DNA of 64,000 nt from an uncultured bacterium. Lineage in GTDB: Bacteria > Babelota > Babeliae > Babelales > Vermiphilaceae. The notes under the pieces are model-generated. The model saw only the letters and a list, made by a program, of their open reading frames with translations, ran no database searches and was not told where the DNA came from. The DNA is taken from positions 640,001 to 704,000 of the forward strand of contig OY970172.1 in NCBI GenBank assembly GCA_963707655.1. Reading direction: 5' to 3'. Within the stretch, counting starts at the first letter, position 1, and every line of letters begins with the position of its first letter. Below are positions 1-64,000 of this stretch, piece by piece. The translations under genes were made by a program, and so were the position numbers.

Positions 1-112
1 CGAATAAGATTTTGGCTATATCAACTGAAAAATCAAATATACCGCCAAAACCCAGCACACCAGCTATTAAAGCAACTACCAAAAAGATAACTGCCCAACG
101 TAAAAAATCCAT
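1..112 (-). CDS. DUF1328 (UPF0391/YtjA-like) small membrane protein, truncated by the window edge
   Basis: Manual translation [37 protein letters not shown]...; AAGGAG RBS upstream; not in the ORF track. Confidence 0.85.
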
Positions 113-138
113 ATATGCTCCTTTTTAAAAATTCAACT

Positions 139-645
139 TCAATTCTGTTCGTTTAATAGCTCAATACCATAATCAATAAAACGCTGTAAGAGTGCTCCAT
201 TGCTGCTTGCTCTATTAAAAAGCTGCTCTTGCTCTGGTAGCGTTGCCGCATCGGCATATGTCTTCTTTGGTTCTTTTTTGACTTCAATGATCCCTAATGA
301 TTCATCCAATCGCTGTTGAACTAAATCGAGCAGGGCTTGCAAATACTCAAGATTGTCCGCTAGTTTTAATAAAAGCTCACGTTGCATCTTAATAAGTTGC
401 TTTTTAGTAATCTTCTTCTTTTCATACCGCGCAAGAAGCTCAACGCGTTCATTCAGCAAAGCTTTTCGGCGCAACTCTAGCTGATCTCTATTCGGCTTAA
501 AAATATCGCCTGCTTTTTTCGCTGATTGAGAAATATTATTACTGAGAAGAACCTTGCTGCCAGAGTCTGATGATGAAGCTCTGTCATTATCTGAAGCACA
601 CAATGGATAAAAACTCATTACTAAGACGATACATGTTTTTTTCAC
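139..645 (-). CDS. Hypothetical coiled-coil protein with possible signal peptide
   Basis: 168 aa ORF, GTG start after AAGGAG; hydrophobic N-terminus; L/E/K/Q-rich. Confidence 0.7.
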   Translation of the reverse strand: MKKTCIVLVMSFYPLCASDNDRASSSDSGSKVLLSNNISQSAKKAGDIFKPNRDQLELRRKALLNERVELLARYEKKKITKKQLIKMQRELLLKLADNLEYLQALLDLVQQRLDESLGIIEVKKEPKKTYADAATLPEQEQLFNRASSNGALLQRFIDYGIELLNEQN

Positions 646-654
646 TCTTGCTCC

Positions 655-822
655 TTACAGCACAATATTAATGCCGATAAAAGCCAAGATGGCCAAAATC
701 AAGAATATGGCAAAAATAGCTTTTGCTGCTGTTGATGCTGCGCCGGAAACATTGGTGAACCCAAATAAGCCAGAAACAACCGCGATAACCAAAAACAACA
801 ATCCCCATTGCAATAAACTCAT
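655..822 (-). CDS. DUF1328 small membrane protein (second copy)
   Basis: Manual translation MSLLQWGLLFLVIAVVSGLFGFTNVSGAASTAAKAIFAIFLILAILAFIGINIVL (55 aa); AAGGAG RBS. Confidence 0.85.
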   Translation of the reverse strand: MSLLQWGLLFLVIAVVSGLFGFTNVSGAASTAAKAIFAIFLILAILAFIGINIVL

Positions 823-906
823 ATCTTCTCCTTAGTAAATAAATACATTAGACTTACTTATAATTAAGCAAGATAGTTACCTTAAAAGCAATACTTTAAA
901 AGCACT

Positions 907-1575
907 ATGAATGAATTAATCTTTATCATCCACACCCTGCTCATCAGCACATGCGCCGTCATCGCGCTCCGTTTTGGCAAAGAAGCGCTGATAGCCTTTA
1001 TTTGCGTACAAAATATTTTGGCGAATCTTTTTGTGATAAAACCAATTACGCTGCTTGGGTTAACCGCTACCGGTGCAGATGCTTTTACCATAGGCGCTGT
1101 CTTTGGCTTCCACCTACTCCAAGAATTTTATGGCCCAGAGCTTACTAAAAAAGTAATTCTGATCAGCTTTGGTCTTCTGTTCTTCTATATCATTGTCGGC
1201 CAAATCCATCTCATGTACACTCCTGCGCTCTTCGACACTACACAACAACACTTTGCGGCGCTCCTGGGCTTTATGCCACGCATTGCTGCCGCATCATTGG
1301 CTTCATATTTAGTTGCGCAACAATTTGACTGGCTTTTATATGAAAAATTGCGTGCGTTATTTGCGGGTAACTATTTACCCCTGCGTAATTATCTCTGTGC
1401 CGCTACTTCACAATTGTTGGACACCGTTCTTTTTAGCCTGCTCGGGCTGTGGGGGATTATCGATAACATTGGTCAAGTTATTATTATCAGTTACTTCATA
1501 AAGCTCACCGCACTCGCTCTGACAACCCCATTCTTATTACTGGTCAGAAAAATGAAAAGCTCCCGATCAGCATAG
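907..1575 (+). CDS. yhhQ: Queuosine precursor transporter (YhhQ/VUT family)
   Basis: Multi-TM protein with family motifs ANLFVIK, LQEFYG, PRIAAASLASYLVAQQFD, RNYL..SQLLDTVLF. Confidence 0.85.
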   Translation: MNELIFIIHTLLISTCAVIALRFGKEALIAFICVQNILANLFVIKPITLLGLTATGADAFTIGAVFGFHLLQEFYGPELTKKVILISFGLLFFYIIVGQIHLMYTPALFDTTQQHFAALLGFMPRIAAASLASYLVAQQFDWLLYEKLRALFAGNYLPLRNYLCAATSQLLDTVLFSLLGLWGIIDNIGQVIIISYFIKLTALALTTPFLLLVRKMKSSRSA

Positions 1576-1615
1576 AGAAAAAATAGTTGCTTCGACCCGA
1601 ATACCCTCATTCGAA

Positions 1616-1643
1616 TTGACAGATAGACAATAAATGGTATCCT
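1616..1643 (+). promoter_or_regulatory. Putative sigma70 promoter
   Basis: TTGACA-N16-TATCCT with a TGn extended -10, upstream of the 1690 ORF. Confidence 0.55.
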
Positions 1644-1689
1644 TGAAGTAGGATGAAAGTTAACTACTCACCGAAGAAAAAGGATATCT

Positions 1690-2256
1690 ATGAAAAAATT
1701 ATTACTATTATTACCCGTTATGATCAGCCAATGCGCTTTTGGTATGGACCAAACAACATATAACCCATTCATTAAAACTGAAAAAGATAATCGCGTGTAT
1801 AATCCATCACTGCGTGATGCGGCCAATAGCCAAGCTCGCGAGAATACATTATTTGCCACTGGTTTTGCCGGTATCGGCGCCTTGGGCAATAGAATGCTTG
1901 ATCAGGCCTGCAGAACAGTACAGGGATCACACGTTAAACCGATTATGGCATCTACCAAATGGCTCATACCCGGATGCGCATGCGCTGCAATTGCCCATGC
2001 AAACTCTTTGACGGTGAACGATGAAACAGGAACAAAAGAACGTTTATACAAAACTATAGTGCCATTTACCGCACTGGGCGCTGGCTACTATGCAGCAAAA
2101 AGCATTACCAGTCGTGCAGTAAGCAAGGTAGGCGCAGCTCCATTGTTGTGCGCTGCCTATGCGGGATTAAGCGGAATAAGCTTGTTTGAAATCTGGCATC
2201 AAAATCATTTAGAAAAGCCACAATCACACTGGTACAGCAAATATTTACCGTGGTAA
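1690..2256 (+). CDS. Hypothetical exported/membrane protein
   Basis: Signal peptide MKKLLLLLPVMISQCAFG|MD; several Gly/Ala-rich hydrophobic segments; AAGGA RBS. Confidence 0.75.
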   Translation: MKKLLLLLPVMISQCAFGMDQTTYNPFIKTEKDNRVYNPSLRDAANSQARENTLFATGFAGIGALGNRMLDQACRTVQGSHVKPIMASTKWLIPGCACAAIAHANSLTVNDETGTKERLYKTIVPFTALGAGYYAAKSITSRAVSKVGAAPLLCAAYAGLSGISLFEIWHQNHLEKPQSHWYSKYLPW

Positions 2257-2265
2257 AAAATATAT

Positions 2266-2298
2266 AAAAAAGGGGGGATTTAATTCCCCCCCTTTTTT
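2266..2298 (+). terminator. Rho-independent terminator
   Basis: AAAAAAGGGGGGA-loop-TCCCCCCCTTTTTT. Confidence 0.8.
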
Positions 2299-2448
2299 AT
2301 AGTGCCTATCTCTTTTGACCACACAACGGCAAAACGGCATACCCCTTTTCACCACTGTTCCGATTTAATCAATGCTTTCAAACCATTTTCCCTTGAAAAA
2401 CAACACTGATACTCTTTATACTTAATAGAGAAATGAGGGGAAACAAAT

Positions 2449-3528
2449 ATGGCTATTATCAAAAAAATAATTGTAGTATATTTTACCCTGTTTTTACCAA
2501 CACAGGCGCACATCTTTGAAGCAGAAAAATGGGTAAGTTCAGATTCAAAGCAAACAATCTCCCTCTTGGGTGATTATCATCTTGCTGAAAATAAAGAAAA
2601 TCAAGTGAATGATACGCAGCAAGATATTGTTATTGAAGTTGCTAAGCGTTTGAATGCAGCCCTCATTCTTGAAGATGGCAAAACAGATATTGTGGCATTT
2701 AAAAAAGATCCATTGCATTACGACCGCAATACCTATTGTGAATTTGTTATTGATAATCCTACTAAAACCACTTTATTGCTCGGCTTCACCCAACGCTGCC
2801 AAGAAGAAGGCATTACCGTTAACAACGTAGAGTTCCGCTTTCCTGATTTATTAACTTCTACGCAACTACTTATGCAAAAATTAGAACAAGTAAAACAAAA
2901 AATTTCTTCATACGATGACGGTCCTGTCTTGAATAGCTATTATCGCGCCAAGCTGCAGGAATTATACGATTTCGTTGAAAAGCCATGTAAAAAGCTCTTT
3001 GCGCAACTCAAACAGAGCGGAGCAAATCTTACCCTGACAGAGCCAACAATTCGTTATCACCATTCATATAATCGCGCATTAGATTATCTGTGGGAGCAGA
3101 ATAGGCTGTGTCTGCGAGATGATACAAAGTTAAATAAAATTCATTATATTATCACGGGCCTGGAAGCAAAGCTTTTAGATCTTGAAATCTTGCACGCAAT
3201 TGCCGAGCAAAAAAATTGTCCTCATATTATTATTTGCGCTGGGGCCTCACATCTTAATAGCATAAAACCGGCGCTTGAAGTCTTAGGGTTTACTCGCACG
3301 CACACTAATAATCCCGCTGAACAAACATGCAGCCTCAATGGCACCTATATTGAACCGCAAGCGATTAATGTTGAAAACACGTTAAATGCTTTTTATAAAA
3401 ATGAGAGAATTACAAGTCAAAACCAAGAAGTCCCATCAACCGATTTCTCTTCCATTATTGTAGGCGCGCTGCTTTTATTGGTAGGTATAGCTGGTTCAAT
3501 CGCCGTAATACGAAACTTAAAGTTATAA
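2449..3528 (+). CDS. Exported, C-terminally anchored protein; putative TraB/TIKI/EreA-ChaN-like fold (paralog 1)
   Basis: Signal peptide; LLGDYH...ILEDG...ICAGASHL motifs; C-terminal TM helix; clear paralog of the next gene. Confidence 0.6.
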   Translation: MAIIKKIIVVYFTLFLPTQAHIFEAEKWVSSDSKQTISLLGDYHLAENKENQVNDTQQDIVIEVAKRLNAALILEDGKTDIVAFKKDPLHYDRNTYCEFVIDNPTKTTLLLGFTQRCQEEGITVNNVEFRFPDLLTSTQLLMQKLEQVKQKISSYDDGPVLNSYYRAKLQELYDFVEKPCKKLFAQLKQSGANLTLTEPTIRYHHSYNRALDYLWEQNRLCLRDDTKLNKIHYIITGLEAKLLDLEILHAIAEQKNCPHIIICAGASHLNSIKPALEVLGFTRTHTNNPAEQTCSLNGTYIEPQAINVENTLNAFYKNERITSQNQEVPSTDFSSIIVGALLLLVGIAGSIAVIRNLKL

Positions 3529-3634
3529 ATCTCAAATCTCACTAATCCCCCAACAAGGAAAAATGGCTTCTCCCATCTTTAAAAAAACGGATGAAAACAT
3601 TCTCCTAATCGTTCATTTCGGCATTCCCCTCAAA

Positions 3635-3662
3635 TTGACAAATAGAAAGCTTTTGTTATACT
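3635..3662 (+). promoter_or_regulatory. Putative sigma70 promoter
   Basis: TTGACA-N16-TATACT with a TGn extended -10. Confidence 0.65.
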
Positions 3663-3724
3663 TATAATAAGTAAAAAACAGAGATTAAATGGGCTTTTAC
3701 CCATTACAATCAATGGAGGCTTTT

Positions 3725-4792
3725 ATGAATACAATTAAAAAATTATCCCTTTTTGCCCTTACCCTTTTTTCATTCGCCCAAGGTCACATATTTGAAGCTG
3801 AAAAATGGGTAAATCAATCAAATCAAACTGTTTCCCTTTTTGGTGATTACCACGTTGCTGAAAATGAAGAAAACCAAGTGAATGATGTACAACAAGCCGC
3901 TCTTATTGATATCGCAAAAAATTTGAATGCTACCATCATCGTAGAAGATGGTTATTCAAATGGGGCAGAATTAAAACAAGATCCGCTTAATTATGATTAT
4001 AATAAATACCGCAAATTCGAAGTGGATAATCCACACGAGATAACTTTGTTGGCAGGATTTACCGGTCGCTGTAAAGAAGAGGGTGTCAAAGTTAACAACA
4101 TTGAATTCCGTTTTCCCCCTTTAGCAACATCGGCACACATGATCATGGCAAAGATAGAGCAAATAAAACAAAAAATAACAACCTATAATGACAACGCATT
4201 GAATGATTATTATAAACGCAAGCTGGAAGAATTACGCACAGAAGTAGAAATACCTTGCGCATCATTACTCAATGAACTTAAAAATTCTTATGCCAATTTA
4301 GAAGAATCATGTCATAAAATTCATTATAAAAAAGAATATGACCAGGCATTGTACCATTTATGGGGCCACGCCGCATTCGCTGACATGTATGATAAAGTTA
4401 ACCATATTATTATCGGTTATGAAGCGCGTCTTGTTGATCTTGAAATCTTACATGCGATTGCGCAACAAAACAGCCACGCAATTATTTGCGCCGGTGCCGG
4501 CCACTTAAACCGTATCAAACCGGCATTGAAAGAAATTGGTTTTGCGAGTGTAAAGAGCATGGGCGAACAACATATAGGAAACGCTCCTGAACCGCGCGCA
4601 TTGAATATTACTCAAACAGTTGATGCTTTTTATAGTGCTGATGAAATGGCTACGGCCCAACAGCAGGCCAACGCGTTAAAATATTTCACCCCTATAGCTC
4701 TAGTGCTTTGTGTGCTGTTAGTTATAGCCACGCTCGGTGCATTGGTAGTAGTCAGACACGCGCGCACGCGAACACAAATACAATCATTGTAA
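3725..4792 (+). CDS. Exported, C-terminally anchored protein; putative TraB/TIKI/EreA-ChaN-like fold (paralog 2)
   Basis: Start moved to MNTIKK (GGAGG RBS); HIFEAEKW, LFGDYH, VEDG, ICAGAGHL shared with paralog 1; C-terminal TM. Confidence 0.6.
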   Translation: MNTIKKLSLFALTLFSFAQGHIFEAEKWVNQSNQTVSLFGDYHVAENEENQVNDVQQAALIDIAKNLNATIIVEDGYSNGAELKQDPLNYDYNKYRKFEVDNPHEITLLAGFTGRCKEEGVKVNNIEFRFPPLATSAHMIMAKIEQIKQKITTYNDNALNDYYKRKLEELRTEVEIPCASLLNELKNSYANLEESCHKIHYKKEYDQALYHLWGHAAFADMYDKVNHIIIGYEARLVDLEILHAIAQQNSHAIICAGAGHLNRIKPALKEIGFASVKSMGEQHIGNAPEPRALNITQTVDAFYSADEMATAQQQANALKYFTPIALVLCVLLVIATLGALVVVRHARTRTQIQSL

Positions 4793-4805
4793 TTAAGGAA
4801 AAACC

Positions 4806-5798
4806 ATGAACTTTAAATCAATCCAGCCGACGCTTATCCGGGCCTTCAGGCTCGGCAAGCTATGGCGGACAAAAATAATCGCCGCTTTATTGCTCGCAAC
4901 GACAGCAGCAACAGTTCACGGCAGTGAATTAATTAAGCCAACCAGCGGATTATGCCTCAATGGCTGGTACAATAAATTAACGAGCACAAAGACTGATGTT
5001 GATAATTTTTTCGAGAAAAAATATACCCCCTATTTGGGCGGCATGGTTTCATGGGAAAGTGACGAACTCAAAGAGTTCCAGCTCAGCGTAAAAGAACCCA
5101 AGAAATGGGCCGGTCATGTGCTCAAATACCTTAATGATAGTGCAGGTTCAAAAGATTCGCAGAAGCCCACAGAGCTCAAAGAGCTTAATTTTGCCAGCGG
5201 CGCAACGCGAAATATTAACGTGCCCGATACTAGACCTTCTCTGTTAAGCAGAGCAGCCAATTATATGTTCTCAACGATCAAATCAGATTTAGGCTATGGC
5301 CCGCGATCTTTTAAGCAGTCAGGCTGGCTTATGCATGGAGTAAAGCAAGTTGCAACAGCTGCACGACTTTTGGCGTACAAACGAGCTATTAATGCAATTT
5401 TTATATCCGCCTTAGCAACATCCGGCTACGGAAATGTCATAACTGAAAACTTAAATAAAACATCACAATTTAAGCCAATGTCATTAGCGCTCTTGGTTAC
5501 GGCGGCAGTCCTTATCTCTCCGCCACTGGAGGAAGGGATATTTACGCATGCCACAGCACCAATGCTGTCGTATGTGGGTGGAGAACGCCTTGGAAGAATA
5601 ATAACTCCCCTGCTATTTGGAGCGATGCATTATCATGAGAATCCAATCAGGTGGGCATTCCACGTAGCACAGTTGGCGCCCTTATCTTATCTCAATATTT
5701 CACACCTGCAGCAAAATCCTGACAATATTTTGGTACCCACATTGCACCACATGATGCATAATGCTTTAGCGATGTGGCAGATCTACGGAAATAAGTAA
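4806..5798 (+). CDS. CPBP (Abi/Rce1-like) intramembrane glutamic/metallo-endopeptidase
   Basis: PPLEEGIF, LFGAMHY and HHMMHN motifs in the hydrophobic C-terminal half. Confidence 0.75.
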   Translation: MNFKSIQPTLIRAFRLGKLWRTKIIAALLLATTAATVHGSELIKPTSGLCLNGWYNKLTSTKTDVDNFFEKKYTPYLGGMVSWESDELKEFQLSVKEPKKWAGHVLKYLNDSAGSKDSQKPTELKELNFASGATRNINVPDTRPSLLSRAANYMFSTIKSDLGYGPRSFKQSGWLMHGVKQVATAARLLAYKRAINAIFISALATSGYGNVITENLNKTSQFKPMSLALLVTAAVLISPPLEEGIFTHATAPMLSYVGGERLGRIITPLLFGAMHYHENPIRWAFHVAQLAPLSYLNISHLQQNPDNILVPTLHHMMHNALAMWQIYGNK

Positions 5799-5813
5799 AT
5801 CACTATGAAATTT

Positions 5814-5846
5814 AAATGGCGGGCCTACAGTGCCCGCCATTTTTTT
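5814..5846 (+). terminator. Rho-independent terminator
   Basis: AAATGGCGGGC-ctacagt-GCCCGCCATTTTTTT. Confidence 0.85.
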
Positions 5847-5896
5847 GTGCTTTAATGTAACTCTTTCTATGAGCAATGCCGGCAATTCATAATTCA

Positions 5897-5926
5897 TTGA
5901 CCACAGGCAAAAATACCTGGTACAAT
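5897..5926 (+). promoter_or_regulatory. Putative sigma70 promoter
   Basis: TTGACC-N18-TACAAT with a TGn extended -10. Confidence 0.45.
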
Positions 5927-5986
5927 GAGCGCTCAACACAATGGTGATGATACAAATTAACTAATTTAAGCCATAGGGGCCAGTTA

Positions 5987-6778
5987 ATGAATTCAAAAAC
6001 TATCACCGCTTTCTTTCTCGCAATAACTGCAGCGACTGCCCGTGGCAGCGAACTAGCCAACGAAAAACTTTCTGCGATTGAACAAAAGTGGATGAATTGG
6101 GCAAATGCACGCGTTGAAGAGGAAAAAGATACATTTTTATCTCTCTACAATCTCAATCGCTCCCATTTAAACAATCAAGAAGCCATCATGGGCATAAGAA
6201 GTTCTCTCGACCAAATGATTGAAGATATGATTAACGCTTACGATACAGAAGAAAAATCAGCCATAAAAACAGAAGTCGAAACAATACAAAAAATTGCCAA
6301 TGCAATTTTTATTGGACCTCAGTGTGCGTGTGTGAAAATTTTATCCGATGATACGTTTGAATATGGGGATGTAGCAACAATGCAGCATTACTCACAGAAA
6401 GAATGCTACGTCGTATTAAACGCCTCAAAACACAGCGATAATATGGCTGAACTTGAAGCAATATTGCGGCATGAGTACAGCCATATTGTACATGAAGATA
6501 ATTTCCATCATGAGATGCTACGATGTGCTGCATGGGTCAACTCACAAGATGCGCATGAAGAGGTAGCAGAAAAAAGCGCTTCTTTCCATCAGGCTTATGA
6601 AATAAGAGCCGACGTGTATGCTGTAATGAATTCAGCTGATCATGGCAATGGTTTGATTGCTTCTTTAAAGAAAATTGCTGAAGAAGAAGAGCAAACTCAT
6701 CCTAAAACAAACGAGCGTATTGCCTTATTAGAAAAAATTAAATCAGAATGCGCCGCGGCACAAGAAACATCGCTATAA
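5987..6778 (+). CDS. M48-family zinc metallopeptidase, exported
   Basis: HEYSH zinc motif, downstream EIRAD and THPKTNERI motifs; signal peptide. Confidence 0.8.
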   Translation: MNSKTITAFFLAITAATARGSELANEKLSAIEQKWMNWANARVEEEKDTFLSLYNLNRSHLNNQEAIMGIRSSLDQMIEDMINAYDTEEKSAIKTEVETIQKIANAIFIGPQCACVKILSDDTFEYGDVATMQHYSQKECYVVLNASKHSDNMAELEAILRHEYSHIVHEDNFHHEMLRCAAWVNSQDAHEEVAEKSASFHQAYEIRADVYAVMNSADHGNGLIASLKKIAEEEEQTHPKTNERIALLEKIKSECAAAQETSL

Positions 6779-6782
6779 TTTT

Positions 6783-7562
6783 TTAAGAAGCATACCCATC
6801 AACCCGCTTAAGCCATCCGGCAAGCCAGCGTTGTTCACCTTTTTCTACTGGGCTCAACGCAACTCGCTGCTGCAAAATGTTCTTTGCCTGCGCAATAAAA
6901 TCGAGGAGCGCACTTTCTACGGCCATCCCCTGCATATGCTCAAGCACCTGCAGTAAACCCCAGCCTTTACCCGCATAACGCTCAGTCTCTTTAATTCCCT
7001 CACCCTTAAAATGCACATAATCAATCAATGCCAGCAACCCCTTGCTTGTCTGCGCCATGCGATCAAATTGTTGCGCAACATGCGCCCGCTGCTGCTGGGC
7101 AGCTGTTGCAATAATCACGTCACGGGATTTTAAAAAGCGCTGCACCACAAACTCTGCCTGCAGCTCAACGGTTGATGCAAGTAATGCGCGCAATTCAATC
7201 ATTCGTGCACTTTCAAGATCGGCAAGAAATGCAGCGCGATCCGGCCATGGGCAACCTACTTTAATTGCCCGTGCAAGCCAAGCGGGTATTTTTATTTTAT
7301 GCTCTTGCAAAAATGCAACGAGCATGGGGAATGTGTCTTGATAAGGGCCCATTGTGTTTACCGGATACCAAATAAAATGGCCAATGCCTAATGAGGGAAA
7401 GGCTTCACCATTGTTCCATGAAGTTAACTGAGCAATTGATTTATTGCATTCACGCTGCCAGAGTTTGTCGGCAAATAATTGTAACTCTGCTTGAGCAAGC
7501 AATGGTGCCGCGCCGACATGAAAAGTTAATGCAGAGAAAATAATAAAAAGAACACTCTTCAT
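6783..7562 (-). CDS. Conserved hypothetical exported protein, possibly lysozyme-like
   Basis: Signal peptide; motifs WNNGEAFPSLGIGHFIWYP, DYVHFKGEG, WGLLQVL, WLAGWLKRV; fold is inferred. Confidence 0.6.
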   Translation of the reverse strand: MKSVLFIIFSALTFHVGAAPLLAQAELQLFADKLWQRECNKSIAQLTSWNNGEAFPSLGIGHFIWYPVNTMGPYQDTFPMLVAFLQEHKIKIPAWLARAIKVGCPWPDRAAFLADLESARMIELRALLASTVELQAEFVVQRFLKSRDVIIATAAQQQRAHVAQQFDRMAQTSKGLLALIDYVHFKGEGIKETERYAGKGWGLLQVLEHMQGMAVESALLDFIAQAKNILQQRVALSPVEKGEQRWLAGWLKRVDGYAS

Positions 7563-8017
7563 GCCGCTTGCTGCACCTGAATTTCTTTTAATTGTTCAGC
7601 ATAGACAATACATTGCCTTTTTAATGCATGTAAAAACTGTTCATCGAGCAGACATTTTTCAAACTCTTTTTCATCATCAAGGGGAATAGATTTATTAAAT
7701 GCTTCCATGCCGATGGCCACAAGACCGGTAAGAATTTGTGCCATCTGGGTGCCTACAACACAAGGATTTTTAGGGTCCTTGAGAATATTCAAAAAGTTGC
7801 CAACCATGCTCAAAAAGGTAACTAAAATACGCTCTGTTTCTTGCTCATCAGCTTCAATCATTTCTTGAATTGTTTGTGGTGGCTGGGACTGCACAGGAGG
7901 AAGAGGCGGAGCAGTAACTACATAATTTTGATCTGGTTTTTCCGCGGGAGCCTCAGCAGCGCGTTGCATAGTAAATGAAAATAAGACAGCAACAAGAAAC
8001 AGCTTAGTGTGCTTCAT
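7559..8017 (-). CDS. Hypothetical exported protein
   Basis: Start moved to MKHTKLF (GGAG RBS); signal peptide; Pro-rich linker. Confidence 0.7.
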   Translation of the reverse strand: MKHTKLFLVAVLFSFTMQRAAEAPAEKPDQNYVVTAPPLPPVQSQPPQTIQEMIEADEQETERILVTFLSMVGNFLNILKDPKNPCVVGTQMAQILTGLVAIGMEAFNKSIPLDDEKEFEKCLLDEQFLHALKRQCIVYAEQLKEIQVQQAA

Positions 8018-8115
8018 AATTTCTCCATAGGCAAAAAAGTTATTTTTTTTGACTATAGCGAAGCACATTTTATATTCACAAGAAATTTTTAGAAATATTT
8101 TCAAAACAACACAAA

Positions 8116-9447
8116 CTACTCAGCGTTCAAAATATTGCCCTGCTCATCACGATATTCTCTGCGCACCAAGAGTTGCATGATGCGTTTTTCTGTTGCGCGC
8201 TGTACAAGAAAAAGATAATTCTTGTACCACAGTGATTCACCTTTTTTAGGCAAATGTTGCAATTTTTCAGTAATGAAGCCGCCTAGTGTCTGCTCTTGCG
8301 TCGAATCAAATTCTATATTTAAAAGCTTAGTCATTTCAGACAATGATATGGTTGCATCAATCAGCCAGCAACCTTGTCTGACGGGTGATATTTTCTCATG
8401 AATTGGCTCTTCATGCTCATCGCTAATTTCGCCGACAATTTCTTCAAGCACATCTTCCAACGTAATTAATCCGGTAATAATGCCATACTCGTTAATCACG
8501 ACGGCAATGTGCACATGCTGATAGCGGAATTCGCGTAACAACTGGTTTACTTTTACGCTTTCAGGAACAAAGAGAATAGGGCGCAGTAATTCTTTAAGTG
8601 GTTTATCAGGGGAGCTGGCAATAGCGGCAACAACATCTTTTAAGTGGATCATGCCTACCATGTTGTTTATGTTGTCCAGCCATGCGGGAAGACGACTGAA
8701 TTGATGCTCCAAAAAGACATCTAATGCTTCTTTGGCAGTTAAATTAACTGGAATAGAGACAATGTCTGATGCCGCAATCATAATATCTTTCACCGGTGTA
8801 CGACCAAGTTCAAATATATTTTGCAACATTTCTGTTTTTTCTTTTTCGATTAACCCTTTTTCAAAAATGTAATCGATCAAGAATTGAATCTCATGCTCTG
8901 ATGAAACCCATTCGCTGCCCGATTCAACATCCTTTGACCCGCTTATCTTTGCGGTAATAAAATCGGTAAATTTAATGAGGAAACTGACTAGGGGATAAAA
9001 AAGATAGAATATAATATTGGTGATCCACAAACTTGACCTGAACAGACCCTCGCCGCGGCCACGAGCAAGGTTTTTTGGAATGATTTCACCAAAAAGAAGA
9101 ATAGTTACCGTTGCGAGCACGATCCCCGCCCAGAAGCCCAAGCCGTTTGAAAGATGCAGCCTGCTGAATATTATCGAGGTAATCTGCGTAGAGATAGCGG
9201 AAAGTATCACATCGGCCAGATTGCTGGCGATCAATATAGTAATCAATACCCGATGAGGATGCTTTTCCAAATTTTGAAATAGCGTAGTATACTGCGCCGA
9301 AGAGGCGGCAGCCATCTCTTTGAGCTTAAAAAGACGAAGAGCCGCTATGCTTGTTTCTAAAAATGAAAAAACTGCACGGCAAAATAAACATATAAGAAAA
9401 AAGAATATGTGCGCGGTAAGCGTACTACTCAGGCCATCTTCCATCAT
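8116..9447 (-). CDS. HlyC/CorC (CNNM-CBS-CorC) family transporter
   Basis: FSFLETS, FGEIIPK, FSRLP, EYGIITGLITLEDVLEEIVGEISDEH, TLGGFI. Confidence 0.92.
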   Translation of the reverse strand: MMEDGLSSTLTAHIFFFLICLFCRAVFSFLETSIAALRLFKLKEMAAASSAQYTTLFQNLEKHPHRVLITILIASNLADVILSAISTQITSIIFSRLHLSNGLGFWAGIVLATVTILLFGEIIPKNLARGRGEGLFRSSLWITNIIFYLFYPLVSFLIKFTDFITAKISGSKDVESGSEWVSSEHEIQFLIDYIFEKGLIEKEKTEMLQNIFELGRTPVKDIMIAASDIVSIPVNLTAKEALDVFLEHQFSRLPAWLDNINNMVGMIHLKDVVAAIASSPDKPLKELLRPILFVPESVKVNQLLREFRYQHVHIAVVINEYGIITGLITLEDVLEEIVGEISDEHEEPIHEKISPVRQGCWLIDATISLSEMTKLLNIEFDSTQEQTLGGFITEKLQHLPKKGESLWYKNYLFLVQRATEKRIMQLLVRREYRDEQGNILNAE

Positions 9448-9481
9448 AAAAAAATACCCCTTAATTATTATTTATATTGCT

Positions 9482-11464
9482 TCACTCCATTGACTCATCA
9501 TCAATGATTTCATCATCTTCAGGAGATACCAAATCTTCAAATTCTTTTTCAAAGAATGTGCGTAATTTTTTGCTGCGTGATGGATGGCGCAGTTTTCGTA
9601 GTGCTTTTACTTCGATTTGACGGATACGTTCACGAGTTACAGAAAAATCTTTACCAACTTCTTCAAGAGTATGCTCAGAAGCGACATCGATACCAAAGCG
9701 CATTTTAAGTACTTTTTCTTCACGTGGCGTAAGTGTTTTGAGTACTTCTCGCACTCGTTCTTTTAAATCATTGTTTGCAACCGTATCGGATGGAGAAAAC
9801 TCATTTTCATTTTCAATAAAATCTTTAATGAATGCATCTTCACTATCACCAACGGGAGTTTCAAGAGAAATTGGTTCTTTTGAAATCTTGATAATATTTT
9901 TGATTTTCTTTTCATCAAGATTCAGTTCTTTTGCCAATTCAGCATAGCTTGGTTCGCGGCCATGTTCTTGAATAAAGGTGCGTTTGATTTTGTTAATTTT
10001 GTTGAGCGTTTCAACCATATGAACCGGAACACGAATAGTACGTGATTGATCAGCAATTGCACGAGTAATTGCTTGGCGAATCCACCAGGTTGCATAGGTT
10101 GAAAATTTATAGCCACGCTCAAATTCAAATTTTTCAACTGCTTTCATTAAACCGATATTACCTTCTTGAATCAAATCAAGAAAGTGTAATCCGCGATTGA
10201 CATATTTTTTGGCAATATTAACCACCAAGACGTAAGTTTGCATTTGCAAGATCATCTTTTGCACGTTTATCTTTTACTTGAGCTCGTCATAAGAATTGAT
10301 GTAATAATGTTTAAATATTACTGTTTGTGGCAATACCGACTTCAACTTCAATCTTTTTAATCGCTTTTGACTGCGCTACGCATATTGCGCTCAATTTCTT
10401 CCATCTGTTCGCGCTGATCTTCAGTCGGTTCAATAATGGCTTGATAAGCTTCGAGCTGATCTTGGCTAGAATTTAATGAGTTGCTTCTTTTTCTTTAATT
10501 TTCTTCATGATATTTTTCAATTTTCTTGCCCATTTTGCTAATAAGCTTATTAGAAATTTTAATTGAGCGAATAGTTTCACCAATTTTTTCTTTATTTTCT
10601 TTCACCTCTTCAAGCATCTCTCTTTTTTTCTTATCAGAATCAAGCTTGCCACGATAACTTAAATAAATCTTTTCTTCATTATCAATCAAATCTTTAATTG
10701 TTTTAATAGTGCTGAGAAGTGCTTTTTTTTCTTCTTCAATATTTAGGAAGATTTTCTTCATCAAATTCAGAAAATTGAATAATATCTTTTAATGGGAGGC
10801 TGTTTTCTTGTAATTTTTCCCCAATGTAGCAAATTCTTTATGAATGAACGGGAAAGCGAGAAATAGCATCGATAGATTCTTTTTTGCTCAGAGCAATTTG
10901 ATCAGCAATAACCGTTTCTGTTTTTTTATTTAGGAGAGGAATTTTACCAATATCGCGCAAATAACATTTGACCGGATCGGTAATCTGTGAAGCTCCTGCT
11001 TCCCGAACCACTTCGCGCTCATCATCTTCGTCTTCTTCTCCACCTTCTTCTTCATCTTCATACTGATCGCCTGAGCTATCTAGCGAGCCATCTAAATGAG
11101 ATTTGATATTGGTGCGACCAACCTCTTCTTCTTCTTGAAAGTCATCAAGAGAGTTTTGTGTTTTATCAAATTCTTCTTGAGTAATCAGGTCAACGTGCTC
11201 TTTTTCAAAGGTTTTGAGCATATCATTGGTTTCAGCCTCTGTAAGCTGATGCTTATCACCAAATTCTATAAGCTCTTCATAGGTTAAAACATCTGCCTGT
11301 TTACTTTTTTCAACAAACTCTTCAATTATTTCTTTTTTTAAATCAATACCGGTTTCTTTTGCTTTTTTGCTGCCAGCATTAATTTTTTTGCTCTCACCTT
11401 CAGGGAGCTCTTCTTTGATAAGTTTATTTTTTATTGTTTTTACGGCGGATAGAATTTTTTTCAT
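9482..11464 (-). CDS. rpoD: RNA polymerase sigma factor RpoD, split by several indels (probably sequence errors)
   Basis: Region 1.2 [11 protein letters not shown]; region 2 [17 protein letters not shown]...[16 protein letters not shown]; region 4 [20 protein letters not shown]; directly downstream of dnaG; frames broken about 10225-10855. Confidence 0.93.
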
Positions 11465-11487
11465 ATTTTTGACCCCTTAAAAAGAAC

Positions 11488-13257
11488 CTAGATCAGCTCT
11501 TTACCTATCAATTTTTTTCTCAAATTCAAAAATTCATTAATGAGGTACTGCACCCGCTCATTATCGGCCTGCTTTTTTGCCTGTTCTATTTTAAGTTTTA
11601 TATCATTTACAATTACTTTCCAATGTTTTTTTTGCAATTGGGTAATAAGCGAATCAAAAGTCCTTTCTTCCGGCTGCAGATCGCCTTCAAGAAGAAGTTT
11701 GCTCACAAATTGCCGCTCCTGCTCTCTCAAAATGTCAAAAAACTGCATAAAAGTGATGGCAGAATTTTGCTGTTTTGCATGATCAAGAACTTGCAATATA
11801 TCACGCAACTGTTGAGGAAGAAAAGTAAGCAGGTACCATCCATTTTCCTTATTGAATAATTGTATGTTACTCATTATAGCAAAAAATATCTTTTTTTCCA
11901 ATTTTGGCAGGTCGGCTGAAGACATAAAAGAGACGGGAATTAAAGGCTTTTTCTCCTCTGATTCAACCTTTGTCGGGGCCTTTGCCAATTTTGATCCTTC
12001 CTGCTTTAACGATTCAAAAGGTATATCAAGAAGATCGGCCGCTTTTTTTAATAAAATATCTTTTTTCAGCTGATCTTCCAGCGGCTGGAGAGCATCAAGA
12101 ATTTTGCGGGTCAAAGAGAGCTTGGCGCTCAACCCCTTATCTTTAAAATCTTTGCCCAATGTCTCTATAAAAAAAACCAAAATGTCTGCTGCCCGCTTTA
12201 TCAAATCATTCAAATCACCCTTTTTTGCCAAAAATGATGCTGGATCTTCTCCTGCGGGCAAAGAGACTACTTTTAAATCAATAGTTGCCTGCCAGCACAA
12301 TGAGGCAAGGCGCAATATCGCCTGCTGACCGGCGGCATCCCCATCATACAGCACCAAAAGCTGCGTCGCGTGTCGTGACAACTGCTTTAAATGCTCTATG
12401 GTGCAGGCCGTGCCGAGCGTAGCCACGGTATTGCCATACCCATTTTGCACCATTGCTACACAATCGGTATACCCCTCAACCAGAAAGACCGATTCCTTTT
12501 TCTGTATCTCTTTTTTTGCCACATCAAGCCCAAAGAGAAGCGACCCTTTGGAAAAATATTCATTTTCATGAGAGTTATAATATTTTGGGCGGGTATCATT
12601 TTCTTTAAAAATGCGACCACCAAATCCACAAAAACGCCCCAAATGATCTTTAATGGGAAACATAACTCGCTCTTCAAAGGGAGAATAAAAAATATTTTTG
12701 CCCTGCAAAAGAATATTTGCTTCCATCAAAGAATCAATCAAAATATTGCGCTTACTCATATCATGAATAAACTGCTTACTCGCATTCAACCCGCCGGGAA
12801 AATACCCGATGGTGAAATAGGATATGCTTTTTGCATCAATAGATCGGCGATTGAGATATTGCAAGACTGACGGTGACTTTAAAAGCTGCTCATGACACCA
12901 TTGGGCAACTAGCTCACACAGATCAAAATAACGTTTTTTTTCCTCCTGCGCCTGGGCCGGCTCTTCATAGCTCAAGGTTTGGGGAAGCTCAATGTTATAA
13001 CGATCCGCCAAAAACTTTGCTGCCTCCAAAGGAGAACAGTTTTCTATTTTGGTAATGAATGAAATTACATCTCCGGTCACATGGCAGCCAAAGCAATAAA
13101 AAATATCCTTATGCGGACTTACCGTAAACGAACCGGTTTTTTCTGAGTGAAAAGGACACGGGCTTTTCCAGTAATGGCCCGCCTTTTTAAGCGCCGTATA
13201 GCTATTAATAACATCAAGAATCGGCACCCGCGATTTGATAAAGGTAAAAATATTCAT
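11488..13257 (-). CDS. dnaG: DNA primase
   Basis: CPFHSEKTGSF...YCFGC zinc finger, KYYNS, VEGYTD, YDGDAAG TOPRIM; start moved to MNIFTF (ATGA overlap with lgt). Confidence 0.97.
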   Translation of the reverse strand: MNIFTFIKSRVPILDVINSYTALKKAGHYWKSPCPFHSEKTGSFTVSPHKDIFYCFGCHVTGDVISFITKIENCSPLEAAKFLADRYNIELPQTLSYEEPAQAQEEKKRYFDLCELVAQWCHEQLLKSPSVLQYLNRRSIDAKSISYFTIGYFPGGLNASKQFIHDMSKRNILIDSLMEANILLQGKNIFYSPFEERVMFPIKDHLGRFCGFGGRIFKENDTRPKYYNSHENEYFSKGSLLFGLDVAKKEIQKKESVFLVEGYTDCVAMVQNGYGNTVATLGTACTIEHLKQLSRHATQLLVLYDGDAAGQQAILRLASLCWQATIDLKVVSLPAGEDPASFLAKKGDLNDLIKRAADILVFFIETLGKDFKDKGLSAKLSLTRKILDALQPLEDQLKKDILLKKAADLLDIPFESLKQEGSKLAKAPTKVESEEKKPLIPVSFMSSADLPKLEKKIFFAIMSNIQLFNKENGWYLLTFLPQQLRDILQVLDHAKQQNSAITFMQFFDILREQERQFVSKLLLEGDLQPEERTFDSLITQLQKKHWKVIVNDIKLKIEQAKKQADNERVQYLINEFLNLRKKLIGKELI

Positions 13258-14036
13258 GCGCACCGCCTCTCTTGGTGAATACGGTGCAAAACAGTATACA
13301 CAACCAAGGCGCTCACCATGAAAATGATAGCTATCCATTGATGTATTGAAAAATAGGGGAACAGACCAAATTCACGATCTGCGCGTAAAAAATCAAGACA
13401 AAATCGCTCGATTCCCATACCGGCAAGATACAGAGCAAAAAGTTGGCCCGGCTTGCTTACTATTCGTTGACCAACACAATAGAGCAATAAAAAAAGTGAA
13501 AAAAGAAGTAAAGAACTATAGATTTGCGTAGGATGCAGTGATTGGTGCAATGGCGCAAAGCTCTGTGCATCAGTATACGTAATCGCCCAGGGTAAAGAGC
13601 AGGTCTTGCCAAAGCAACAACCCGCCATTAAACAGCCAAAGCGCGATATTCCCTGCAAAAGCGGCGCATACAGCGCTGCAAGATCCAGGAAAGAGAGAAT
13701 CGGTACTTTAAGATGGTGCAGATACCAGGGCAATACTAAAATAAGAGCGGTTACTGAACCCAGAAGTGAAAATCCTGCCTGCCAAAATGACAGTAGACTA
13801 CGCCAGCCGTCTTCAAACAGCGACCAATCGCCTGCAATCGCCAGTAGGCGCCCGCCTGCCACTGCCGCAATAATGCCATAAAACAGAATGCTAAAAAAAT
13901 TATCAACAGAAACAAGTGCTTTTCTTCGGGGATCATGCAAAAAAAGATAGGAAAAAACAATCAACCCAATGGCTATGGCAACACCAAAGCTCTGGATTGA
14001 AAATGGTCCATAAATATGAAATAGTTCACGAGTCAT
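13254..14036 (-). CDS. lgt: Prolipoprotein diacylglyceryl transferase
   Basis: GGRL, QGISRFGCLMAGCCFG, LHPTQIY, ERFCLDFLR; start moved to MTRELF. Confidence 0.93.
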   Translation of the reverse strand: MTRELFHIYGPFSIQSFGVAIAIGLIVFSYLFLHDPRRKALVSVDNFFSILFYGIIAAVAGGRLLAIAGDWSLFEDGWRSLLSFWQAGFSLLGSVTALILVLPWYLHHLKVPILSFLDLAALYAPLLQGISRFGCLMAGCCFGKTCSLPWAITYTDAQSFAPLHQSLHPTQIYSSLLLFSLFLLLYCVGQRIVSKPGQLFALYLAGMGIERFCLDFLRADREFGLFPYFSIHQWIAIIFMVSALVVYTVLHRIHQERRCA

Positions 14037-14276
14037 CAAGATTTTCCCCCACCGTGCAATAAACTGGTTTGAGTATAAACAATGGTAAAGAAAATACAAC
14101 ATCTCCTGAACAACCAGAAATTAAACGAATAAGATCGTACAGCGATGCAAAAAATGAGATGCTCAATGCCTTGAGCAAACTTGCATGCGAAAATCATGGG
14201 TGAGATGGTATAGAAACGGCATCATTTGCCAACGTAAAATTATGTACTAGAAAGACATACCGGCACAATGTGCTTG

Positions 14277-14825
14277 TTATGCTTTCAAATCTTCAACGGT
14301 GAGCTGAATTTTGAGAAATGGGCTATAGCCGATAGTGACGGAAGGGAAATTGGCGTTCCATTGCTCAGCTTTGGCGATGAGTGGATAGAGAAGCTCTACC
14401 TCATTTTCATCTTCTGCAACGCACGGGCTAAACTTTGCCTTAATTTCTACGAATGAAGCAACCGCTCTGAAAAAACCAAGTGTTTTGAAAAATGGTCTGA
14501 GGCCGGCTGCTGAAATAATAATCTGTATTTCATAAGAATCATTAACTATAGGCAAATACAATGATTCGCCATGATCAATCAAATGACCGTTAACATACAC
14601 CGATGCATTGCGCACCGCCTGTTCAACAGCAGCAACATGCGCTTCATCACCATCAATAACAAGTGCAATATCTGCAAGATTGTTGATAAAAGTAACGGCA
14701 CGATTGCGCGCAGCTATCTCGACAGTTGGTGAGCCATTTTCCTGCGGCTCTGCCGACATGGCAACCTGAGATACCAACGATAATCCAAAAAGAAGAACTG
14801 CTGCTATTTTTTTAATGGTATTCAT
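14277..14825 (-). CDS. Hypothetical exported protein
   Basis: Signal peptide; GAGGA RBS. Confidence 0.7.
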   Translation of the reverse strand: MNTIKKIAAVLLFGLSLVSQVAMSAEPQENGSPTVEIAARNRAVTFINNLADIALVIDGDEAHVAAVEQAVRNASVYVNGHLIDHGESLYLPIVNDSYEIQIIISAAGLRPFFKTLGFFRAVASFVEIKAKFSPCVAEDENEVELLYPLIAKAEQWNANFPSVTIGYSPFLKIQLTVEDLKA

Positions 14826-14941
14826 ATGATCCTCTTGAGTAATTGAGGGTTTAACTATGTTGACTCATTAACAAGTATATCAGAATCGAAACAAATTGAT
14901 AGTTGACCACCCCTTAAACCCTATTGCCATTTCACCCATTT

Positions 14942-16756
14942 TTAAGCGCCACGAGAGAATTCTCTCACCTTAAAGACAAGGAGCGATAATGCAGCGGGTG
15001 TCATGCTAGGAATTAAAGATGCCTGGGCAATGGTGGCAGGTTTAAATTTAAGCAACTTTTCCTGCAATTCCTTAGAGAGACCAGGCAAATCGCGGTAGTT
15101 GAAATTTGAGGGTATTTCAAGCGATTTATAATAGTGTGCTTTTTCAGTTTCTTTTTCTTCGCGCTTGAGATACGGCTCATATCTGATTTCGGCATAAATG
15201 TTGGTCAGGGCCCGCTCCGAGAGATTGGCATTGGTATGCGTTTTCAATGCTTGAATATCGCAACTTGTTTCACCAAATAACTTTAAAAGCTGTGAATTAT
15301 TATGGCCGGCGCGTAAATCATTGAGCGTTTGATTAACCAGTTCTTTTTCTTGCCTGAAGGCCTGATACATCTCTTGATCGAGCAACCCCAAATCATGAGC
15401 GCGGTCAGTCAAACGCAAAAAGACATTGTCCTGACGCAAAGTTAAACGGCGCTCTGCGCGTGAGGTGAACATGCGGTAAGGCTCATCAACACCCATGGTT
15501 ACCAAGTCATCAATCATCACCCCAATATAACTTTCAGCGCGATCCAGAACAAACGGCGGCAAGCCCGCCTGCTTTAAGTGGGCATTAATGCCGGCAATAA
15601 TACCTTGGCCCGCTGCCTCTTCATAACCGGTGGTGCCGTTGATCTGTCCTGCCAGAAAGAGGCCGGAAACTGATTTTACCTCCAGCGTATGGCGCAACTG
15701 ATCAGGAAGAACAAAATCATATTCCACCGCATAACCGGGGCGAACAATCACTGCTTGCTCAAAGCCAACAATGCTATTGATGTATGCCTTTTGCACTTCC
15801 AGCGGCAACGAGGTAGAAAGCCCGCTCGGGTATATTTCATTGATATTGGCACCTTCCGGTTCAACAAACACATGATGTGATGTCTTATCAGGAAAGCGGG
15901 AAATTTTATCTTCAATCGAAGGACAATAACGTGGCCCTATGCCTTTGATATTTCCTGAATACATGGCAGAAAGATGCAAGTTTTGGCGGATGATTTCATG
16001 AGTTTTTTCATTAGTGTGAGCAATATAGCAGGCGTGGCTGCTTACCGCCTTGTGTGGCTGAAACTCAAATAAATAATCAAGATTATCAGGCTGCTGATAT
16101 TCCAGCTTTGAAAAATCTATGCTCTCTTTGAGCAAACGCGGCGGCGTGCCTGTTTTTAAGCGCCCCAAACGCAACCCAATTTTATTGAGAAAGAGAGATA
16201 GTGAAGCAACCGCTTCTTCATCTTGGCGGCCAGCACTAAAATTTGTTTTGCCGATGTGCACTAATCCATTTAAAAAAGTGCCGGTGGTTAGAATAACCGT
16301 TGGTGCCAAATAGGTTGTTTTATCGCTGGTAATTATTCCTTGCACTCTGCGCTGATCATCAAGAATAACTTCATCAACGGTGCCATTTAACAGTGTAAGG
16401 TTTTCTGTTGTATCAAGAAGTTGTTTTGCCAATTTATTATAAGCATATTTATCAATCTGCAGGCGCAAACCTTGCACTGCAGGCCCCTTTTTGGTGTTGA
16501 GCATGCGAGCTTGCAGGTATGTTTTGGTACACAACTTGGGCATTAAGCCACCCATGGCACTAATTTCATAGACAATGTGCCCCTTGCCCACACCACCCAC
16601 TGAAGGATTGCATGGCATAAGGCCAACTTTATCAACATTGAGGGTAATCAGCAGTGTTTTTGACCCCATGCGCGCCGCAGCATGTGCCGCCTCAAGGCCC
16701 GCGTGGCCACCACCAACAACGATAACATCAAAATCACGAATTGCAGAATTAGTCAT
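14942..16756 (-). CDS. mnmG: tRNA uridine 5-carboxymethylaminomethyl modification enzyme MnmG/GidA
   Basis: VVGGGHAG, KGPAVQ, RLKTGTPPR, GPRYCPSIEDK, GQINGTTGYEEAA, EPYRMFTSRAE. Confidence 0.98.
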   Translation of the reverse strand: MTNSAIRDFDVIVVGGGHAGLEAAHAAARMGSKTLLITLNVDKVGLMPCNPSVGGVGKGHIVYEISAMGGLMPKLCTKTYLQARMLNTKKGPAVQGLRLQIDKYAYNKLAKQLLDTTENLTLLNGTVDEVILDDQRRVQGIITSDKTTYLAPTVILTTGTFLNGLVHIGKTNFSAGRQDEEAVASLSLFLNKIGLRLGRLKTGTPPRLLKESIDFSKLEYQQPDNLDYLFEFQPHKAVSSHACYIAHTNEKTHEIIRQNLHLSAMYSGNIKGIGPRYCPSIEDKISRFPDKTSHHVFVEPEGANINEIYPSGLSTSLPLEVQKAYINSIVGFEQAVIVRPGYAVEYDFVLPDQLRHTLEVKSVSGLFLAGQINGTTGYEEAAGQGIIAGINAHLKQAGLPPFVLDRAESYIGVMIDDLVTMGVDEPYRMFTSRAERRLTLRQDNVFLRLTDRAHDLGLLDQEMYQAFRQEKELVNQTLNDLRAGHNNSQLLKLFGETSCDIQALKTHTNANLSERALTNIYAEIRYEPYLKREEKETEKAHYYKSLEIPSNFNYRDLPGLSKELQEKLLKFKPATIAQASLIPSMTPAALSLLVFKVREFSRGA

Positions 16757-16865
16757 AAGTAGTTTTAAAAAAGGGTGTAAAAAAGTAATAGGAAGCTTTT
16801 TAATCGCTTCCTATTGTAATTTTAACGCAACTCCTGCCTTTGGGCAAGAATGGGCTTTATTTATC

Positions 16866-16895
16866 AAAAAAAAGGCCGGGGGATAATCCCCGGCA
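16866..16895 (-). terminator. Rho-independent terminator
   Basis: GCCGGGGA-tta-TCCCC(C)GGC hairpin followed by a T-run on the minus strand, just after the 16901 stop. Confidence 0.7.
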
Positions 16896-16900
16896 ATCTC

Positions 16901-17611
16901 TTACCTTTGATGTATTTTTTTGTGAAGTATATTGGCAATTTTTGCCTGGTTCGCAAGCGATAAGGGCTGAGCATTTTCCGCTTTTGCTTGCTGAAAGAGC
17001 ACTCGAATAGAAGCCATTTCTTTAACCAGAGTATCCAATTGCAACTGCTCCAAACATTTGAGTAACTCGGCCAACTTTCTATCAACCGCGTCATGCTGCT
17101 TGAAGAATAAATCTATCTGCTCTTTGAGCGCCAGCGCCATTTTTGCACCGGTTTTCTTATTTTCTGCAATCTTCATGACCTTTGCAACTTTTTGAAACTG
17201 TGCATAAAAATTAGTCAGAATATCATCTGCTGCTTGTAATGCCTTGTAATATGCTGATGTACGGTCATTTTCTTCAGCCAGTTTAATCTTGAGGGGATTA
17301 ATAAATGAGCCAAGCATAACGTGCAATTTTTCATCGACAAAGGCGACGCATTGGCCAAAAGACGTGTTATCTTTAGGGTCCTTGAGCTTATTTAAGGTCT
17401 TATCGACATCCTCAATAAATTTTTTAATTTCGAACGCAAGCTGATGAAGGTAGGCATTGTTGCCCTCGATCGCGTTCACTGCATCTACTACTTGCGCAAA
17501 GCTGTCAGGAATTTGTGGTAAATGATCCCGACCGCCCTCTTGTGCTAACGCACCATTTCCCGCGCACAACAAAAGCGCAAGAGAAAGGATATTCTTTTTG
17601 TTCAATTTCAT
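16901..17611 (-). CDS. Hypothetical exported helical protein
   Basis: Start moved to MKLNKK (AGGAG RBS); signal peptide; helical K/A/L-rich. Confidence 0.7.
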   Translation of the reverse strand: MKLNKKNILSLALLLCAGNGALAQEGGRDHLPQIPDSFAQVVDAVNAIEGNNAYLHQLAFEIKKFIEDVDKTLNKLKDPKDNTSFGQCVAFVDEKLHVMLGSFINPLKIKLAEENDRTSAYYKALQAADDILTNFYAQFQKVAKVMKIAENKKTGAKMALALKEQIDLFFKQHDAVDRKLAELLKCLEQLQLDTLVKEMASIRVLFQQAKAENAQPLSLANQAKIANILHKKIHQR

Positions 17612-17873
17612 AGCAAAGCTCCTATGCTTAATAATCATATTTGCAGGTTGCGTAATGCTGAATATGCCACATTCAATATTTCTTGGCGTATATCTTATAC
17701 AAAACAACAACCCATTTAAAATTCGATAGTTTCTGTATTTAATATCCATCTAGACAATTACTAGTTTAAACCAGGGATTTTTAATGTCAAAAGCCCCCCG
17801 CCTCCTGGTTGATTTAATCGGTTTTTAAATTATCCTATCCCTTAATCTACCCATTAAATCAGAAAGAAACCAA

Positions 17874-18884
17874 ATGCACTACCCTTATTCCCTTTCATTG
17901 CTAGCAACATTTTGCACTGCCCTTTTTGGGTCCATCTTCTTAGGCAAGCTGTTCATAGGTCATGCTCCCGGCTTTTTTAGGGCGCGGGTGCGGGAATATA
18001 CCCCAATGCAACATCAGCAAAAAAACAACACTCCAACGATGGGAGGGATATTTATTATAGCCGCTACCCTTTTAGGCTGCGCGTATGCGTGGCGTTCTTT
18101 GTACAACCCGTCAGCTATTCTCTTGTTAACCAGCTTAGTAAGCTTTGGCCTGATAGGCTTTGTTGATGACTGGAATAAGCTTGTTTTTCTTAAAGGGATT
18201 TCTGCCCGCGCAAAATTCATTGCGCAATGGGCAACGGCGTTTATTGTAGCTTTGGCGCTTGTCTTTTGGGTGCACACCCCCACCGGCATCACCATTCCCC
18301 TGCTTGGCTGGCACTTTGACCTGGGTGCTTTCTATATTCCTTGGGCCATGTTTGTGATTGTCTCAACTTGCAATGCGGTAAATCTTACTGATGGGCTCGA
18401 TGGATTGGCCAGTCTGGTGCTTTTACCCAATCTCATTCTCTTTAGCACACTTGCGCTGTGCACTGGCACTTTCTTTTGTGCCACGCACTATCATCTTTTT
18501 CCGGTAGAAAACACGCCATTGGCATTAGTGACCATTGCCGCTATTGGCGCTCTTATTGGCTTTCTGTGGTATAACAAATATCCGGCAAAAGTTTTTATGG
18601 GAGACGTTGGCTCTTTGGGCCTTGGAGCATTTTACGCAACGCTTGCACTCATGACCAAGCAAGAGCTGTTGATCCCTATAGCCGGTGGCGTATTTGTGAT
18701 TGAAAATCTTTCAGTATTACTTCAAGTTTTTTGGTATAAACGGTATAAAAAGCGCATTTTTAAAATGGCACCGCTGCACCATCATTTTGAATTGAGCGGC
18801 TGGCCAGAGACAAAAGTTACCCTGATGTTTGGCGCCTGCTCAGCATTGCTCTCTTTGCTCGCCGCGATTATCGCTTACTGGTAA
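17874..18884 (+). CDS. mraY: Phospho-N-acetylmuramoyl-pentapeptide transferase
   Basis: TPTMGG, IGFVDD, NAVNLTDGLDGL, VFMGDVGS, MAPLHHHFEL. Confidence 0.97.
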   Translation: MHYPYSLSLLATFCTALFGSIFLGKLFIGHAPGFFRARVREYTPMQHQQKNNTPTMGGIFIIAATLLGCAYAWRSLYNPSAILLLTSLVSFGLIGFVDDWNKLVFLKGISARAKFIAQWATAFIVALALVFWVHTPTGITIPLLGWHFDLGAFYIPWAMFVIVSTCNAVNLTDGLDGLASLVLLPNLILFSTLALCTGTFFCATHYHLFPVENTPLALVTIAAIGALIGFLWYNKYPAKVFMGDVGSLGLGAFYATLALMTKQELLIPIAGGVFVIENLSVLLQVFWYKRYKKRIFKMAPLHHHFELSGWPETKVTLMFGACSALLSLLAAIIAYW

Positions 18885-20157
18885 GACAGTACATCAATGC
18901 GCCGCCAACAAGCAATGCCAAAAACCCTACAAGTTGTCCGGCTGTCCCACTAGAAAAACCGCGTGCGCAGGCAAAAATCAATATAGCACAATTGATTAAC
19001 GCAAGAACGATAAGCCAGGGATTCTTTACCGACCGCTTGTAATACCATGCGCAGAATAGTGCCGCGACACTCAACGTGTAGGCAATAATTGAGCCAAGAA
19101 CGCTGGTTAATTGCAAGGGGACCTGGCTTCCTGCACTCATATACAGATAAAAACAGGCGATCACCCCTTCAGTTAACACACAGGCAAAAGGAATGCCCTG
19201 CGCGTTCATTCTGGTAAACAGTTTCGGAAAAAAAGTATGTTTGCGTTCGGCCAATGAATAAAGGTTCCAGCTGTTGCTATACAAAATGCCATAACTACCG
19301 CCCAGCGCCGATGCGGCAATAGCGAGATTAAGCAGAACATGCAAAAACGCAAAAGAAGCAACGTGCGGTCCAAATAAAGCTGCTAAGAGAGAAGGAAATG
19401 CGCCCAGATAACTATGCTGTGCTATTAATTGTTGCCCGACGGCGGCACAAAACAAAAATTGATACAAAACATAGAGCCCCACAACACAGGCATAAGAAAT
19501 AAAAATTGCCAATGGACCGTTTCTGCGGGCATTTTCAATTTGAGAGCTTAAAGAAACCGTGGCTTCAAAGCCTAAAAAGGCATAAATAACGAGCGGAATG
19601 GCAGAGAGAATACCACTATAAACTCCGGTGCTTACCACAAAATTGGCGGGATTAATGCAATAGAGCCCAACGAGTATTACAAATACCACCGGCACAATTT
19701 TAATAGCCGTGAGCCAGCCCTGAATAGTTTTGCCGGTACGCATATTAAACATGTTAAGCAGAATGAACAAAGAGAGGATAAAAATATCGAGGACAAAAAC
19801 GTTCACCCGAGCGAGAGCCGGGATAATTTGCTGACACAGTAAAAAAGCGGTGTGTATCAGGAGCATGGCTGAGCCCAATTTGCCTATAAAATAGCTCCAC
19901 GCACTCATAAAACCGGCAAACGGATGTATCTCTTGGGCGGCAAAGGCATAAAAGCCACCGCTTGGGTACAAGCGCACCATTGATGCGATAGAAATGATTA
20001 AAGGCAACATCAAAACACCCACCAAAGCGTAAGCCAAACAACTTAAAAATCCTGCTCGCTTTGCCAATTCAACGGTATTTATAAAAATACCGGCTCCCAT
20101 CATAATATTTATATTAATTAAAATGGCCGATTTAAGAGATAATTTCTCTGTATTCAT
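18868..20157 (-). CDS. APC family amino acid permease
   Basis: MMGAGIF, PSGGFY, YAFLGFE; about 12 TM segments. Confidence 0.9.
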   Translation of the reverse strand: MNTEKLSLKSAILININIMMGAGIFINTVELAKRAGFLSCLAYALVGVLMLPLIISIASMVRLYPSGGFYAFAAQEIHPFAGFMSAWSYFIGKLGSAMLLIHTAFLLCQQIIPALARVNVFVLDIFILSLFILLNMFNMRTGKTIQGWLTAIKIVPVVFVILVGLYCINPANFVVSTGVYSGILSAIPLVIYAFLGFEATVSLSSQIENARRNGPLAIFISYACVVGLYVLYQFLFCAAVGQQLIAQHSYLGAFPSLLAALFGPHVASFAFLHVLLNLAIAASALGGSYGILYSNSWNLYSLAERKHTFFPKLFTRMNAQGIPFACVLTEGVIACFYLYMSAGSQVPLQLTSVLGSIIAYTLSVAALFCAWYYKRSVKNPWLIVLALINCAILIFACARGFSSGTAGQLVGFLALLVGGALMYCLTSKR

Positions 20158-20334
20158 AATAAAAAGTTCCTCGATTAATACATCAGATTTTTATACAGTA
20201 GCACGAAAAGCAGAAGAGGTCACTGGGAAATTGCGTAAAATAGCGGACTTTTTCCCGTTTATCTGGTTATTTTTCAATGTTTTAGTATAATAAAAGTGTT
20301 AACAACTCTTATAAAATATCGTATTGATCTGATC

Positions 20335-21468
20335 ATGAACCAGCCATTTCGCTTTGAACTCATTCACCAATCAAAAAAATCCCGTGCGCGCGTGGGCAGA
20401 ATTCACACGCCTCATGGCATTATTGATACCCCCAATTTTGTTGGAGTGGGCACCAATGCTACGCTCAAGGCTCTTGATAGCGAAGCGGTTAACGCCCTTG
20501 GCCTGCAACTTATGTTTTGCAACACCTACCACTTAATGCTGCAACCGGGAACTCAGACCATTAAAAAAGCCGGTGGCCTGCACTCATTTATTAATCGCTC
20601 AATGCCTATCATTACTGATTCAGGCGGCTTTCAAGTATTTAGCCTTGCCTATGGCGGCGTAAAAGATGAATTAAAAAGTCGCGGACAAAAAAAAATTAAT
20701 AACTCGGTGTTGAAAATCAACGAAGACGGGGTTCTCTTTCGCTCATATCGCGATGGGGAAAAAATACTTCTTACACCGGAAACATCTATTGCTGCCCAAA
20801 AAGATCTGGGCGCCGATATTATCATCCCCTTTGATGAGTTGCCTCCCTACCATATTGATCAAAACAAACTTAAAGCATCACTTGAGCGTACTCATCGGTG
20901 GGAAAAGCGATCTCTTGATGCACATTTGCAATCCCCCAACAACCAAGCAATGTATGCGGTAATTCATGGCGGCATTGATCAAAAAATGCGCGCACAAAGC
21001 TGCAATTACTTAACTTCATTGCCATTTGATGGCTTTGCTATTGGCGGCTCGTTGGGCAAAACGCGCCAAGAAATGTTTGATCTGCTTAATTTCACCATGC
21101 CCTTGCTCCCGACTGATAAACCAAATCACCTCTTGGGTATTGGCGATCTAGCATCTTTGGAATATTGCATCAGCCAGGGAATTGACACTTTTGACAGCTC
21201 ACACCCGACACGATGCGCACGCCACGGTCTCTTGTTTACGTTTCAGGGAACAATAAAAATAGTTCATGCGAGCAACAAGGAGAACTTTAACCCCATTGAT
21301 AAACAATGCGCATGCATGGTATGTCAGCGCTACACCTTGGCCTACATACATCACCTATTCAAAGCAAACGAAATGACCGGATATACACTGGCCACCATAC
21401 ACAATTTACACTTTATGGTGCAATTAATGAAATCTTATAGAAACGCTATTTTGGAGGACAAAATCTAA
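20335..21468 (+). CDS. tgt: tRNA-guanine transglycosylase (Chlamydia-like pocket)
   Basis: NTYHL, TDSGGFQVFSL, HLLGIG, DTFDS, CACMVC...HNL zinc site; start moved to MNQPF. Confidence 0.96.
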   Translation: MNQPFRFELIHQSKKSRARVGRIHTPHGIIDTPNFVGVGTNATLKALDSEAVNALGLQLMFCNTYHLMLQPGTQTIKKAGGLHSFINRSMPIITDSGGFQVFSLAYGGVKDELKSRGQKKINNSVLKINEDGVLFRSYRDGEKILLTPETSIAAQKDLGADIIIPFDELPPYHIDQNKLKASLERTHRWEKRSLDAHLQSPNNQAMYAVIHGGIDQKMRAQSCNYLTSLPFDGFAIGGSLGKTRQEMFDLLNFTMPLLPTDKPNHLLGIGDLASLEYCISQGIDTFDSSHPTRCARHGLLFTFQGTIKIVHASNKENFNPIDKQCACMVCQRYTLAYIHHLFKANEMTGYTLATIHNLHFMVQLMKSYRNAILEDKI

Positions 21469-22211
21469 TGAAAACAATTACATCTCTTACTAATCCCGAC
21501 ATTAAATACCTTACCAGTCTGCATACAGCAAAAGGACGTGCTCAGCATAATCAATTTATTGCCGAAGGCATTCGCATCTGCCAAACATTAATCGATGGCT
21601 CTATTAAATTGGCACGTTTATATACTACACATGAAATGCTCACTCAAGCACAACAGATGGCTTCTGACGATCGCATTACCACTGTTTCGGTAAAAATAAT
21701 GGAAAAAATAAGCCCAAGCGTCAGCCCAAGCGGCATCATGGGAGTGTTCACCATACCAAAACCACTTGATCTTGCAGATCTTGGCTCCGGCTTAGTACTT
21801 GCTCAAATTTCTGACCCGGGCAACATGGGTGCTCTGATTCGTTCAGCTGCGGCTCTTGGCGCTAGATCGGTTGTAGTGGTTGAAGGGGCTGATATATGGA
21901 ATCCTAAAGTAGTTCAGGCAAGTGCAGGAACTCTGGGCAACGTAAAAATATTTCGCCCAAGCTGGCAAGAATTACTCGACGCTAAAGGCAACCTCAAACT
22001 CCACGCGCTTGTTGTAGAGGGTGGAGCGTCACCTGAAGCAGTTAATAAACGAGATTGCCTTCTTGTTGTTGGCAACGAAGCTCATGGCATTAATCCTGCC
22101 TGGCTCGCTCAATGCGACCAAGAGATAACTCTTTCTATGCCGGGGAAAATTGAAAGCCTTAATGCTGCAGTAGCCGGTTCTATTGCTTTATATATGGTTT
22201 TTGCACGCTAA
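21468..22211 (+). CDS. TrmH/SpoU family RNA methyltransferase
   Basis: DPGNMGALIRSA, VGNEAHG, ESLNAAVA. Confidence 0.92.
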   Translation: MKTITSLTNPDIKYLTSLHTAKGRAQHNQFIAEGIRICQTLIDGSIKLARLYTTHEMLTQAQQMASDDRITTVSVKIMEKISPSVSPSGIMGVFTIPKPLDLADLGSGLVLAQISDPGNMGALIRSAAALGARSVVVVEGADIWNPKVVQASAGTLGNVKIFRPSWQELLDAKGNLKLHALVVEGGASPEAVNKRDCLLVVGNEAHGINPAWLAQCDQEITLSMPGKIESLNAAVAGSIALYMVFAR

Positions 22212-22254
22212 AGAAACGCTTTTGAATCATTCGTGTAACTGGCTGCAATAGGTT

Positions 22255-23235
22255 ATGAGGTTATCATTAATTTCACGGATCGGGGCATGGCTGCTTAATT
22301 TTATCGATTTGCAGCTTTTTCTGATGTGTGTAAGCTTGCCGATTCTCATTGGTTGGGGAATTCCCCTGTCAGCGGCATCGCTGCTGGGCAATCTCATTTT
22401 TATGCCATTTTTAACCATGTTTCTTCTGCTCGCTTCGATAATATTTTTTTGTGAGTTATTACATATTCCCCAGGGAATACTCATATATTGTCTTGAAAAA
22501 GTCAGCTCTTGCTGGCTTTTTTGCATGCAGTTTGGTCAGCGCGATTGGCTTTTTGGCTTTCCATCGCTTCCTCTTGCCTTCCTCCTTATACTCACACTCA
22601 TTCCTTTCTTGATTATCTGCTCCCGCCACATTACACAACAATCAAAGCGCATAGGCTTTTTTATTCTGTTTCTCACCGCGTTATATGGGGTCAGCCATGT
22701 ATGGCAGAGTAGAAAAAGTGCGTCATTTTGTATCCAATCGGGCCGAGGCAAATGGCAAGGCTTGCATGCCCATAACCAAATCGTATTGATTGATGTTCAA
22801 GCCAGCAGCAGCATAAAAAAACCCTCATCAACCATTGATTACACGCTCATTCCTCAATTAATAAAAGAAACAGGCTCTTTTGCCATAGATCACTTGATTA
22901 TTACTAAGCCCGGCAAAGCAACATTTGAAACGCTTGATCACTTGCTGCGCAAAACAACGGTAAGACACCTGTATATTGCCTGGTGGGAAGGCAAACCCTC
23001 AAAGCATTTTTGGCGTAATTTTTTTACCTTAAAAGAGACAATGAAACAGACCGGATGCTGCTGTCATGTTATAAAAAACAAACCGGTTAGCATAATGCTT
23101 AGCGAAGCAGAAAAGATTGAAATCGAACCCGACAAGATAGTGCTCAATAGCACGAAAGAGATTTCATATCCCGCCTTTATTATTCGGCATGTAATTGACA
23201 ATAAAACTGACACCCTTTATGATGCATCACAATAG
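22255..23235 (+). CDS. ComEC-like partial protein (C-terminal TM region plus degenerate beta-lactamase-like domain)
   Basis: SLLGNLIFMP resembles ComEC SxxxNLxxxP; VLIDV...IDHLIITKP resembles a degenerate MBL motif. Confidence 0.5.
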   Translation: MRLSLISRIGAWLLNFIDLQLFLMCVSLPILIGWGIPLSAASLLGNLIFMPFLTMFLLLASIIFFCELLHIPQGILIYCLEKVSSCWLFCMQFGQRDWLFGFPSLPLAFLLILTLIPFLIICSRHITQQSKRIGFFILFLTALYGVSHVWQSRKSASFCIQSGRGKWQGLHAHNQIVLIDVQASSSIKKPSSTIDYTLIPQLIKETGSFAIDHLIITKPGKATFETLDHLLRKTTVRHLYIAWWEGKPSKHFWRNFFTLKETMKQTGCCCHVIKNKPVSIMLSEAEKIEIEPDKIVLNSTKEISYPAFIIRHVIDNKTDTLYDASQ

Positions 23236-23270
23236 ACATTTCAAGTATCAGGGAAATTTAAAGGATATAT

Positions 23271-23807
23271 ATGGCTGAAAGACAAGTAGTTTTTGTTGTC
23301 GCAAGTAGAGACTATCAACCCATAGAATATCAGGTCCCCAAACATCTTATTGAACAAGCAGGTTTCACCGTTTTAACCGCGAGTGATAAATCGGGAACTG
23401 CTCTTGCAAAAGATGGCTCAACCACCCACGTCGATCTTCTTCTTGACGCTTTTGACCCTACCGATTATGATGCGGTAGTTTTTATCGGCGGTCCGGGCGC
23501 TTTAGAATTCCTTGATAACAAAAAAAGCTATGATGTACTGAAAAAAGCAGCTGAAGCAAAAATAATTATCGCCGCTATATGCCTTTCAACCCGTATTCTT
23601 GCCAAATCAGGCATTCTAAAAAACAAAAAAGCCACCGGCTGGAATGATGATAAAGATCTTGAAGATATTTATAAAGAATACGGCGTTAACTATAAACTCA
23701 GCGATGTGGTCGTTGATGGTTCAATAATTACTGCCGTTGGCCCTGCTGCCGCGCGCGAATTTGCAGAAAATATCATCAGCTTATTGAGTGATAAATATAG
23801 TAAATAA
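23271..23807 (+). CDS. DJ-1/PfpI family protein
   Basis: YDAVVFIGGPG, AAICLS, VVVDGSIITAVGP. Confidence 0.92.
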   Translation: MAERQVVFVVASRDYQPIEYQVPKHLIEQAGFTVLTASDKSGTALAKDGSTTHVDLLLDAFDPTDYDAVVFIGGPGALEFLDNKKSYDVLKKAAEAKIIIAAICLSTRILAKSGILKNKKATGWNDDKDLEDIYKEYGVNYKLSDVVVDGSIITAVGPAAAREFAENIISLLSDKYSK

Positions 23808-23830
23808 AAAACATATTTTTGGGAGAAGTA

Positions 23831-24037
23831 ATGATTAGAATTAATAATCTTTTTATTTTATCTCTATTACTCACCACAAGCGCACTGCATAGCATGGATG
23901 CATCGAATAACGATCTCGGAGCCCGGAGGGTGGTCATACTTAAACAACTATTATTACAAGTATCTTTAATGTCAAATGACAGTAAGAAGTGTTATGATCG
24001 AATAACCATCCTGGAAAAAACCTATGAACAAAATTAA
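23831..24037 (+). CDS. Small hypothetical exported protein (possibly a truncated cassette)
   Basis: GGAG RBS; leader INNLFILSLLLTTSALHSMD nearly identical to that of the next gene. Confidence 0.55.
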   Translation: MIRINNLFILSLLLTTSALHSMDASNNDLGARRVVILKQLLLQVSLMSNDSKKCYDRITILEKTYEQN

Positions 24038-24092
24038 TAACATCTTTATTTTATCTCTATTACTCACCACAAGCGCACTGCATAGCATGGAT
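23840..24092 (+). repeat. Direct repeat of about 60 bp (23840-23899 and 24033-24092) encoding a signal peptide
   Basis: tttattttatctctattactcaccacaagcgcactgcatagcatggat is present exactly twice. Confidence 0.9.
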
Positions 24093-24431
24093 AATAGGCC
24101 TGATAATTCAGGCAACAATCCGCTGGATCCTCAGGCTTTAATGCAGTTGGCCGGGCCATTACTTGTTGGTAAAAGAATAATAATTATCGGCAAGTCATCT
24201 GAAATGGCCTCCGAAGGATCGTACCGTGGCAATGGCAGGTACCTTGGCAGCAGAACTACAAAATGGTATCACGAGTTAGCAATAACACTAGAAGACAAAA
24301 CTCCACCTTTAACACCTGAAGCATCTGATGACGAACAAGACAATCAGGATGTGCCAAGCGAACTAGACAGCTGGAACGAAAAAGTAAGAGAAGTGAAAGA
24401 AGCTCAGTACGATAGTTGCACCATTTCTTGA
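24024..24431 (+). CDS. Hypothetical exported protein ending in a CaaX-like motif (CTIS)
   Basis: Signal peptide; acidic C-terminal region; ends ...QYDSCTIS*. Confidence 0.7.
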   Translation: MNKINNIFILSLLLTTSALHSMDNRPDNSGNNPLDPQALMQLAGPLLVGKRIIIIGKSSEMASEGSYRGNGRYLGSRTTKWYHELAITLEDKTPPLTPEASDDEQDNQDVPSELDSWNEKVREVKEAQYDSCTIS

Positions 24432-24482
24432 TGTGACAAACGTATCCCCGCAGCGATAATACCGCACATAAAAAAGAGAGTA

Positions 24483-25700
24483 ATGAAGAGAATAACTCTA
24501 TTTATTTTTAGTCTCGTTTTAATTATTATCGGCTGTATTTATTATCATTTCATATATGTGAACCATGATGCTAAAACAGCCGACCCTCTTTTAGTCGTGG
24601 TTATCATGGTAAAAGATGAAGAAGCGGTGATTGTTGAAACACTCGATCCATTCGTACAAGGCGGCATTGATGCATTTCTTGTTTTTGACACTGGCTCCAC
24701 TGACAAAACTATTGAGCGCATAACCGGCTACTTTAAAGACAAAAAAATTACTCGCTTTGCCATAGAACAAGAACCTTTTATAGATTTTGCAACATCGCGC
24801 AATCGCGGGCTTGAATTGGCAGAAAAACATTTTCCCCATGCGGGATTTTTTATTATGCCGGATGCGGAATGGTATATTCATGGTGCCGATGCCTTGTGTG
24901 CTTTTTGCAAGCAGATGCTGCCTTTTGAAGAGTATGGGCTCTATGCGATGGAGACATTTTTCAAAGAAAATTGTAATCATTACGATGTCCCGCGTCTATT
25001 CCGCGCCAAATCACATATCAGATTTAAGGGAGTAGTGCATGAAATTCCTGCGTATAGTGGCATTATTATAAAAATTCCCGCGCAAATCTGGATAGAGCAT
25101 CGTTCATCAGAGTATGGTGATGAAAAGACCATAAAACGCGTGCATCGTGACATCAAACTATTAAGCGCCGAGCTTGAAAAGAATCCTGAAGATACGCGCA
25201 CCCTCTTTTATTTGGCCCAATCATACACGGTATTGGGCGATTATCATACGGCAATTAAATACCTGAAACAAAGAGTACAATATGGCGGGTTCGAAGAAGA
25301 ATATTTTGTTGCATTGCTGCGCATGGGCCAAATGTATGAACAATTATTTTTCAGAGGAGAAGCAAGCTGGCACGATGCAGAAGATGCATTTTTGCGCGCA
25401 GCGCGAAGCCACCCAAGCCGCTTGGAGCCATTGATTCATCTGGCGAATCATTATATGCATTATCACAATCCGCAATTGGCTTATGAATACGCCTTGAAGG
25501 CTTGCAATACCGCTTATCCCCATGAAGATGGCCTATTTATCAATAAAGAATTATATGACTTTGATCGTTGGAACATTTTGGCACGCGTGGCTGCGAATCT
25601 TAATAAATGGGATGAGGCAGAAACAGCCGCTTATGTGGCGCTCAAGACACATTCTGATATTCCTGAATTGCGTGCTATTCTTGCACACAACAAAGCATAA
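24483..25700 (+). CDS. Glycosyltransferase family 2 with TPR repeats
   Basis: MVKDEE, DTGSTDKT, DFATSRN, PDAEW, GVVHE, RTLFYLAQSY. Confidence 0.88.
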   Translation: MKRITLFIFSLVLIIIGCIYYHFIYVNHDAKTADPLLVVVIMVKDEEAVIVETLDPFVQGGIDAFLVFDTGSTDKTIERITGYFKDKKITRFAIEQEPFIDFATSRNRGLELAEKHFPHAGFFIMPDAEWYIHGADALCAFCKQMLPFEEYGLYAMETFFKENCNHYDVPRLFRAKSHIRFKGVVHEIPAYSGIIIKIPAQIWIEHRSSEYGDEKTIKRVHRDIKLLSAELEKNPEDTRTLFYLAQSYTVLGDYHTAIKYLKQRVQYGGFEEEYFVALLRMGQMYEQLFFRGEASWHDAEDAFLRAARSHPSRLEPLIHLANHYMHYHNPQLAYEYALKACNTAYPHEDGLFINKELYDFDRWNILARVAANLNKWDEAETAAYVALKTHSDIPELRAILAHNKA

Positions 25701-25746
25701 ATAAAACTCAAGGCCGATGAAAAATGGGCTGTTGATTGAGCTTTGT

Positions 25747-26517
25747 TTAATGCTGATAAAATTTGTTAACCCATTTTTCTATGCGTTCTTCTACTACGGG
25801 CCAATTGATATTATCCCACATTACTTTTAAATATTCTGCGCGGTTAATGCCAAAATCAATCATATAAGCATGTTCATACGTATCAATCATTAAAATGGGC
25901 AATACCAGGACCGGTACCGTCTCATTGTGCGCATCAAGAAGAAAATTAGAAACCAGATTGTCAGCTATGCAAAACCCAGTCATTACCCAACCACGCGCGC
26001 AACCGGCGGTGGCAATGAGATCTTTTTTAAAGGCCTCGATAGAGCCAAAGTTTTTGATTAACAGTGCGCGCGTCTGAGGACCCATCTCTTTGTTATTACC
26101 GCCTAAATTATCAAAATAAAGTTCATGCAAAAGTGCTCCGTTTAATGAAAAAGTTTCTGCAACCTTTAATGCCCTGAGCGGCGCATAGCTGGCAGCAACT
26201 TCATCTTTGTTTACACGGTAGAGCGCTTGTTCTATTTCGTTTCTTTTTTTTACGTATCCTTGATACAGCTTTTCATGCTGCTCAAGCTGTGATTTGGTTA
26301 ACCCATGAATAGTGGCAAAATCGAACGTACGTGGTTGATAATTATGAAGAACAGGAGCTGTTGCCTTTGCTTCTTCCGCTGTGTCCGCCACCGCTTTTTT
26401 CCCCAACACGATGGTATCAGTTGATTGCGACTCTCGCTGCTGGGTCACCCTGAAAATAAACAGCATGACAACAACGGTAAGTAGCGCAGTGACACCGTGA
26501 GAAAAAAATGAACGCAT
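25747..26517 (-). CDS. Fe/Mn superoxide dismutase family protein with N-terminal membrane anchor
   Basis: QHEKLYQGY, LLHELYF, DTYEHAY metal-ligand motifs; NINW. Confidence 0.85.
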   Translation of the reverse strand: MRSFFSHGVTALLTVVVMLFIFRVTQQRESQSTDTIVLGKKAVADTAEEAKATAPVLHNYQPRTFDFATIHGLTKSQLEQHEKLYQGYVKKRNEIEQALYRVNKDEVAASYAPLRALKVAETFSLNGALLHELYFDNLGGNNKEMGPQTRALLIKNFGSIEAFKKDLIATAGCARGWVMTGFCIADNLVSNFLLDAHNETVPVLVLPILMIDTYEHAYMIDFGINRAEYLKVMWDNINWPVVEERIEKWVNKFYQH

Positions 26518-26667
26518 GAATAACTCCTTGATTATCGACTTTTTTGTTTACCCTAACAAAAATGCATCTTCCATGACTATATTTACTATGAAGAAACACT
26601 TGCTTATTATGAGGTAGTTTTATAAGGTGAACTTAAATTTAATTATTTGAACAGAGAAGGAAAGAAA

Positions 26668-27102
26668 ATGCTTTCATTTTTTGCCGATTTTTTCTTATCA
26701 GAATGGCTGTGGAGCGTTACATGGGGCATGTACCACATCCCAATCAATATTTTTATTATGTTCTTGCTGACCAAGTTAACGGTGCATTACGGATCACGCT
26801 CAACGTTAGCCTTAACAGTTTCAGCAAATATTTTTGGCCTTGTAGCATTTACTGTTTTGGTTGGGAGCATCATCATCTTTGTTGTAGGACTCAACTATTT
26901 ACCCTCAGAAAGTGCCTACAGCGGTGAATATAGCAGCTTTGTGGCATCTTTATTTTTGGGAATTTTTTATGCGTTGTTGCAATCGTTCTTTTTTTATTTG
27001 ATTAATAAAAGATACCGCATTCAACTCTTGCATATGATTGCCATTGCTATGCTGAGCAATATTATGACTGCTCAGGTTGTTTATCTTTTACTAAATCATT
27101 AA
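26668..27102 (+). CDS. Hypothetical membrane protein (about 4 TM)
   Basis: Hydrophobic ORF; AAGGA RBS before MLSFF. Confidence 0.7.
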   Translation: MLSFFADFFLSEWLWSVTWGMYHIPINIFIMFLLTKLTVHYGSRSTLALTVSANIFGLVAFTVLVGSIIIFVVGLNYLPSESAYSGEYSSFVASLFLGIFYALLQSFFFYLINKRYRIQLLHMIAIAMLSNIMTAQVVYLLLNH

Positions 27103-29302
27103 AGAGTGGCCCAACCGATATTCCCTCAGCGTTTCTTCCTGCCGCTTGCTGACCAAGCGCGATTATAACATCGATGAATTCGCGTGGTTTAATGCCTATT
27201 TCTGCCGCTTGGTGAAAAATACAGGTTGCGGGAGTCATGCCGGGCAATGTGTTGATTTCCAGAATCACTACCCGCTCCGTTCCCGTTTTGCTTTGCTGCG
27301 CATTTTGATAAAAGCAGTCAATGCGCGCATATCCTTTGCATCCCAAAGTTTCATACACCGCTTCCATTGTTCGCTGCACAAGAGCAATTGCTGCCGATGG
27401 TAATGGTGCCGGCGTCTGGTTTTCGCCTGCACCGGGCAAAAATTTTTCTTGAATAGAAAGCACGTCTTTTGTTGTTATGGTTTGACTTGGCGGTAATGCA
27501 TGCGCTCTCGCGTTGCCAATAACCCCAACGGTAAGCTCCATACCAACAATATATTCCTCAACAAGTGCATGCTCTTTATTATTCTCAAAGATACAGCTGA
27601 GTGCCTGTAGTAACTGTTGCTCACTGCTTATTTTTTGTACCATAACACTGCAACCGTCATCGTGCGGTTTGACAATTAAGGGGAAGGGAATCTGTTCTGT
27701 AATTTTTTTAGCCATCATTACTTGATCTAATTGCCATTCATGTTTGGCGATAAGTATATGACCCGGAACATTAAATCCTTTATTTTTCAAAAACACGTTG
27801 GTTTTAAATTTATCCATACATAAAGCGCTGGTAAGAACCCCAGAGCCGTTGTAGGCAAGACCAAGCATTTCTAAAGTTCCCTGAACACAGCCATTTTCAC
27901 CCTGGCCACCGTGCAGCGCAATAAACACAAAATCAGCTATTTCAGGCAATCTGCCCCAGGCTACGCGTGATGAAGGCTCTATGAGCTGTTCAATTTCTGC
28001 TGTTGAACTGCGCACCAATAAACGTTGTGTTATATGATACAGCTCTGAGTCTTTGTTTAAAAACAGAGGAAGAACAGTATATTTTTCGCTCGACAATTTA
28101 TACACAATGTTGCGCCCAGATTCCAATGAAATCTCTTTTTCATTTGATGTGCCGCCCATTAAAACAGCAACTCGCATTTTTTGTGTCGGCATCAGATCTT
28201 CCTGTTCTTTTTTATTATTTACCTGCTCAAGCATGCCATACTGCTCAAGAGATGATTGAATAAGGTGGTTGATCAGCTGAGGATGACTCATCCCCTCTTC
28301 TGCCGCCTCCCGAAAGACAAAGCTTGATGGTGAAAGACCTGAGAAGCTATTGGGGTCAATAATTATTACTTCATGCTCTTTGGTTAAAAAACCATCAATA
28401 CGAGAAAGAGTGCGCATGCCCAGAATTTCAGTTGCCTGAATACAGGCTTCTTTAATTTTTGCTCTATTTTCTTGCGAACAGCGAGCCGGCGTGAATTCAA
28501 CTGCTTTTCCGGGCATGTATTTTTGTTCATAATCAAAAATAGTATTCTCTTGCTGATGAACCACTTCTGTGGGAGACAAGGCAAAGAAAGATTTTTTCGT
28601 GTAATCATACAAACTCACACATGAAAATTCCATACCTTCAATTTTTTCTTCGATCAACACCTCTTGCTGCCCGTTCGGCGATATGGCAGATGCATAACAA
28701 AGCGCATCATATAAATCATCTTCCTGCAATACAATGCGCACTCCCAAGCTTGAGCCTTCATGGCACGGTTTGACTACATAGGGTGCTCGTATTTTTTTTT
28801 GCGCAAGATCTGCCAAAATTGTTTGCTTGTGCTGTTCAAAATTGTTGATGCGCTCAACAGTAAGAGTTATCCCTCGTGCAACGCGAATGCCATGCATAGA
28901 GAGAATATCTTTTTGCATACTTTTATTCATGCCCAAAGCACTTGCCAACACTCCCGAGCCCAGATAGGGGATGCGCAACAGTTCGAGAAATCCTTGCAGT
29001 CGCCCATCTTCAGCAAATTGCCCATGCATTGCAATAAAAACAAAATCGACACATCTCTTTAAATCATCCCATATTATTTTTTGGGCCTCTTTTTCAAGTC
29101 GATGTTCAAAATCAGTTATTTTGCCTCTGTGGAGAAAATGCCAGGGCAACACGTATAGCGTACCGTGTAAAGATTGAAATAATGGAACAATGTCGTAGCA
29201 ATGAGTATCAAGATGGTCACATACCGTGCGACCGGAATTGAAAGAGACTTCTCTTTCAATTGATGTTCCACCCATTAATATGCCAACACGCAGTTTTTTC
29301 AT
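27062..29302 (-). CDS. ddl: Tandem two-domain D-alanine--D-alanine ligase family protein
   Basis: Two complete Ddl modules: GGTSIEREVS/GGTSNEKEIS, HGQFAEDG/HGGQGENG, YxGSGVL, VKP, RIDxF; EINTLPG in the second module. Confidence 0.9.
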   Translation of the reverse strand: MKKLRVGILMGGTSIEREVSFNSGRTVCDHLDTHCYDIVPLFQSLHGTLYVLPWHFLHRGKITDFEHRLEKEAQKIIWDDLKRCVDFVFIAMHGQFAEDGRLQGFLELLRIPYLGSGVLASALGMNKSMQKDILSMHGIRVARGITLTVERINNFEQHKQTILADLAQKKIRAPYVVKPCHEGSSLGVRIVLQEDDLYDALCYASAISPNGQQEVLIEEKIEGMEFSCVSLYDYTKKSFFALSPTEVVHQQENTIFDYEQKYMPGKAVEFTPARCSQENRAKIKEACIQATEILGMRTLSRIDGFLTKEHEVIIIDPNSFSGLSPSSFVFREAAEEGMSHPQLINHLIQSSLEQYGMLEQVNNKKEQEDLMPTQKMRVAVLMGGTSNEKEISLESGRNIVYKLSSEKYTVLPLFLNKDSELYHITQRLLVRSSTAEIEQLIEPSSRVAWGRLPEIADFVFIALHGGQGENGCVQGTLEMLGLAYNGSGVLTSALCMDKFKTNVFLKNKGFNVPGHILIAKHEWQLDQVMMAKKITEQIPFPLIVKPHDDGCSVMVQKISSEQQLLQALSCIFENNKEHALVEEYIVGMELTVGVIGNARAHALPPSQTITTKDVLSIQEKFLPGAGENQTPAPLPSAAIALVQRTMEAVYETLGCKGYARIDCFYQNAQQSKTGTERVVILEINTLPGMTPATCIFHQAAEIGIKPREFIDVIIALGQQAAGRNAEGISVGPLFNDLVKDKQPEQS

Positions 29303-29455
29303 AGCTATTTTTTAATCCCCCTGCTAAATACTCAGTTAAGAATAACAGGCTGTTGATATGAGTAAAGAGTAAAAAGTAAAATATGTTATATTATGTGATA
29401 TGATGACTAGCGCATCCCATTACTTATACATCTTATCAAAGATCGGTGCATCTGC

Positions 29456-29962
29456 ATGAAAACGTATCAATTTTTCTGTTTTGTTATTTGTTTGATGATA
29501 CAACACAATGTGTGGTGCATGGATAATCAGATCGGGCCAATGCTAACCGGCCAAGAAATTAACACTATGCTGACCGCCCTTGGAACAAATTCTTGGCACG
29601 ACAAAGAATGGATCTCTGTTATGAAAAAGCACTCGTGGGCATTGGCAAGTAGAGTGAATAGAGATGGAACCATTGAAAAGAAACACTTGGATCTTTTGAA
29701 AACATCACTACAACGGGCCGGTGATGACTTGCTGCGCATTAAGATTGGTATTAAATTGTTGACTCAAATCGTGAATCACGGGGATACCATTCAACAACAA
29801 ATTGCAACCAAAGATTTTGCCGCATTGCATGATGTATTGAATGATCTGCATGTTCCCGGCAGTGCCAAAAAACTGTATCAAGAAAGACACGTCACTTTTA
29901 TAGTTGAAGAAGAGGAATCAAGCGATGAACAAAGAACAGAACCTGGTCTGGATCGATCTTGA
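29456..29962 (+). CDS. Hypothetical exported protein
   Basis: Signal peptide ...HNVWC|MD. Confidence 0.65.
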   Translation: MKTYQFFCFVICLMIQHNVWCMDNQIGPMLTGQEINTMLTALGTNSWHDKEWISVMKKHSWALASRVNRDGTIEKKHLDLLKTSLQRAGDDLLRIKIGIKLLTQIVNHGDTIQQQIATKDFAALHDVLNDLHVPGSAKKLYQERHVTFIVEEEESSDEQRTEPGLDRS

Positions 29963-30473
29963 AATGACCGGGCTTGATCCGGAACAAGATAAAATTTTAG
30001 AAATTGCGACTATTATTACCGACGGACAGTTACAAGAAATTGCGCAAGGGCCGGTCATAACTATTGCATGCGAAGAATCGATTTTAAGTACCATGAATGA
30101 TTGGGTAACCAAGACACACACAAAATCTGGCTTGCTTGATCAAGTCCGGGCCTCTCGAATTAGCAGTGCACAAGCAGAAGAAGAAACATTGGCATTCATT
30201 GCTGCACATTGCATAGAAAATAAAGCTATCTTGGCAGGCAATTCGATATGGCAAGATAAATATTTTCTGATGAAGCATATGCCAAAGATTGTTGCGTATC
30301 TCAACTACCGTTTGATCGATGTGAGTTCAGTAAAAGAGATTGTTCGTCGCTGGTATCCGAACAATGAAAAAAGCTTCTTCCCAAAACCCAACGCTCATCG
30401 CGCGCTGGCTGACATTCGCGAATCTATTGAAGAGCTTAAACATTATAGAACTTATTTCTTTGTCAAACCGTGA
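29925..30473 (+). CDS. orn: Oligoribonuclease
   Basis: LVWIDLEMTGL, LAGNSI, YRLIDVSS, HRALADIRESIEEL; start moved to MNKEQN. Confidence 0.96.
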   Translation: MNKEQNLVWIDLEMTGLDPEQDKILEIATIITDGQLQEIAQGPVITIACEESILSTMNDWVTKTHTKSGLLDQVRASRISSAQAEEETLAFIAAHCIENKAILAGNSIWQDKYFLMKHMPKIVAYLNYRLIDVSSVKEIVRRWYPNNEKSFFPKPNAHRALADIRESIEELKHYRTYFFVKP

Positions 30474-30514
30474 AAATAGCCTCAAAGCACGTTGGCCATG
30501 GAGATGGAGAAAAC

Positions 30515-31054
30515 ATGAACAATATAGACACTACACATCACTCATTCTTGCCAGGAGAACTTGTTACCTTATCTCCTTTGCAAGAAATTCACATAGAAAA
30601 TTATCTCTCTTCTTTTTCTTCAACAGTTATGGCGGCGCTTCATGTGAGCACTCTGCAAGCCGAGCGCGACTATCTACAGAGCTGTTTACAAGAAATGCAT
30701 GAGGAGAAAACCTTTTTTTATCTTATTCACCATGCTGGCGACCAAAAGTTGATTGGTGCCATTGCTATCCGCGATCCGCAAAAATACCCCGGGCAGCTGT
30801 ATAGTTGGCTCAATGAAAACTACTGGGGCGGTGGGCGATATCAGGAAGCATTAGCATTAATTACCCAATTCTATTTTGCTCGCACCCAGGCTCTTTTTAT
30901 AACGGCACAGGTTGATATTACCAATACACGAAGCCACCGTGCGCTTAAAAAATATGGCTTCGCCGATAGCGGTATTTCTCAAGGACCTTATGGCAAGCAA
31001 TTTGAACTCATTTTGCGCAATAAGACTCGGGTCTTGCCTGGAGATAAAGTTTAA
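30515..31054 (+). CDS. GNAT (RimJ/RimL-like) acetyltransferase
   Basis: WLNENYWGGG, NTRSHRALKKYGF. Confidence 0.75.
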   Translation: MNNIDTTHHSFLPGELVTLSPLQEIHIENYLSSFSSTVMAALHVSTLQAERDYLQSCLQEMHEEKTFFYLIHHAGDQKLIGAIAIRDPQKYPGQLYSWLNENYWGGGRYQEALALITQFYFARTQALFITAQVDITNTRSHRALKKYGFADSGISQGPYGKQFELILRNKTRVLPGDKV

Positions 31055-31125
31055 AAAATGATACAATAGTCTTTAAGTAACGCCACTTTTTACGTTTCTA
31101 CAACGTCTACACTTCTGGGGGTTTC

Positions 31126-31913
31126 ATGGTTCGTTTTAAGCGCAAAAATTATTCTTCATCACTCAATGGCCGCCCGCTTCTTGATGCAGTAATTCTTAAA
31201 GATCGCTCATCCATTGATTTCGCTCAATTTCCTTTTTCTCTTCCGATTATCAAAAATTTAACGAAGATTCATTTTCCTACCCAGGTTACCTTTTTTGTCG
31301 GTGAAAATGGCGCAGGAAAATCAACTCCGCTTGAAACTATCGCCACCCATGTTGGCTATGGAGCAGAAGGAGGGGGCAAAAATATTGCCTTTAAAACAGC
31401 TGAGGAAAGCACCTATACAATTTCTCAACAATTCGCCGAGCATTTGACCCTTTCATGGAATCAAAAACCCAGAGACGGTTACTTTTTAGGGCAGAAAGTT
31501 TTTATAATGTGGCGAGCAAAATTGATGCTATAGGAGATGGCGTGCTCGATTTTTATCATGGCAAGTCGCTTCATCATCAATCACATGGGGAAAGCTTTTT
31601 TGCATTCTTTCAAAACCGCATGCGCAAAGACCAGGGATTCTTCATTTTAGACGAACCTGAAGCGGCACTTTCACCACAACGTCAACTATCACTCCTGGTT
31701 CTCATTCATGAGCTATGCAAAGATTCAAGCGCGCAGTTCATCATCGCTACCCATTCACCAATTTTGCTTGCGTGCCCCAACGCAACTATTTATTCATGCG
31801 ATACCGGGGCGCTCACGCAAATTGCCTACAAAGATACGGATCATTATAAAATTACCAAACAATTTCTTGATAATCATGAGCATTACTTGAAGCATTTGTT
31901 ACGTGATGATTAA
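31126..31913 (+). CDS. ABC/AAA_21-type ATPase, frameshifted in a T run near 31485
   Basis: GENGAGKST in ORF1; RAESFYN, QSHGESF, ILDEPEAALSP, ATHSPIL in ORF2; one added T restores GYFFRAESF. Confidence 0.85.
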
Positions 31914-31970
31914 TCCCCGCTGTTTGCCGCTCATTCGAGCTAATGTTATTTTTCGAAAAATAAAGAAATT

Positions 31971-33308
31971 TCAACAATATTGATTCGCGGTAGTCATCAC
32001 CGTTGCTGACATATTTCCCAAAGCATCAAAGGCAACAATATAATAAGTATAATTTATGTTTGGGTTTCTCCCGTGATCATAATAGACCAAGGGCCCTGAT
32101 GCAGGAACCGTTCCTACCAATTGTGTTAACCCTGGGTCACGATAAATCGCATATGAGACTATGGTGTTCCCCCCTGAAGGTGCGGACCAGGTTAAGTAAT
32201 TGTAATTATCGATTTCGGTTAAGAAGATGTTTTTTCTTTTGCAGCCGGTGAATGACATTGGTAAATGCACACCGATAAAAATAACAGTTACCGTATTGTT
32301 TCCTGCATTTGCAACATAGGCAAACTGTCCATCAGGGGTAATAGTTATTGTCTGTGGATTACTAAATCCGGTGATAGTATAGATTACCGTATTAGTTGCT
32401 GTGTCAATGATACTCACGGTATTGCCTGCAGCATTGGAAACATAGCCATAGCTCCCATCAGGAGTAAAAGCAATCGAAACAGGGGCATCAAAGACACCAG
32501 TTAGGCCAGGTGTTGGTACGATTGTATTAGTTGCTATATCTATTACGGTCACCGTATCACTCCCTCCTCCGTTGGTAACATATGCATAAGCGCCATTAGG
32601 AGTTATGGTAATTGATTGAGGAGTTGTGAAACCAGAAGATAAGCCCGGAGCAGGGACGATCGTATTAGTTGCAGTATCTATCACGGTTACTCCATCAAAA
32701 AGATTAGTAACATAGGCAAACTGACCATCAGGAGTTATTGCGATAAAATCTGGAGCAATAAAGCCAGTATCAAGCCCCGGTGTTGATAAAATAGTATTAG
32801 TCGCAATATCAATAACACTCACGCCGGCACCGCCATTGGCAACATAAGCAAACTGACCATTAGGAGTTATTGCTATTGATTCAGGACCATTAAATGTGCC
32901 CGTTAAAGCTGGGGTTGATACAACGGTATTGGTTGCAGTTGATATCACTACCACACTATTATTACCCGCACTTGCGACATAGACAAACTGGCCATTAGGA
33001 GTTATTGCGAGCGACTGTGGAACGTTGAAAATATTATCAAGGCCCGGTGTTGATAATACGGTGTCAGTTGCGGTAACTATCACATTTGCGCTGTTATTGC
33101 CCAGATTTATAACATAGACAAACTCTCCATTTGGGGTTACTGCAAGAGACAAAGGAACAGAAAAACCGGGTATAGGGGAAAAAAGAGCATCGAAATGGGT
33201 TATGGGTACAAAGTGAAAGCCCGGTATGACATACATAATAGTATTTGATTGATAAGCGAATAGAAAATTAAAGGTAGACAGGGCAATAACTAATAGTTTT
33301 TTGTACAT
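31971..33308 (-). CDS. YncE/YVTN-repeat beta-propeller protein with a C-terminal fibronectin III-like domain
   Basis: Seven repeats of the type P.S[IL]AITP[ND]GQF[AV]YV.N...V.VID.ATNT; LTWSAP...Y.IYR...Y.Y.IVA.D..GN.S. Confidence 0.88.
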   Translation of the reverse strand: MYKKLLVIALSTFNFLFAYQSNTIMYVIPGFHFVPITHFDALFSPIPGFSVPLSLAVTPNGEFVYVINLGNNSANVIVTATDTVLSTPGLDNIFNVPQSLAITPNGQFVYVASAGNNSVVVISTATNTVVSTPALTGTFNGPESIAITPNGQFAYVANGGAGVSVIDIATNTILSTPGLDTGFIAPDFIAITPDGQFAYVTNLFDGVTVIDTATNTIVPAPGLSSGFTTPQSITITPNGAYAYVTNGGGSDTVTVIDIATNTIVPTPGLTGVFDAPVSIAFTPDGSYGYVSNAAGNTVSIIDTATNTVIYTITGFSNPQTITITPDGQFAYVANAGNNTVTVIFIGVHLPMSFTGCKRKNIFLTEIDNYNYLTWSAPSGGNTIVSYAIYRDPGLTQLVGTVPASGPLVYYDHGRNPNINYTYYIVAFDALGNMSATVMTTANQYC

Positions 33309-33482
33309 GTTTTTTCTCTGTTAAAAAGATAAGATTTATATAATCCATGATCATACTAGTCTTGTATAAATCACCGAGTCAACAAAACTATTAGCTAAGG
33401 CAAAACGAGCTTGCCTACGGCTCAGTATCAGATATGGCATTTAGTTGAGCTTATCTTTTTGCCGCCAGTCCACAAATTCTAA

Positions 33483-33510
33483 TTGACAATTTTTGTCAAC
33501 GAGCTACTAT
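33483..33510. promoter_or_regulatory. Palindromic -35 element and promoter in a divergent intergenic region
   Basis: TTGACAA-ttt-TTGTCAA inverted repeat; TTGACA-N16-TACTAT on +. Confidence 0.55.
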
Positions 33511-33568
33511 TAAAAATAGGATAAAATAAGTAAAAAATGTTTCAAAGCTAAAACTTAAAGAGGTTCGA

Positions 33569-34318
33569 TTGAATATCATAAAAAAATTATTCATCTTTAT
33601 GCTTGCCGCCAGCCTTGTGTCAGCGCAGGCAGATTATAAATGGAACGATGGCCTGGGAAAAATTTTTAGCAGCATAGGCAATGGCGCGGGGCGCGTAACA
33701 TCATCTCCCCTTATTAAAAAACATAAAAACAAAATTATTGCAGGAACAGCTGCTGTTGGCGGTCTGAGCGTTGCGGCCTATTTTGGCTGGTGGCATTGGT
33801 TCAAAAGGCCGGCAATTAATCAAATTAAAGCAGACTTATTGCAGGCGGAAATAGAGCGAGATAATCAAAATAAGTTATCTATTCACATGAATGGATATCA
33901 CAGGAAGCTTGCAGCAGAACTTGACAACCTTGTTGGGGCACCGGCGATGTCTTGTCTAAATAGGGCAGGCAAACAGAGAATTGAGGAAGACCGTCAATCT
34001 AAAATAGCAGAAAGCAATCGTGCACGAGAAATTACCCAGGAATTGGAAGACATAAAGGATGACTTTTCAGCGATTGACGCAAGTCAGCCGTTATATACCA
34101 ATAGTAGTTATTATCGAATTATGCAAGCTAAATATCAGCTAGGCAGAGCGGATGGAAATTCATCTCCTATTCTTATCAAGCCAAGTGGATGGCAAGAATA
34201 CGTTGATAAGTCTAGAAGCGGATGGAAAGATGATGTAACTTGTGATGTGGCAGCTATAAGAACAGCCCGAGAAGAAGTCATAGCATACTACAAGAAAAAC
34301 ATCAGTAGCCAGTTTTGA
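33569..34318 (+). CDS. Hypothetical exported protein, leader-cassette paralog A
   Basis: About 80 aa N-terminus (signal, ADYKWNDGLGKIFSSIG, TM ending AYFGWWHW) shared with the next gene; TTG start. Confidence 0.7.
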   Translation: MNIIKKLFIFMLAASLVSAQADYKWNDGLGKIFSSIGNGAGRVTSSPLIKKHKNKIIAGTAAVGGLSVAAYFGWWHWFKRPAINQIKADLLQAEIERDNQNKLSIHMNGYHRKLAAELDNLVGAPAMSCLNRAGKQRIEEDRQSKIAESNRAREITQELEDIKDDFSAIDASQPLYTNSSYYRIMQAKYQLGRADGNSSPILIKPSGWQEYVDKSRSGWKDDVTCDVAAIRTAREEVIAYYKKNISSQF

Positions 34319-34450
34319 TGACAATCACAATATTGTAACAAAATATTATGATGATTCAGATAATCCAGATCAAGTTACTCGAACTGAGGTTGTTTACACA
34401 CAAGCGAGTGACATTCTTTAAAGAGGTTTTTCCACTACGAGGATTTGACT

Positions 34451-35188
34451 ATGAATATCATGAAAAAATTATTCGTCTTTATGCTTGCCACCAATCTTGT
34501 GTCAGCGCAGGCAGATTATAAATGGAACGATGGCCTAGGAAAGATTTTTAGCAGCATAGGCAAAAGTACGGGACGAGCGTATCAGAGCGTAACATCGTCT
34601 CCCATCGTTAAAGAACATAAGAATAAAATTGTTATTGGAACAGCGACTGTTGGTGGCTTGGGAATTTTTGCCTATTTTGGCTGGTGGCACTGGGTTAAAA
34701 AACCAACATTAAAGAGTGAATTGTCTGATGCTGAAAGTAAATTAAAACACCTGCACGTGTTAAGAACAGATGCAGAAGCATCAGAAAAACTTTGCACCGA
34801 TACATTGGAGACATTATTTCCATCTGAGCAAATACCATTAGGCGCTAATTCGTTTGTACAGCAAGCTGAAGCTGAACGGATAAGAAACGAAAAAATACGA
34901 AAAGATTCTGTTGCATTGGCACTTCAACAACGCGCTCGTCAAGCATGGGAAGAGAAAATTAAGCACGAAAGCGCTGTGAACCAAACACTATTGAAAATCA
35001 CTATACTCTCTCGAAGGCTAGGCATAAAAGATGGCGCAACAGTACCTCCTGATCGCACTAATCGCATGTCGCCTGACGATACACGATATTTGATGACAAG
35101 CATTATTCATTCGGATGGCACTACCAGCACAAGGTGTTATTGTGATCCAAAAGGTCATCCTAAGAATGAGTTTGAATTTTTTCTTTAA
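34451..35188 (+). CDS. Hypothetical exported protein, leader-cassette paralog B
   Basis: Same N-terminal module; C-terminus not alignable to paralog A by eye. Confidence 0.7.
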   Translation: MNIMKKLFVFMLATNLVSAQADYKWNDGLGKIFSSIGKSTGRAYQSVTSSPIVKEHKNKIVIGTATVGGLGIFAYFGWWHWVKKPTLKSELSDAESKLKHLHVLRTDAEASEKLCTDTLETLFPSEQIPLGANSFVQQAEAERIRNEKIRKDSVALALQQRARQAWEEKIKHESAVNQTLLKITILSRRLGIKDGATVPPDRTNRMSPDDTRYLMTSIIHSDGTTSTRCYCDPKGHPKNEFEFFL

Positions 35189-35218
35189 AAATCATTTTTA
35201 CTATTCTTAAAAACTTTA

Positions 35219-35254
35219 AGAGAGGGACACGTAAAAAATGTCCCTCTCTTTTTT
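35219..35254. terminator. Terminator between convergent genes
   Basis: AGAGAGGGACA-loop-TGTCCCTCTCT followed by a T-run. Confidence 0.8.
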
Positions 35255-35257
35255 GTA

Positions 35258-36775
35258 TTATTCTAAAATCGGCTTGCTGTTTGAAACAAAGATTTTACCA
35301 AATTCATGCGCTGCTGCTTTAAGCGGCTCAATAATTGCATCATTTAAATCTTTTGTCTCTTCTATGCTCTCGTACAATTCCGGATACAATGATTTAACAT
35401 AGCTCACAAATTGGGTAACAAACGGACGCACATCGGTGAGCGCCAATGAATCCAAGAAGTTTTCTTTGAGCAAGAAAAGCATTAATGTTTGGTCAACAAA
35501 AGAATAGGTCACAAAGAGCGGCTGCTTTAATATTTCTATTGCCACCGCACCGCGCACTAATTTGCGTTGCGACACTTCATCAAGCTCGGTGCCAAACTGA
35601 GCAAAATCAAGCAACTCATTGTATTGTGCCAACTCCAGACGAAGCGCCTTGGTCACCTTTTTAATTGCTGCTGTTTGCGCAGCACCGCCAACACGAGAAA
35701 CAGAAAGCTCTATATTTACCGCAGGGCGAATTCCCTGATTAAATAATTTTGCATCCAAAAATATCTGCCCATCAGTTATAGAAATGAGATTGGTAGGAAT
35801 ATAGGCGGTAATATCATCACTCTGAATTTGTGCAATAGGAATCGCAGTTAATGATCCACCAGAAGCCATTTTGCCCGCGCGTTCAAGCAGACGTGAATGC
35901 AAATAGAACACATCACCCGGATATGCTTCACGGCCGGGAGCGCGGCGCATAAGCAAAGACATTTCACGATAGGCAATTGCATGGTTGCTTAAATCATCAT
36001 AAATAATAAGCGCGTCTTGCTTGTTGTCTCTAAAATATTCAGCAATGGTGCAGCCAACATACGGAGCAAGGTATTGATCCAATACCGCTTCACTGGCATT
36101 TGCACTCACCACAATCGTATAATCAAGCGCCCCATTTTCTGCCAAAGTACCAATAATGCGCGCCAAGTTGGCTTGTCGCTGGCCAATGGAAACATAGACA
36201 CAGATAACATTTTTGCCTTTTTGATGCAAAATGGTATCGATAATTAAAGAAGTTTTACCGGTATTACGATTACCAATAATTAACTCACGTTGCCCTTTAC
36301 CAATAGGAAACAGCGTATCAATGGCAATACAGCCGGTCTCCAATGATTCATTAATAGGGCTCCGTTCAATAATTTGGGGAATCTTTTCTTCGACAGCGCG
36401 CAGCTCCGTCGCTTCCAGCTCACCAAGAGCATCTATGGGTTTACCCAGCGCATTTACCGTGCGGCCAATAAGTGCACTTCCTACCGGCACTTTAAAAACG
36501 GTGCCCGTTCTTTTTGCTACTTCAAGTTCTGCGACAGGAATGGTGCGATATAAAACAAAAATTGCAGCAGCATCTTCATCAAGATCAAAAATTATTCCTT
36601 TGTTGCCACCCTCAAAGTCTATAAGTTCACCAAATATTGCGTTTGCTAGGCCATGCACGTAGCAAATGCCATCACCCACTTTGACTACAATGCCAATTTC
36701 ATCAAGCGATTGCCTTGGCTTTTCTTGTAGTGATTGTTCAAATAATGAAACAAGATCAATATTTTTTACGTTCAT
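35258..36775 (-). CDS. atpA: F1F0 ATP synthase subunit alpha
   Basis: VGDGI, PIGKGQRELIIG, RRAPGREAYPGDVFYLHSRLLERA, ISITDGQIFL, SVSRVGGAAQ. Confidence 0.98.
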   Translation of the reverse strand: MNVKNIDLVSLFEQSLQEKPRQSLDEIGIVVKVGDGICYVHGLANAIFGELIDFEGGNKGIIFDLDEDAAAIFVLYRTIPVAELEVAKRTGTVFKVPVGSALIGRTVNALGKPIDALGELEATELRAVEEKIPQIIERSPINESLETGCIAIDTLFPIGKGQRELIIGNRNTGKTSLIIDTILHQKGKNVICVYVSIGQRQANLARIIGTLAENGALDYTIVVSANASEAVLDQYLAPYVGCTIAEYFRDNKQDALIIYDDLSNHAIAYREMSLLMRRAPGREAYPGDVFYLHSRLLERAGKMASGGSLTAIPIAQIQSDDITAYIPTNLISITDGQIFLDAKLFNQGIRPAVNIELSVSRVGGAAQTAAIKKVTKALRLELAQYNELLDFAQFGTELDEVSQRKLVRGAVAIEILKQPLFVTYSFVDQTLMLFLLKENFLDSLALTDVRPFVTQFVSYVKSLYPELYESIEETKDLNDAIIEPLKAAAHEFGKIFVSNSKPILE

Positions 36776-36784
36776 TGTATGCCT

Positions 36785-37330
36785 TTATTGAGTAAACGTA
36801 TGGGTGAAATTGCGTAGATATTGTTCAAGCGAGCGCTCCCACAGATAATTGGCACTGTGCAAACGTAGCCCCGCAATTAAATCTTTGTTAATCATATATT
36901 CATAGATAATAGTCTTGCCGGTCAGCTGCGCAAGAAGATCTGCCACTTCCCGTTCTTGCTCGGCAGAGAGCGGGTGAGCGCTTTCTATAGTGAAGGAAGC
37001 AATGTTTTGTTGCTCCATGATCATTTCATGCAGATATTTTAAAATAAGAGTTATTAAAATACCTCTTTTGTGGGCGATAAGTAAATTGATGAGCGCATCA
37101 AACGCGTGCCGGGGAAGCCCAAACTGTTCAATTAAAATTTTTTGCAACGCCTTCTTTTTTTCTTCCGGTGCAAGCGCTGAAAGATTAAGGAAAAAAGTAA
37201 AGTGACTATGATGAGCAAAAAACTCGTGCGCACGAGCAAGCTTTTGAATGTCCTCAGGACTGAACAGAGAAGAAAAAGAATGGGCAAAAGCAAGCGCATA
37301 TTTGCGCGCGAGCATTGTTTGTTTATTCAC
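36785..37330 (-). CDS. atpH: ATP synthase subunit delta
   Basis: LARKYALA, IESAHPLS, DLIAGL; position upstream of atpA. Confidence 0.88.
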   Translation of the reverse strand: MNKQTMLARKYALAFAHSFSSLFSPEDIQKLARAHEFFAHHSHFTFFLNLSALAPEEKKKALQKILIEQFGLPRHAFDALINLLIAHKRGILITLILKYLHEMIMEQQNIASFTIESAHPLSAEQEREVADLLAQLTGKTIIYEYMINKDLIAGLRLHSANYLWERSLEQYLRNFTHTFTQ

Positions 37331-37818
37331 TTACCACTCCTCTTCAATAATGAAAGTGTTGTGGCAATGTACTGTTCTGCATGTGCACTATTTTCATAAT
37401 ATTTTTGCAGCTTCTCTTGCGCTTGCGGAATCGCTTGCACCATGACAAGCCGCGTTAGCGTTTGTTGCGCCAACTGCATTGTTTGCTGATCAGTCCGCTG
37501 CGCCATCTGCTCAAGAATCTGTTTTTTTGTTTGATTCAATTTTTCTTCATTGGCTTTAAAGTTGATGTGCCACTGATCCACTTTAGATTTTAATAGCATG
37601 CATTGCTTTTCAAGATTGCGCTGCTCTTGCTTGCCCTCATCAAGGCGAGATTCAAGCATGCCTTGTTGCTGTTTAAGACCGGTTTCAAATGCTTCTTGCT
37701 CTGAAACTGCATCTTCAAGCGAATTAAGGAGATATTTTTTAAAAACATAAACTGCCAGAAACACAAGGGCACACAGATTTATGAGACGAAAGGCAAAGGC
37801 AACCACAGCTGAAAACAT
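37327..37818 (-). CDS. atpF: ATP synthase subunit b
   Basis: N-terminal TM (FRLINL) plus coiled coil; operon position. Confidence 0.7.
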   Translation of the reverse strand: MFSAVVAFAFRLINLCALVFLAVYVFKKYLLNSLEDAVSEQEAFETGLKQQQGMLESRLDEGKQEQRNLEKQCMLLKSKVDQWHINFKANEEKLNQTKKQILEQMAQRTDQQTMQLAQQTLTRLVMVQAIPQAQEKLQKYYENSAHAEQYIATTLSLLKRSGK

Positions 37819-38177
37819 TATTTTTCCACCCCTTGTATGAGCACGTTTGTCATTTTTGCAATATTCTCTTGCACCGTTGCTGAATCAAGAGGAATTAGGC
37901 TCACGGTTGGCACGGGCTTGTGCCGAGTGAATTTTTCGCGTGAAGGATTGTGCGCGGCAAAATAATTCTTACAACGCATCCAAATGTTCAGCCTTTCTTG
38001 TTCATTGATGGCAATACGCTCTTTGATCTGCTGCAATGAGGAAAGAAGCGTCTCACGAACGCTTTTTTCTTGTTGGATAATGGTAAGAACGGGTTTGAGG
38101 ATCAACCCGCGTATTATAAGATATGCAATAAAAAAATGTATTACCTGAAATAGTAACGTAATATTGATTGCAATCAT
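37818..38177 (-). CDS. ATP synthase subunit b' (b-like)
   Basis: INITLLFQVIHFFIAY..LILKPV typical of b/b' N-termini; operon position. Confidence 0.7.
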   Translation of the reverse strand: MIAINITLLFQVIHFFIAYLIIRGLILKPVLTIIQQEKSVRETLLSSLQQIKERIAINEQERLNIWMRCKNYFAAHNPSREKFTRHKPVPTVSLIPLDSATVQENIAKMTNVLIQGVEK

Positions 38178-38194
38178 GAACTATAATAACCCTA

Positions 38195-38452
38195 TTAAAG
38201 ATAGATAACACTTACCACAATAAGAGCACCTGCTATTATGAGATTGTATACGGAAGAGCTTTCAATAATACCCATAGCAATAATCATGACTCGTTGAACA
38301 GTGCTTGCGCTTGCCGGATATTTTCCTATATTTTCACATGCTTTCATTCCCACCAATCCTTGACCAATAGATGGCCCAACCGAACCGATGCTCATCGCTA
38401 TGGCAGCTCCGATAAATGCAGCAGCCTTTGCATAGAAAATACCATCATTCAT
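38195..38452 (-). CDS. atpE: ATP synthase subunit c (Na+-type signature)
   Basis: Two-TM hairpin; GPSIGQG and IIESSSVY. Confidence 0.95.
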   Translation of the reverse strand: MNDGIFYAKAAAFIGAAIAMSIGSVGPSIGQGLVGMKACENIGKYPASASTVQRVMIIAMGIIESSSVYNLIIAGALIVVSVIYL

Positions 38453-38701
38453 GATTATCCTTTCTCGGGGTAAGTGTAAGTAATTGTATTATATTTCTTT
38501 AATTTACTCTCTTTTTGTAATGATACAACTTATTGTAAACAATCATAAGAGATCTTCCATAGATTTAAACATTTCTTATGCAAAAGAACAGAGAAAGAAT
38601 TCCTTTTTGGCAGAATTTATAAAATAGGTTAAAATACAATGGCTTTAAGATATTCTGTAAATAGCCTTTTGATCAAGCATAGTAGTAGAAGTGATTCATG
38701 A

Positions 38702-40324
38702 ATGATAAATAGTAGCAAACAATATATTTTTTTGTTTTTTCTTGTATCCGTTCCTCTTGGTAACCAAAAAGCCATGGATGATTTCTCCTGGGATTATCCG
38801 GCGGTAGAAAATCTTATCGACAACACCAATTTTGAAACAGCAACCCGCGCACCGGTACCCGTTTCTGACATTATTGCCCTGCTCAATCAGTTTGGGGTTA
38901 TTGATTTATTACAAGAAAATTTATATGACAAGTCATATCCTTTAAACAAACGCTATATTCTTGATTTACCATTATTTACTTTTCCCTGGTACCATTCTCG
39001 TTGCAAAGAGCTGGGCTACCAATTCTTTTATAATGCCACTAATAAAATGACTTTTGCAAAAGAGTGCAACAAGATCAGTGCCTATCTGGCCATCGCGGGC
39101 AACGGCTTTATTGAAAAATTGCAAACCTCGCTGCAGGAAATTGCCTCGGTGTATCCCAATTTTGATCCCAACATGGCGCTAGAATTGTTGACCCTCTTTG
39201 AACATTTTACCGTACAAGATCGTTCGCTCGGTATTATGTTCGATGGAGAAAAAAAAATAAATGATGCACGATTGCGCTGGTTTTTACCCGTCTACCTGCA
39301 TGAAAGAAATCATTTCGTAACGCCGGCTGTACAAAAAGCAATAAATCGGATCCTTGATCCCTACCTTGGCACGCCGAGCACAGACGAGCAAATGGCATTC
39401 GCTGAAGAATTTTTAATTGAAGATCAGCTTGGCTTTGGGGATTTTCGCCTGGAATGTGACTTCCCTCTGATTGAAACCGAAACTTTTAAGGCGCGTGTCG
39501 GCTTTATGGCTGATTTCCCCATAGCATTTCCCTGGACCTACGGCCTCATTGGTTCAAAATTCCGCCCCCCTTGCGTGCGTCCCATCCTTGATATTCAGGA
39601 GTTAGTTGCCGAAATAGTTGGTGGCGGTGCAGTAACTGATAGCAATGCGCAGTCTTTTATTATTCAAGCATTTAATAATTTATCTGCCATACTACTCAAT
39701 ACCAGTCTGGGCCATGATGGTCATCCCGGCATTGGGATCATGTGGCGCACCAAGAGCTCATTAACAAAATTTGTTTCGCGCCCATGGGCCGAGAATATCT
39801 ATTTTCAAAGTAGGATGTCATTTGAGTATCTCTTGCCGAACACCGAATATCGTGCCTTTGTGCCAAAAAATAATGCCGCTGCATTTGAAAACCATGATTT
39901 CACCTCTGATGATCCGACCGTCGCACAACAAAATCTCATCTTTCTTGAACAAACACTCACAAATCGCTTATTCCCTCCCTTTATCTATGCAATGGTGTTT
40001 CCCGGTATAGTGATTCGCTCAACATCGCGTGCGGTATATGAGGGCCCGGTGTGGGGATGCTTTGTGGGCAGCGATATGTGGATACGTACAAAAGAACATA
40101 TTACAACTCTTGAATCTTCCGCCGCAGTTTTTAATAGTTTAGAAATAGCAAATGCAGAGCGGCCGTTGGCTTACCAAAGCAAAATGTTTGCAGGTATTGT
40201 GCACCGCGTTTGCTTTGTTGAAGACAGGGAATGGGCTTTCTCACTTAATGCAGATACGACTGTTTTGCGCTCGGGCGTGGGAGAAGATTTTACGATAACA
40301 TTGAATATAGATCTCAACTTCTAG
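38702..40324 (+). CDS. Hypothetical exported protein, possible outer-membrane beta-barrel
   Basis: Signal peptide; alternating C-terminal strand FTITLNIDLNF ending in Phe. Confidence 0.65.
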   Translation: MINSSKQYIFLFFLVSVPLGNQKAMDDFSWDYPAVENLIDNTNFETATRAPVPVSDIIALLNQFGVIDLLQENLYDKSYPLNKRYILDLPLFTFPWYHSRCKELGYQFFYNATNKMTFAKECNKISAYLAIAGNGFIEKLQTSLQEIASVYPNFDPNMALELLTLFEHFTVQDRSLGIMFDGEKKINDARLRWFLPVYLHERNHFVTPAVQKAINRILDPYLGTPSTDEQMAFAEEFLIEDQLGFGDFRLECDFPLIETETFKARVGFMADFPIAFPWTYGLIGSKFRPPCVRPILDIQELVAEIVGGGAVTDSNAQSFIIQAFNNLSAILLNTSLGHDGHPGIGIMWRTKSSLTKFVSRPWAENIYFQSRMSFEYLLPNTEYRAFVPKNNAAAFENHDFTSDDPTVAQQNLIFLEQTLTNRLFPPFIYAMVFPGIVIRSTSRAVYEGPVWGCFVGSDMWIRTKEHITTLESSAAVFNSLEIANAERPLAYQSKMFAGIVHRVCFVEDREWAFSLNADTTVLRSGVGEDFTITLNIDLNF

Positions 40325-40339
40325 AAAAAAGGAGCAACT

Positions 40340-41008
40340 ATGAACGATAAAATAGTATACATCGCCAGTATGATGATTATGGTCTGGGGCACAATGTATC
40401 CTAATGCCGACGACATGTTTAAAAAAGAGGGAGCAATTATCCTCGAATGCTCTGTCATAAAAATAAGTGATGGCTCATCTTTGGGAATCGATGGAGAGGA
40501 AATATTGCGCATGATGCGGGTGCGTAAAGAAGTGCGCAAGATTCAGCTTGGTGTTCCCAACACAGAAGGTAATTTTATCGGACTGTATCATTTGAACAAC
40601 ACGGATTATAGCGTAAAAGAGCTCGCTGCACTCGAAACAGAAATGCGAGAAAATGATCCGGCGGCATTGGTATCATTAAAGCCGTTATTGAAAAAAGCAA
40701 AAGAAGATTTTGTTAAACACGTTATGAGCTTTATGAATGCTGCGCGTGGAGCCAAGCCGATGATGCTTCTTTTAATACAAGAGTCATGCAACAAAAGAAA
40801 GCGTTACGATAGTGTATTATTGCGCTGGGGAGCCGCGCGAGAAGGCACAGAAGAAAGACAGTTTGATGGGGATATAACTGATTTTCGCGTATTTGATACT
40901 TTTTGCACAGATTTGATACACTTTCTTCAAGATGTTATGAGAAGTTGTCCCAAAGCATGGGCGCAGTTTCAACACATGGTAGCGCAGCAGAAATCTGGCG
41001 GCCACTGA
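40340..41008 (+). CDS. Hypothetical protein
   Basis: 222 aa; AAGGAG RBS; hydrophobic N-terminus. Confidence 0.75.
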   Translation: MNDKIVYIASMMIMVWGTMYPNADDMFKKEGAIILECSVIKISDGSSLGIDGEEILRMMRVRKEVRKIQLGVPNTEGNFIGLYHLNNTDYSVKELAALETEMRENDPAALVSLKPLLKKAKEDFVKHVMSFMNAARGAKPMMLLLIQESCNKRKRYDSVLLRWGAAREGTEERQFDGDITDFRVFDTFCTDLIHFLQDVMRSCPKAWAQFQHMVAQQKSGGH

Positions 41009-41080
41009 ATACTGGCTTGCTCATTCTGTATGCGCGTAAAATTTAAACTTTTTTGTTTTATCAGATAGAGCACAGAGAAT

Positions 41081-43267
41081 ATGGAACAACAGCTGCATGA
41101 GCTTACGGGCACCATTGACCGTTTGCTGTTTAATAGTGAGGAGAGCGGTTTTTCTGTATTTGTGTTGCAAGTCAATGAAGCCACACAGATAGTGGTTCGT
41201 GGTTCCATGGCACAAATTCATCCGGGTGAACAGGTTAGCGTGAGCGGTACTTGGGTAATGCATCCCAAATTCGGTAAGCAATTTGAAGCAAAAAGTTGCC
41301 GCATTGATGTGCCAACGAGCATTATTGGTCTTAAAAAATATTTAGGCTCCGGATTAATCAAAGGCATTGGCCCTGCATACGCTGACAAGCTGGTAAATGC
41401 GTTTGGCTCACAAGTGCTTGAAGTAATTGATAAAGAACCTGAACGATTGCGCCGCGTGAACGGCATTGGTGAAAAGCGTGCGCAGCAAATTATCACTTCC
41501 TGGCACGATCAAAAAGAAATTTCCGGCATCATGGTTTTCTTACAAGAAAAAGGTGTGTCGCCCGCCTATGCAATAAAAATTTATAAAAAATATGGGCAGC
41601 AATCAATTGCCGTAGTACAAGAAAATCCCTATCGCCTGGCAGAAGAGATTTGGGGAATAGGTTTTAAGGTTGCTGACCAGATCGCACAAAATGTTGGTAT
41701 TCCTCGCGACTCTTTAAAGAGAGTGAAGGCAGGAATTTTGTATCAAATATCACAAGAAGTGAGCTCAGGACATCTCTATGTTGATCTGCAACAACTGAAA
41801 GAAAAAACCGCCCTCTTGCTTGAATTAGCTGAGGATCAAGATTCAAAAATCAAACATGCACTGCATGATTTATATAATGAAACTAAAATTAAACTTGTTT
41901 CTCATGACGCGCGCCACTTTGTAACCTTGAGCAGCCATTATCACGCTGAAAAAGGCGTGGCCGAGCGTATTGCCATGCAACTGCAAAACAAAAGCACGCT
42001 CACGCTTGATATACAGGCGGTCTACAAAACATTACAAACCGTTGACCAAAGCAAACATGTGGCTCTTAATGATGATCAGATACATGGCATTATCACCTGC
42101 TTATCACATAAAATGAGCATTATCACCGGTGGCCCGGGAACCGGTAAAACAACATTGATCAAACAGCTGCTCGCTATTTTAGATGGTCATCAAATAAGTT
42201 ATCGTCTTGCTGCGCCAACTGGACGGGCCGCAAAGCGCATTACCGAAGGCACTGGTCGACACGCCGCAACAATTCATCGCCTTCTTGAATTTGATTTTAT
42301 TACGCGCGGCTTTATGCGCAATGAACAAAATGCGCTCAAGCTCGATTTTCTGATCATTGATGAAGCGTCTATGATTGATATTTTTTTAGCTCATTCTCTC
42401 CTCAAAGCGGTTCCCTTTCATGCACATGTTTTATTTATCGGTGACGTTGATCAGCTCCCTTCAGTGGGCGCCGGCAACTTTTTGAATGATTTGATTGCCA
42501 GCGGTAAAACAGCATGCGTTCGTTTAACAAAAATTTTCAGACAAGCGCAAGACAGCTTAATAATTATGAATGCTCACCGGGTGAACAGCGGTGAATTTCC
42601 CACAACAGCATCTCCCGATGCAAAAAAAGATTTTATTTATATTAAAGAAGATAATCCCGAGGCGGTTGCAACGCACATGCATGAATTATTTAAACGACGG
42701 CTGCCTATGATGGGTATACCAAGCGATCAGGCAACGGTTTTGGTTCCCATGAATCGTGGCATAGTTGGCACTCACTCATTGAATCATGTCTTGCAACAAC
42801 TGTTAAACCCTGCCAATACAGAAAAACAACTGGTGTACCACGGTACCACATTCAAAATAGGTGACCGTGTAATGCAGGTGAAAAACAACTATGACAAAAT
42901 AGTTTTTAATGGGGATTGCGGCGACATTGAAGATATTAATGTGCCTGAGCGGATTGTGCATGTACGCTATGCGGAGCGTGTTGTTGAGTATGATGCGGGA
43001 GATCTTGATGAACTTGTACTCGCCTACGCCCTTTCAATTCATAAAAGCCAGGGCTCAGAGTACCCGGCAGTGATTATTCCAATCTTTATGCAACACTTCA
43101 CTTTATTGCAACGTAATTTGTTGTATACGGCAATCACGCGGGCAAAAAAATTGTGCATTCTTATTGGTCAATCACGCGCTATTGCCATGGCAGTAAAAAA
43201 TAATAAAGGTCTTGTCCGCACCACTTTTTTAAAAGAATTTTTAACCACCGAACTAAAGTGCCGCTAA
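41081..43267 (+). CDS. recD2: ATP-dependent RecD-like DNA helicase (RecD2)
   Basis: HPKFGKQF, GLIKGIG HhH, TGGPGTGKT, DEASM, GDVDQLPSVG, HKSQGSEY, YTAITRA. Confidence 0.96.
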   Translation: MEQQLHELTGTIDRLLFNSEESGFSVFVLQVNEATQIVVRGSMAQIHPGEQVSVSGTWVMHPKFGKQFEAKSCRIDVPTSIIGLKKYLGSGLIKGIGPAYADKLVNAFGSQVLEVIDKEPERLRRVNGIGEKRAQQIITSWHDQKEISGIMVFLQEKGVSPAYAIKIYKKYGQQSIAVVQENPYRLAEEIWGIGFKVADQIAQNVGIPRDSLKRVKAGILYQISQEVSSGHLYVDLQQLKEKTALLLELAEDQDSKIKHALHDLYNETKIKLVSHDARHFVTLSSHYHAEKGVAERIAMQLQNKSTLTLDIQAVYKTLQTVDQSKHVALNDDQIHGIITCLSHKMSIITGGPGTGKTTLIKQLLAILDGHQISYRLAAPTGRAAKRITEGTGRHAATIHRLLEFDFITRGFMRNEQNALKLDFLIIDEASMIDIFLAHSLLKAVPFHAHVLFIGDVDQLPSVGAGNFLNDLIASGKTACVRLTKIFRQAQDSLIIMNAHRVNSGEFPTTASPDAKKDFIYIKEDNPEAVATHMHELFKRRLPMMGIPSDQATVLVPMNRGIVGTHSLNHVLQQLLNPANTEKQLVYHGTTFKIGDRVMQVKNNYDKIVFNGDCGDIEDINVPERIVHVRYAERVVEYDAGDLDELVLAYALSIHKSQGSEYPAVIIPIFMQHFTLLQRNLLYTAITRAKKLCILIGQSRAIAMAVKNNKGLVRTTFLKEFLTTELKCR

Positions 43268-43929
43268 TGCTGTATTCAATTGTGTTACTTGTGTTGCTAC
43301 CGTTTTCTCTTTTTTCCTTTTCAATTATGCTCGAGCCGGCCGGTGACGCAAAAATTACCGGGCGCTGCATTGATGATTCTTTTGAGCGTGGCATCGCTTT
43401 GCAATATACGCAACAACTCAAACAACTGCTTGAAGAACGTATTCCAGGAGTACGTGTTGCTATTACCCGTCTGCCGGGAGAAACGATAACTGAATTTCAG
43501 AATGCCCATTTTGCCAATCGCATGGCAATTGATTTATACATAAGTATCAATTTCTTTAAAGAAAAAGAGGTAATTCCTCACCTATATATCTATAGTTATG
43601 CGCAACATGATGATGCTGATTTCCGCCAGATAGATCTTTGTTTTTATCGCTATGATCAGATTCATTTGTATCATGCGGCACAAACAAAAAAATGGTCAAA
43701 TCTGTTTTGCGATGCTTTAAATCAGGAACAGTACAAGAAAAAGTTACAATGCCCCCGCGTCTGCCGGCTTCCGTTTAAACCATTGCTTGGCATCAAAGCA
43801 AGCAGCATTGCCATTGAAATTGGCCTAAAAAATAAAGATGATTGGCCCCAATTCATTGACCCCTGCTTTTCCGGCATTGTGACCATTATAAGAGATTATG
43901 AAAAAGGCACTACCAATGATACGCAATAA
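43267..43929 (+). CDS. N-acetylmuramoyl-L-alanine amidase-like protein (divergent)
   Basis: IMLEPAG..G...ER..LQ..VAITR..FANRM..DLYISIN..IAIEIG mirrors the Amidase_3 layout; the His ligands appear substituted. Confidence 0.65.
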   Translation: MLYSIVLLVLLPFSLFSFSIMLEPAGDAKITGRCIDDSFERGIALQYTQQLKQLLEERIPGVRVAITRLPGETITEFQNAHFANRMAIDLYISINFFKEKEVIPHLYIYSYAQHDDADFRQIDLCFYRYDQIHLYHAAQTKKWSNLFCDALNQEQYKKKLQCPRVCRLPFKPLLGIKASSIAIEIGLKNKDDWPQFIDPCFSGIVTIIRDYEKGTTNDTQ

Positions 43930-44461
43930 AAAACAGATAGTGGGTATTACGGTTGCTTTGATTGCCGGTTGCCTGGCGGCATTGTGTTACCGGGGGAACA
44001 TTATTTTTGTTTTTCCCTCAGCAAACACGCAGATGCCTGCAAACGCAATGCCTATAGCAAAAAAACAAGTTAAACTCTTTTTTTGGCGCGCCGATTCCTG
44101 GAAATATGAAAAGAGCGAACTCATGCTGGGCAGCGATGCGGCTGAAACTATTGCCGCGCTAGCCAATAAGTGGCTCACCCTGCTTGACGAAGAAGGGGTT
44201 ATGACAAAAAAAGTAATGGTGCCCGCCGTGTTGATGGCCGTATCGGGCAACCAGGCCTATATCTCTTTTGATCGTTACCCCTTTGATAAAGAGAGTGCCG
44301 CCTATGATAAATGGATGTGGCTGGAAGGGCTCCTTAAAACTCTGCGCGAAAACGGGGTGGCGGTACCCCGCATCTATTTTAAGGTACAGCACAAGCCGCT
44401 ACGCGACTATCACCTCGACTTTTCATCCCCGTGGCCGCTGAGCGGTTTTATGCACACATAA
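43916..44461 (+). CDS. Hypothetical membrane-anchored protein (GerMN-like, tentative)
   Basis: N-terminal TM; AYISF...LLKTL; follows the amidase-like gene. Confidence 0.55.
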   Translation: MIRNKKQIVGITVALIAGCLAALCYRGNIIFVFPSANTQMPANAMPIAKKQVKLFFWRADSWKYEKSELMLGSDAAETIAALANKWLTLLDEEGVMTKKVMVPAVLMAVSGNQAYISFDRYPFDKESAAYDKWMWLEGLLKTLRENGVAVPRIYFKVQHKPLRDYHLDFSSPWPLSGFMHT

Positions 44462-44498
44462 ATAGGTGTGTGGCACGATCACCATGCAAACGATTCTA

Positions 44499-44856
44499 TT
44501 ATTCTGTGAGAGTCAAGCGGGGATTCATCATAATGATAAATCTCCCTGCTCCCGCCATAACGAACATATTTTCATCAATTTTTTCTCTTGATACAATCAT
44601 GCACCATTCATCACACTCAATGGTGCCGGTAAACTTAAATTCCTGGGGCACGCAGATAAACGCGCCGAGCTGCGAGCAAGCCAGAGCCTTTAAAAGAGGG
44701 GCAAGAAATGCTGATCCCCGGATAAATTATTGCGCCATCGTGAATAAATGCTTCATTCTTCTCAATGGTATGAATCTGATCGAGTGGACCCATAGAATAG
44801 ATATGCGTGGTCAATAAGGTACAGAGCAGCATAAAAAAATTAATTTTAGTATTCAT
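44499..44856 (-). CDS. Small hypothetical exported protein, frameshifted at a G4 run (about 44645-44648)
   Basis: MNTKINFFMLLCTLLTTHIYSMGP...LRA; deleting one base continues QEFKFTGTIECDEWC...LTE*; span is 3n+1. Confidence 0.55.
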
Positions 44857-44999
44857 AAAATAATATAACCCCTTCGAATCACTATTTTTGCTTGAGTGTA
44901 AAATATTCTGCCCATCGTAACAAAACATGCCAAAAAAGCCAGCAGCCCTTGATAACAAGGGGAATTTGATGTTTTTACACAAAATGATATAATTACAAT

Positions 45000-46979
45000 A
45001 TGAAAAAAATATTTAAATTGCACTCACCGTACAAACCCGCCGGCAGCCAGCCGGAAGCCATAGAAAAACTGACCAAAGGTCGGCCCGGACGCTCTACGCT
45101 TGTAGGGGTTACCGGATCAGGGAAAACCTTTACCCTGGCCAATATTATTGCCAATCAAAACAAGCCGGTCTTAATTCTTTCCCCTAACAAAACCTTGGCG
45201 GCACAGCTCTATGAGGAATTTAGCCAGTTTTTCCCTGAGAATAAGGTGGGTTATTTTGTCAGTTATTACGACTATTACCAACCCGAGTCATACTTGCCGG
45301 CGCAAGATATCTATATTCCCAAAGAAACCAAGATAAATAGTGAAATTGAGCGCCTTCGTGTTGAGGCAACCGCATCTTTGATCAACAGGCAAGATACCAT
45401 TATCATTACCTCAGTTTCTTGTATCTATTCGCTGGGTAACCCCACCGATTATAAAAATTTGTCTGTCCCCTTAACAGTGGGTCAGGAATTATCACGAAGC
45501 GAATTACTAAAAAAGCTCATTTTTATTCAATATGAACGTAATGATATTGATAAAAAATCGGGCACTTTCCAGGTTTTGGGTAATACGGTTGAAATTCAGG
45601 TTCCGTATCAGAAAGAAAAGCTACGGCTGGAACTTTTTGGCAATACCTTGGAATCGATGCAGTGGGTAACCAAGCACAACAACACCGTGGTGTCTGAGCT
45701 CAAAGATACCATTATCTTTCCGGCCAAACACTTTGTGACCACTGAAGGGCGACAAAAAATAGCTCTTAAAAGCATTAAACAAGAGTTAGAAGAATGGGCA
45801 CCCCAGGTTGCCAACCCAATCTACCGGGAACGTATAGAAAAACGGGTGGCTCATGATCTTGAAATGTTACAAGAAGTTGGCCATTGCTCCGGTATAGAAA
45901 ATTATTCATCTCACTTTGACGGCCGCGGACAGGGCGAAAAGCCATTTTGTTTATTCGACTTCTTTCCCAAAGATTTCTTACTTATTATTGATGAATCTCA
46001 TATTGCCATTCCGCAATTGCGGGGTATGTATGCGGGAGACAAAGCGCGTAAAAAATCATTAGTTGAGTTTGGCTTCAGATTGCCTTCTGCTGCGGATAAT
46101 AGGCCTTTAAAATTTGAAGAAATAGAAGGCTATTTTAATGATGTCATCTTTGTTTCGGCAACACCGAGCGATTATGAATTGAGCAATTCTGCGCACGCCG
46201 TTGAGCAGATTATTCGCCCAACAGGGCTTTTGGACCCGGTCATTCAGATACATCCACGCGCAGGTCAGCTTGATCATTTGATTGAGCAGATAAAAAATAC
46301 GAATCAAAAAGGATTCCGAACCCTGGTTACCGTACTTACCAAGAAATTGGCCGAAGAATTGGCCCATTATCTTGAAGAACGGGGCATCAAGGTGTGCTAC
46401 TTGCACAGCGAATTAAAAACACCCCAGCGTACTGAATTAATTCAAAAATTGCGTCTTGGCACTTTTGATTGCCTGGTCGGTGTGAATCTACTCCGTGAAG
46501 GGCTCGATTTACCCGAAGTTGCGTTGGTGGCAATTATGGATGCTGATATTGAAAGCTACTTGCGCGACAAGCGCTCATTGATTCAGATCATTGGTCGCGC
46601 TGCACGTAATACCGAATCGGTTGTGATATTATATGCTGACACGGTAAGCAAATCTATGCGTGGTGCCATTGACGAAACGCAGCGTCGCCGTGTGAAGCAA
46701 GAAGCACACAATGCAGAGCATGGGATTGTACCGGTTACGGTAAAGCGTGAGGTGAGCAAAACAATCACCAATATTCAGTTGGCTATTGCACAGGCATCTG
46801 AACGCAAACGCGGCAAGAAAAAAGCTGCGCAGCTAAACACCGAGCAAGCACACGTACGCATGGTTGAGCTTGAATCATTAATGCAGCAGGCTGCTCAAGA
46901 CCTTGAATTTGAAAAAGCAATCGCCTTGCGTGAAGAATGGGTTCAGCTCAAAAAGCAGACTGAAAATTCTACGCAGTAA
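45000..46979 (+). CDS. uvrB: Excinuclease ABC subunit B
   Basis: GVTGSGKT, NKTLAAQLY, FVSYYDYYQPE, DESH, GFRLPSA, NLLREGLDLPEV, LEFEKA. Confidence 0.98.
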   Translation: MKKIFKLHSPYKPAGSQPEAIEKLTKGRPGRSTLVGVTGSGKTFTLANIIANQNKPVLILSPNKTLAAQLYEEFSQFFPENKVGYFVSYYDYYQPESYLPAQDIYIPKETKINSEIERLRVEATASLINRQDTIIITSVSCIYSLGNPTDYKNLSVPLTVGQELSRSELLKKLIFIQYERNDIDKKSGTFQVLGNTVEIQVPYQKEKLRLELFGNTLESMQWVTKHNNTVVSELKDTIIFPAKHFVTTEGRQKIALKSIKQELEEWAPQVANPIYRERIEKRVAHDLEMLQEVGHCSGIENYSSHFDGRGQGEKPFCLFDFFPKDFLLIIDESHIAIPQLRGMYAGDKARKKSLVEFGFRLPSAADNRPLKFEEIEGYFNDVIFVSATPSDYELSNSAHAVEQIIRPTGLLDPVIQIHPRAGQLDHLIEQIKNTNQKGFRTLVTVLTKKLAEELAHYLEERGIKVCYLHSELKTPQRTELIQKLRLGTFDCLVGVNLLREGLDLPEVALVAIMDADIESYLRDKRSLIQIIGRAARNTESVVILYADTVSKSMRGAIDETQRRRVKQEAHNAEHGIVPVTVKREVSKTITNIQLAIAQASERKRGKKKAAQLNTEQAHVRMVELESLMQQAAQDLEFEKAIALREEWVQLKKQTENSTQ

Positions 46980-47071
46980 AACATTCTCTAATTATTATCA
47001 TTTCATTTTTCCCTTTATTTTTTTATACTCATCATCATGTTTTCTCTTTTAAAAAAAGCAAGGATGAAATA

Positions 47072-49162
47072 ATGAAACACAAACTATTATTAATGTTATT
47101 AATTGTTGGTTTTGGCACTTTTTACTACATCTATACCAAGCAAGGGTCCCCCAAAATGTACGCCGATATAAAAAACATTGCCGATATTATCCGCATTTTT
47201 CCTCAAAGCGCTCACGATATCAATAATGAGGTAGACAAAGTTATAGCTCAATCACGCGCAGAAATTGCAGCATTTCTTGCTATTAAAAATGAAGAACGCA
47301 CTTTTGCCAATACGGCACAAAAACTTGATGAAATTTATGGCCTTTCAAATCAGGCTATTGTAGGTAGCTCTATTTCTATTCTTGAAATGGTGAGCCCTGA
47401 TGAAAAAATTCGTACCGCTGCCCACGAAGCAATTATAAAGATGCAAGACTTTTTAGTTGATGAACTTGCCAACAATGTTGATATCTTCAAAGCATTTAAA
47501 GCATATGTTGAACAAAAATCAGGATCGGAGGAACTTACCGAAAAGCAAAGATACTTTCTGACCGAAACGCTTGATGGGTTTAAGCGCGCAGGGCTCGACT
47601 TGCCGCAAGATCAACTTGATGAACTGAAAAAAATTAAAAAAGATATTGCTGCACTGATTCTTGATTTTGATACCAATATTGCTGCCGACCAAACAAAAGT
47701 TATTGTATCTCCTGCAGAACTGGCCGGATTGCCCGAAGACTTTATTGCCTCATTGGAAAAAGATGAGCAGGGAAATTGCAAAGTTGGGGTTGATGCACCA
47801 ACTTTTTATAAAATTGCACAAAATTGTTCCGTTGGCGATACCCGTAAAAAAATGTCTCGCGCGTATGGCGATCGCGCGTATCCAAAGAATGATGCATTGC
47901 TCAAAGAAATTATCGCAAAAAGAGACTTGCTAGCACAAAAAGTTGGCAAAGCAAGTTATGCAGCCTTGGATCTTGACGATCAAATGGTAAAAACTCCTGA
48001 AAAAGCCTACAGTTTTTTGAATGATTTATTGGCAACAGTAAAAACAAAAGTTGAGAAAGAATTTGCTCTATTAACAAGCGACCTTCCCGCATCAGTTACA
48101 CTTCAAGACGGTAAAATGTTTACCTGGGATGCCGCTTACGTAGCCAATGAGTACAAAAAGAAGCATTTGCAAATTGATGAGCTTAAGATCGCCGAATATT
48201 TCCCGCTCGATACAACAGTAAAAGGGTTGCTTGATATTTATCAAAAGTTCTTTTCATTGCGCTTTGAGCAAAAACCAATCAAACATCTGTGGCACGATGA
48301 AGTGACCATGATGGAAGTCTATTCAACACTCGATAATAGCTTGTTGGGGTACTTCTTGCTTGATCTTTTCCCGCGCCCTTTCAAATACAGTCATGCCTGT
48401 CATGCTACCATTGTTCCGGCAGTCTACGGTGCTGACGGACAAATAAAACCGGCTCTTTCTATTGTTATTGCAAACTTCCCTCGCGCCATCGGTGACAAAC
48501 CGGCATTGCTCGAACGCAATCACGTCTCCACTTTCTTCCATGAATTTGGTCACGCACTGCATGCATTATTGGGAAGAACCATGCTCAGTACTCAGGCAGG
48601 AACCGCCGTTAAATGTGATTTCGTAGAGATGCCATCACAAATGCTTGAAGAATGGCTCGATGAAAAAGAGATTCTTGCCATGATCAGCTCTCATTATCAA
48701 ACGGGAGAGCCATTACCTGATGAATTAATCAATAAGATTGTTGCATTAAAGCAATTTGATGCCGGCTCTTTTGTGCAAACACAAGCCTATTATTCCCTTA
48801 TTTCATTAGATATTTATGCACCGGGGGCAACTAAAGACCCTTATGCGATTATGAAACAGCTCTATACCACTATTAAACCGCATATGATTTTTGATCCGGA
48901 AAATCACATGTATGCATCATTTGGCCATTTAACCGGCTATGGGGCAAAATACTACAGCTATATGTGGTCCAAAGTATTTGCGCTTGATCTTTTTGCACAA
49001 ATCAAAAAAATGGGACTATTGAATCCTGCCGTGGGTGAAAAATATGTGGCCGAGGTTATTGGCCAAGGGGGCAGCGTCGATCCCAATGATCTGCTTGAAA
49101 ACTTCCTGGGTAGAAAACCAAATCAAAAAGCATTTTTGGCCGACTTGGGACTAGGTCAATAA
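47072..49162 (+). CDS. M3A family (thimet oligopeptidase-like) peptidase with N-terminal anchor
   Basis: FFHEFGHALH, DFVEMPSQMLE, FGHL.GY.A.YYSYMWS. Confidence 0.93.
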   Translation: MKHKLLLMLLIVGFGTFYYIYTKQGSPKMYADIKNIADIIRIFPQSAHDINNEVDKVIAQSRAEIAAFLAIKNEERTFANTAQKLDEIYGLSNQAIVGSSISILEMVSPDEKIRTAAHEAIIKMQDFLVDELANNVDIFKAFKAYVEQKSGSEELTEKQRYFLTETLDGFKRAGLDLPQDQLDELKKIKKDIAALILDFDTNIAADQTKVIVSPAELAGLPEDFIASLEKDEQGNCKVGVDAPTFYKIAQNCSVGDTRKKMSRAYGDRAYPKNDALLKEIIAKRDLLAQKVGKASYAALDLDDQMVKTPEKAYSFLNDLLATVKTKVEKEFALLTSDLPASVTLQDGKMFTWDAAYVANEYKKKHLQIDELKIAEYFPLDTTVKGLLDIYQKFFSLRFEQKPIKHLWHDEVTMMEVYSTLDNSLLGYFLLDLFPRPFKYSHACHATIVPAVYGADGQIKPALSIVIANFPRAIGDKPALLERNHVSTFFHEFGHALHALLGRTMLSTQAGTAVKCDFVEMPSQMLEEWLDEKEILAMISSHYQTGEPLPDELINKIVALKQFDAGSFVQTQAYYSLISLDIYAPGATKDPYAIMKQLYTTIKPHMIFDPENHMYASFGHLTGYGAKYYSYMWSKVFALDLFAQIKKMGLLNPAVGEKYVAEVIGQGGSVDPNDLLENFLGRKPNQKAFLADLGLGQ

Positions 49163-49197
49163 CGGCGATCTTTTCATATTAAAAGAGTGAAGTACGC

Positions 49198-49232
49198 AAA
49201 CGCGCAATAGAAGTAAAATTCATTGCGCGTTT
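49198..49232 (+). terminator. Putative terminator hairpin
   Basis: AAACGCGCAAT...ATTGCGCGTTT after the M3 gene. Confidence 0.6.
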
Positions 49233-49342
49233 CATTTTAAAACTCTTTTCTTGCTCTATCATTTTTTACTAGCATCATCAGAGAAGAGCGGTTAAGCTAT
49301 AAAGCAAATAAAAATATATTGATGCATAGTGAGAAATGAGTC

Positions 49343-49936
49343 GTGCAAGAGAAGCATATTGGTATAGTTCTGAAAAATTATTTTCCCAAGAAATGCAAGC
49401 TATCGTTACTCGATAACAAAATGGGTAAAATAAGCGGCGTTCCAACAGCAGGAACTCATGTTGCTGCCGGTTCATTAATCGAATATTCTTTGGTTGAACA
49501 GCCGGCATGTTCTTTTCTTTATAGTATTAATGTGCACGACGTGCCTTTTGCGCTCGCGCAAGAGGATATTCTTTTTTTGCATCACGTACTGGAAATTTGT
49601 TATTATTTTATGCCAATAAAAAGCTATAATCCTACGATTTTCTCATTGTTACATGTATTGTATATGAGTGATGGCTGGTTACACACTATGGCCGTTAAAA
49701 AATTTTTTTTACTTAAATTATTTGTACTGCTGGGATTGTACCCCGAGGACAAAAAATTTAGAACTCCGTCATTTCATCGATTGGTCACTGCGCCATTTGC
49801 GCAGATGCTGAGCGGAGATATAGATTCTTATGATGAAGAGACTGTTAACGAATGGTTGCGTTTGTGTGTCGCATCTCATCCAATAGCAGATAAATTTAAA
49901 ACAACGTATTTTTTAGATAGTTGCAGGGAAATATGA
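49343..49936 (+). CDS. RecO-like DNA repair protein (divergent)
   Basis: GIVLK...LSLLD..MGKI OB-fold-like start; FLLKLFVLLGLYP typical of RecO. Confidence 0.55.
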   Translation: MQEKHIGIVLKNYFPKKCKLSLLDNKMGKISGVPTAGTHVAAGSLIEYSLVEQPACSFLYSINVHDVPFALAQEDILFLHHVLEICYYFMPIKSYNPTIFSLLHVLYMSDGWLHTMAVKKFFLLKLFVLLGLYPEDKKFRTPSFHRLVTAPFAQMLSGDIDSYDEETVNEWLRLCVASHPIADKFKTTYFLDSCREI

Positions 49937-52900
49937 AAAAATTGTTGCACGGTATAATATGCCTGTTAGCTGCCTTTGGTCACCGCATGCACGCAGATCC
50001 TATCGCTGAACTTGAAAAATTAGGAAAACATTTATTGCCCGCCAGCGCAAGCGTTTCTACGCAGGATCAAAAAAAGATCTTTACGAGTAATGTTGAAAGT
50101 AAACAGGCAATGCTGGCCAACTATCAAGCAGAAAAAAAACGTTTGGAAGAAGAAAATAGAACGAATGCTCCCGCTATTACCACTGAATTGGAAGAGACCC
50201 TGAGTAAAATCAGGGTGACTGAGGAAGTGCTGAGAAAAGACCCTGACAATGAATTTTTAAAAAGAAAAAAAACATTGCTGAGCGAAAAATATTATGTTTT
50301 GAAAGAATACCAGCAGGCATTTGAGCAACAGCGCCATTTGATTGATCAGATTATTAAAAATCTTACGAATTATTTGGCCGACCCTGAAAATAAAAAATTC
50401 ATTGAACAGTTTCATGAAAAAAAGAAAACTTTTGAAGAGCTACAGGTTATATACCAAAAAGCTATCGAAGAAGAAAAATCTCTTGAAAGCCTGAATGATC
50501 AGGAAAAGAATGCGATTTCTGAACTAGACAATCGCAAACGAGCTGCAAATGCAGATAATGCTTTGTACCAACAGCACAAAGAGCTGCTTGAGAGTGAGCG
50601 TCCCGTACCTGAAGGCATGACACGCGCTGAAGGGGGCGAGCTATGGCAGCTGCAAGAGCATTTATTTACCGATAAAAAACGCGTTGACGAGCTTAAATTT
50701 GAAGAAATTAAACTTAAGCTTGAGTTGATTAGACTGAAAATGTTCATTGCACGTGTACAGCGGGATACCTTGCGGGATACATTCCGCGACATGACATCCG
50801 AGGTCCAGGTGAGCGAGGCCGATGTCACCAATGTGAAAGAAGATTTAGAAAAGAAAAGGCAACAATTTTACACTAATGTACGATCTGTTGATTATGCCAT
50901 TGAACAGAGCAGTAATGACCTTAAGATGCATAAACAAGAGTTGGAAATTCTCGCCAAGCGCTATAACATAATTCTTGATGCTGATTTGGATAAATGGAGT
51001 AAAGAGCCAAAGCAATTGGTAAGCTCTTATGTAGGCATTTGTGAAGTCGGACTCGAAAACGACATTGTGCTTGCACTGTATCGCAAAAAAGATTACCTCA
51101 AAAGCTTGATACATAAAGAAAATGAAAAAATTAAACAGGAAGAGACACTTCTCAAAATCAAAGAAACATTTCACAAAATCCGTTTTGCAAAATTTAGCGC
51201 CAAAGAGCTCGATCAGGAGCTTAAAAACTATGATTTGATTAAGGCCGGCATCAGAGCTCATATCTCTTTGTACAATGAGCGCAAAAATATGGCGACAGAA
51301 CTTTTAGAAGTCCAAAAACGAGCCTTGGAAAATATAGACCAGCTCAGAAATGATATCAAAAACACTCTTAAAGATACGTTATTTAAGGACTATAGTCGCG
51401 ATTACACCCATTGCCTTGAGCTTATCACCAATGCAATAGAGCGCATTAGAGCACAGATAGATCTCATCAATAAAACGATGGCAACCTATACCGACATTAT
51501 TTTCTTGTTGAGCTCAACCAGCAAACAGATAGATTTTATTGTTTTAGAACTGAATTCAACGACCATCTGGTACCGTCCGCAATATGCGATTTCCTGGGAA
51601 GGATTGATGCGCATTATACCCGATGTTGAGCGGTTTGCTTCCGATTTGACCAGCTATTTCAGTCAAGTAAAACCGGTTGTTTTGCTTAATGCCTTCAAAA
51701 ACAGTATTAAAAATCCGCTTTCTCTCTTTATCTCATTTTTATTATTACTCGTCATGATCCTGCTTTTGCTGCTCGCAAAAATCATGTTACCATCTGCACT
51801 ACATCGCATTCAGGTAGCTGCCCAAACTAGAGCATATGTTTATACGCTGTACATGTTTTTAGTCGCTCTTGGCCGTTTTTTACTCATCCATTTTAATGGC
51901 ATAGCCGTATGGTTGGTGATGTATGGATCATTCAAATTACAGATTATTGATAATCCCTATCTGTACAGCCTCTTTTACTTAATTTCAATACCGTATCTCC
52001 TGTATTTGGCACATCAATTTATTTCTTACTTTGCCTCATTTAATCAAGAACATGGCTATCTGTTTTTAAGCAAAGATTTTGAATTTCGTTTTACGCTCAT
52101 GTTTTCAGCTCTTTTGTATGTGACCATTATCTTATATTTCTTCAAAGAAGCCTTTATGTTGGGCAATTACCGCCGCTCCGAATTGCCGAGCGTGCTTGTT
52201 GCTTTAAACTTTATTTTTATCCAGGTTGTTCTTATTGCCCTTATACCAAAGAATCAGATTGTTAATTTGATTCCGACGCATGACATATGGGGATGGATAC
52301 ATGAACAAATCAATCGCTATTATTATTTGGTTATTTTGTGCATAGTCACCATTATCGTCATGAGCAATCCATATGTAGGTTTTGGCCGCCTGGTTGCCTA
52401 TGTTATCTGGCGCATTCTTTATACCATCATCGTAGTAATAATTCTTCTATGGCTACATCGTCTAATCAAACGTTTTTGTGCCTATTTCTTCTTTGTAGAA
52501 GAAGACGATGTTCAGCGAGAGCGTTTCGCCCATGCGAAAAGTTGGTATGGTTTTGCGGTAATTTTACTCTTTTTATTCTTTATTTTCCTGGGACTCATTA
52601 TATTGGCAAAAGTATGGGGATGGCCGGAGCAGCTGGCAAAAATATCTCACATTCGCGACATTGTTCACGGATTGCAACACCCTTTCACCAATGTCGATCA
52701 AAAACCTGTCTCTGTCTGGACCATTTTGCGCCTTATTTTCTTTATTTTAGGCGGCCTGGGCGTTTCATTTGCCTTTAACCGTTTTGTGATGGGCAAAATC
52801 TTTGATATTTTACTCATTGAACCGGGTATTCAAAATACGATTTCAAGCATTACCTATTATCTCTGCTTTGTTTTATCGGTGATTATCGGATTCAATGTCG

Positions 52901-53511
52901 TCGGGCTTAATTCCTTGCTGTATTGGCTGCTTGCATTAGTAGTGGGTATCGGTTGGATCATTAAAGACCCGGTGAGCGATTTTGTTTCCTATTTTATTAT
53001 CTTGGTACAGCGCCCCATTAAGGTGGGCGATTTAATACGGCTTGAAGAAGAGGGAGCTCCTGGTGTGGTTCGTCGCATCACGCCACGATCGGTATTAATG
53101 AGACGCAGAAACAGCACTACCGTTATTGTTCCAAACTCGGTAATAATCAATAAAAACATTATTAACTGGAACTATACGCGCGACTTTATCGCTTTTGATG
53201 ATATTTTGATTACCATATCGTATGAATCTGACGCAATTTTAGCACAGCGCATTTTTCTCTCTGTATTGAGCGAAAACCCTTACATTTTGAAAAACCCAAA
53301 ACCTGTCGTGCGTCTTGATGACTTTAGTGAAAACGGTTATGTGTTTATGGTCCGCGGCTTTTTGAGTTCAAATTATACGCTCGACCAATGGGATATTGCC
53401 AGCGATGTGCGTCTTTCTATGATTCGCATACTCAAAGAGGCCGGCATTGAAGTGGCGGTACCTATGCGCAGGCTTATTTCTGCCGACAATCAGCTTAACG
53501 AGAATAAATAA
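49933..53511 (+). CDS. Large MscS family mechanosensitive channel (MscK-like architecture)
   Basis: Signal peptide, long coiled-coil periplasmic region, multiple TMs, RPIKVGD..GVVRRI..RS..VIVPNS..INW. Confidence 0.9.
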   Translation: MKKLLHGIICLLAAFGHRMHADPIAELEKLGKHLLPASASVSTQDQKKIFTSNVESKQAMLANYQAEKKRLEEENRTNAPAITTELEETLSKIRVTEEVLRKDPDNEFLKRKKTLLSEKYYVLKEYQQAFEQQRHLIDQIIKNLTNYLADPENKKFIEQFHEKKKTFEELQVIYQKAIEEEKSLESLNDQEKNAISELDNRKRAANADNALYQQHKELLESERPVPEGMTRAEGGELWQLQEHLFTDKKRVDELKFEEIKLKLELIRLKMFIARVQRDTLRDTFRDMTSEVQVSEADVTNVKEDLEKKRQQFYTNVRSVDYAIEQSSNDLKMHKQELEILAKRYNIILDADLDKWSKEPKQLVSSYVGICEVGLENDIVLALYRKKDYLKSLIHKENEKIKQEETLLKIKETFHKIRFAKFSAKELDQELKNYDLIKAGIRAHISLYNERKNMATELLEVQKRALENIDQLRNDIKNTLKDTLFKDYSRDYTHCLELITNAIERIRAQIDLINKTMATYTDIIFLLSSTSKQIDFIVLELNSTTIWYRPQYAISWEGLMRIIPDVERFASDLTSYFSQVKPVVLLNAFKNSIKNPLSLFISFLLLLVMILLLLLAKIMLPSALHRIQVAAQTRAYVYTLYMFLVALGRFLLIHFNGIAVWLVMYGSFKLQIIDNPYLYSLFYLISIPYLLYLAHQFISYFASFNQEHGYLFLSKDFEFRFTLMFSALLYVTIILYFFKEAFMLGNYRRSELPSVLVALNFIFIQVVLIALIPKNQIVNLIPTHDIWGWIHEQINRYYYLVILCIVTIIVMSNPYVGFGRLVAYVIWRILYTIIVVIILLWLHRLIKRFCAYFFFVEEDDVQRERFAHAKSWYGFAVILLFLFFIFLGLIILAKVWGWPEQLAKISHIRDIVHGLQHPFTNVDQKPVSVWTILRLIFFILGGLGVSFAFNRFVMGKIFDILLIEPGIQNTISSITYYLCFVLSVIIGFNVVGLNSLLYWLLALVVGIGWIIKDPVSDFVSYFIILVQRPIKVGDLIRLEEEGAPGVVRRITPRSVLMRRRNSTTVIVPNSVIINKNIINWNYTRDFIAFDDILITISYESDAILAQRIFLSVLSENPYILKNPKPVVRLDDFSENGYVFMVRGFLSSNYTLDQWDIASDVRLSMIRILKEAGIEVAVPMRRLISADNQLNENK

Positions 53512-54734
53512 TCAGGATACGTAGCTCTATCTTTATTGCGTGTGTCTTGTAGTGCCTGGGCGTAGCCAGCCACCTGGCTTCCTATGCCTTCAGGATACAT
53601 GCTGTACGGCTTGCTCTTAGAATAGTGATGAGTGTATTGCATGATTAAGCTTAGCGCGCTGATGCTCAGACTTGCCATCGACAAGGCATTGTTTTTAACA
53701 TGTTCTTTAATAAAGCTTTTCCACGAAGACTCAAATAATTTTTTATTGCGCATTATTTCATCCAATGCATTTCTAAAATCTTGCTGACACGGATGCGCCT
53801 CATCACGCACCGCTGCATACGCGAGCATTTCTTGTGTTAACTCTTTGATTTCCCGTGCAGAGAAGCCATCAATCTTGTGCGCCATCATCTTGACCATCTC
53901 AGGGTCAATGCTATTGGCTGCATAAAAACTTATTATTTTTTCTCGCATTGCTCTATGGGGAAGATCGATGGCAACAATATGATTGCTGAATCGGCTTTTT
54001 AATGCATCGGGAATATTTTCTAGGCTGTTGGTGGTGCCTATGAAGAGTATGTTTTTATGAGACGAGCATTCATCAATCAATTGCCATAAAGCAACGGCAA
54101 CATCTTGATCGGCTCGTTGATCGTTCTTTTTTTTATCAATAAGACAATGAATTTCATCCAAAATAATCACATAGGGCTGGCTACTATTTTTGATAGAGGT
54201 AATAATGCGCTTCAGGTTTTGAGCGCCGGAATTTTGATACTCGGTAGCTAAAAGAGATGATTGCAGAAAGATAAAGGGGCGCCCAATTTTTTGCGCAATT
54301 GCTTTTGCTATATCAGATTTGCCAACGCCCGGCGGACCAACGAGCAGGAGCTTATCGGTTATTAATAAAGAGCGCAATGCCGGCAACGCATGGGGTGCAC
54401 GTTGAAAACGTTCGATAATGGTTTTAATCCGTGCAGGGCAATCCTGCAATAAATAGGCAACCAATGTATCGTCCAGTCTATCTTCTTGGGGCAATGCATC
54501 AGAAAATTGATCCGCTGATTGCGTGCCTACTGAAGATGACCAAAACAGCTCTTGCGGTATGTCTATGGAGGTAGGAAAACCCTTTTTTCCGGCACCTTCT
54601 AACATTTCTTCAAATGTCTTGTCGCTCATCATATAATTGTCATCAGACAACTCAGGCTGCTCATTTTCTGCGTACATGCCTATGCTGAACAGGCAGATGT
54701 TTAATAAAAATAGCTGATACAAAAGTTTGTTCAT
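53490..54734 (-). CDS. Classic-clade AAA ATPase with signal peptide (copy 3)
   Basis: GPPGVGKS, IILDEIH, GTTN, LKSRF. Confidence 0.88.
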   Translation of the reverse strand: MNKLLYQLFLLNICLFSIGMYAENEQPELSDDNYMMSDKTFEEMLEGAGKKGFPTSIDIPQELFWSSSVGTQSADQFSDALPQEDRLDDTLVAYLLQDCPARIKTIIERFQRAPHALPALRSLLITDKLLLVGPPGVGKSDIAKAIAQKIGRPFIFLQSSLLATEYQNSGAQNLKRIITSIKNSSQPYVIILDEIHCLIDKKKNDQRADQDVAVALWQLIDECSSHKNILFIGTTNSLENIPDALKSRFSNHIVAIDLPHRAMREKIISFYAANSIDPEMVKMMAHKIDGFSAREIKELTQEMLAYAAVRDEAHPCQQDFRNALDEIMRNKKLFESSWKSFIKEHVKNNALSMASLSISALSLIMQYTHHYSKSKPYSMYPEGIGSQVAGYAQALQDTRNKDRATYPDYLFSLS

Positions 54735-54768
54735 GTGAATGTTTTCGGAGTCTTATTTAAATGAATCT

Positions 54769-56220
54769 TTAAGCAGTTTTTTCTTCTTTGGGCGCGCGTT
54801 TGCAATAACGATATATAAAATAACCACCCACACCTACCGCAACAGGCACCCCAACGACTACCGCTGTTGGCGCTGCAGCGACGCTTGCTCCCACCCCAAC
54901 AAGTGTCGCTTTAAGGCCTCCAAGAAGAGTTGCTGCCGTCACTGTTTGTCCGGTAGCCACCGTCGCTACTACAGCAGTTGTTTCAAGCCCTGCGGCTGTC
55001 GACGCCCCAGAAGCGGCTGTTAGAGCAGCAGCTTCCGCAATTTTATCAATTGCATCTTTGTGTTCTCCAGCTTTCTCACAAACCACTTTCCCTGTGCTAA
55101 AAAGCCATTGCCCACCAGAAAGGATCATTGAACCGGCTGAGAGCAACAGACCATATGTTGCTGGATTAGCTGCAATAGGATGATCATTATAAAAGCGCTT
55201 CTCCCAAGATTCGCTTTCCTGTTTTTCGGAAGGGCTGTCTATTTTTAAAATTTGAACTGCGTGCTGTATTACTCCAGGTGTTAATTCAACGTGGTGATCA
55301 CATATTAGGCTTCTAATTCTTTTTGATAAAAATTCGAGATCGCGATGCGAGCAATCGTTGCATTCACGCGCAATAGTCGCAATGAGTTGTTCATTAATAG
55401 TGCCTTCTTTAAGTTCATCTGCCATACGAAATTTTATACTTTTTTCTTTTTCTTCTTGATTGGGTAACCCAATAGTAATTGTATGACTTGCAACCCTGCT
55501 GCGTAGCGTGTCTGGGAGATTATCAGTGCTATTGGCAGTGAAAATAAAGAAAAGATTTACGTTATCCAAAGCATTATCTATAGAAGTCCCAAGTGCAAGT
55601 CCTGTATCCTGCTTGTGAATTTTTTTGATGTCACTAAAGCCATGGAGTTCATCTAAAATAACAACGGCAAAATCTTTATTCATGGCCTGCGCTTTTTCGA
55701 TGGACCTTTGTAGATTTGCTTCAGCTGAATTTTGGTATTCATTACCAAGCGATGCTCCTTGGAGAAAAACAAAAGGCGCGTTTATTTCTTGCGCGATAGC
55801 CTTCGCAATATGTGATTTGCCCCCTCCCGGAGGTCCAACCAATAATATAGCCGAGGTCATGAGATGCTTCTTTTTTGTTTTAACATCTGTGGATTTGTAT
55901 TTTTTAATATTTTTTACAGTGTCACGTAAATTTTTAGGACAGGTTTCTATGAGAAAATCAGCGTATTCTTGATCAAGGCAACCATCGCACAGCGGCTCGT
56001 CTTTCTTCTTGTCGGTCTCGCTTTCTCCGTTTATTTCTTCGTAAAAATCTTCTTCTTCCGCATATTCTGCGGTATCTCTTTTGGGGAAAAGATGCGCTTG
56101 CAAACTCTCATCGCTATACGCATTATCGTGCGCAGGGTTCTTGACGAACTCGGGTGTGATGGCATTAAGTTGTGCGAGCATCAGAACAATGGTTAAGATA
56201 CTGTAACGAATAATTTTCAT
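54769..56220 (-). CDS. Classic-clade AAA ATPase with signal peptide and hydrophobic C-terminal tail (copy 2)
   Basis: GPPGGGKS, VILDELH, FTAN, LRSRV; Ala/Val/Gly-rich tail ending GGYFIYRYCKR. Confidence 0.88.
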   Translation of the reverse strand: MKIIRYSILTIVLMLAQLNAITPEFVKNPAHDNAYSDESLQAHLFPKRDTAEYAEEEDFYEEINGESETDKKKDEPLCDGCLDQEYADFLIETCPKNLRDTVKNIKKYKSTDVKTKKKHLMTSAILLVGPPGGGKSHIAKAIAQEINAPFVFLQGASLGNEYQNSAEANLQRSIEKAQAMNKDFAVVILDELHGFSDIKKIHKQDTGLALGTSIDNALDNVNLFFIFTANSTDNLPDTLRSRVASHTITIGLPNQEEKEKSIKFRMADELKEGTINEQLIATIARECNDCSHRDLEFLSKRIRSLICDHHVELTPGVIQHAVQILKIDSPSEKQESESWEKRFYNDHPIAANPATYGLLLSAGSMILSGGQWLFSTGKVVCEKAGEHKDAIDKIAEAAALTAASGASTAAGLETTAVVATVATGQTVTAATLLGGLKATLVGVGASVAAAPTAVVVGVPVAVGVGGYFIYRYCKRAPKEEKTA

Positions 56221-56272
56221 TATAATTCCTTCTTGTTAATAATGAAATGTGCTGATAAGTTCAATGTTTTAT

Positions 56273-57406
56273 TTATTGAGTAATGGGCGCGGCTATGGCA
56301 ATTTGTTGCTGGTCCTCGGGCTCTGTTGGTTTTTTGTTTTTTTCCACTTCTTCTTTTTTCTTTTTCACATTTGTTCTCTCTGCCGCCGCATAGCCGATAT
56401 TGTACATAGCAAGAGAATTTCCCAAGGCCCCCACAAAAGGCATTACTGCTGGATGATTTCTGCAAAATCGCTGCTGCCAATTTTCCTTTTTTCCGTGCCG
56501 TGCATTGTTAAAGGCTTTGATGTCATTGTCAAAAGCTTCGACTTGTCTCGCTACGCACTCATCAAAAGCTTCTGCCGGCTCATCAAGAAAATCCTCCACC
56601 CAGCGAGACAACGCGGCTAAATGTTCATAGGAAAAATTTTTGGTTTTTTTCGCCAAGGACAGAATAAATTTTTCATTGATCATCTTGTTTTCCGGGGCAT
56701 CTTTAAAAAAGATGTTGAAAGCTTCTACACGCGCCTCTTGGCTAGGATATGTTATGGCAACATGCTGGCGGTTGAGTCGACTCGTTACGCGGGGAGGAAA
56801 ATTTGCCATGTCATAGGTTGTGCAAATAAGAAAAATATTATTGCAAGCGCATCGATCGATAAAACTGCACAAAGGATATTGCGCATGCTCATTGTTCTCT
56901 AAAAGATGATCCATATTGTTCAAAATAATTATTAGTTGCTCATTGCGCTTTTTAGCGGCCCGCGCAAAACATTCTAAATAAGGTTCGCACGCGCTGAAAA
57001 CATATGATTCTATTTGAAGAACGCGAGCCTTCATGTGTTGAGCAATCGCTTTTGCCAAGTCCGCTCTGTCGCTCCCCGTTGGGCCAGTAAGCAAAAGAGT
57101 TCGATCCAAAAAACGTTTTCTGTCCTTTTCGTTATTTCTTGCTTCCATAGCTTCAAAATGTTGTAACAACTCTTTTACTTCTGCGGGACTATATTTTATG
57201 AGAAAGTCTGCATATTCGCTATCTAAACGGCGACTTCGGTTTTTTAATGACTCGTTTATGATGCGAATCTCTTCCTGCTTTTGTGCAATTCTTTGCTGCT
57301 CAGTCAGCTCTACCGGTATATAGGAAGCCTTTGTTTTATGCGACGCTTGCACGTGCAATGAATATATGCTCAAAAAAATCAAGAGATAATAGCTCGTATG
57401 CTTCAT
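56273..57406 (-). CDS. Degenerate AAA ATPase with signal peptide (copy 1)
   Basis: Walker A GPTGSDRA, Walker B IILNNMD, VTSRL; shares LDxEYADFLI and WxxRFxxxHP with copy 2. Confidence 0.8.
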   Translation of the reverse strand: MKHTSYYLLIFLSIYSLHVQASHKTKASYIPVELTEQQRIAQKQEEIRIINESLKNRSRRLDSEYADFLIKYSPAEVKELLQHFEAMEARNNEKDRKRFLDRTLLLTGPTGSDRADLAKAIAQHMKARVLQIESYVFSACEPYLECFARAAKKRNEQLIIILNNMDHLLENNEHAQYPLCSFIDRCACNNIFLICTTYDMANFPPRVTSRLNRQHVAITYPSQEARVEAFNIFFKDAPENKMINEKFILSLAKKTKNFSYEHLAALSRWVEDFLDEPAEAFDECVARQVEAFDNDIKAFNNARHGKKENWQQRFCRNHPAVMPFVGALGNSLAMYNIGYAAAERTNVKKKKEEVEKNKKPTEPEDQQQIAIAAPITQ

Positions 57407-57717
57407 GAATTCTTTCTGCTTTATTGTCTTTTAAAAATTGACAAATGAAATATTGTTAAGATATGTTTTTTCTGTTCTTTTTTAAAATGATAAAAAATCA
57501 GATTTCAAATTATCCTATTTTCTGCTTTTGTCAAAGCAAACGAGCCAAAAAAGTGAAATAAAAAAATAATATTTTTTTATTATATACGTGGATAATTCGC
57601 CAAAAACAGCTATTTTTTATCTTATTTGATACATTGCAAAATCTTTTTGTCCGTTGATTTTAAAATTAGATTTTTTTATACTGCGATGAGCTTTTTTTAT
57701 GCAACCGATTATCAACC

Positions 57718-59772
57718 ATGAGGAATGTATTAATGAATTTGAGACATTGGTCACTGATAGTATTGTTTATTACTGCCTGTGCGCAGGGGAAAAGAGAATA
57801 TGATGGTTTGTTTATTTCTGCCATTCCTCAACACTGTGTTATAGAGCAAACGTCCCCACTGCCATTACCGTTGCCATTGTATGTGCATGATCTTGCATTT
57901 GGTCCGGGGATTACTCATAGTGTTGACGGTACCGCATTAATTCAGACGTATATAAGCGCAGATCAACAAGCATTATTCAACAAACAGCCGCGAATCAGCG
58001 TAGACTTCAAATCTGAAATGTTAGGCCTACCTCTATTTGTGGGCGCGTCTCCTGCTTCGATAATAAATTTATGCATGGATATTGCTCGATGGATAAAGAC
58101 AACGTTAGCGACACTCAATCGATTACCCAACAATTGCGGTACTTTTAATGCAAATGCGTGGGCTTCTTTTTGTATCAATGAAAGAAGACTTTCTTATCCA
58201 TTTAATAATGCCGAGAGCAGCTATTTTAATGTTTTCACTCCTGAAATTAGAATGAGCTTATTGCATGATTATGCATTATATGAATACTCTGGCTACATAG
58301 ATTTTCTTAAATCATTTCCCGAATTTGAAGCTTTTGTAGAGCGTTTGCACGCTGATCAGGCACGTTTTAACATGTCGCTCGATTATCATGAGGTGAGTGA
58401 AAAAAAGCAACAGATAATCAAAAATGTCGTAGCCAATTTATCCGCACAAATCAAGGAAAAGCGCGCTGCCGAATTTGAAGCTAAAGAGGCTGAACGCATC
58501 GCTTTGATGGAAAAAACGCGTGAAGACAAGATAGTGAAAGAGGAATTGATATATCACTATAACCGCTATGCAGAAATAGCGCAGAACAATCCCGACGCAC
58601 CTGCCCGTTGGTCGGATTACAGAGCAATCATTGGCAACTTTCTCGATGGCAATGATAAGGCAACTTACACAGAAACATTTTCTGTTGATCAGCAAGGCGT
58701 GGCTCTTTTGAGCACAAAAGCGATTCCGGTTGAGCTTTTCGGGCAATGTACCGGCAACAATATGCAGCAGTTTTTACATCGCGGTTTTCTTGATTTGCTC
58801 GCACAAGCAGCCGATATAGATGAAAAAGATCTGCAATCATTGTTAGTTGATGGTGTTATTGTGGGGCAAGAGTTTAATCATGCCGGATACACCCATAAAG
58901 CCTTTAGTATAGCCAATTTTTGCCATACGCTTGTTGAACATTCGAAAGGGTTAGTGGAAGGGGCTTGGCACAGCGTTTGTAATGTGGCACATGCAGCATG
59001 CCATCCGATAAAAACAGCGCAAGCGATTAAAAATGGTGCTATTGCTATTGGCAAAGATCTGGATGAATTATTTAGGCACTTTAACAAGACAATCGATTAC
59101 CTGGACACGGTAAAAATTACTCTTCTTACCGATCGCACCCTAGCGAAACAAATGACCAAAGTCTTTCTTGAAGAAGAAGGAGTATATTGGAAGATGATGG
59201 GCGCTGCATTTCGCGATCGTTTAATCGCTTACGCAAAATTGACCGATCGTGAGCGCGGCAAATTGGTTGGCCGTCTGGCGATGGATAATTATCTTTTTGG
59301 CCGCGCATTATACTTATCGTCCCACATAAGCACATTCACAAAAACAAGAATATTTAAAGCGTTTAAAGCAGCAAAATCAGCACAGACGGCAGAAGAAATT
59401 GCGCTCGCAACCGCCGAAGGGATAGAAGTACCGCTTGGAAAAGCAGCTTCAGAGAATGTTCTTGCTCAGGAAATTGCGCAAACTGGAAAAATAGATCTGA
59501 ACTATCTTACAAATCAATCTGGTGAGGCTATTTTAAAAAATGGCTATTATGAGATTAATGGATTTAAGTTTAGTGAGCGTTACTACAAGCGTCTTTGGGA
59601 TAGCGGCAGACCTGCCCCTTCGTTAATAGCGAAATTGATATTAGAAAGCCCTGAAGTTGTTGTAGCTGACCAATTCAAGCAAGGGTTTTATAAGTACGTA
59701 GCGGATGGCTGGGAAATGGTTTATAATCCTTCCACAAAAGAAGTATGGCATTTACAACCTATAAGGGGATAA
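57718..59772 (+). CDS. Putative polymorphic toxin (exported; C-terminal toxin-like tip)
   Basis: Signal peptide; helical body; Ala/Glu linker (EEIALATAEG); compact aromatic tip ...GWEMVYNPSTKEVWHLQP; small gene follows after 3 bp. Confidence 0.55.
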   Translation: MRNVLMNLRHWSLIVLFITACAQGKREYDGLFISAIPQHCVIEQTSPLPLPLPLYVHDLAFGPGITHSVDGTALIQTYISADQQALFNKQPRISVDFKSEMLGLPLFVGASPASIINLCMDIARWIKTTLATLNRLPNNCGTFNANAWASFCINERRLSYPFNNAESSYFNVFTPEIRMSLLHDYALYEYSGYIDFLKSFPEFEAFVERLHADQARFNMSLDYHEVSEKKQQIIKNVVANLSAQIKEKRAAEFEAKEAERIALMEKTREDKIVKEELIYHYNRYAEIAQNNPDAPARWSDYRAIIGNFLDGNDKATYTETFSVDQQGVALLSTKAIPVELFGQCTGNNMQQFLHRGFLDLLAQAADIDEKDLQSLLVDGVIVGQEFNHAGYTHKAFSIANFCHTLVEHSKGLVEGAWHSVCNVAHAACHPIKTAQAIKNGAIAIGKDLDELFRHFNKTIDYLDTVKITLLTDRTLAKQMTKVFLEEEGVYWKMMGAAFRDRLIAYAKLTDRERGKLVGRLAMDNYLFGRALYLSSHISTFTKTRIFKAFKAAKSAQTAEEIALATAEGIEVPLGKAASENVLAQEIAQTGKIDLNYLTNQSGEAILKNGYYEINGFKFSERYYKRLWDSGRPAPSLIAKLILESPEVVVADQFKQGFYKYVADGWEMVYNPSTKEVWHLQPIRG

Positions 59773-59775
59773 TGT

Positions 59776-60129
59776 ATGAAAAATTTATTGATCGATGAAA
59801 GACAATTAGAAGAACAATTAAGAGAAATAGAAGAGAATGGCCAATTTTTAGCGGAGAAGCTTTTATCATTAAGCCGAGAAATTAAATATATTTTGTCCCA
59901 AATAAAATTATCTGAGAATGCAACAACTGCAGGTAAATACTTTGATTTATTACAAAAAACTCAAGTGGCGCTAGCAAAGCTTATGTACGTCAGCAAAATA
60001 GGGATACCTGATCCTTTATGTTGGTTTGTTCGTGATTTTGAGCGCATTGATGATAATGAATTACGCAATTATATTTTTAACAAAATTAAAAACGATGAAT
60101 ATTCTTTTGGCAAAAAATTGAATGGCTAA
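59776..60129 (+). CDS. Putative immunity protein
   Basis: 117 aa, no signal peptide, AT-rich, RBS (AAGGGG) within the end of the upstream gene. Confidence 0.5.
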   Translation: MKNLLIDERQLEEQLREIEENGQFLAEKLLSLSREIKYILSQIKLSENATTAGKYFDLLQKTQVALAKLMYVSKIGIPDPLCWFVRDFERIDDNELRNYIFNKIKNDEYSFGKKLNG

Positions 60130-60230
60130 ATCAATGCGCTTCAATGATGTATTGGATTTAGAGTTGTATTAAGTTTGAAACAAAACTTTATTGCAGGCAA
60201 GGCGGCACACGCTTCACAAGTCCAAGTAAA

Positions 60231-60300
60231 AAAGCAAATTATCATTTCGCTCAACGAACACAATGATAATTTGCTTTGAATAATTTTAAATGTTTGTTAG
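60231..60300. repeat. Hairpin-containing repeat copy A (terminator-like)
   Basis: AAAGCAAATTATCATT...AATGATAATTTGCTTT stem; similar to 61301-61368. Confidence 0.65.
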
Positions 60301-60305
60301 TTAAC

Positions 60306-61181
60306 TCAATCCAAACCTGCCGGCATATCAACAATCTGGGTTTCCCCTGGCGATGTAGGATCTTCAAGAGTGCATGTTATCCAATTATTATACCCACGCA
60401 CCATCAGGTTCTCTAGCTTTATTATGGACCCTTGGGTAGAAAATACAACCGATCGAGTACATTTGCCAAGCTCAACCAAAGGATCGCGGCTACCATCCCA
60501 GTGTAGACTAAGATCGTCGGTAATATCATAAACCGCTATTTCACGCATAGTTTTCTCTTTATTTTCTTGGGCACAGATCAGCTTATTTTTAGAGTGTGCC
60601 CAGATTGCCGCCAACACTTTAATTGACGAAACAGGACCATCGAAGGGGCCAACCACAATCCATTTGTCAGTATGTGTATCTACACAGATAAGCTTTGCAC
60701 ATGCATCAGCTTTTGCCTCACCAGCGTCTTTTTTCTTATCAAAAACCGCCGCTGCGTAACGGCTATCATGGCTCCATATAATTGGATCGCGCCATGAACC
60801 GTTATCTCGAAGTATAGCAAAATCTTCGCGAACTGATGTTACTTTGCCTTCTAGCAAGGGGTTAAGTCGCCACAACTGCAGCGAATTACTCTCATAACCT
60901 CTTCCCCTTGCGACAAAGCCATTAGTAACGCCAATAACGCTTTGCTTATCAGGGCTTTCTGAGATAAAACTGCGCGGGATGCGCAGAGGGTAATAGAGTA
61001 GATCGTCTTCGGATTGAGCAGCAGAGGCCGCCTTTACAAAAGCTAGATCACTGCATTTAAAAGCTACATTGCCATCTTTAGAGAAGAGGTCGCCATCCGG
61101 ATCAAGATCTTCTGCGGCAAAATTAGATAAAATTGACACGAGTGCTGCTAAAAATAAGCATCGGTGAAGCTGCATGGACAT
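60306..61181 (-). CDS. Hypothetical exported protein (beta-rich, WSxD motif)
   Basis: Signal peptide; IIWSHDSRYAA resembles a propeller blade. Confidence 0.65.
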   Translation of the reverse strand: MSMQLHRCLFLAALVSILSNFAAEDLDPDGDLFSKDGNVAFKCSDLAFVKAASAAQSEDDLLYYPLRIPRSFISESPDKQSVIGVTNGFVARGRGYESNSLQLWRLNPLLEGKVTSVREDFAILRDNGSWRDPIIWSHDSRYAAAVFDKKKDAGEAKADACAKLICVDTHTDKWIVVGPFDGPVSSIKVLAAIWAHSKNKLICAQENKEKTMREIAVYDITDDLSLHWDGSRDPLVELGKCTRSVVFSTQGSIIKLENLMVRGYNNWITCTLEDPTSPGETQIVDMPAGLD

Positions 61182-61300
61182 CCTTTTTTTATCGATTTCA
61201 TTGTTTCAACATTAATGGCTGTTAAACTAGCACACAATCGCCCTTCTTGGCAAGACCACATGCGGCTATCAATGCATGGGTTTCAAGAATGCACATAAGA

Positions 61301-61368
61301 AAAGCCAATTATCTTTTGCCCAATGAACAAAAAACAATTGGCTTTAAATAACTTTAAATATTTTTTAG
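61301..61368. repeat. Hairpin-containing repeat copy B (terminator-like)
   Basis: AAAGCCAATT...AATTGGCTTT stem plus flank aataactttaaatattttttag matching copy A. Confidence 0.65.
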
Positions 61369-61811
61369 CTGACGCTGATTAATTCAACGTCAAAAATAAG
61401 GTCCGCTCCTGGTGGTATTAAAGCGCCGGCACCATACACGCCATAGCCTAATTTTGAAGGGATATAAAGACGGCGTTTTTCCCCAATCTTCATAGACATA
61501 ACCCCTTCATCCCACCCTTTAATAACTTGACCTTGGCCAATGATGAAGACGAATGGGCGTCCGCGAGAAATGCTGCTATCAAATTGTGATCCTTTTTCAC
61601 CTTTGTTATTTAACCAACCAGTATAGTGCACGGTAACATGTTGGCCTTTGCGGGGTGATTCTCCTGAGCCGGCTTGAAGAATGTCATATTCCAAACCGGA
61701 ATCTGTTTTAATACGGTTCATTTTGTTCCCTGTATGATGATGAGACGGTGCGTCAGCCAGCAGTGATCCTGTTGACAGTACCAAACTATATACAATTAAT
61801 AATCGTTTCAT
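61365..61811 (-). CDS. FKBP-type peptidyl-prolyl cis-trans isomerase, exported
   Basis: VTVHYTGWL, FDSS, VIKGWDEG, IPSKLGYG, IPPGADLIFDVEL; signal peptide. Confidence 0.96.
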   Translation of the reverse strand: MKRLLIVYSLVLSTGSLLADAPSHHHTGNKMNRIKTDSGLEYDILQAGSGESPRKGQHVTVHYTGWLNNKGEKGSQFDSSISRGRPFVFIIGQGQVIKGWDEGVMSMKIGEKRRLYIPSKLGYGVYGAGALIPPGADLIFDVELISVS

Positions 61812-61945
61812 TAGTATATCCTTTATAAAAAAAATTATATCAGCTAAAGCCTAATAAAAAACAATTTTTTTACAACAAAAAAAGTTATTTCTTCCATGCG
61901 AAGCACAACTTCACACGACAGATAAAAATTGATTGAAAGGAGTGT

Positions 61946-63265
61946 ATGAATACTATTACCAGCGACTATCGCCATGCAAAAATCAGTGAGAAAAAAATTG
62001 CCGAATTGGGCAAAACATTGGTGAGCGAGATTGAGCGGCTGCAGCAGGCACAAAATTTGCAATATGATACTGACTATGCCTTTATCAATATAATTAACGA
62101 TGCACCCCTTTTGGATGAAATAAAGCAGTTGGTGCATGAAAAGAAAAAACTACAGCCAACTGTTCTGTTGATCGTTGGCATTGGTGGCTCCAATCTGGGC
62201 ACCTTGGCAATTCAACAAGCACTCTACGGTATGTTTTATAATGAACATCAACCGGAACTTAAAATCTATTTTGTTGATACCGTTGATACTGATTATACCA
62301 ATGACATTCTCTTGTTGGCACAACAGGCGCTTGAAAAAGATGAAACGGTGCTTCTCAATGTAATAAGTAAGTCAGGAAACACCACAGAAACCATCGCCAA
62401 TTTTGAAATCTTCTTGGATCTCTTTAAAAATTATTACGAAGATACCTATCATTATTATATTGTCGCCACTACTGATTGTGGCTCCCCGCTCTGGCAGCTG
62501 GCGCAGCGAGAAAAACTTTCTTGTCTGTCTATACCACAAAAGATTGGCGGGCGTTACTCAGTCTTTTCTGCGGTAGGGCTTTTTCCCCTTGCCATGATAG
62601 GCATTGATATTCAGGAATTACTCCGAGGAGCACAATCAATACTCCCCTCCCTGCTTGACACTGACATTTTCTCAAACAATGCCGCGCTGAGTGCTGCGCA
62701 TATCTTTGCGCACTATCAAGAACAGATTGCCATTCATAATTTCTTTATTTTTTCTGTTGATTTACAAGGAATTGGCGCGTGGTACCGGCAATTAATGGCA
62801 GAGAGCATAGGCAAAGCACAAGTACGCTCGGGAGAAAAAGCGGCGATTGGCATCTTGCCCACCACTGCTATAGGCAGCACAGACCTGCATTCAATGGTGC
62901 AATTTTATTTAGCCGGACCAAGCAGCACGTACACTACTTTTTTATCAGTTGAAACAAATAAATCAGATCTGGTCGTACCACGACAAAATGCATTTGAAAA
63001 GCTTGTTCCTAACATTCAAGATAAGCAGCTTGCATCAATTATGTCTGCTATTTTACAGGGAGTTTTTCATGCATACGAAGAAAAGCAGCGCCCTTTTTGC
63101 GCCATTGCCATACAAGAAAAATCTGCACATTGCATTGGTCAATTGCTCCAATATAAAATGGTTGAAATAGTCTATCTGGCCTTTTTGCTGAACATAAATC
63201 CCTTTGACCAAGCCGAGGTAGAGCTCTACAAACAAGCAACACGAAAGATATTGGCTCATGAATGA
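61946..63265 (+). CDS. pgi: Glucose-6-phosphate isomerase
   Basis: GIGGSNLG, ISKSGNTTET, IGGRYSVFS, QLMAESIGK, DLHS, NPFDQ..VELYK. Confidence 0.95.
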   Translation: MNTITSDYRHAKISEKKIAELGKTLVSEIERLQQAQNLQYDTDYAFINIINDAPLLDEIKQLVHEKKKLQPTVLLIVGIGGSNLGTLAIQQALYGMFYNEHQPELKIYFVDTVDTDYTNDILLLAQQALEKDETVLLNVISKSGNTTETIANFEIFLDLFKNYYEDTYHYYIVATTDCGSPLWQLAQREKLSCLSIPQKIGGRYSVFSAVGLFPLAMIGIDIQELLRGAQSILPSLLDTDIFSNNAALSAAHIFAHYQEQIAIHNFFIFSVDLQGIGAWYRQLMAESIGKAQVRSGEKAAIGILPTTAIGSTDLHSMVQFYLAGPSSTYTTFLSVETNKSDLVVPRQNAFEKLVPNIQDKQLASIMSAILQGVFHAYEEKQRPFCAIAIQEKSAHCIGQLLQYKMVEIVYLAFLLNINPFDQAEVELYKQATRKILAHE

Positions 63266-64000
63266 CTGTACTATCATAATATTCGGCGCCAGCGGTGATT
63301 TGGCAAAGCGCAAAATAATCCCTGCTCTCTATCGCCTGGTTGAGCGCAACATTTTAACAAAGTTTCTTCTCATCGGTGCAGCAATTGATCATATTTCCTC
63401 CGATGAGATGCTGCAGCGCGCGCAAGAATTTATTGAAAACATTAACCCTGCTGTCTGGGAAAAACTAAAAAAGGCCGCTCTCTATCAGCCATTAAATTTT
63501 ACCAATTCAGCAGATTATGCCGACCTACAGCAGCAAACAGATGAATATGAAAAAAAATATGGTATGAGCGGCAATCGAATCATCTATGTCGCCGCTGCAT
63601 CACAATTTTTTTGTGCGATTACCAGTAACCTCGCCGCATCGGGCCTTGCACAGCGCCTGGGAGCAGAGGAAAAAACATGGCATAGAATTGTTTATGAAAA
63701 GCCATTTGGCCATGATCTTGCAAGTGCGCAGCATATTGACCGGTGCATAGAAAAATCATTTTTTGAGCAGCAAATTTATCGTGTTGATCATTTTTTAAGC
63801 AAAGAGTTGGTAAGCAATATTGCTCTGCTCCGCTTTACCAATATTTTTTTTGAGCCGATCTGGAACAATCATTACATAGATAACATACAGATTATTTTAG
63901 ATGAAAAAATTGGTATTGACGGGCGTGGCGCTTATTACGATAAATCTGGCGCCTTGGCGGATGTGATGCAAAACCACATGCTTGAAATGCTTGCACTCAT
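63258..64000 (+). CDS. zwf: Glucose-6-phosphate 1-dehydrogenase, runs off the window
   Basis: Manual translation MNDCTIIIFGASGDLAKRKIIPALY...EKPFGHDL...YRVDHFLSKE...GRGAYYD..GALADVMQNH. Confidence 0.95.
   Translation, partial: MNDCTIIIFGASGDLAKRKIIPALYRLVERNILTKFLLIGAAIDHISSDEMLQRAQEFIENINPAVWEKLKKAALYQPLNFTNSADYADLQQQTDEYEKKYGMSGNRIIYVAAASQFFCAITSNLAASGLAQRLGAEEKTWHRIVYEKPFGHDLASAQHIDRCIEKSFFEQQIYRVDHFLSKELVSNIALLRFTNIFFEPIWNNHYIDNIQIILDEKIGIDGRGAYYDKSGALADVMQNHMLEMLAL

Follow-up and report, generated by a model that had tools for sequence, protein, structure and literature searches.

Polymorphic toxins of the MafB type, which use Sec and type II secretion (T2SS), consist of a leader, a conserved N-terminal body and a swappable C-terminal nuclease, and are followed by a downstream immunity gene (Zhang et al., 2012; PMC3482391, in the part of that survey available to us). 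The toxins of the phylum Babelota described here have the same layout, and as far as that part of the survey goes, the two groups share tips of the EndoU, Ntox17, Ntox21, Ntox35 and colicin D/E3 types as well as one HINT. They differ in that the conserved core of the Babelota toxins matches no Pfam or NCBIfam model, that complete loci, and not tip cassettes, make up most of their copies, and that their partner is an exported AAA ATPase instead of MafA or CdiB. In the same part of the survey, AAA ATPases are mentioned for T6SS and PVC only, and the name TM6 does not occur. A second related system is CdiA-CT/CdiI of E. coli NC101 (PDB 5i4q/5i4r; PMC5737660), whose tip has the same fold and the same catalytic and EF-Tu-binding residues as the toxin at our locus; the latter, however, has no filamentous haemagglutinin body and no adjacent CdiB-type gene.

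For the ATPases, the closest parallels come from other contexts. Nuclease bacteriocins require the FtsH of their target to cross its inner membrane (PMC9040868), and FtsH-derived ATPases form the import motor of chloroplasts (Ycf2-FtsHi). According to the parts of the sources at hand, these systems resemble our proposal in that AAA rings, of FtsH lineage there and possibly here, move proteins across membranes, with mixed rings that contain inactive-type members; yet they face the cytoplasm or stroma and belong to the receiving side, whereas the Babelota ATPases appear to be exported by the producer, lack a protease domain and would be anchored at their C-terminus. Within the same phylum, Babela massiliensis encodes a leader-AAA-Ulp1-like family whose AAA domains carry predicted signal peptides (Pagnier et al., 2015; PMC4378268); its peptidase domain is absent from the ATPases at our locus, and the accessible part of that report describes no toxin-immunity link. 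Torsin and LAP1/LULL1 (PMC4358337), as far as the accessible text describes them, are a similar case: the AAA+ protein carries a signal peptide and lies outside the cytoplasm, and its partner has an AAA fold without catalytic activity. Pvc15/Afp15, ClpV and EccA are also AAA ATPases encoded with toxin cargo, and our loci contain none of this type, the NCBIfam scores for EccA and TssH being far below cut-off. Those ATPases are cytoplasmic and serve a multi-gene apparatus. A pairing of exported ATPases with polymorphic toxins was not found in the literature we searched.

Here we analyse a window of 64,000 nucleotides from the genome of an uncultured member of the Babelota (Dependentiae), which is 88.6% complete. 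We propose, with a probability of about 0.6, that its ATPases are part of a family spread across the Babelota, whose AAA proteins are exported via Sec and serve a polymorphic toxin system with the gene order ATPase(s), toxin, immunity.

The ATPase trio

The three co-oriented reading frames that an initial annotation of the window had singled out are real genes on the minus strand, which we term A1 (377 aa; 56273..57406), A2 (483 aa; 54769..56220) and A3 (414 aa; 53490..54734). All of them pass the Pfam cut-off for the AAA domain (PF00004; E-values of 6e-9, 2.5e-20 and 6e-28, respectively), and A1 and A2 can be aligned with A3 over the pre-AAA helix, the core and the lid at 24-30% identity. Their placement in the classic AAA clade is confirmed by this domain match, by VAT/Cdc48 as the best PDB match, and by Foldseek matches to the D1 domain of p97, katanin and Vps4. 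As had been noted, A2 and A3 are intact in Walker A (K-T/S) and Walker B (DE) and possess the EYQNS loop and the S-R with the arginine finger; they also have the sensor-1 asparagine. Of the catalytic residues, A1 retains the arginine (R210) alone. Its Walker A motif reads GPTGSDRA, with D113/R114/A115 in place of G-K-S/T, and N163/N164 replace the D/E of Walker B, both as originally described; it also lacks sensor-1 (Y198 instead of N) and the EYQNS loop, which had been overlooked. Since its AlphaFold model has a mean pLDDT of 85.4 and a full AAA fold, with p97 D1 as the best Foldseek match, A1 is, as modelled, a folded pseudo-ATPase.

The pore loop of the family (Y-Q/K-N-S-G) agrees with the aromatic-hydrophobic-Gly motif in part: its aromatic residue is present in 111 of 125 intact copies, but is followed by Q/K/R-N-S. 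Hexameric rings and ATP-driven threading by A2 and A3 would be expected from their AAA clade. In a quick tree with a thin outgroup that contained no Vps4, Msp1 or Rpt, the family groups with FtsH and the FtsH-like paralogues of Babelota (SH-aLRT 96), while sequence scores place PAN and Cdc48 at least as high as FtsH. The proteins are not FtsH itself: they have no second N-terminal helix, no HExxH (M41) protease and a single-Arg instead of an RxGR motif, and they score 58.6 bits against an NCBIfam cut-off of 600. Nor are they Cdc48/p97, given their one AAA domain and 59.8 bits against a cut-off of 802. Some related proteins may resemble ATAD3.

Export, membrane attachment and ATP supply

Leaders were scored with our own hydrophobicity and charge heuristic, not with SignalP. 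By this measure, a leader is present in 85 of the 89 proteins of the family, and the n-region is basic in 74 of 89. None of them (0/89) has a strong further helix ahead of the AAA domain, compared with 8/29 RxGR-type controls. This supports the suggested export, in which the AAA domain would lie outside the cytoplasm and which we consider very probable. Leader-like N-termini occur in 343 of the 629 reading frames of at least 200 aa in this genome; a leader is thus common in this organism, and what sets these proteins apart is that an AAA protein carries one. The hydrophobic C-terminal segment ascribed to all three proteins is strong in A2 only and marginal in A3 and A1, with best 19-residue Kyte-Doolittle means (KD19) of 2.0, 1.3 and 1.1. 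In A2, it lies at the end of a Gly/Ala-rich tail (residues ~440-470; 54811..54903, minus strand), is followed by basic residues and is kept in the orthologue of a related genome, G001. A3 displays the C-terminal element of the family, a post-AAA amphipathic helix with basic and aromatic residues plus ~18 uncharged residues (~338-367; 53634..53723, minus strand). Across the family, this helix is weak, with a KD19 of at least 1.6 in 23/89 and at least 1.0 in 60/89 members, and it is missing in one subclade.

The premise that the periplasm lacks ATP is not supported for this organism: its genome encodes three ATP/ADP translocases, and host ATP would have to cross the periplasm to reach them. The same 88.6% complete genome encodes two secretins, and no TatC was found in it.

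A polymorphic toxin and its family

While the trio itself was borne out, the initial annotation had left out its divergent neighbours. Terminator counts, like promoter counts, were at chance level. Across an AT-rich spacer of 311 bp (57407..57717), in which a promoter scan gave nothing above chance, lies a gene for a predicted exported toxin of 684 aa (57718..59772, plus strand). It comprises a leader, a helical body, a conserved core with a GNxxQQxxH motif (58603..59052) and a C-terminal tip (59536..59766), and its stop codon is followed after 3 bp by a leaderless gene of 117 aa (59776..60129, plus strand). In Foldseek searches, the tip, and not the core, found a match, namely the CdiA-CT(NC101) structure (TM-score of 0.78 on the target, 36% identity); a separate comparison supports the homology with an E-value of 7e-18. 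The equivalents of the catalytic and EF-Tu-binding residues Y192, W196, R200, E236, H248 and Q250 are kept, and we predict the tip to be a CdiA-CT(NC101)-like, EF-Tu-dependent tRNase; this match replaces a colicin E5-like lead from the ESM Atlas (0.89). For the core, the ESM Atlas returned nothing useful (best 0.80). The 117-aa gene is immunity-like and shares 39% identity (E-value of 2e-25) with its counterpart in another genome (G003), which follows the same tip.

The toxin core occurs in 102 of 230 genomes of the phylum and forms 969 clusters at 50% identity. Among 90 toxin genes, we distinguish 30 tip clusters, and of 94 tips examined, 35 score above the cut-off of a Pfam toxin family (EndoU 21, Ntox21 7, Ntox17 2, Ntox35 2, colicin E3-type 2, colicin D 1). 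An adjacent downstream gene is present for 90 of 98 toxins, in 73 cases short and leaderless. Tips and downstream genes co-vary: 114 of 123 pairs with similar immunity genes also have similar tips, against an expectation of 7.2. Pfam matches among 88 immunity genes are to CdiI_N (5, all behind Ntox21 tips), CdiI_ImmP (2) and Imm32 (1). With a conserved N-terminal part, variable C-terminal tips and a co-varying downstream immunity gene, these proteins are polymorphic toxins; they would be expected to kill bacteria, and their immunity proteins to confer protection. A few shortened copies stand behind full toxins (G009 C6, G020 and G232), and most extra copies are full-length. The toxins do not belong to the CdiBAI systems, as no Pfam match to an Omp85-type CdiB or a filamentous haemagglutinin was found in 27 full-length toxins and no such gene lies in the locus; a genome-wide search for ShlB was uninformative, giving no signal even in control genomes.

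Linkage between ATPases and toxins

A toxin-family gene lies within 4 kb of 61 of the 71 scorable single-Arg AAA genes, compared with one of eight RxGR-type (FtsH-type) controls; a further 17 single-Arg genes and 15 controls had flanks too short to score. Because neighbours of the ATPases served as seeds for the toxin family, this count is partly circular. In held-out loci, which were searched with fixed models, 26 of 33 scorable cases (out of 44) were linked. Both counts were made over related genomes, and they leave 10/71 and 7/33 cases unlinked at this distance. In 25 of 68 linked cases, no more than 150 bp separate the ATPase gene from a toxin gene directly downstream, several with overlapping stop and start codons, and pairs of different ATPase paralogues precede one toxin at loci L296, L304, L309, L313, L320-L322, L324 and L335. 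What the ATPases do is indicated most strongly by this association with polymorphic toxin-immunity pairs, and it is likely that the two work together.

The ATPase is not universally needed, since many toxins and some toxin-rich genomes do without it. It is near only 7 of ~51 non-seed toxin genes, and a search with the family profile found no member of the ATPase clade in three genomes with 17 (G013, where one of the mid-scoring matches was examined), 7 (G019) and 2 (G008) toxin cores. Just two members were found in G029; both have lost the Walker B glutamate and the arginine finger and stand directly upstream of toxins, so that hydrolysis may be dispensable. A scan of named genomes yielded generic ATPases, with no Babelota record among the matches listed and a toxin-family gene at 0/80 loci, which is a trivial control; when metagenomes were scanned with the A2 clade, there was no match.

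The dead copy A1

The degenerate motifs of A1 are not an assembly error, as a protein on a different contig (P0121) carries them as well, and short contigs from sequencing runs X1, X2 and X3, possibly of the same strain or source sample, span them with 0 differences. Short, near-identical pieces of A1 from runs X1, X2, X3 and X6 have four differences, too few for dN/dS. Homologue searches with A1 gave matches in its own species only, and weak matches only in 200 further genomes of the order. A dead copy is kept beside an active one at three loci in two genomes, and these dead copies form one clade (91/82). The A2 orthologue in G001 has the same tail and lies directly downstream of a dead copy, and G001 has two dead-active pairs, with the two closest relatives of the window toxin (E-values of 2e-59 and 1e-56) immediately upstream of them. 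The trio, by contrast, is not a conserved unit: the A3 orthologue of G001 (63% identical) stands alone, with no toxin nearby, next to the same MscS gene with which A3 is convergent in the window. We conclude that A1 is an old, retained partner of A2, and that A3, which has resided at this locus for longer, came together with them by rearrangement.

A possible mechanism and its alternatives

How the toxins are delivered is what we infer from this arrangement. ATPase and toxin would both leave the cytoplasm via Sec. The ATPases would form rings, often of two different paralogues, attach to a membrane by their amphipathic-plus-hydrophobic C-terminal helix, and draw on ATP of the host, either in the periplasm or inside the host cell. 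In classic AAA rings such as FtsH and Cdc48, the substrate enters at the N-terminal face and exits at the C-terminal face. A C-terminal anchor would consequently imply threading towards and across the membrane that holds it, opposite to FtsH and Msp1, and the ring might push the toxin or its nuclease tip through on the way to a bacterial-type cytoplasm. That the ATPase threads the toxin in this way is possible, at somewhat less than even odds. A1 would be a non-catalytic subunit or adaptor of A2, the chances that it binds A2 being about even, and A3 would be an older family member beside which the A1-A2-toxin-immunity module came to lie. A complex prediction for A2, A1 and toxin residues 110-500 gave a score of 0.00 for the toxin as a partner (mark 0.32), in a three-chain setting unlike the calibration, and carries no weight either way.

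Rather than handling the toxin at its target, the ATPases could remain attached outside, on the envelope of the producer itself. There they might be chaperones, load cargo for type II secretion, or stand guard by unfolding or removing toxin that arrives from elsewhere or has gone astray. A leader plus a C-terminal helix amounts to a type I membrane topology, the two secretins would suit a secretion role, and dead copies directly upstream of toxins, as in G029, fit a chaperone. The genes cdiB and mafA, too, are located upstream of the toxin gene, and linked core toxins are longer (median of 970 aa, n=18, vs 700 aa, n=40), as if large cargo required help. On the other hand, the C-terminal helix is a weak stop-transfer signal in most members, the ATPase genes do not, in a qualitative comparison, co-vary with the tip as immunity genes do, and fusions of ankyrin and AAA domains in the same family suggest action in a host compartment; we regard a purely producer-side role as rather unlikely. 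These fusions, several of which have no toxin in view, would also fit the effectors envisaged by the initial annotation, which would unfold host proteins; their proximity to toxins would then reflect no more than shared plastic islands. The unlinked cases agree with this, and the Babela fusions have been interpreted as secreted effectors (PMC4378268, in the part available). Shared islands would, however, hardly account for the tight and overlapping gene spacing, for the same gene order in many families or for the missing linkage of leader-bearing FtsH-type paralogues, and we consider this explanation improbable.

With regard to A1, it had been proposed that the dead subunit donates an arginine finger. 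Here this would complete the active site of A2, in the manner of Torsin-LAP1 activation, where the active Torsin has no arginine finger of its own and strict conservation of the arginine is expected in the dead partner. R210 is indeed kept in a confidently folded domain, dead-active adjacency recurs, and 15 of 28 degenerate copies retain the arginine; yet all 125 intact copies (125/125) possess their own, and 13 of the 28 degenerate ones have lost it, including one of the two closest dead relatives of A1 (the C18 copy of G001, in the A1 clade) and both members of a dead clade in G028 and G065. Such a donor role is accordingly not supported, and about as improbable as that of host-directed effectors. 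Very unlikely, finally, is that the leaders are uncleaved anchors with a cytoplasmic AAA domain, as in Msp1-like proteins, and that A1 is a decaying duplicate. The heuristic nature of our leader calls, the long branch of A1 (1.32) and its lack of close homologues outside its species would allow for it, but the basic n-regions favour an N-in, C-out orientation, A1 and its two relatives have kept their full length, their leader and their tail over 1.3-2.0 changes per site, and an orthologous active-dead pair is retained in G028 and G065.

Significance

Motors of a kind that normally remains cytoplasmic and threads proteins here carry export signals and are encoded next to polymorphic toxins, which they probably serve. 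This suggests that toxins may be delivered with the help of ATP that lies outside the cytoplasm of the bacterium. In its boldest form, which we put forward as a tentative and rather doubtful model, an AAA ring derived from FtsH would be exported and insert its C-terminal helices into a membrane outside the producer cytoplasm, where ATP of the protist would drive a polymorphic nuclease toxin into a rival bacterium in the same host cell or into a host mitochondrion. Such rings would often be heteromeric, and some would include dead subunits. Mitochondria have a bacterial-type translation machinery. If true, this would be an ATP-powered injector outside any bacterial cytoplasm, a solution open to energy parasites only.

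An obligately intracellular phylum with genomes of ~1 Mb thus carries a large arsenal of antibacterial-type nucleases and immunity genes, which points to competition between bacteria inside protist cells. The linkage also provides a first functional lead for bacterial AAA ATPases with export signals, which are expected to be idle where ATP is absent. In the known cases, nuclease toxins cross the last membrane by borrowing the FtsH of the target; if our model is correct, the producer would instead supply a motor anchored in the opposite polarity, which would solve this problem in a new way.

Probably exported AAA ATPases of the single-Arg type

Three co-oriented ORFs lie on the minus strand of the window: A1 (56273–57406, 377 aa), A2 (54769–56220, 483 aa) and A3 (53490–54734, 414 aa). 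Each exceeds the Pfam AAA cut-off, and a pre-AAA helix, core and lid are common to all three. As the initial annotation had it, A2 and A3 have intact motifs, and A1 is degenerate, having lost the Walker A G-K-S/T and both Walker B acids and retained Arg210; sensor-1 and the pore loop are gone as well. The dead motifs of A1 recur identically in other assemblies, and AlphaFold predicts a full AAA fold for this protein (mean pLDDT 85.4; best Foldseek match p97 D1). The hydrophobic C-terminal segment ascribed to the whole trio is clear in A2, whereas A1 and A3 are not clearly hydrophobic there. Where close homologues of A3 and of the neighbouring protein carry names, they come from Ca. Dependentiae or Babeliales, which places the genome in Babelota. 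The end of A3 overlaps by 22 bp that of a gene (49921–53511) for an MscS-family protein of 1196 aa, whose long N-terminal part is coiled.

Relatives of A1–A3 are spread over the order, often in tandem. By their second region of homology, they were divided into two types: RxGR, which covers FtsH as well as FtsH-like and multi-domain paralogues, and single-Arg, which includes A1–A3. The export-like leaders noticed in the trio are predicted for nearly all of the latter: 85 of 89 complete single-Arg proteins have one, n-regions are basic in 74/89, and a second membrane helix ahead of the AAA domain is strong in 0/89 and moderate in 6/89, versus strong in 8/29 RxGR proteins. This combination suggests that the single-Arg AAA domain sits outside the cytoplasm. 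In most members, the lid is followed by an amphipathic helix of basic and aromatic character and then by about 20 uncharged, moderately hydrophobic residues, an element missing from one subclade. In a quick tree of 71 rows (44 drawn at random from our own set, degenerate copies excluded; outgroup of three Cdc48-like proteins plus a single archaeal one), the family groups with FtsH and Babelota FtsH-like paralogues (SH-aLRT 96). Since sequence scores rank PAN and Cdc48 as high as FtsH, descent from FtsH is only probable.

Other kinds of AAA protein also occur. A second kind that is apparently exported consists of leader proteins in which the FtsH/Cdc48-like AAA domain is present two or three times (G000:C1:473103–475583 in the genome of the window, G000; also on G110:C22, G028:C12, G035:C20 and G065:C5 of other phylum genomes); the first domain is degenerate in the three-domain form, and neither a second membrane helix nor a nearby toxin was found. 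Proteins with a leader, coiled coil, hydrophobic segment and AAA domain (L033:3819–5510 in G024; loci L179 in G013, L163 in G003, L344 in G035) presumably resemble mitochondrial ATAD3, for which PDB and NCBIfam searches gave no confirmation. Two FtsH genes of about 880 aa (L013 in G039, L014 in G026) have their AAA domain duplicated before the protease.

A family of polymorphic toxins with immunity genes

The initial annotation overlooked the trio's toxin–immunity neighbour, a 684-aa ORF (57718–59772, plus strand) followed by a 117-aa gene (59776–60129, plus strand). Large leader-bearing neighbours of the ATPases form a single homology cluster (n=29, this ORF included), with a common core (GNxxQQxxH) and unrelated C-terminal tips. 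The core has no match in Pfam, NCBIfam, Foldseek or Atlas. Among 94 tips scanned (4 of 98 genes were left out as truncated), 35 score above a Pfam toxin threshold: EndoU (21), Ntox21 (7), Ntox17 (2), Ntox35 (2), colicin E3-type (2) and colicin D (1). A co-oriented gene lies directly behind the toxin in 90/98 cases; 82 of these genes are ≤260 aa, and 73 of the 82 are leaderless. Named immunity families are matched by 8 of 88 (2 of the 90 were left out of the scan), and all five CdiI_N genes stand behind Ntox21 tips. Across 4005 gene pairs, tips are similar in 234, downstream genes in 123 and both in 114, against 7.2 expected.

The window tip resembles the CdiA-CT of E. coli NC101 in fold and in sequence (E 7e-18), and has equivalents of R200, H248 and Y192, which the available text of PMC5737660 gives as required in this EF-Tu-dependent tRNase. 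The 117-aa gene shares 39% identity with the one that follows this tip in G003, another phylum genome. The toxin's leader (57718–57786) ends in a lipobox-like ITAC, absent from its two closest relatives; another family member (L039:2267–4108, G017) has a PT-HINT domain right behind the leader.

The core occurs in 102 of 230 phylum genomes and in 969 clusters of a 50% library; among ten of these looked up, the one with a taxon name was Dependentiae. G000 holds seven toxins of the family, two of them adjoining ATPases. The second such locus (G000:C1:1050371–1055161) encodes an exported AAA protein (357 aa), a 183-aa leader protein, a 907-aa toxin and a 125-aa immunity-like gene, and adjoins type II secretion genes. 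Five toxin–immunity pairs without an adjoining ATPase lie at G000:C1:1006585–1016788 and 316142–318043, with colicin D and Ntox17 among their tips.

Linkage of ATPase and toxin

At loci fetched around ATPase matches, own genome excluded, a toxin-family gene lies within 4 kb of 61/71 scorable single-Arg genes versus 1/8 RxGR controls (17 and 15 unscorable), a count that is partly circular, the toxin family having been seeded from ATPase neighbours. In a held-out test with fixed models on all 44 new sites, a toxin lies within 4 kb in 26 and none in 7, two of which are of the RxGR type; flanks were too short in 11. Chance level is about 3% by our rough estimate (about 3 toxins per 1.15 Mb, a density based on a doubled count), and the trials span many families, though related genomes make them non-independent. 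The arrangement seen most often is ATPase(s)–toxin–immunity, and in 25/68 the gap measures ≤150 bp. The link is one-sided: of about 51 toxin genes outside the seed set, only 7 have such an ATPase nearby, and in three toxin-bearing genomes (G013, G019, G008) no clade ATPase was found. G013 has 17 toxin-core genes in 1.5 Mb, 0 near a clade ATPase.

History of the trio and role of the dead copy

The trio is not conserved as a unit. In G001, a genome of the same genus, the orthologue of A3 adjoins the corresponding MscS gene with no second ATPase next to it. Two other G001 loci have the order toxin–immunity–(further ATPase)–dead–active. The toxins encoded there are more closely related to the window toxin than any others, and one of the active copies has the tail of A2. 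By this comparison, the window holds A3 and, as a separate module, A1 and A2 with the toxin and its immunity gene; the toxin operon is divergent here. Look-alikes of the two genes directly upstream of the G001 A3 orthologue, matched by N-termini and length only, lie about 25 kb from A3 (25747–29302), pointing to a rearrangement at the A3 locus.

Dead copies recur beside active ones. In an IQ-TREE tree of 36 rows, A1 and the two dead copies of G001 group as one clade (91/82, not starred, long branches), whose sister group is the A2-type actives (95/94). These dead copies have stayed full-length over 1.3–2.0 changes per site, a sign that selection probably acts on their fold. Degenerate copies (28/153) have arisen many times. 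The proposal that the dead subunit contributes only an arginine finger is not supported, as the Arg is present in 125/125 intact copies and missing from 13/28 degenerate ones, one of them in A1's clade. The same pattern argues against activation of A2 by A1 in the manner of Torsin–LAP1 (PMC4358337). A role for A1 as passive subunit, adaptor or brake is the better fit. Two different intact paralogues are frequently found upstream of one toxin, which would fit mixed rings.

Discussion

What the sequences show is the architecture, the gene linkage and the toxin–immunity nature of the neighbours; export, ring formation, ATP use and the direction of transport are inferences. We consider it probable, at roughly 60%, that these ATPases are exported motors serving toxin delivery. 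Babelota are intracellular parasites of protists, and G000 (a single 1.09-Mb contig, 88.6% complete) encodes three ATP/ADP translocases; the motors would run on ATP from the host cell, which an ATP-importing bacterium must take in through its periplasm. In classic AAA rings, substrate enters at the N-terminal face and leaves at the C-terminal one, so a C-terminally anchored ring would drive it into the membrane, the reverse of N-anchored FtsH and Msp1, which pull substrates out. The membrane crossed could be the producer's outer membrane, the target envelope or that of a host organelle. With tRNA or rRNA as their substrates, the tips must get into a bacterial-type cytoplasm. Nuclease bacteriocins depend on the target's FtsH to do so (PMC9040868, available text), and chloroplast import is reported to be driven by FtsH-derived ATPases. 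Actual threading of the toxin across a membrane is the more tentative part, and we lean slightly against it.

The main rival casts the ATPases as producer-side chaperones, and it explains dead-only loci (G029) and ATPase-free toxin genomes better than threading motors do. The reading as host-directed effectors is kept in play by leader–ankyrin repeat–AAA fusions of 1200–1900 aa within the same family (L307:3782–8029 and L155:1321–5226, the two scanned, both with ankyrin profiles), one fusion lying directly (147 bp) upstream of a toxin. Similar long proteins occur at L328, L333, L341 and L342.

G000 further encodes two secretins, TatC has no match in its 88.6% complete sequence, and 343/629 of its ORFs have a leader-like N-terminus by our own heuristic. 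Leaders are frequent throughout the phylum: they are reported for 44% of Chromulinavorax proteins (PMC6561590), and type II secretion as the sole secretion system found in Babela (PMC4378268; PMC4776705), each in the available text. Among the papers listed by searches of openly accessible literature, none reports a polymorphic toxin system in Dependentiae or ties a signal-peptide AAA ATPase to a polymorphic toxin or immunity protein; in PMC12172432, the words toxin, secretion and ATPase each have 0 occurrences. The nearest prior report, going by the available text of PMC4378268, is of nine leader–AAA–Ulp1-like proteins in Babela, which share leader and AAA domain with the window family; its supplements may contain some of these genes.

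We regard the system as a novel form of polymorphic toxin system, with a new core domain and an exported AAA partner; should the ATPases indeed act as injectors, it would be categorically new.
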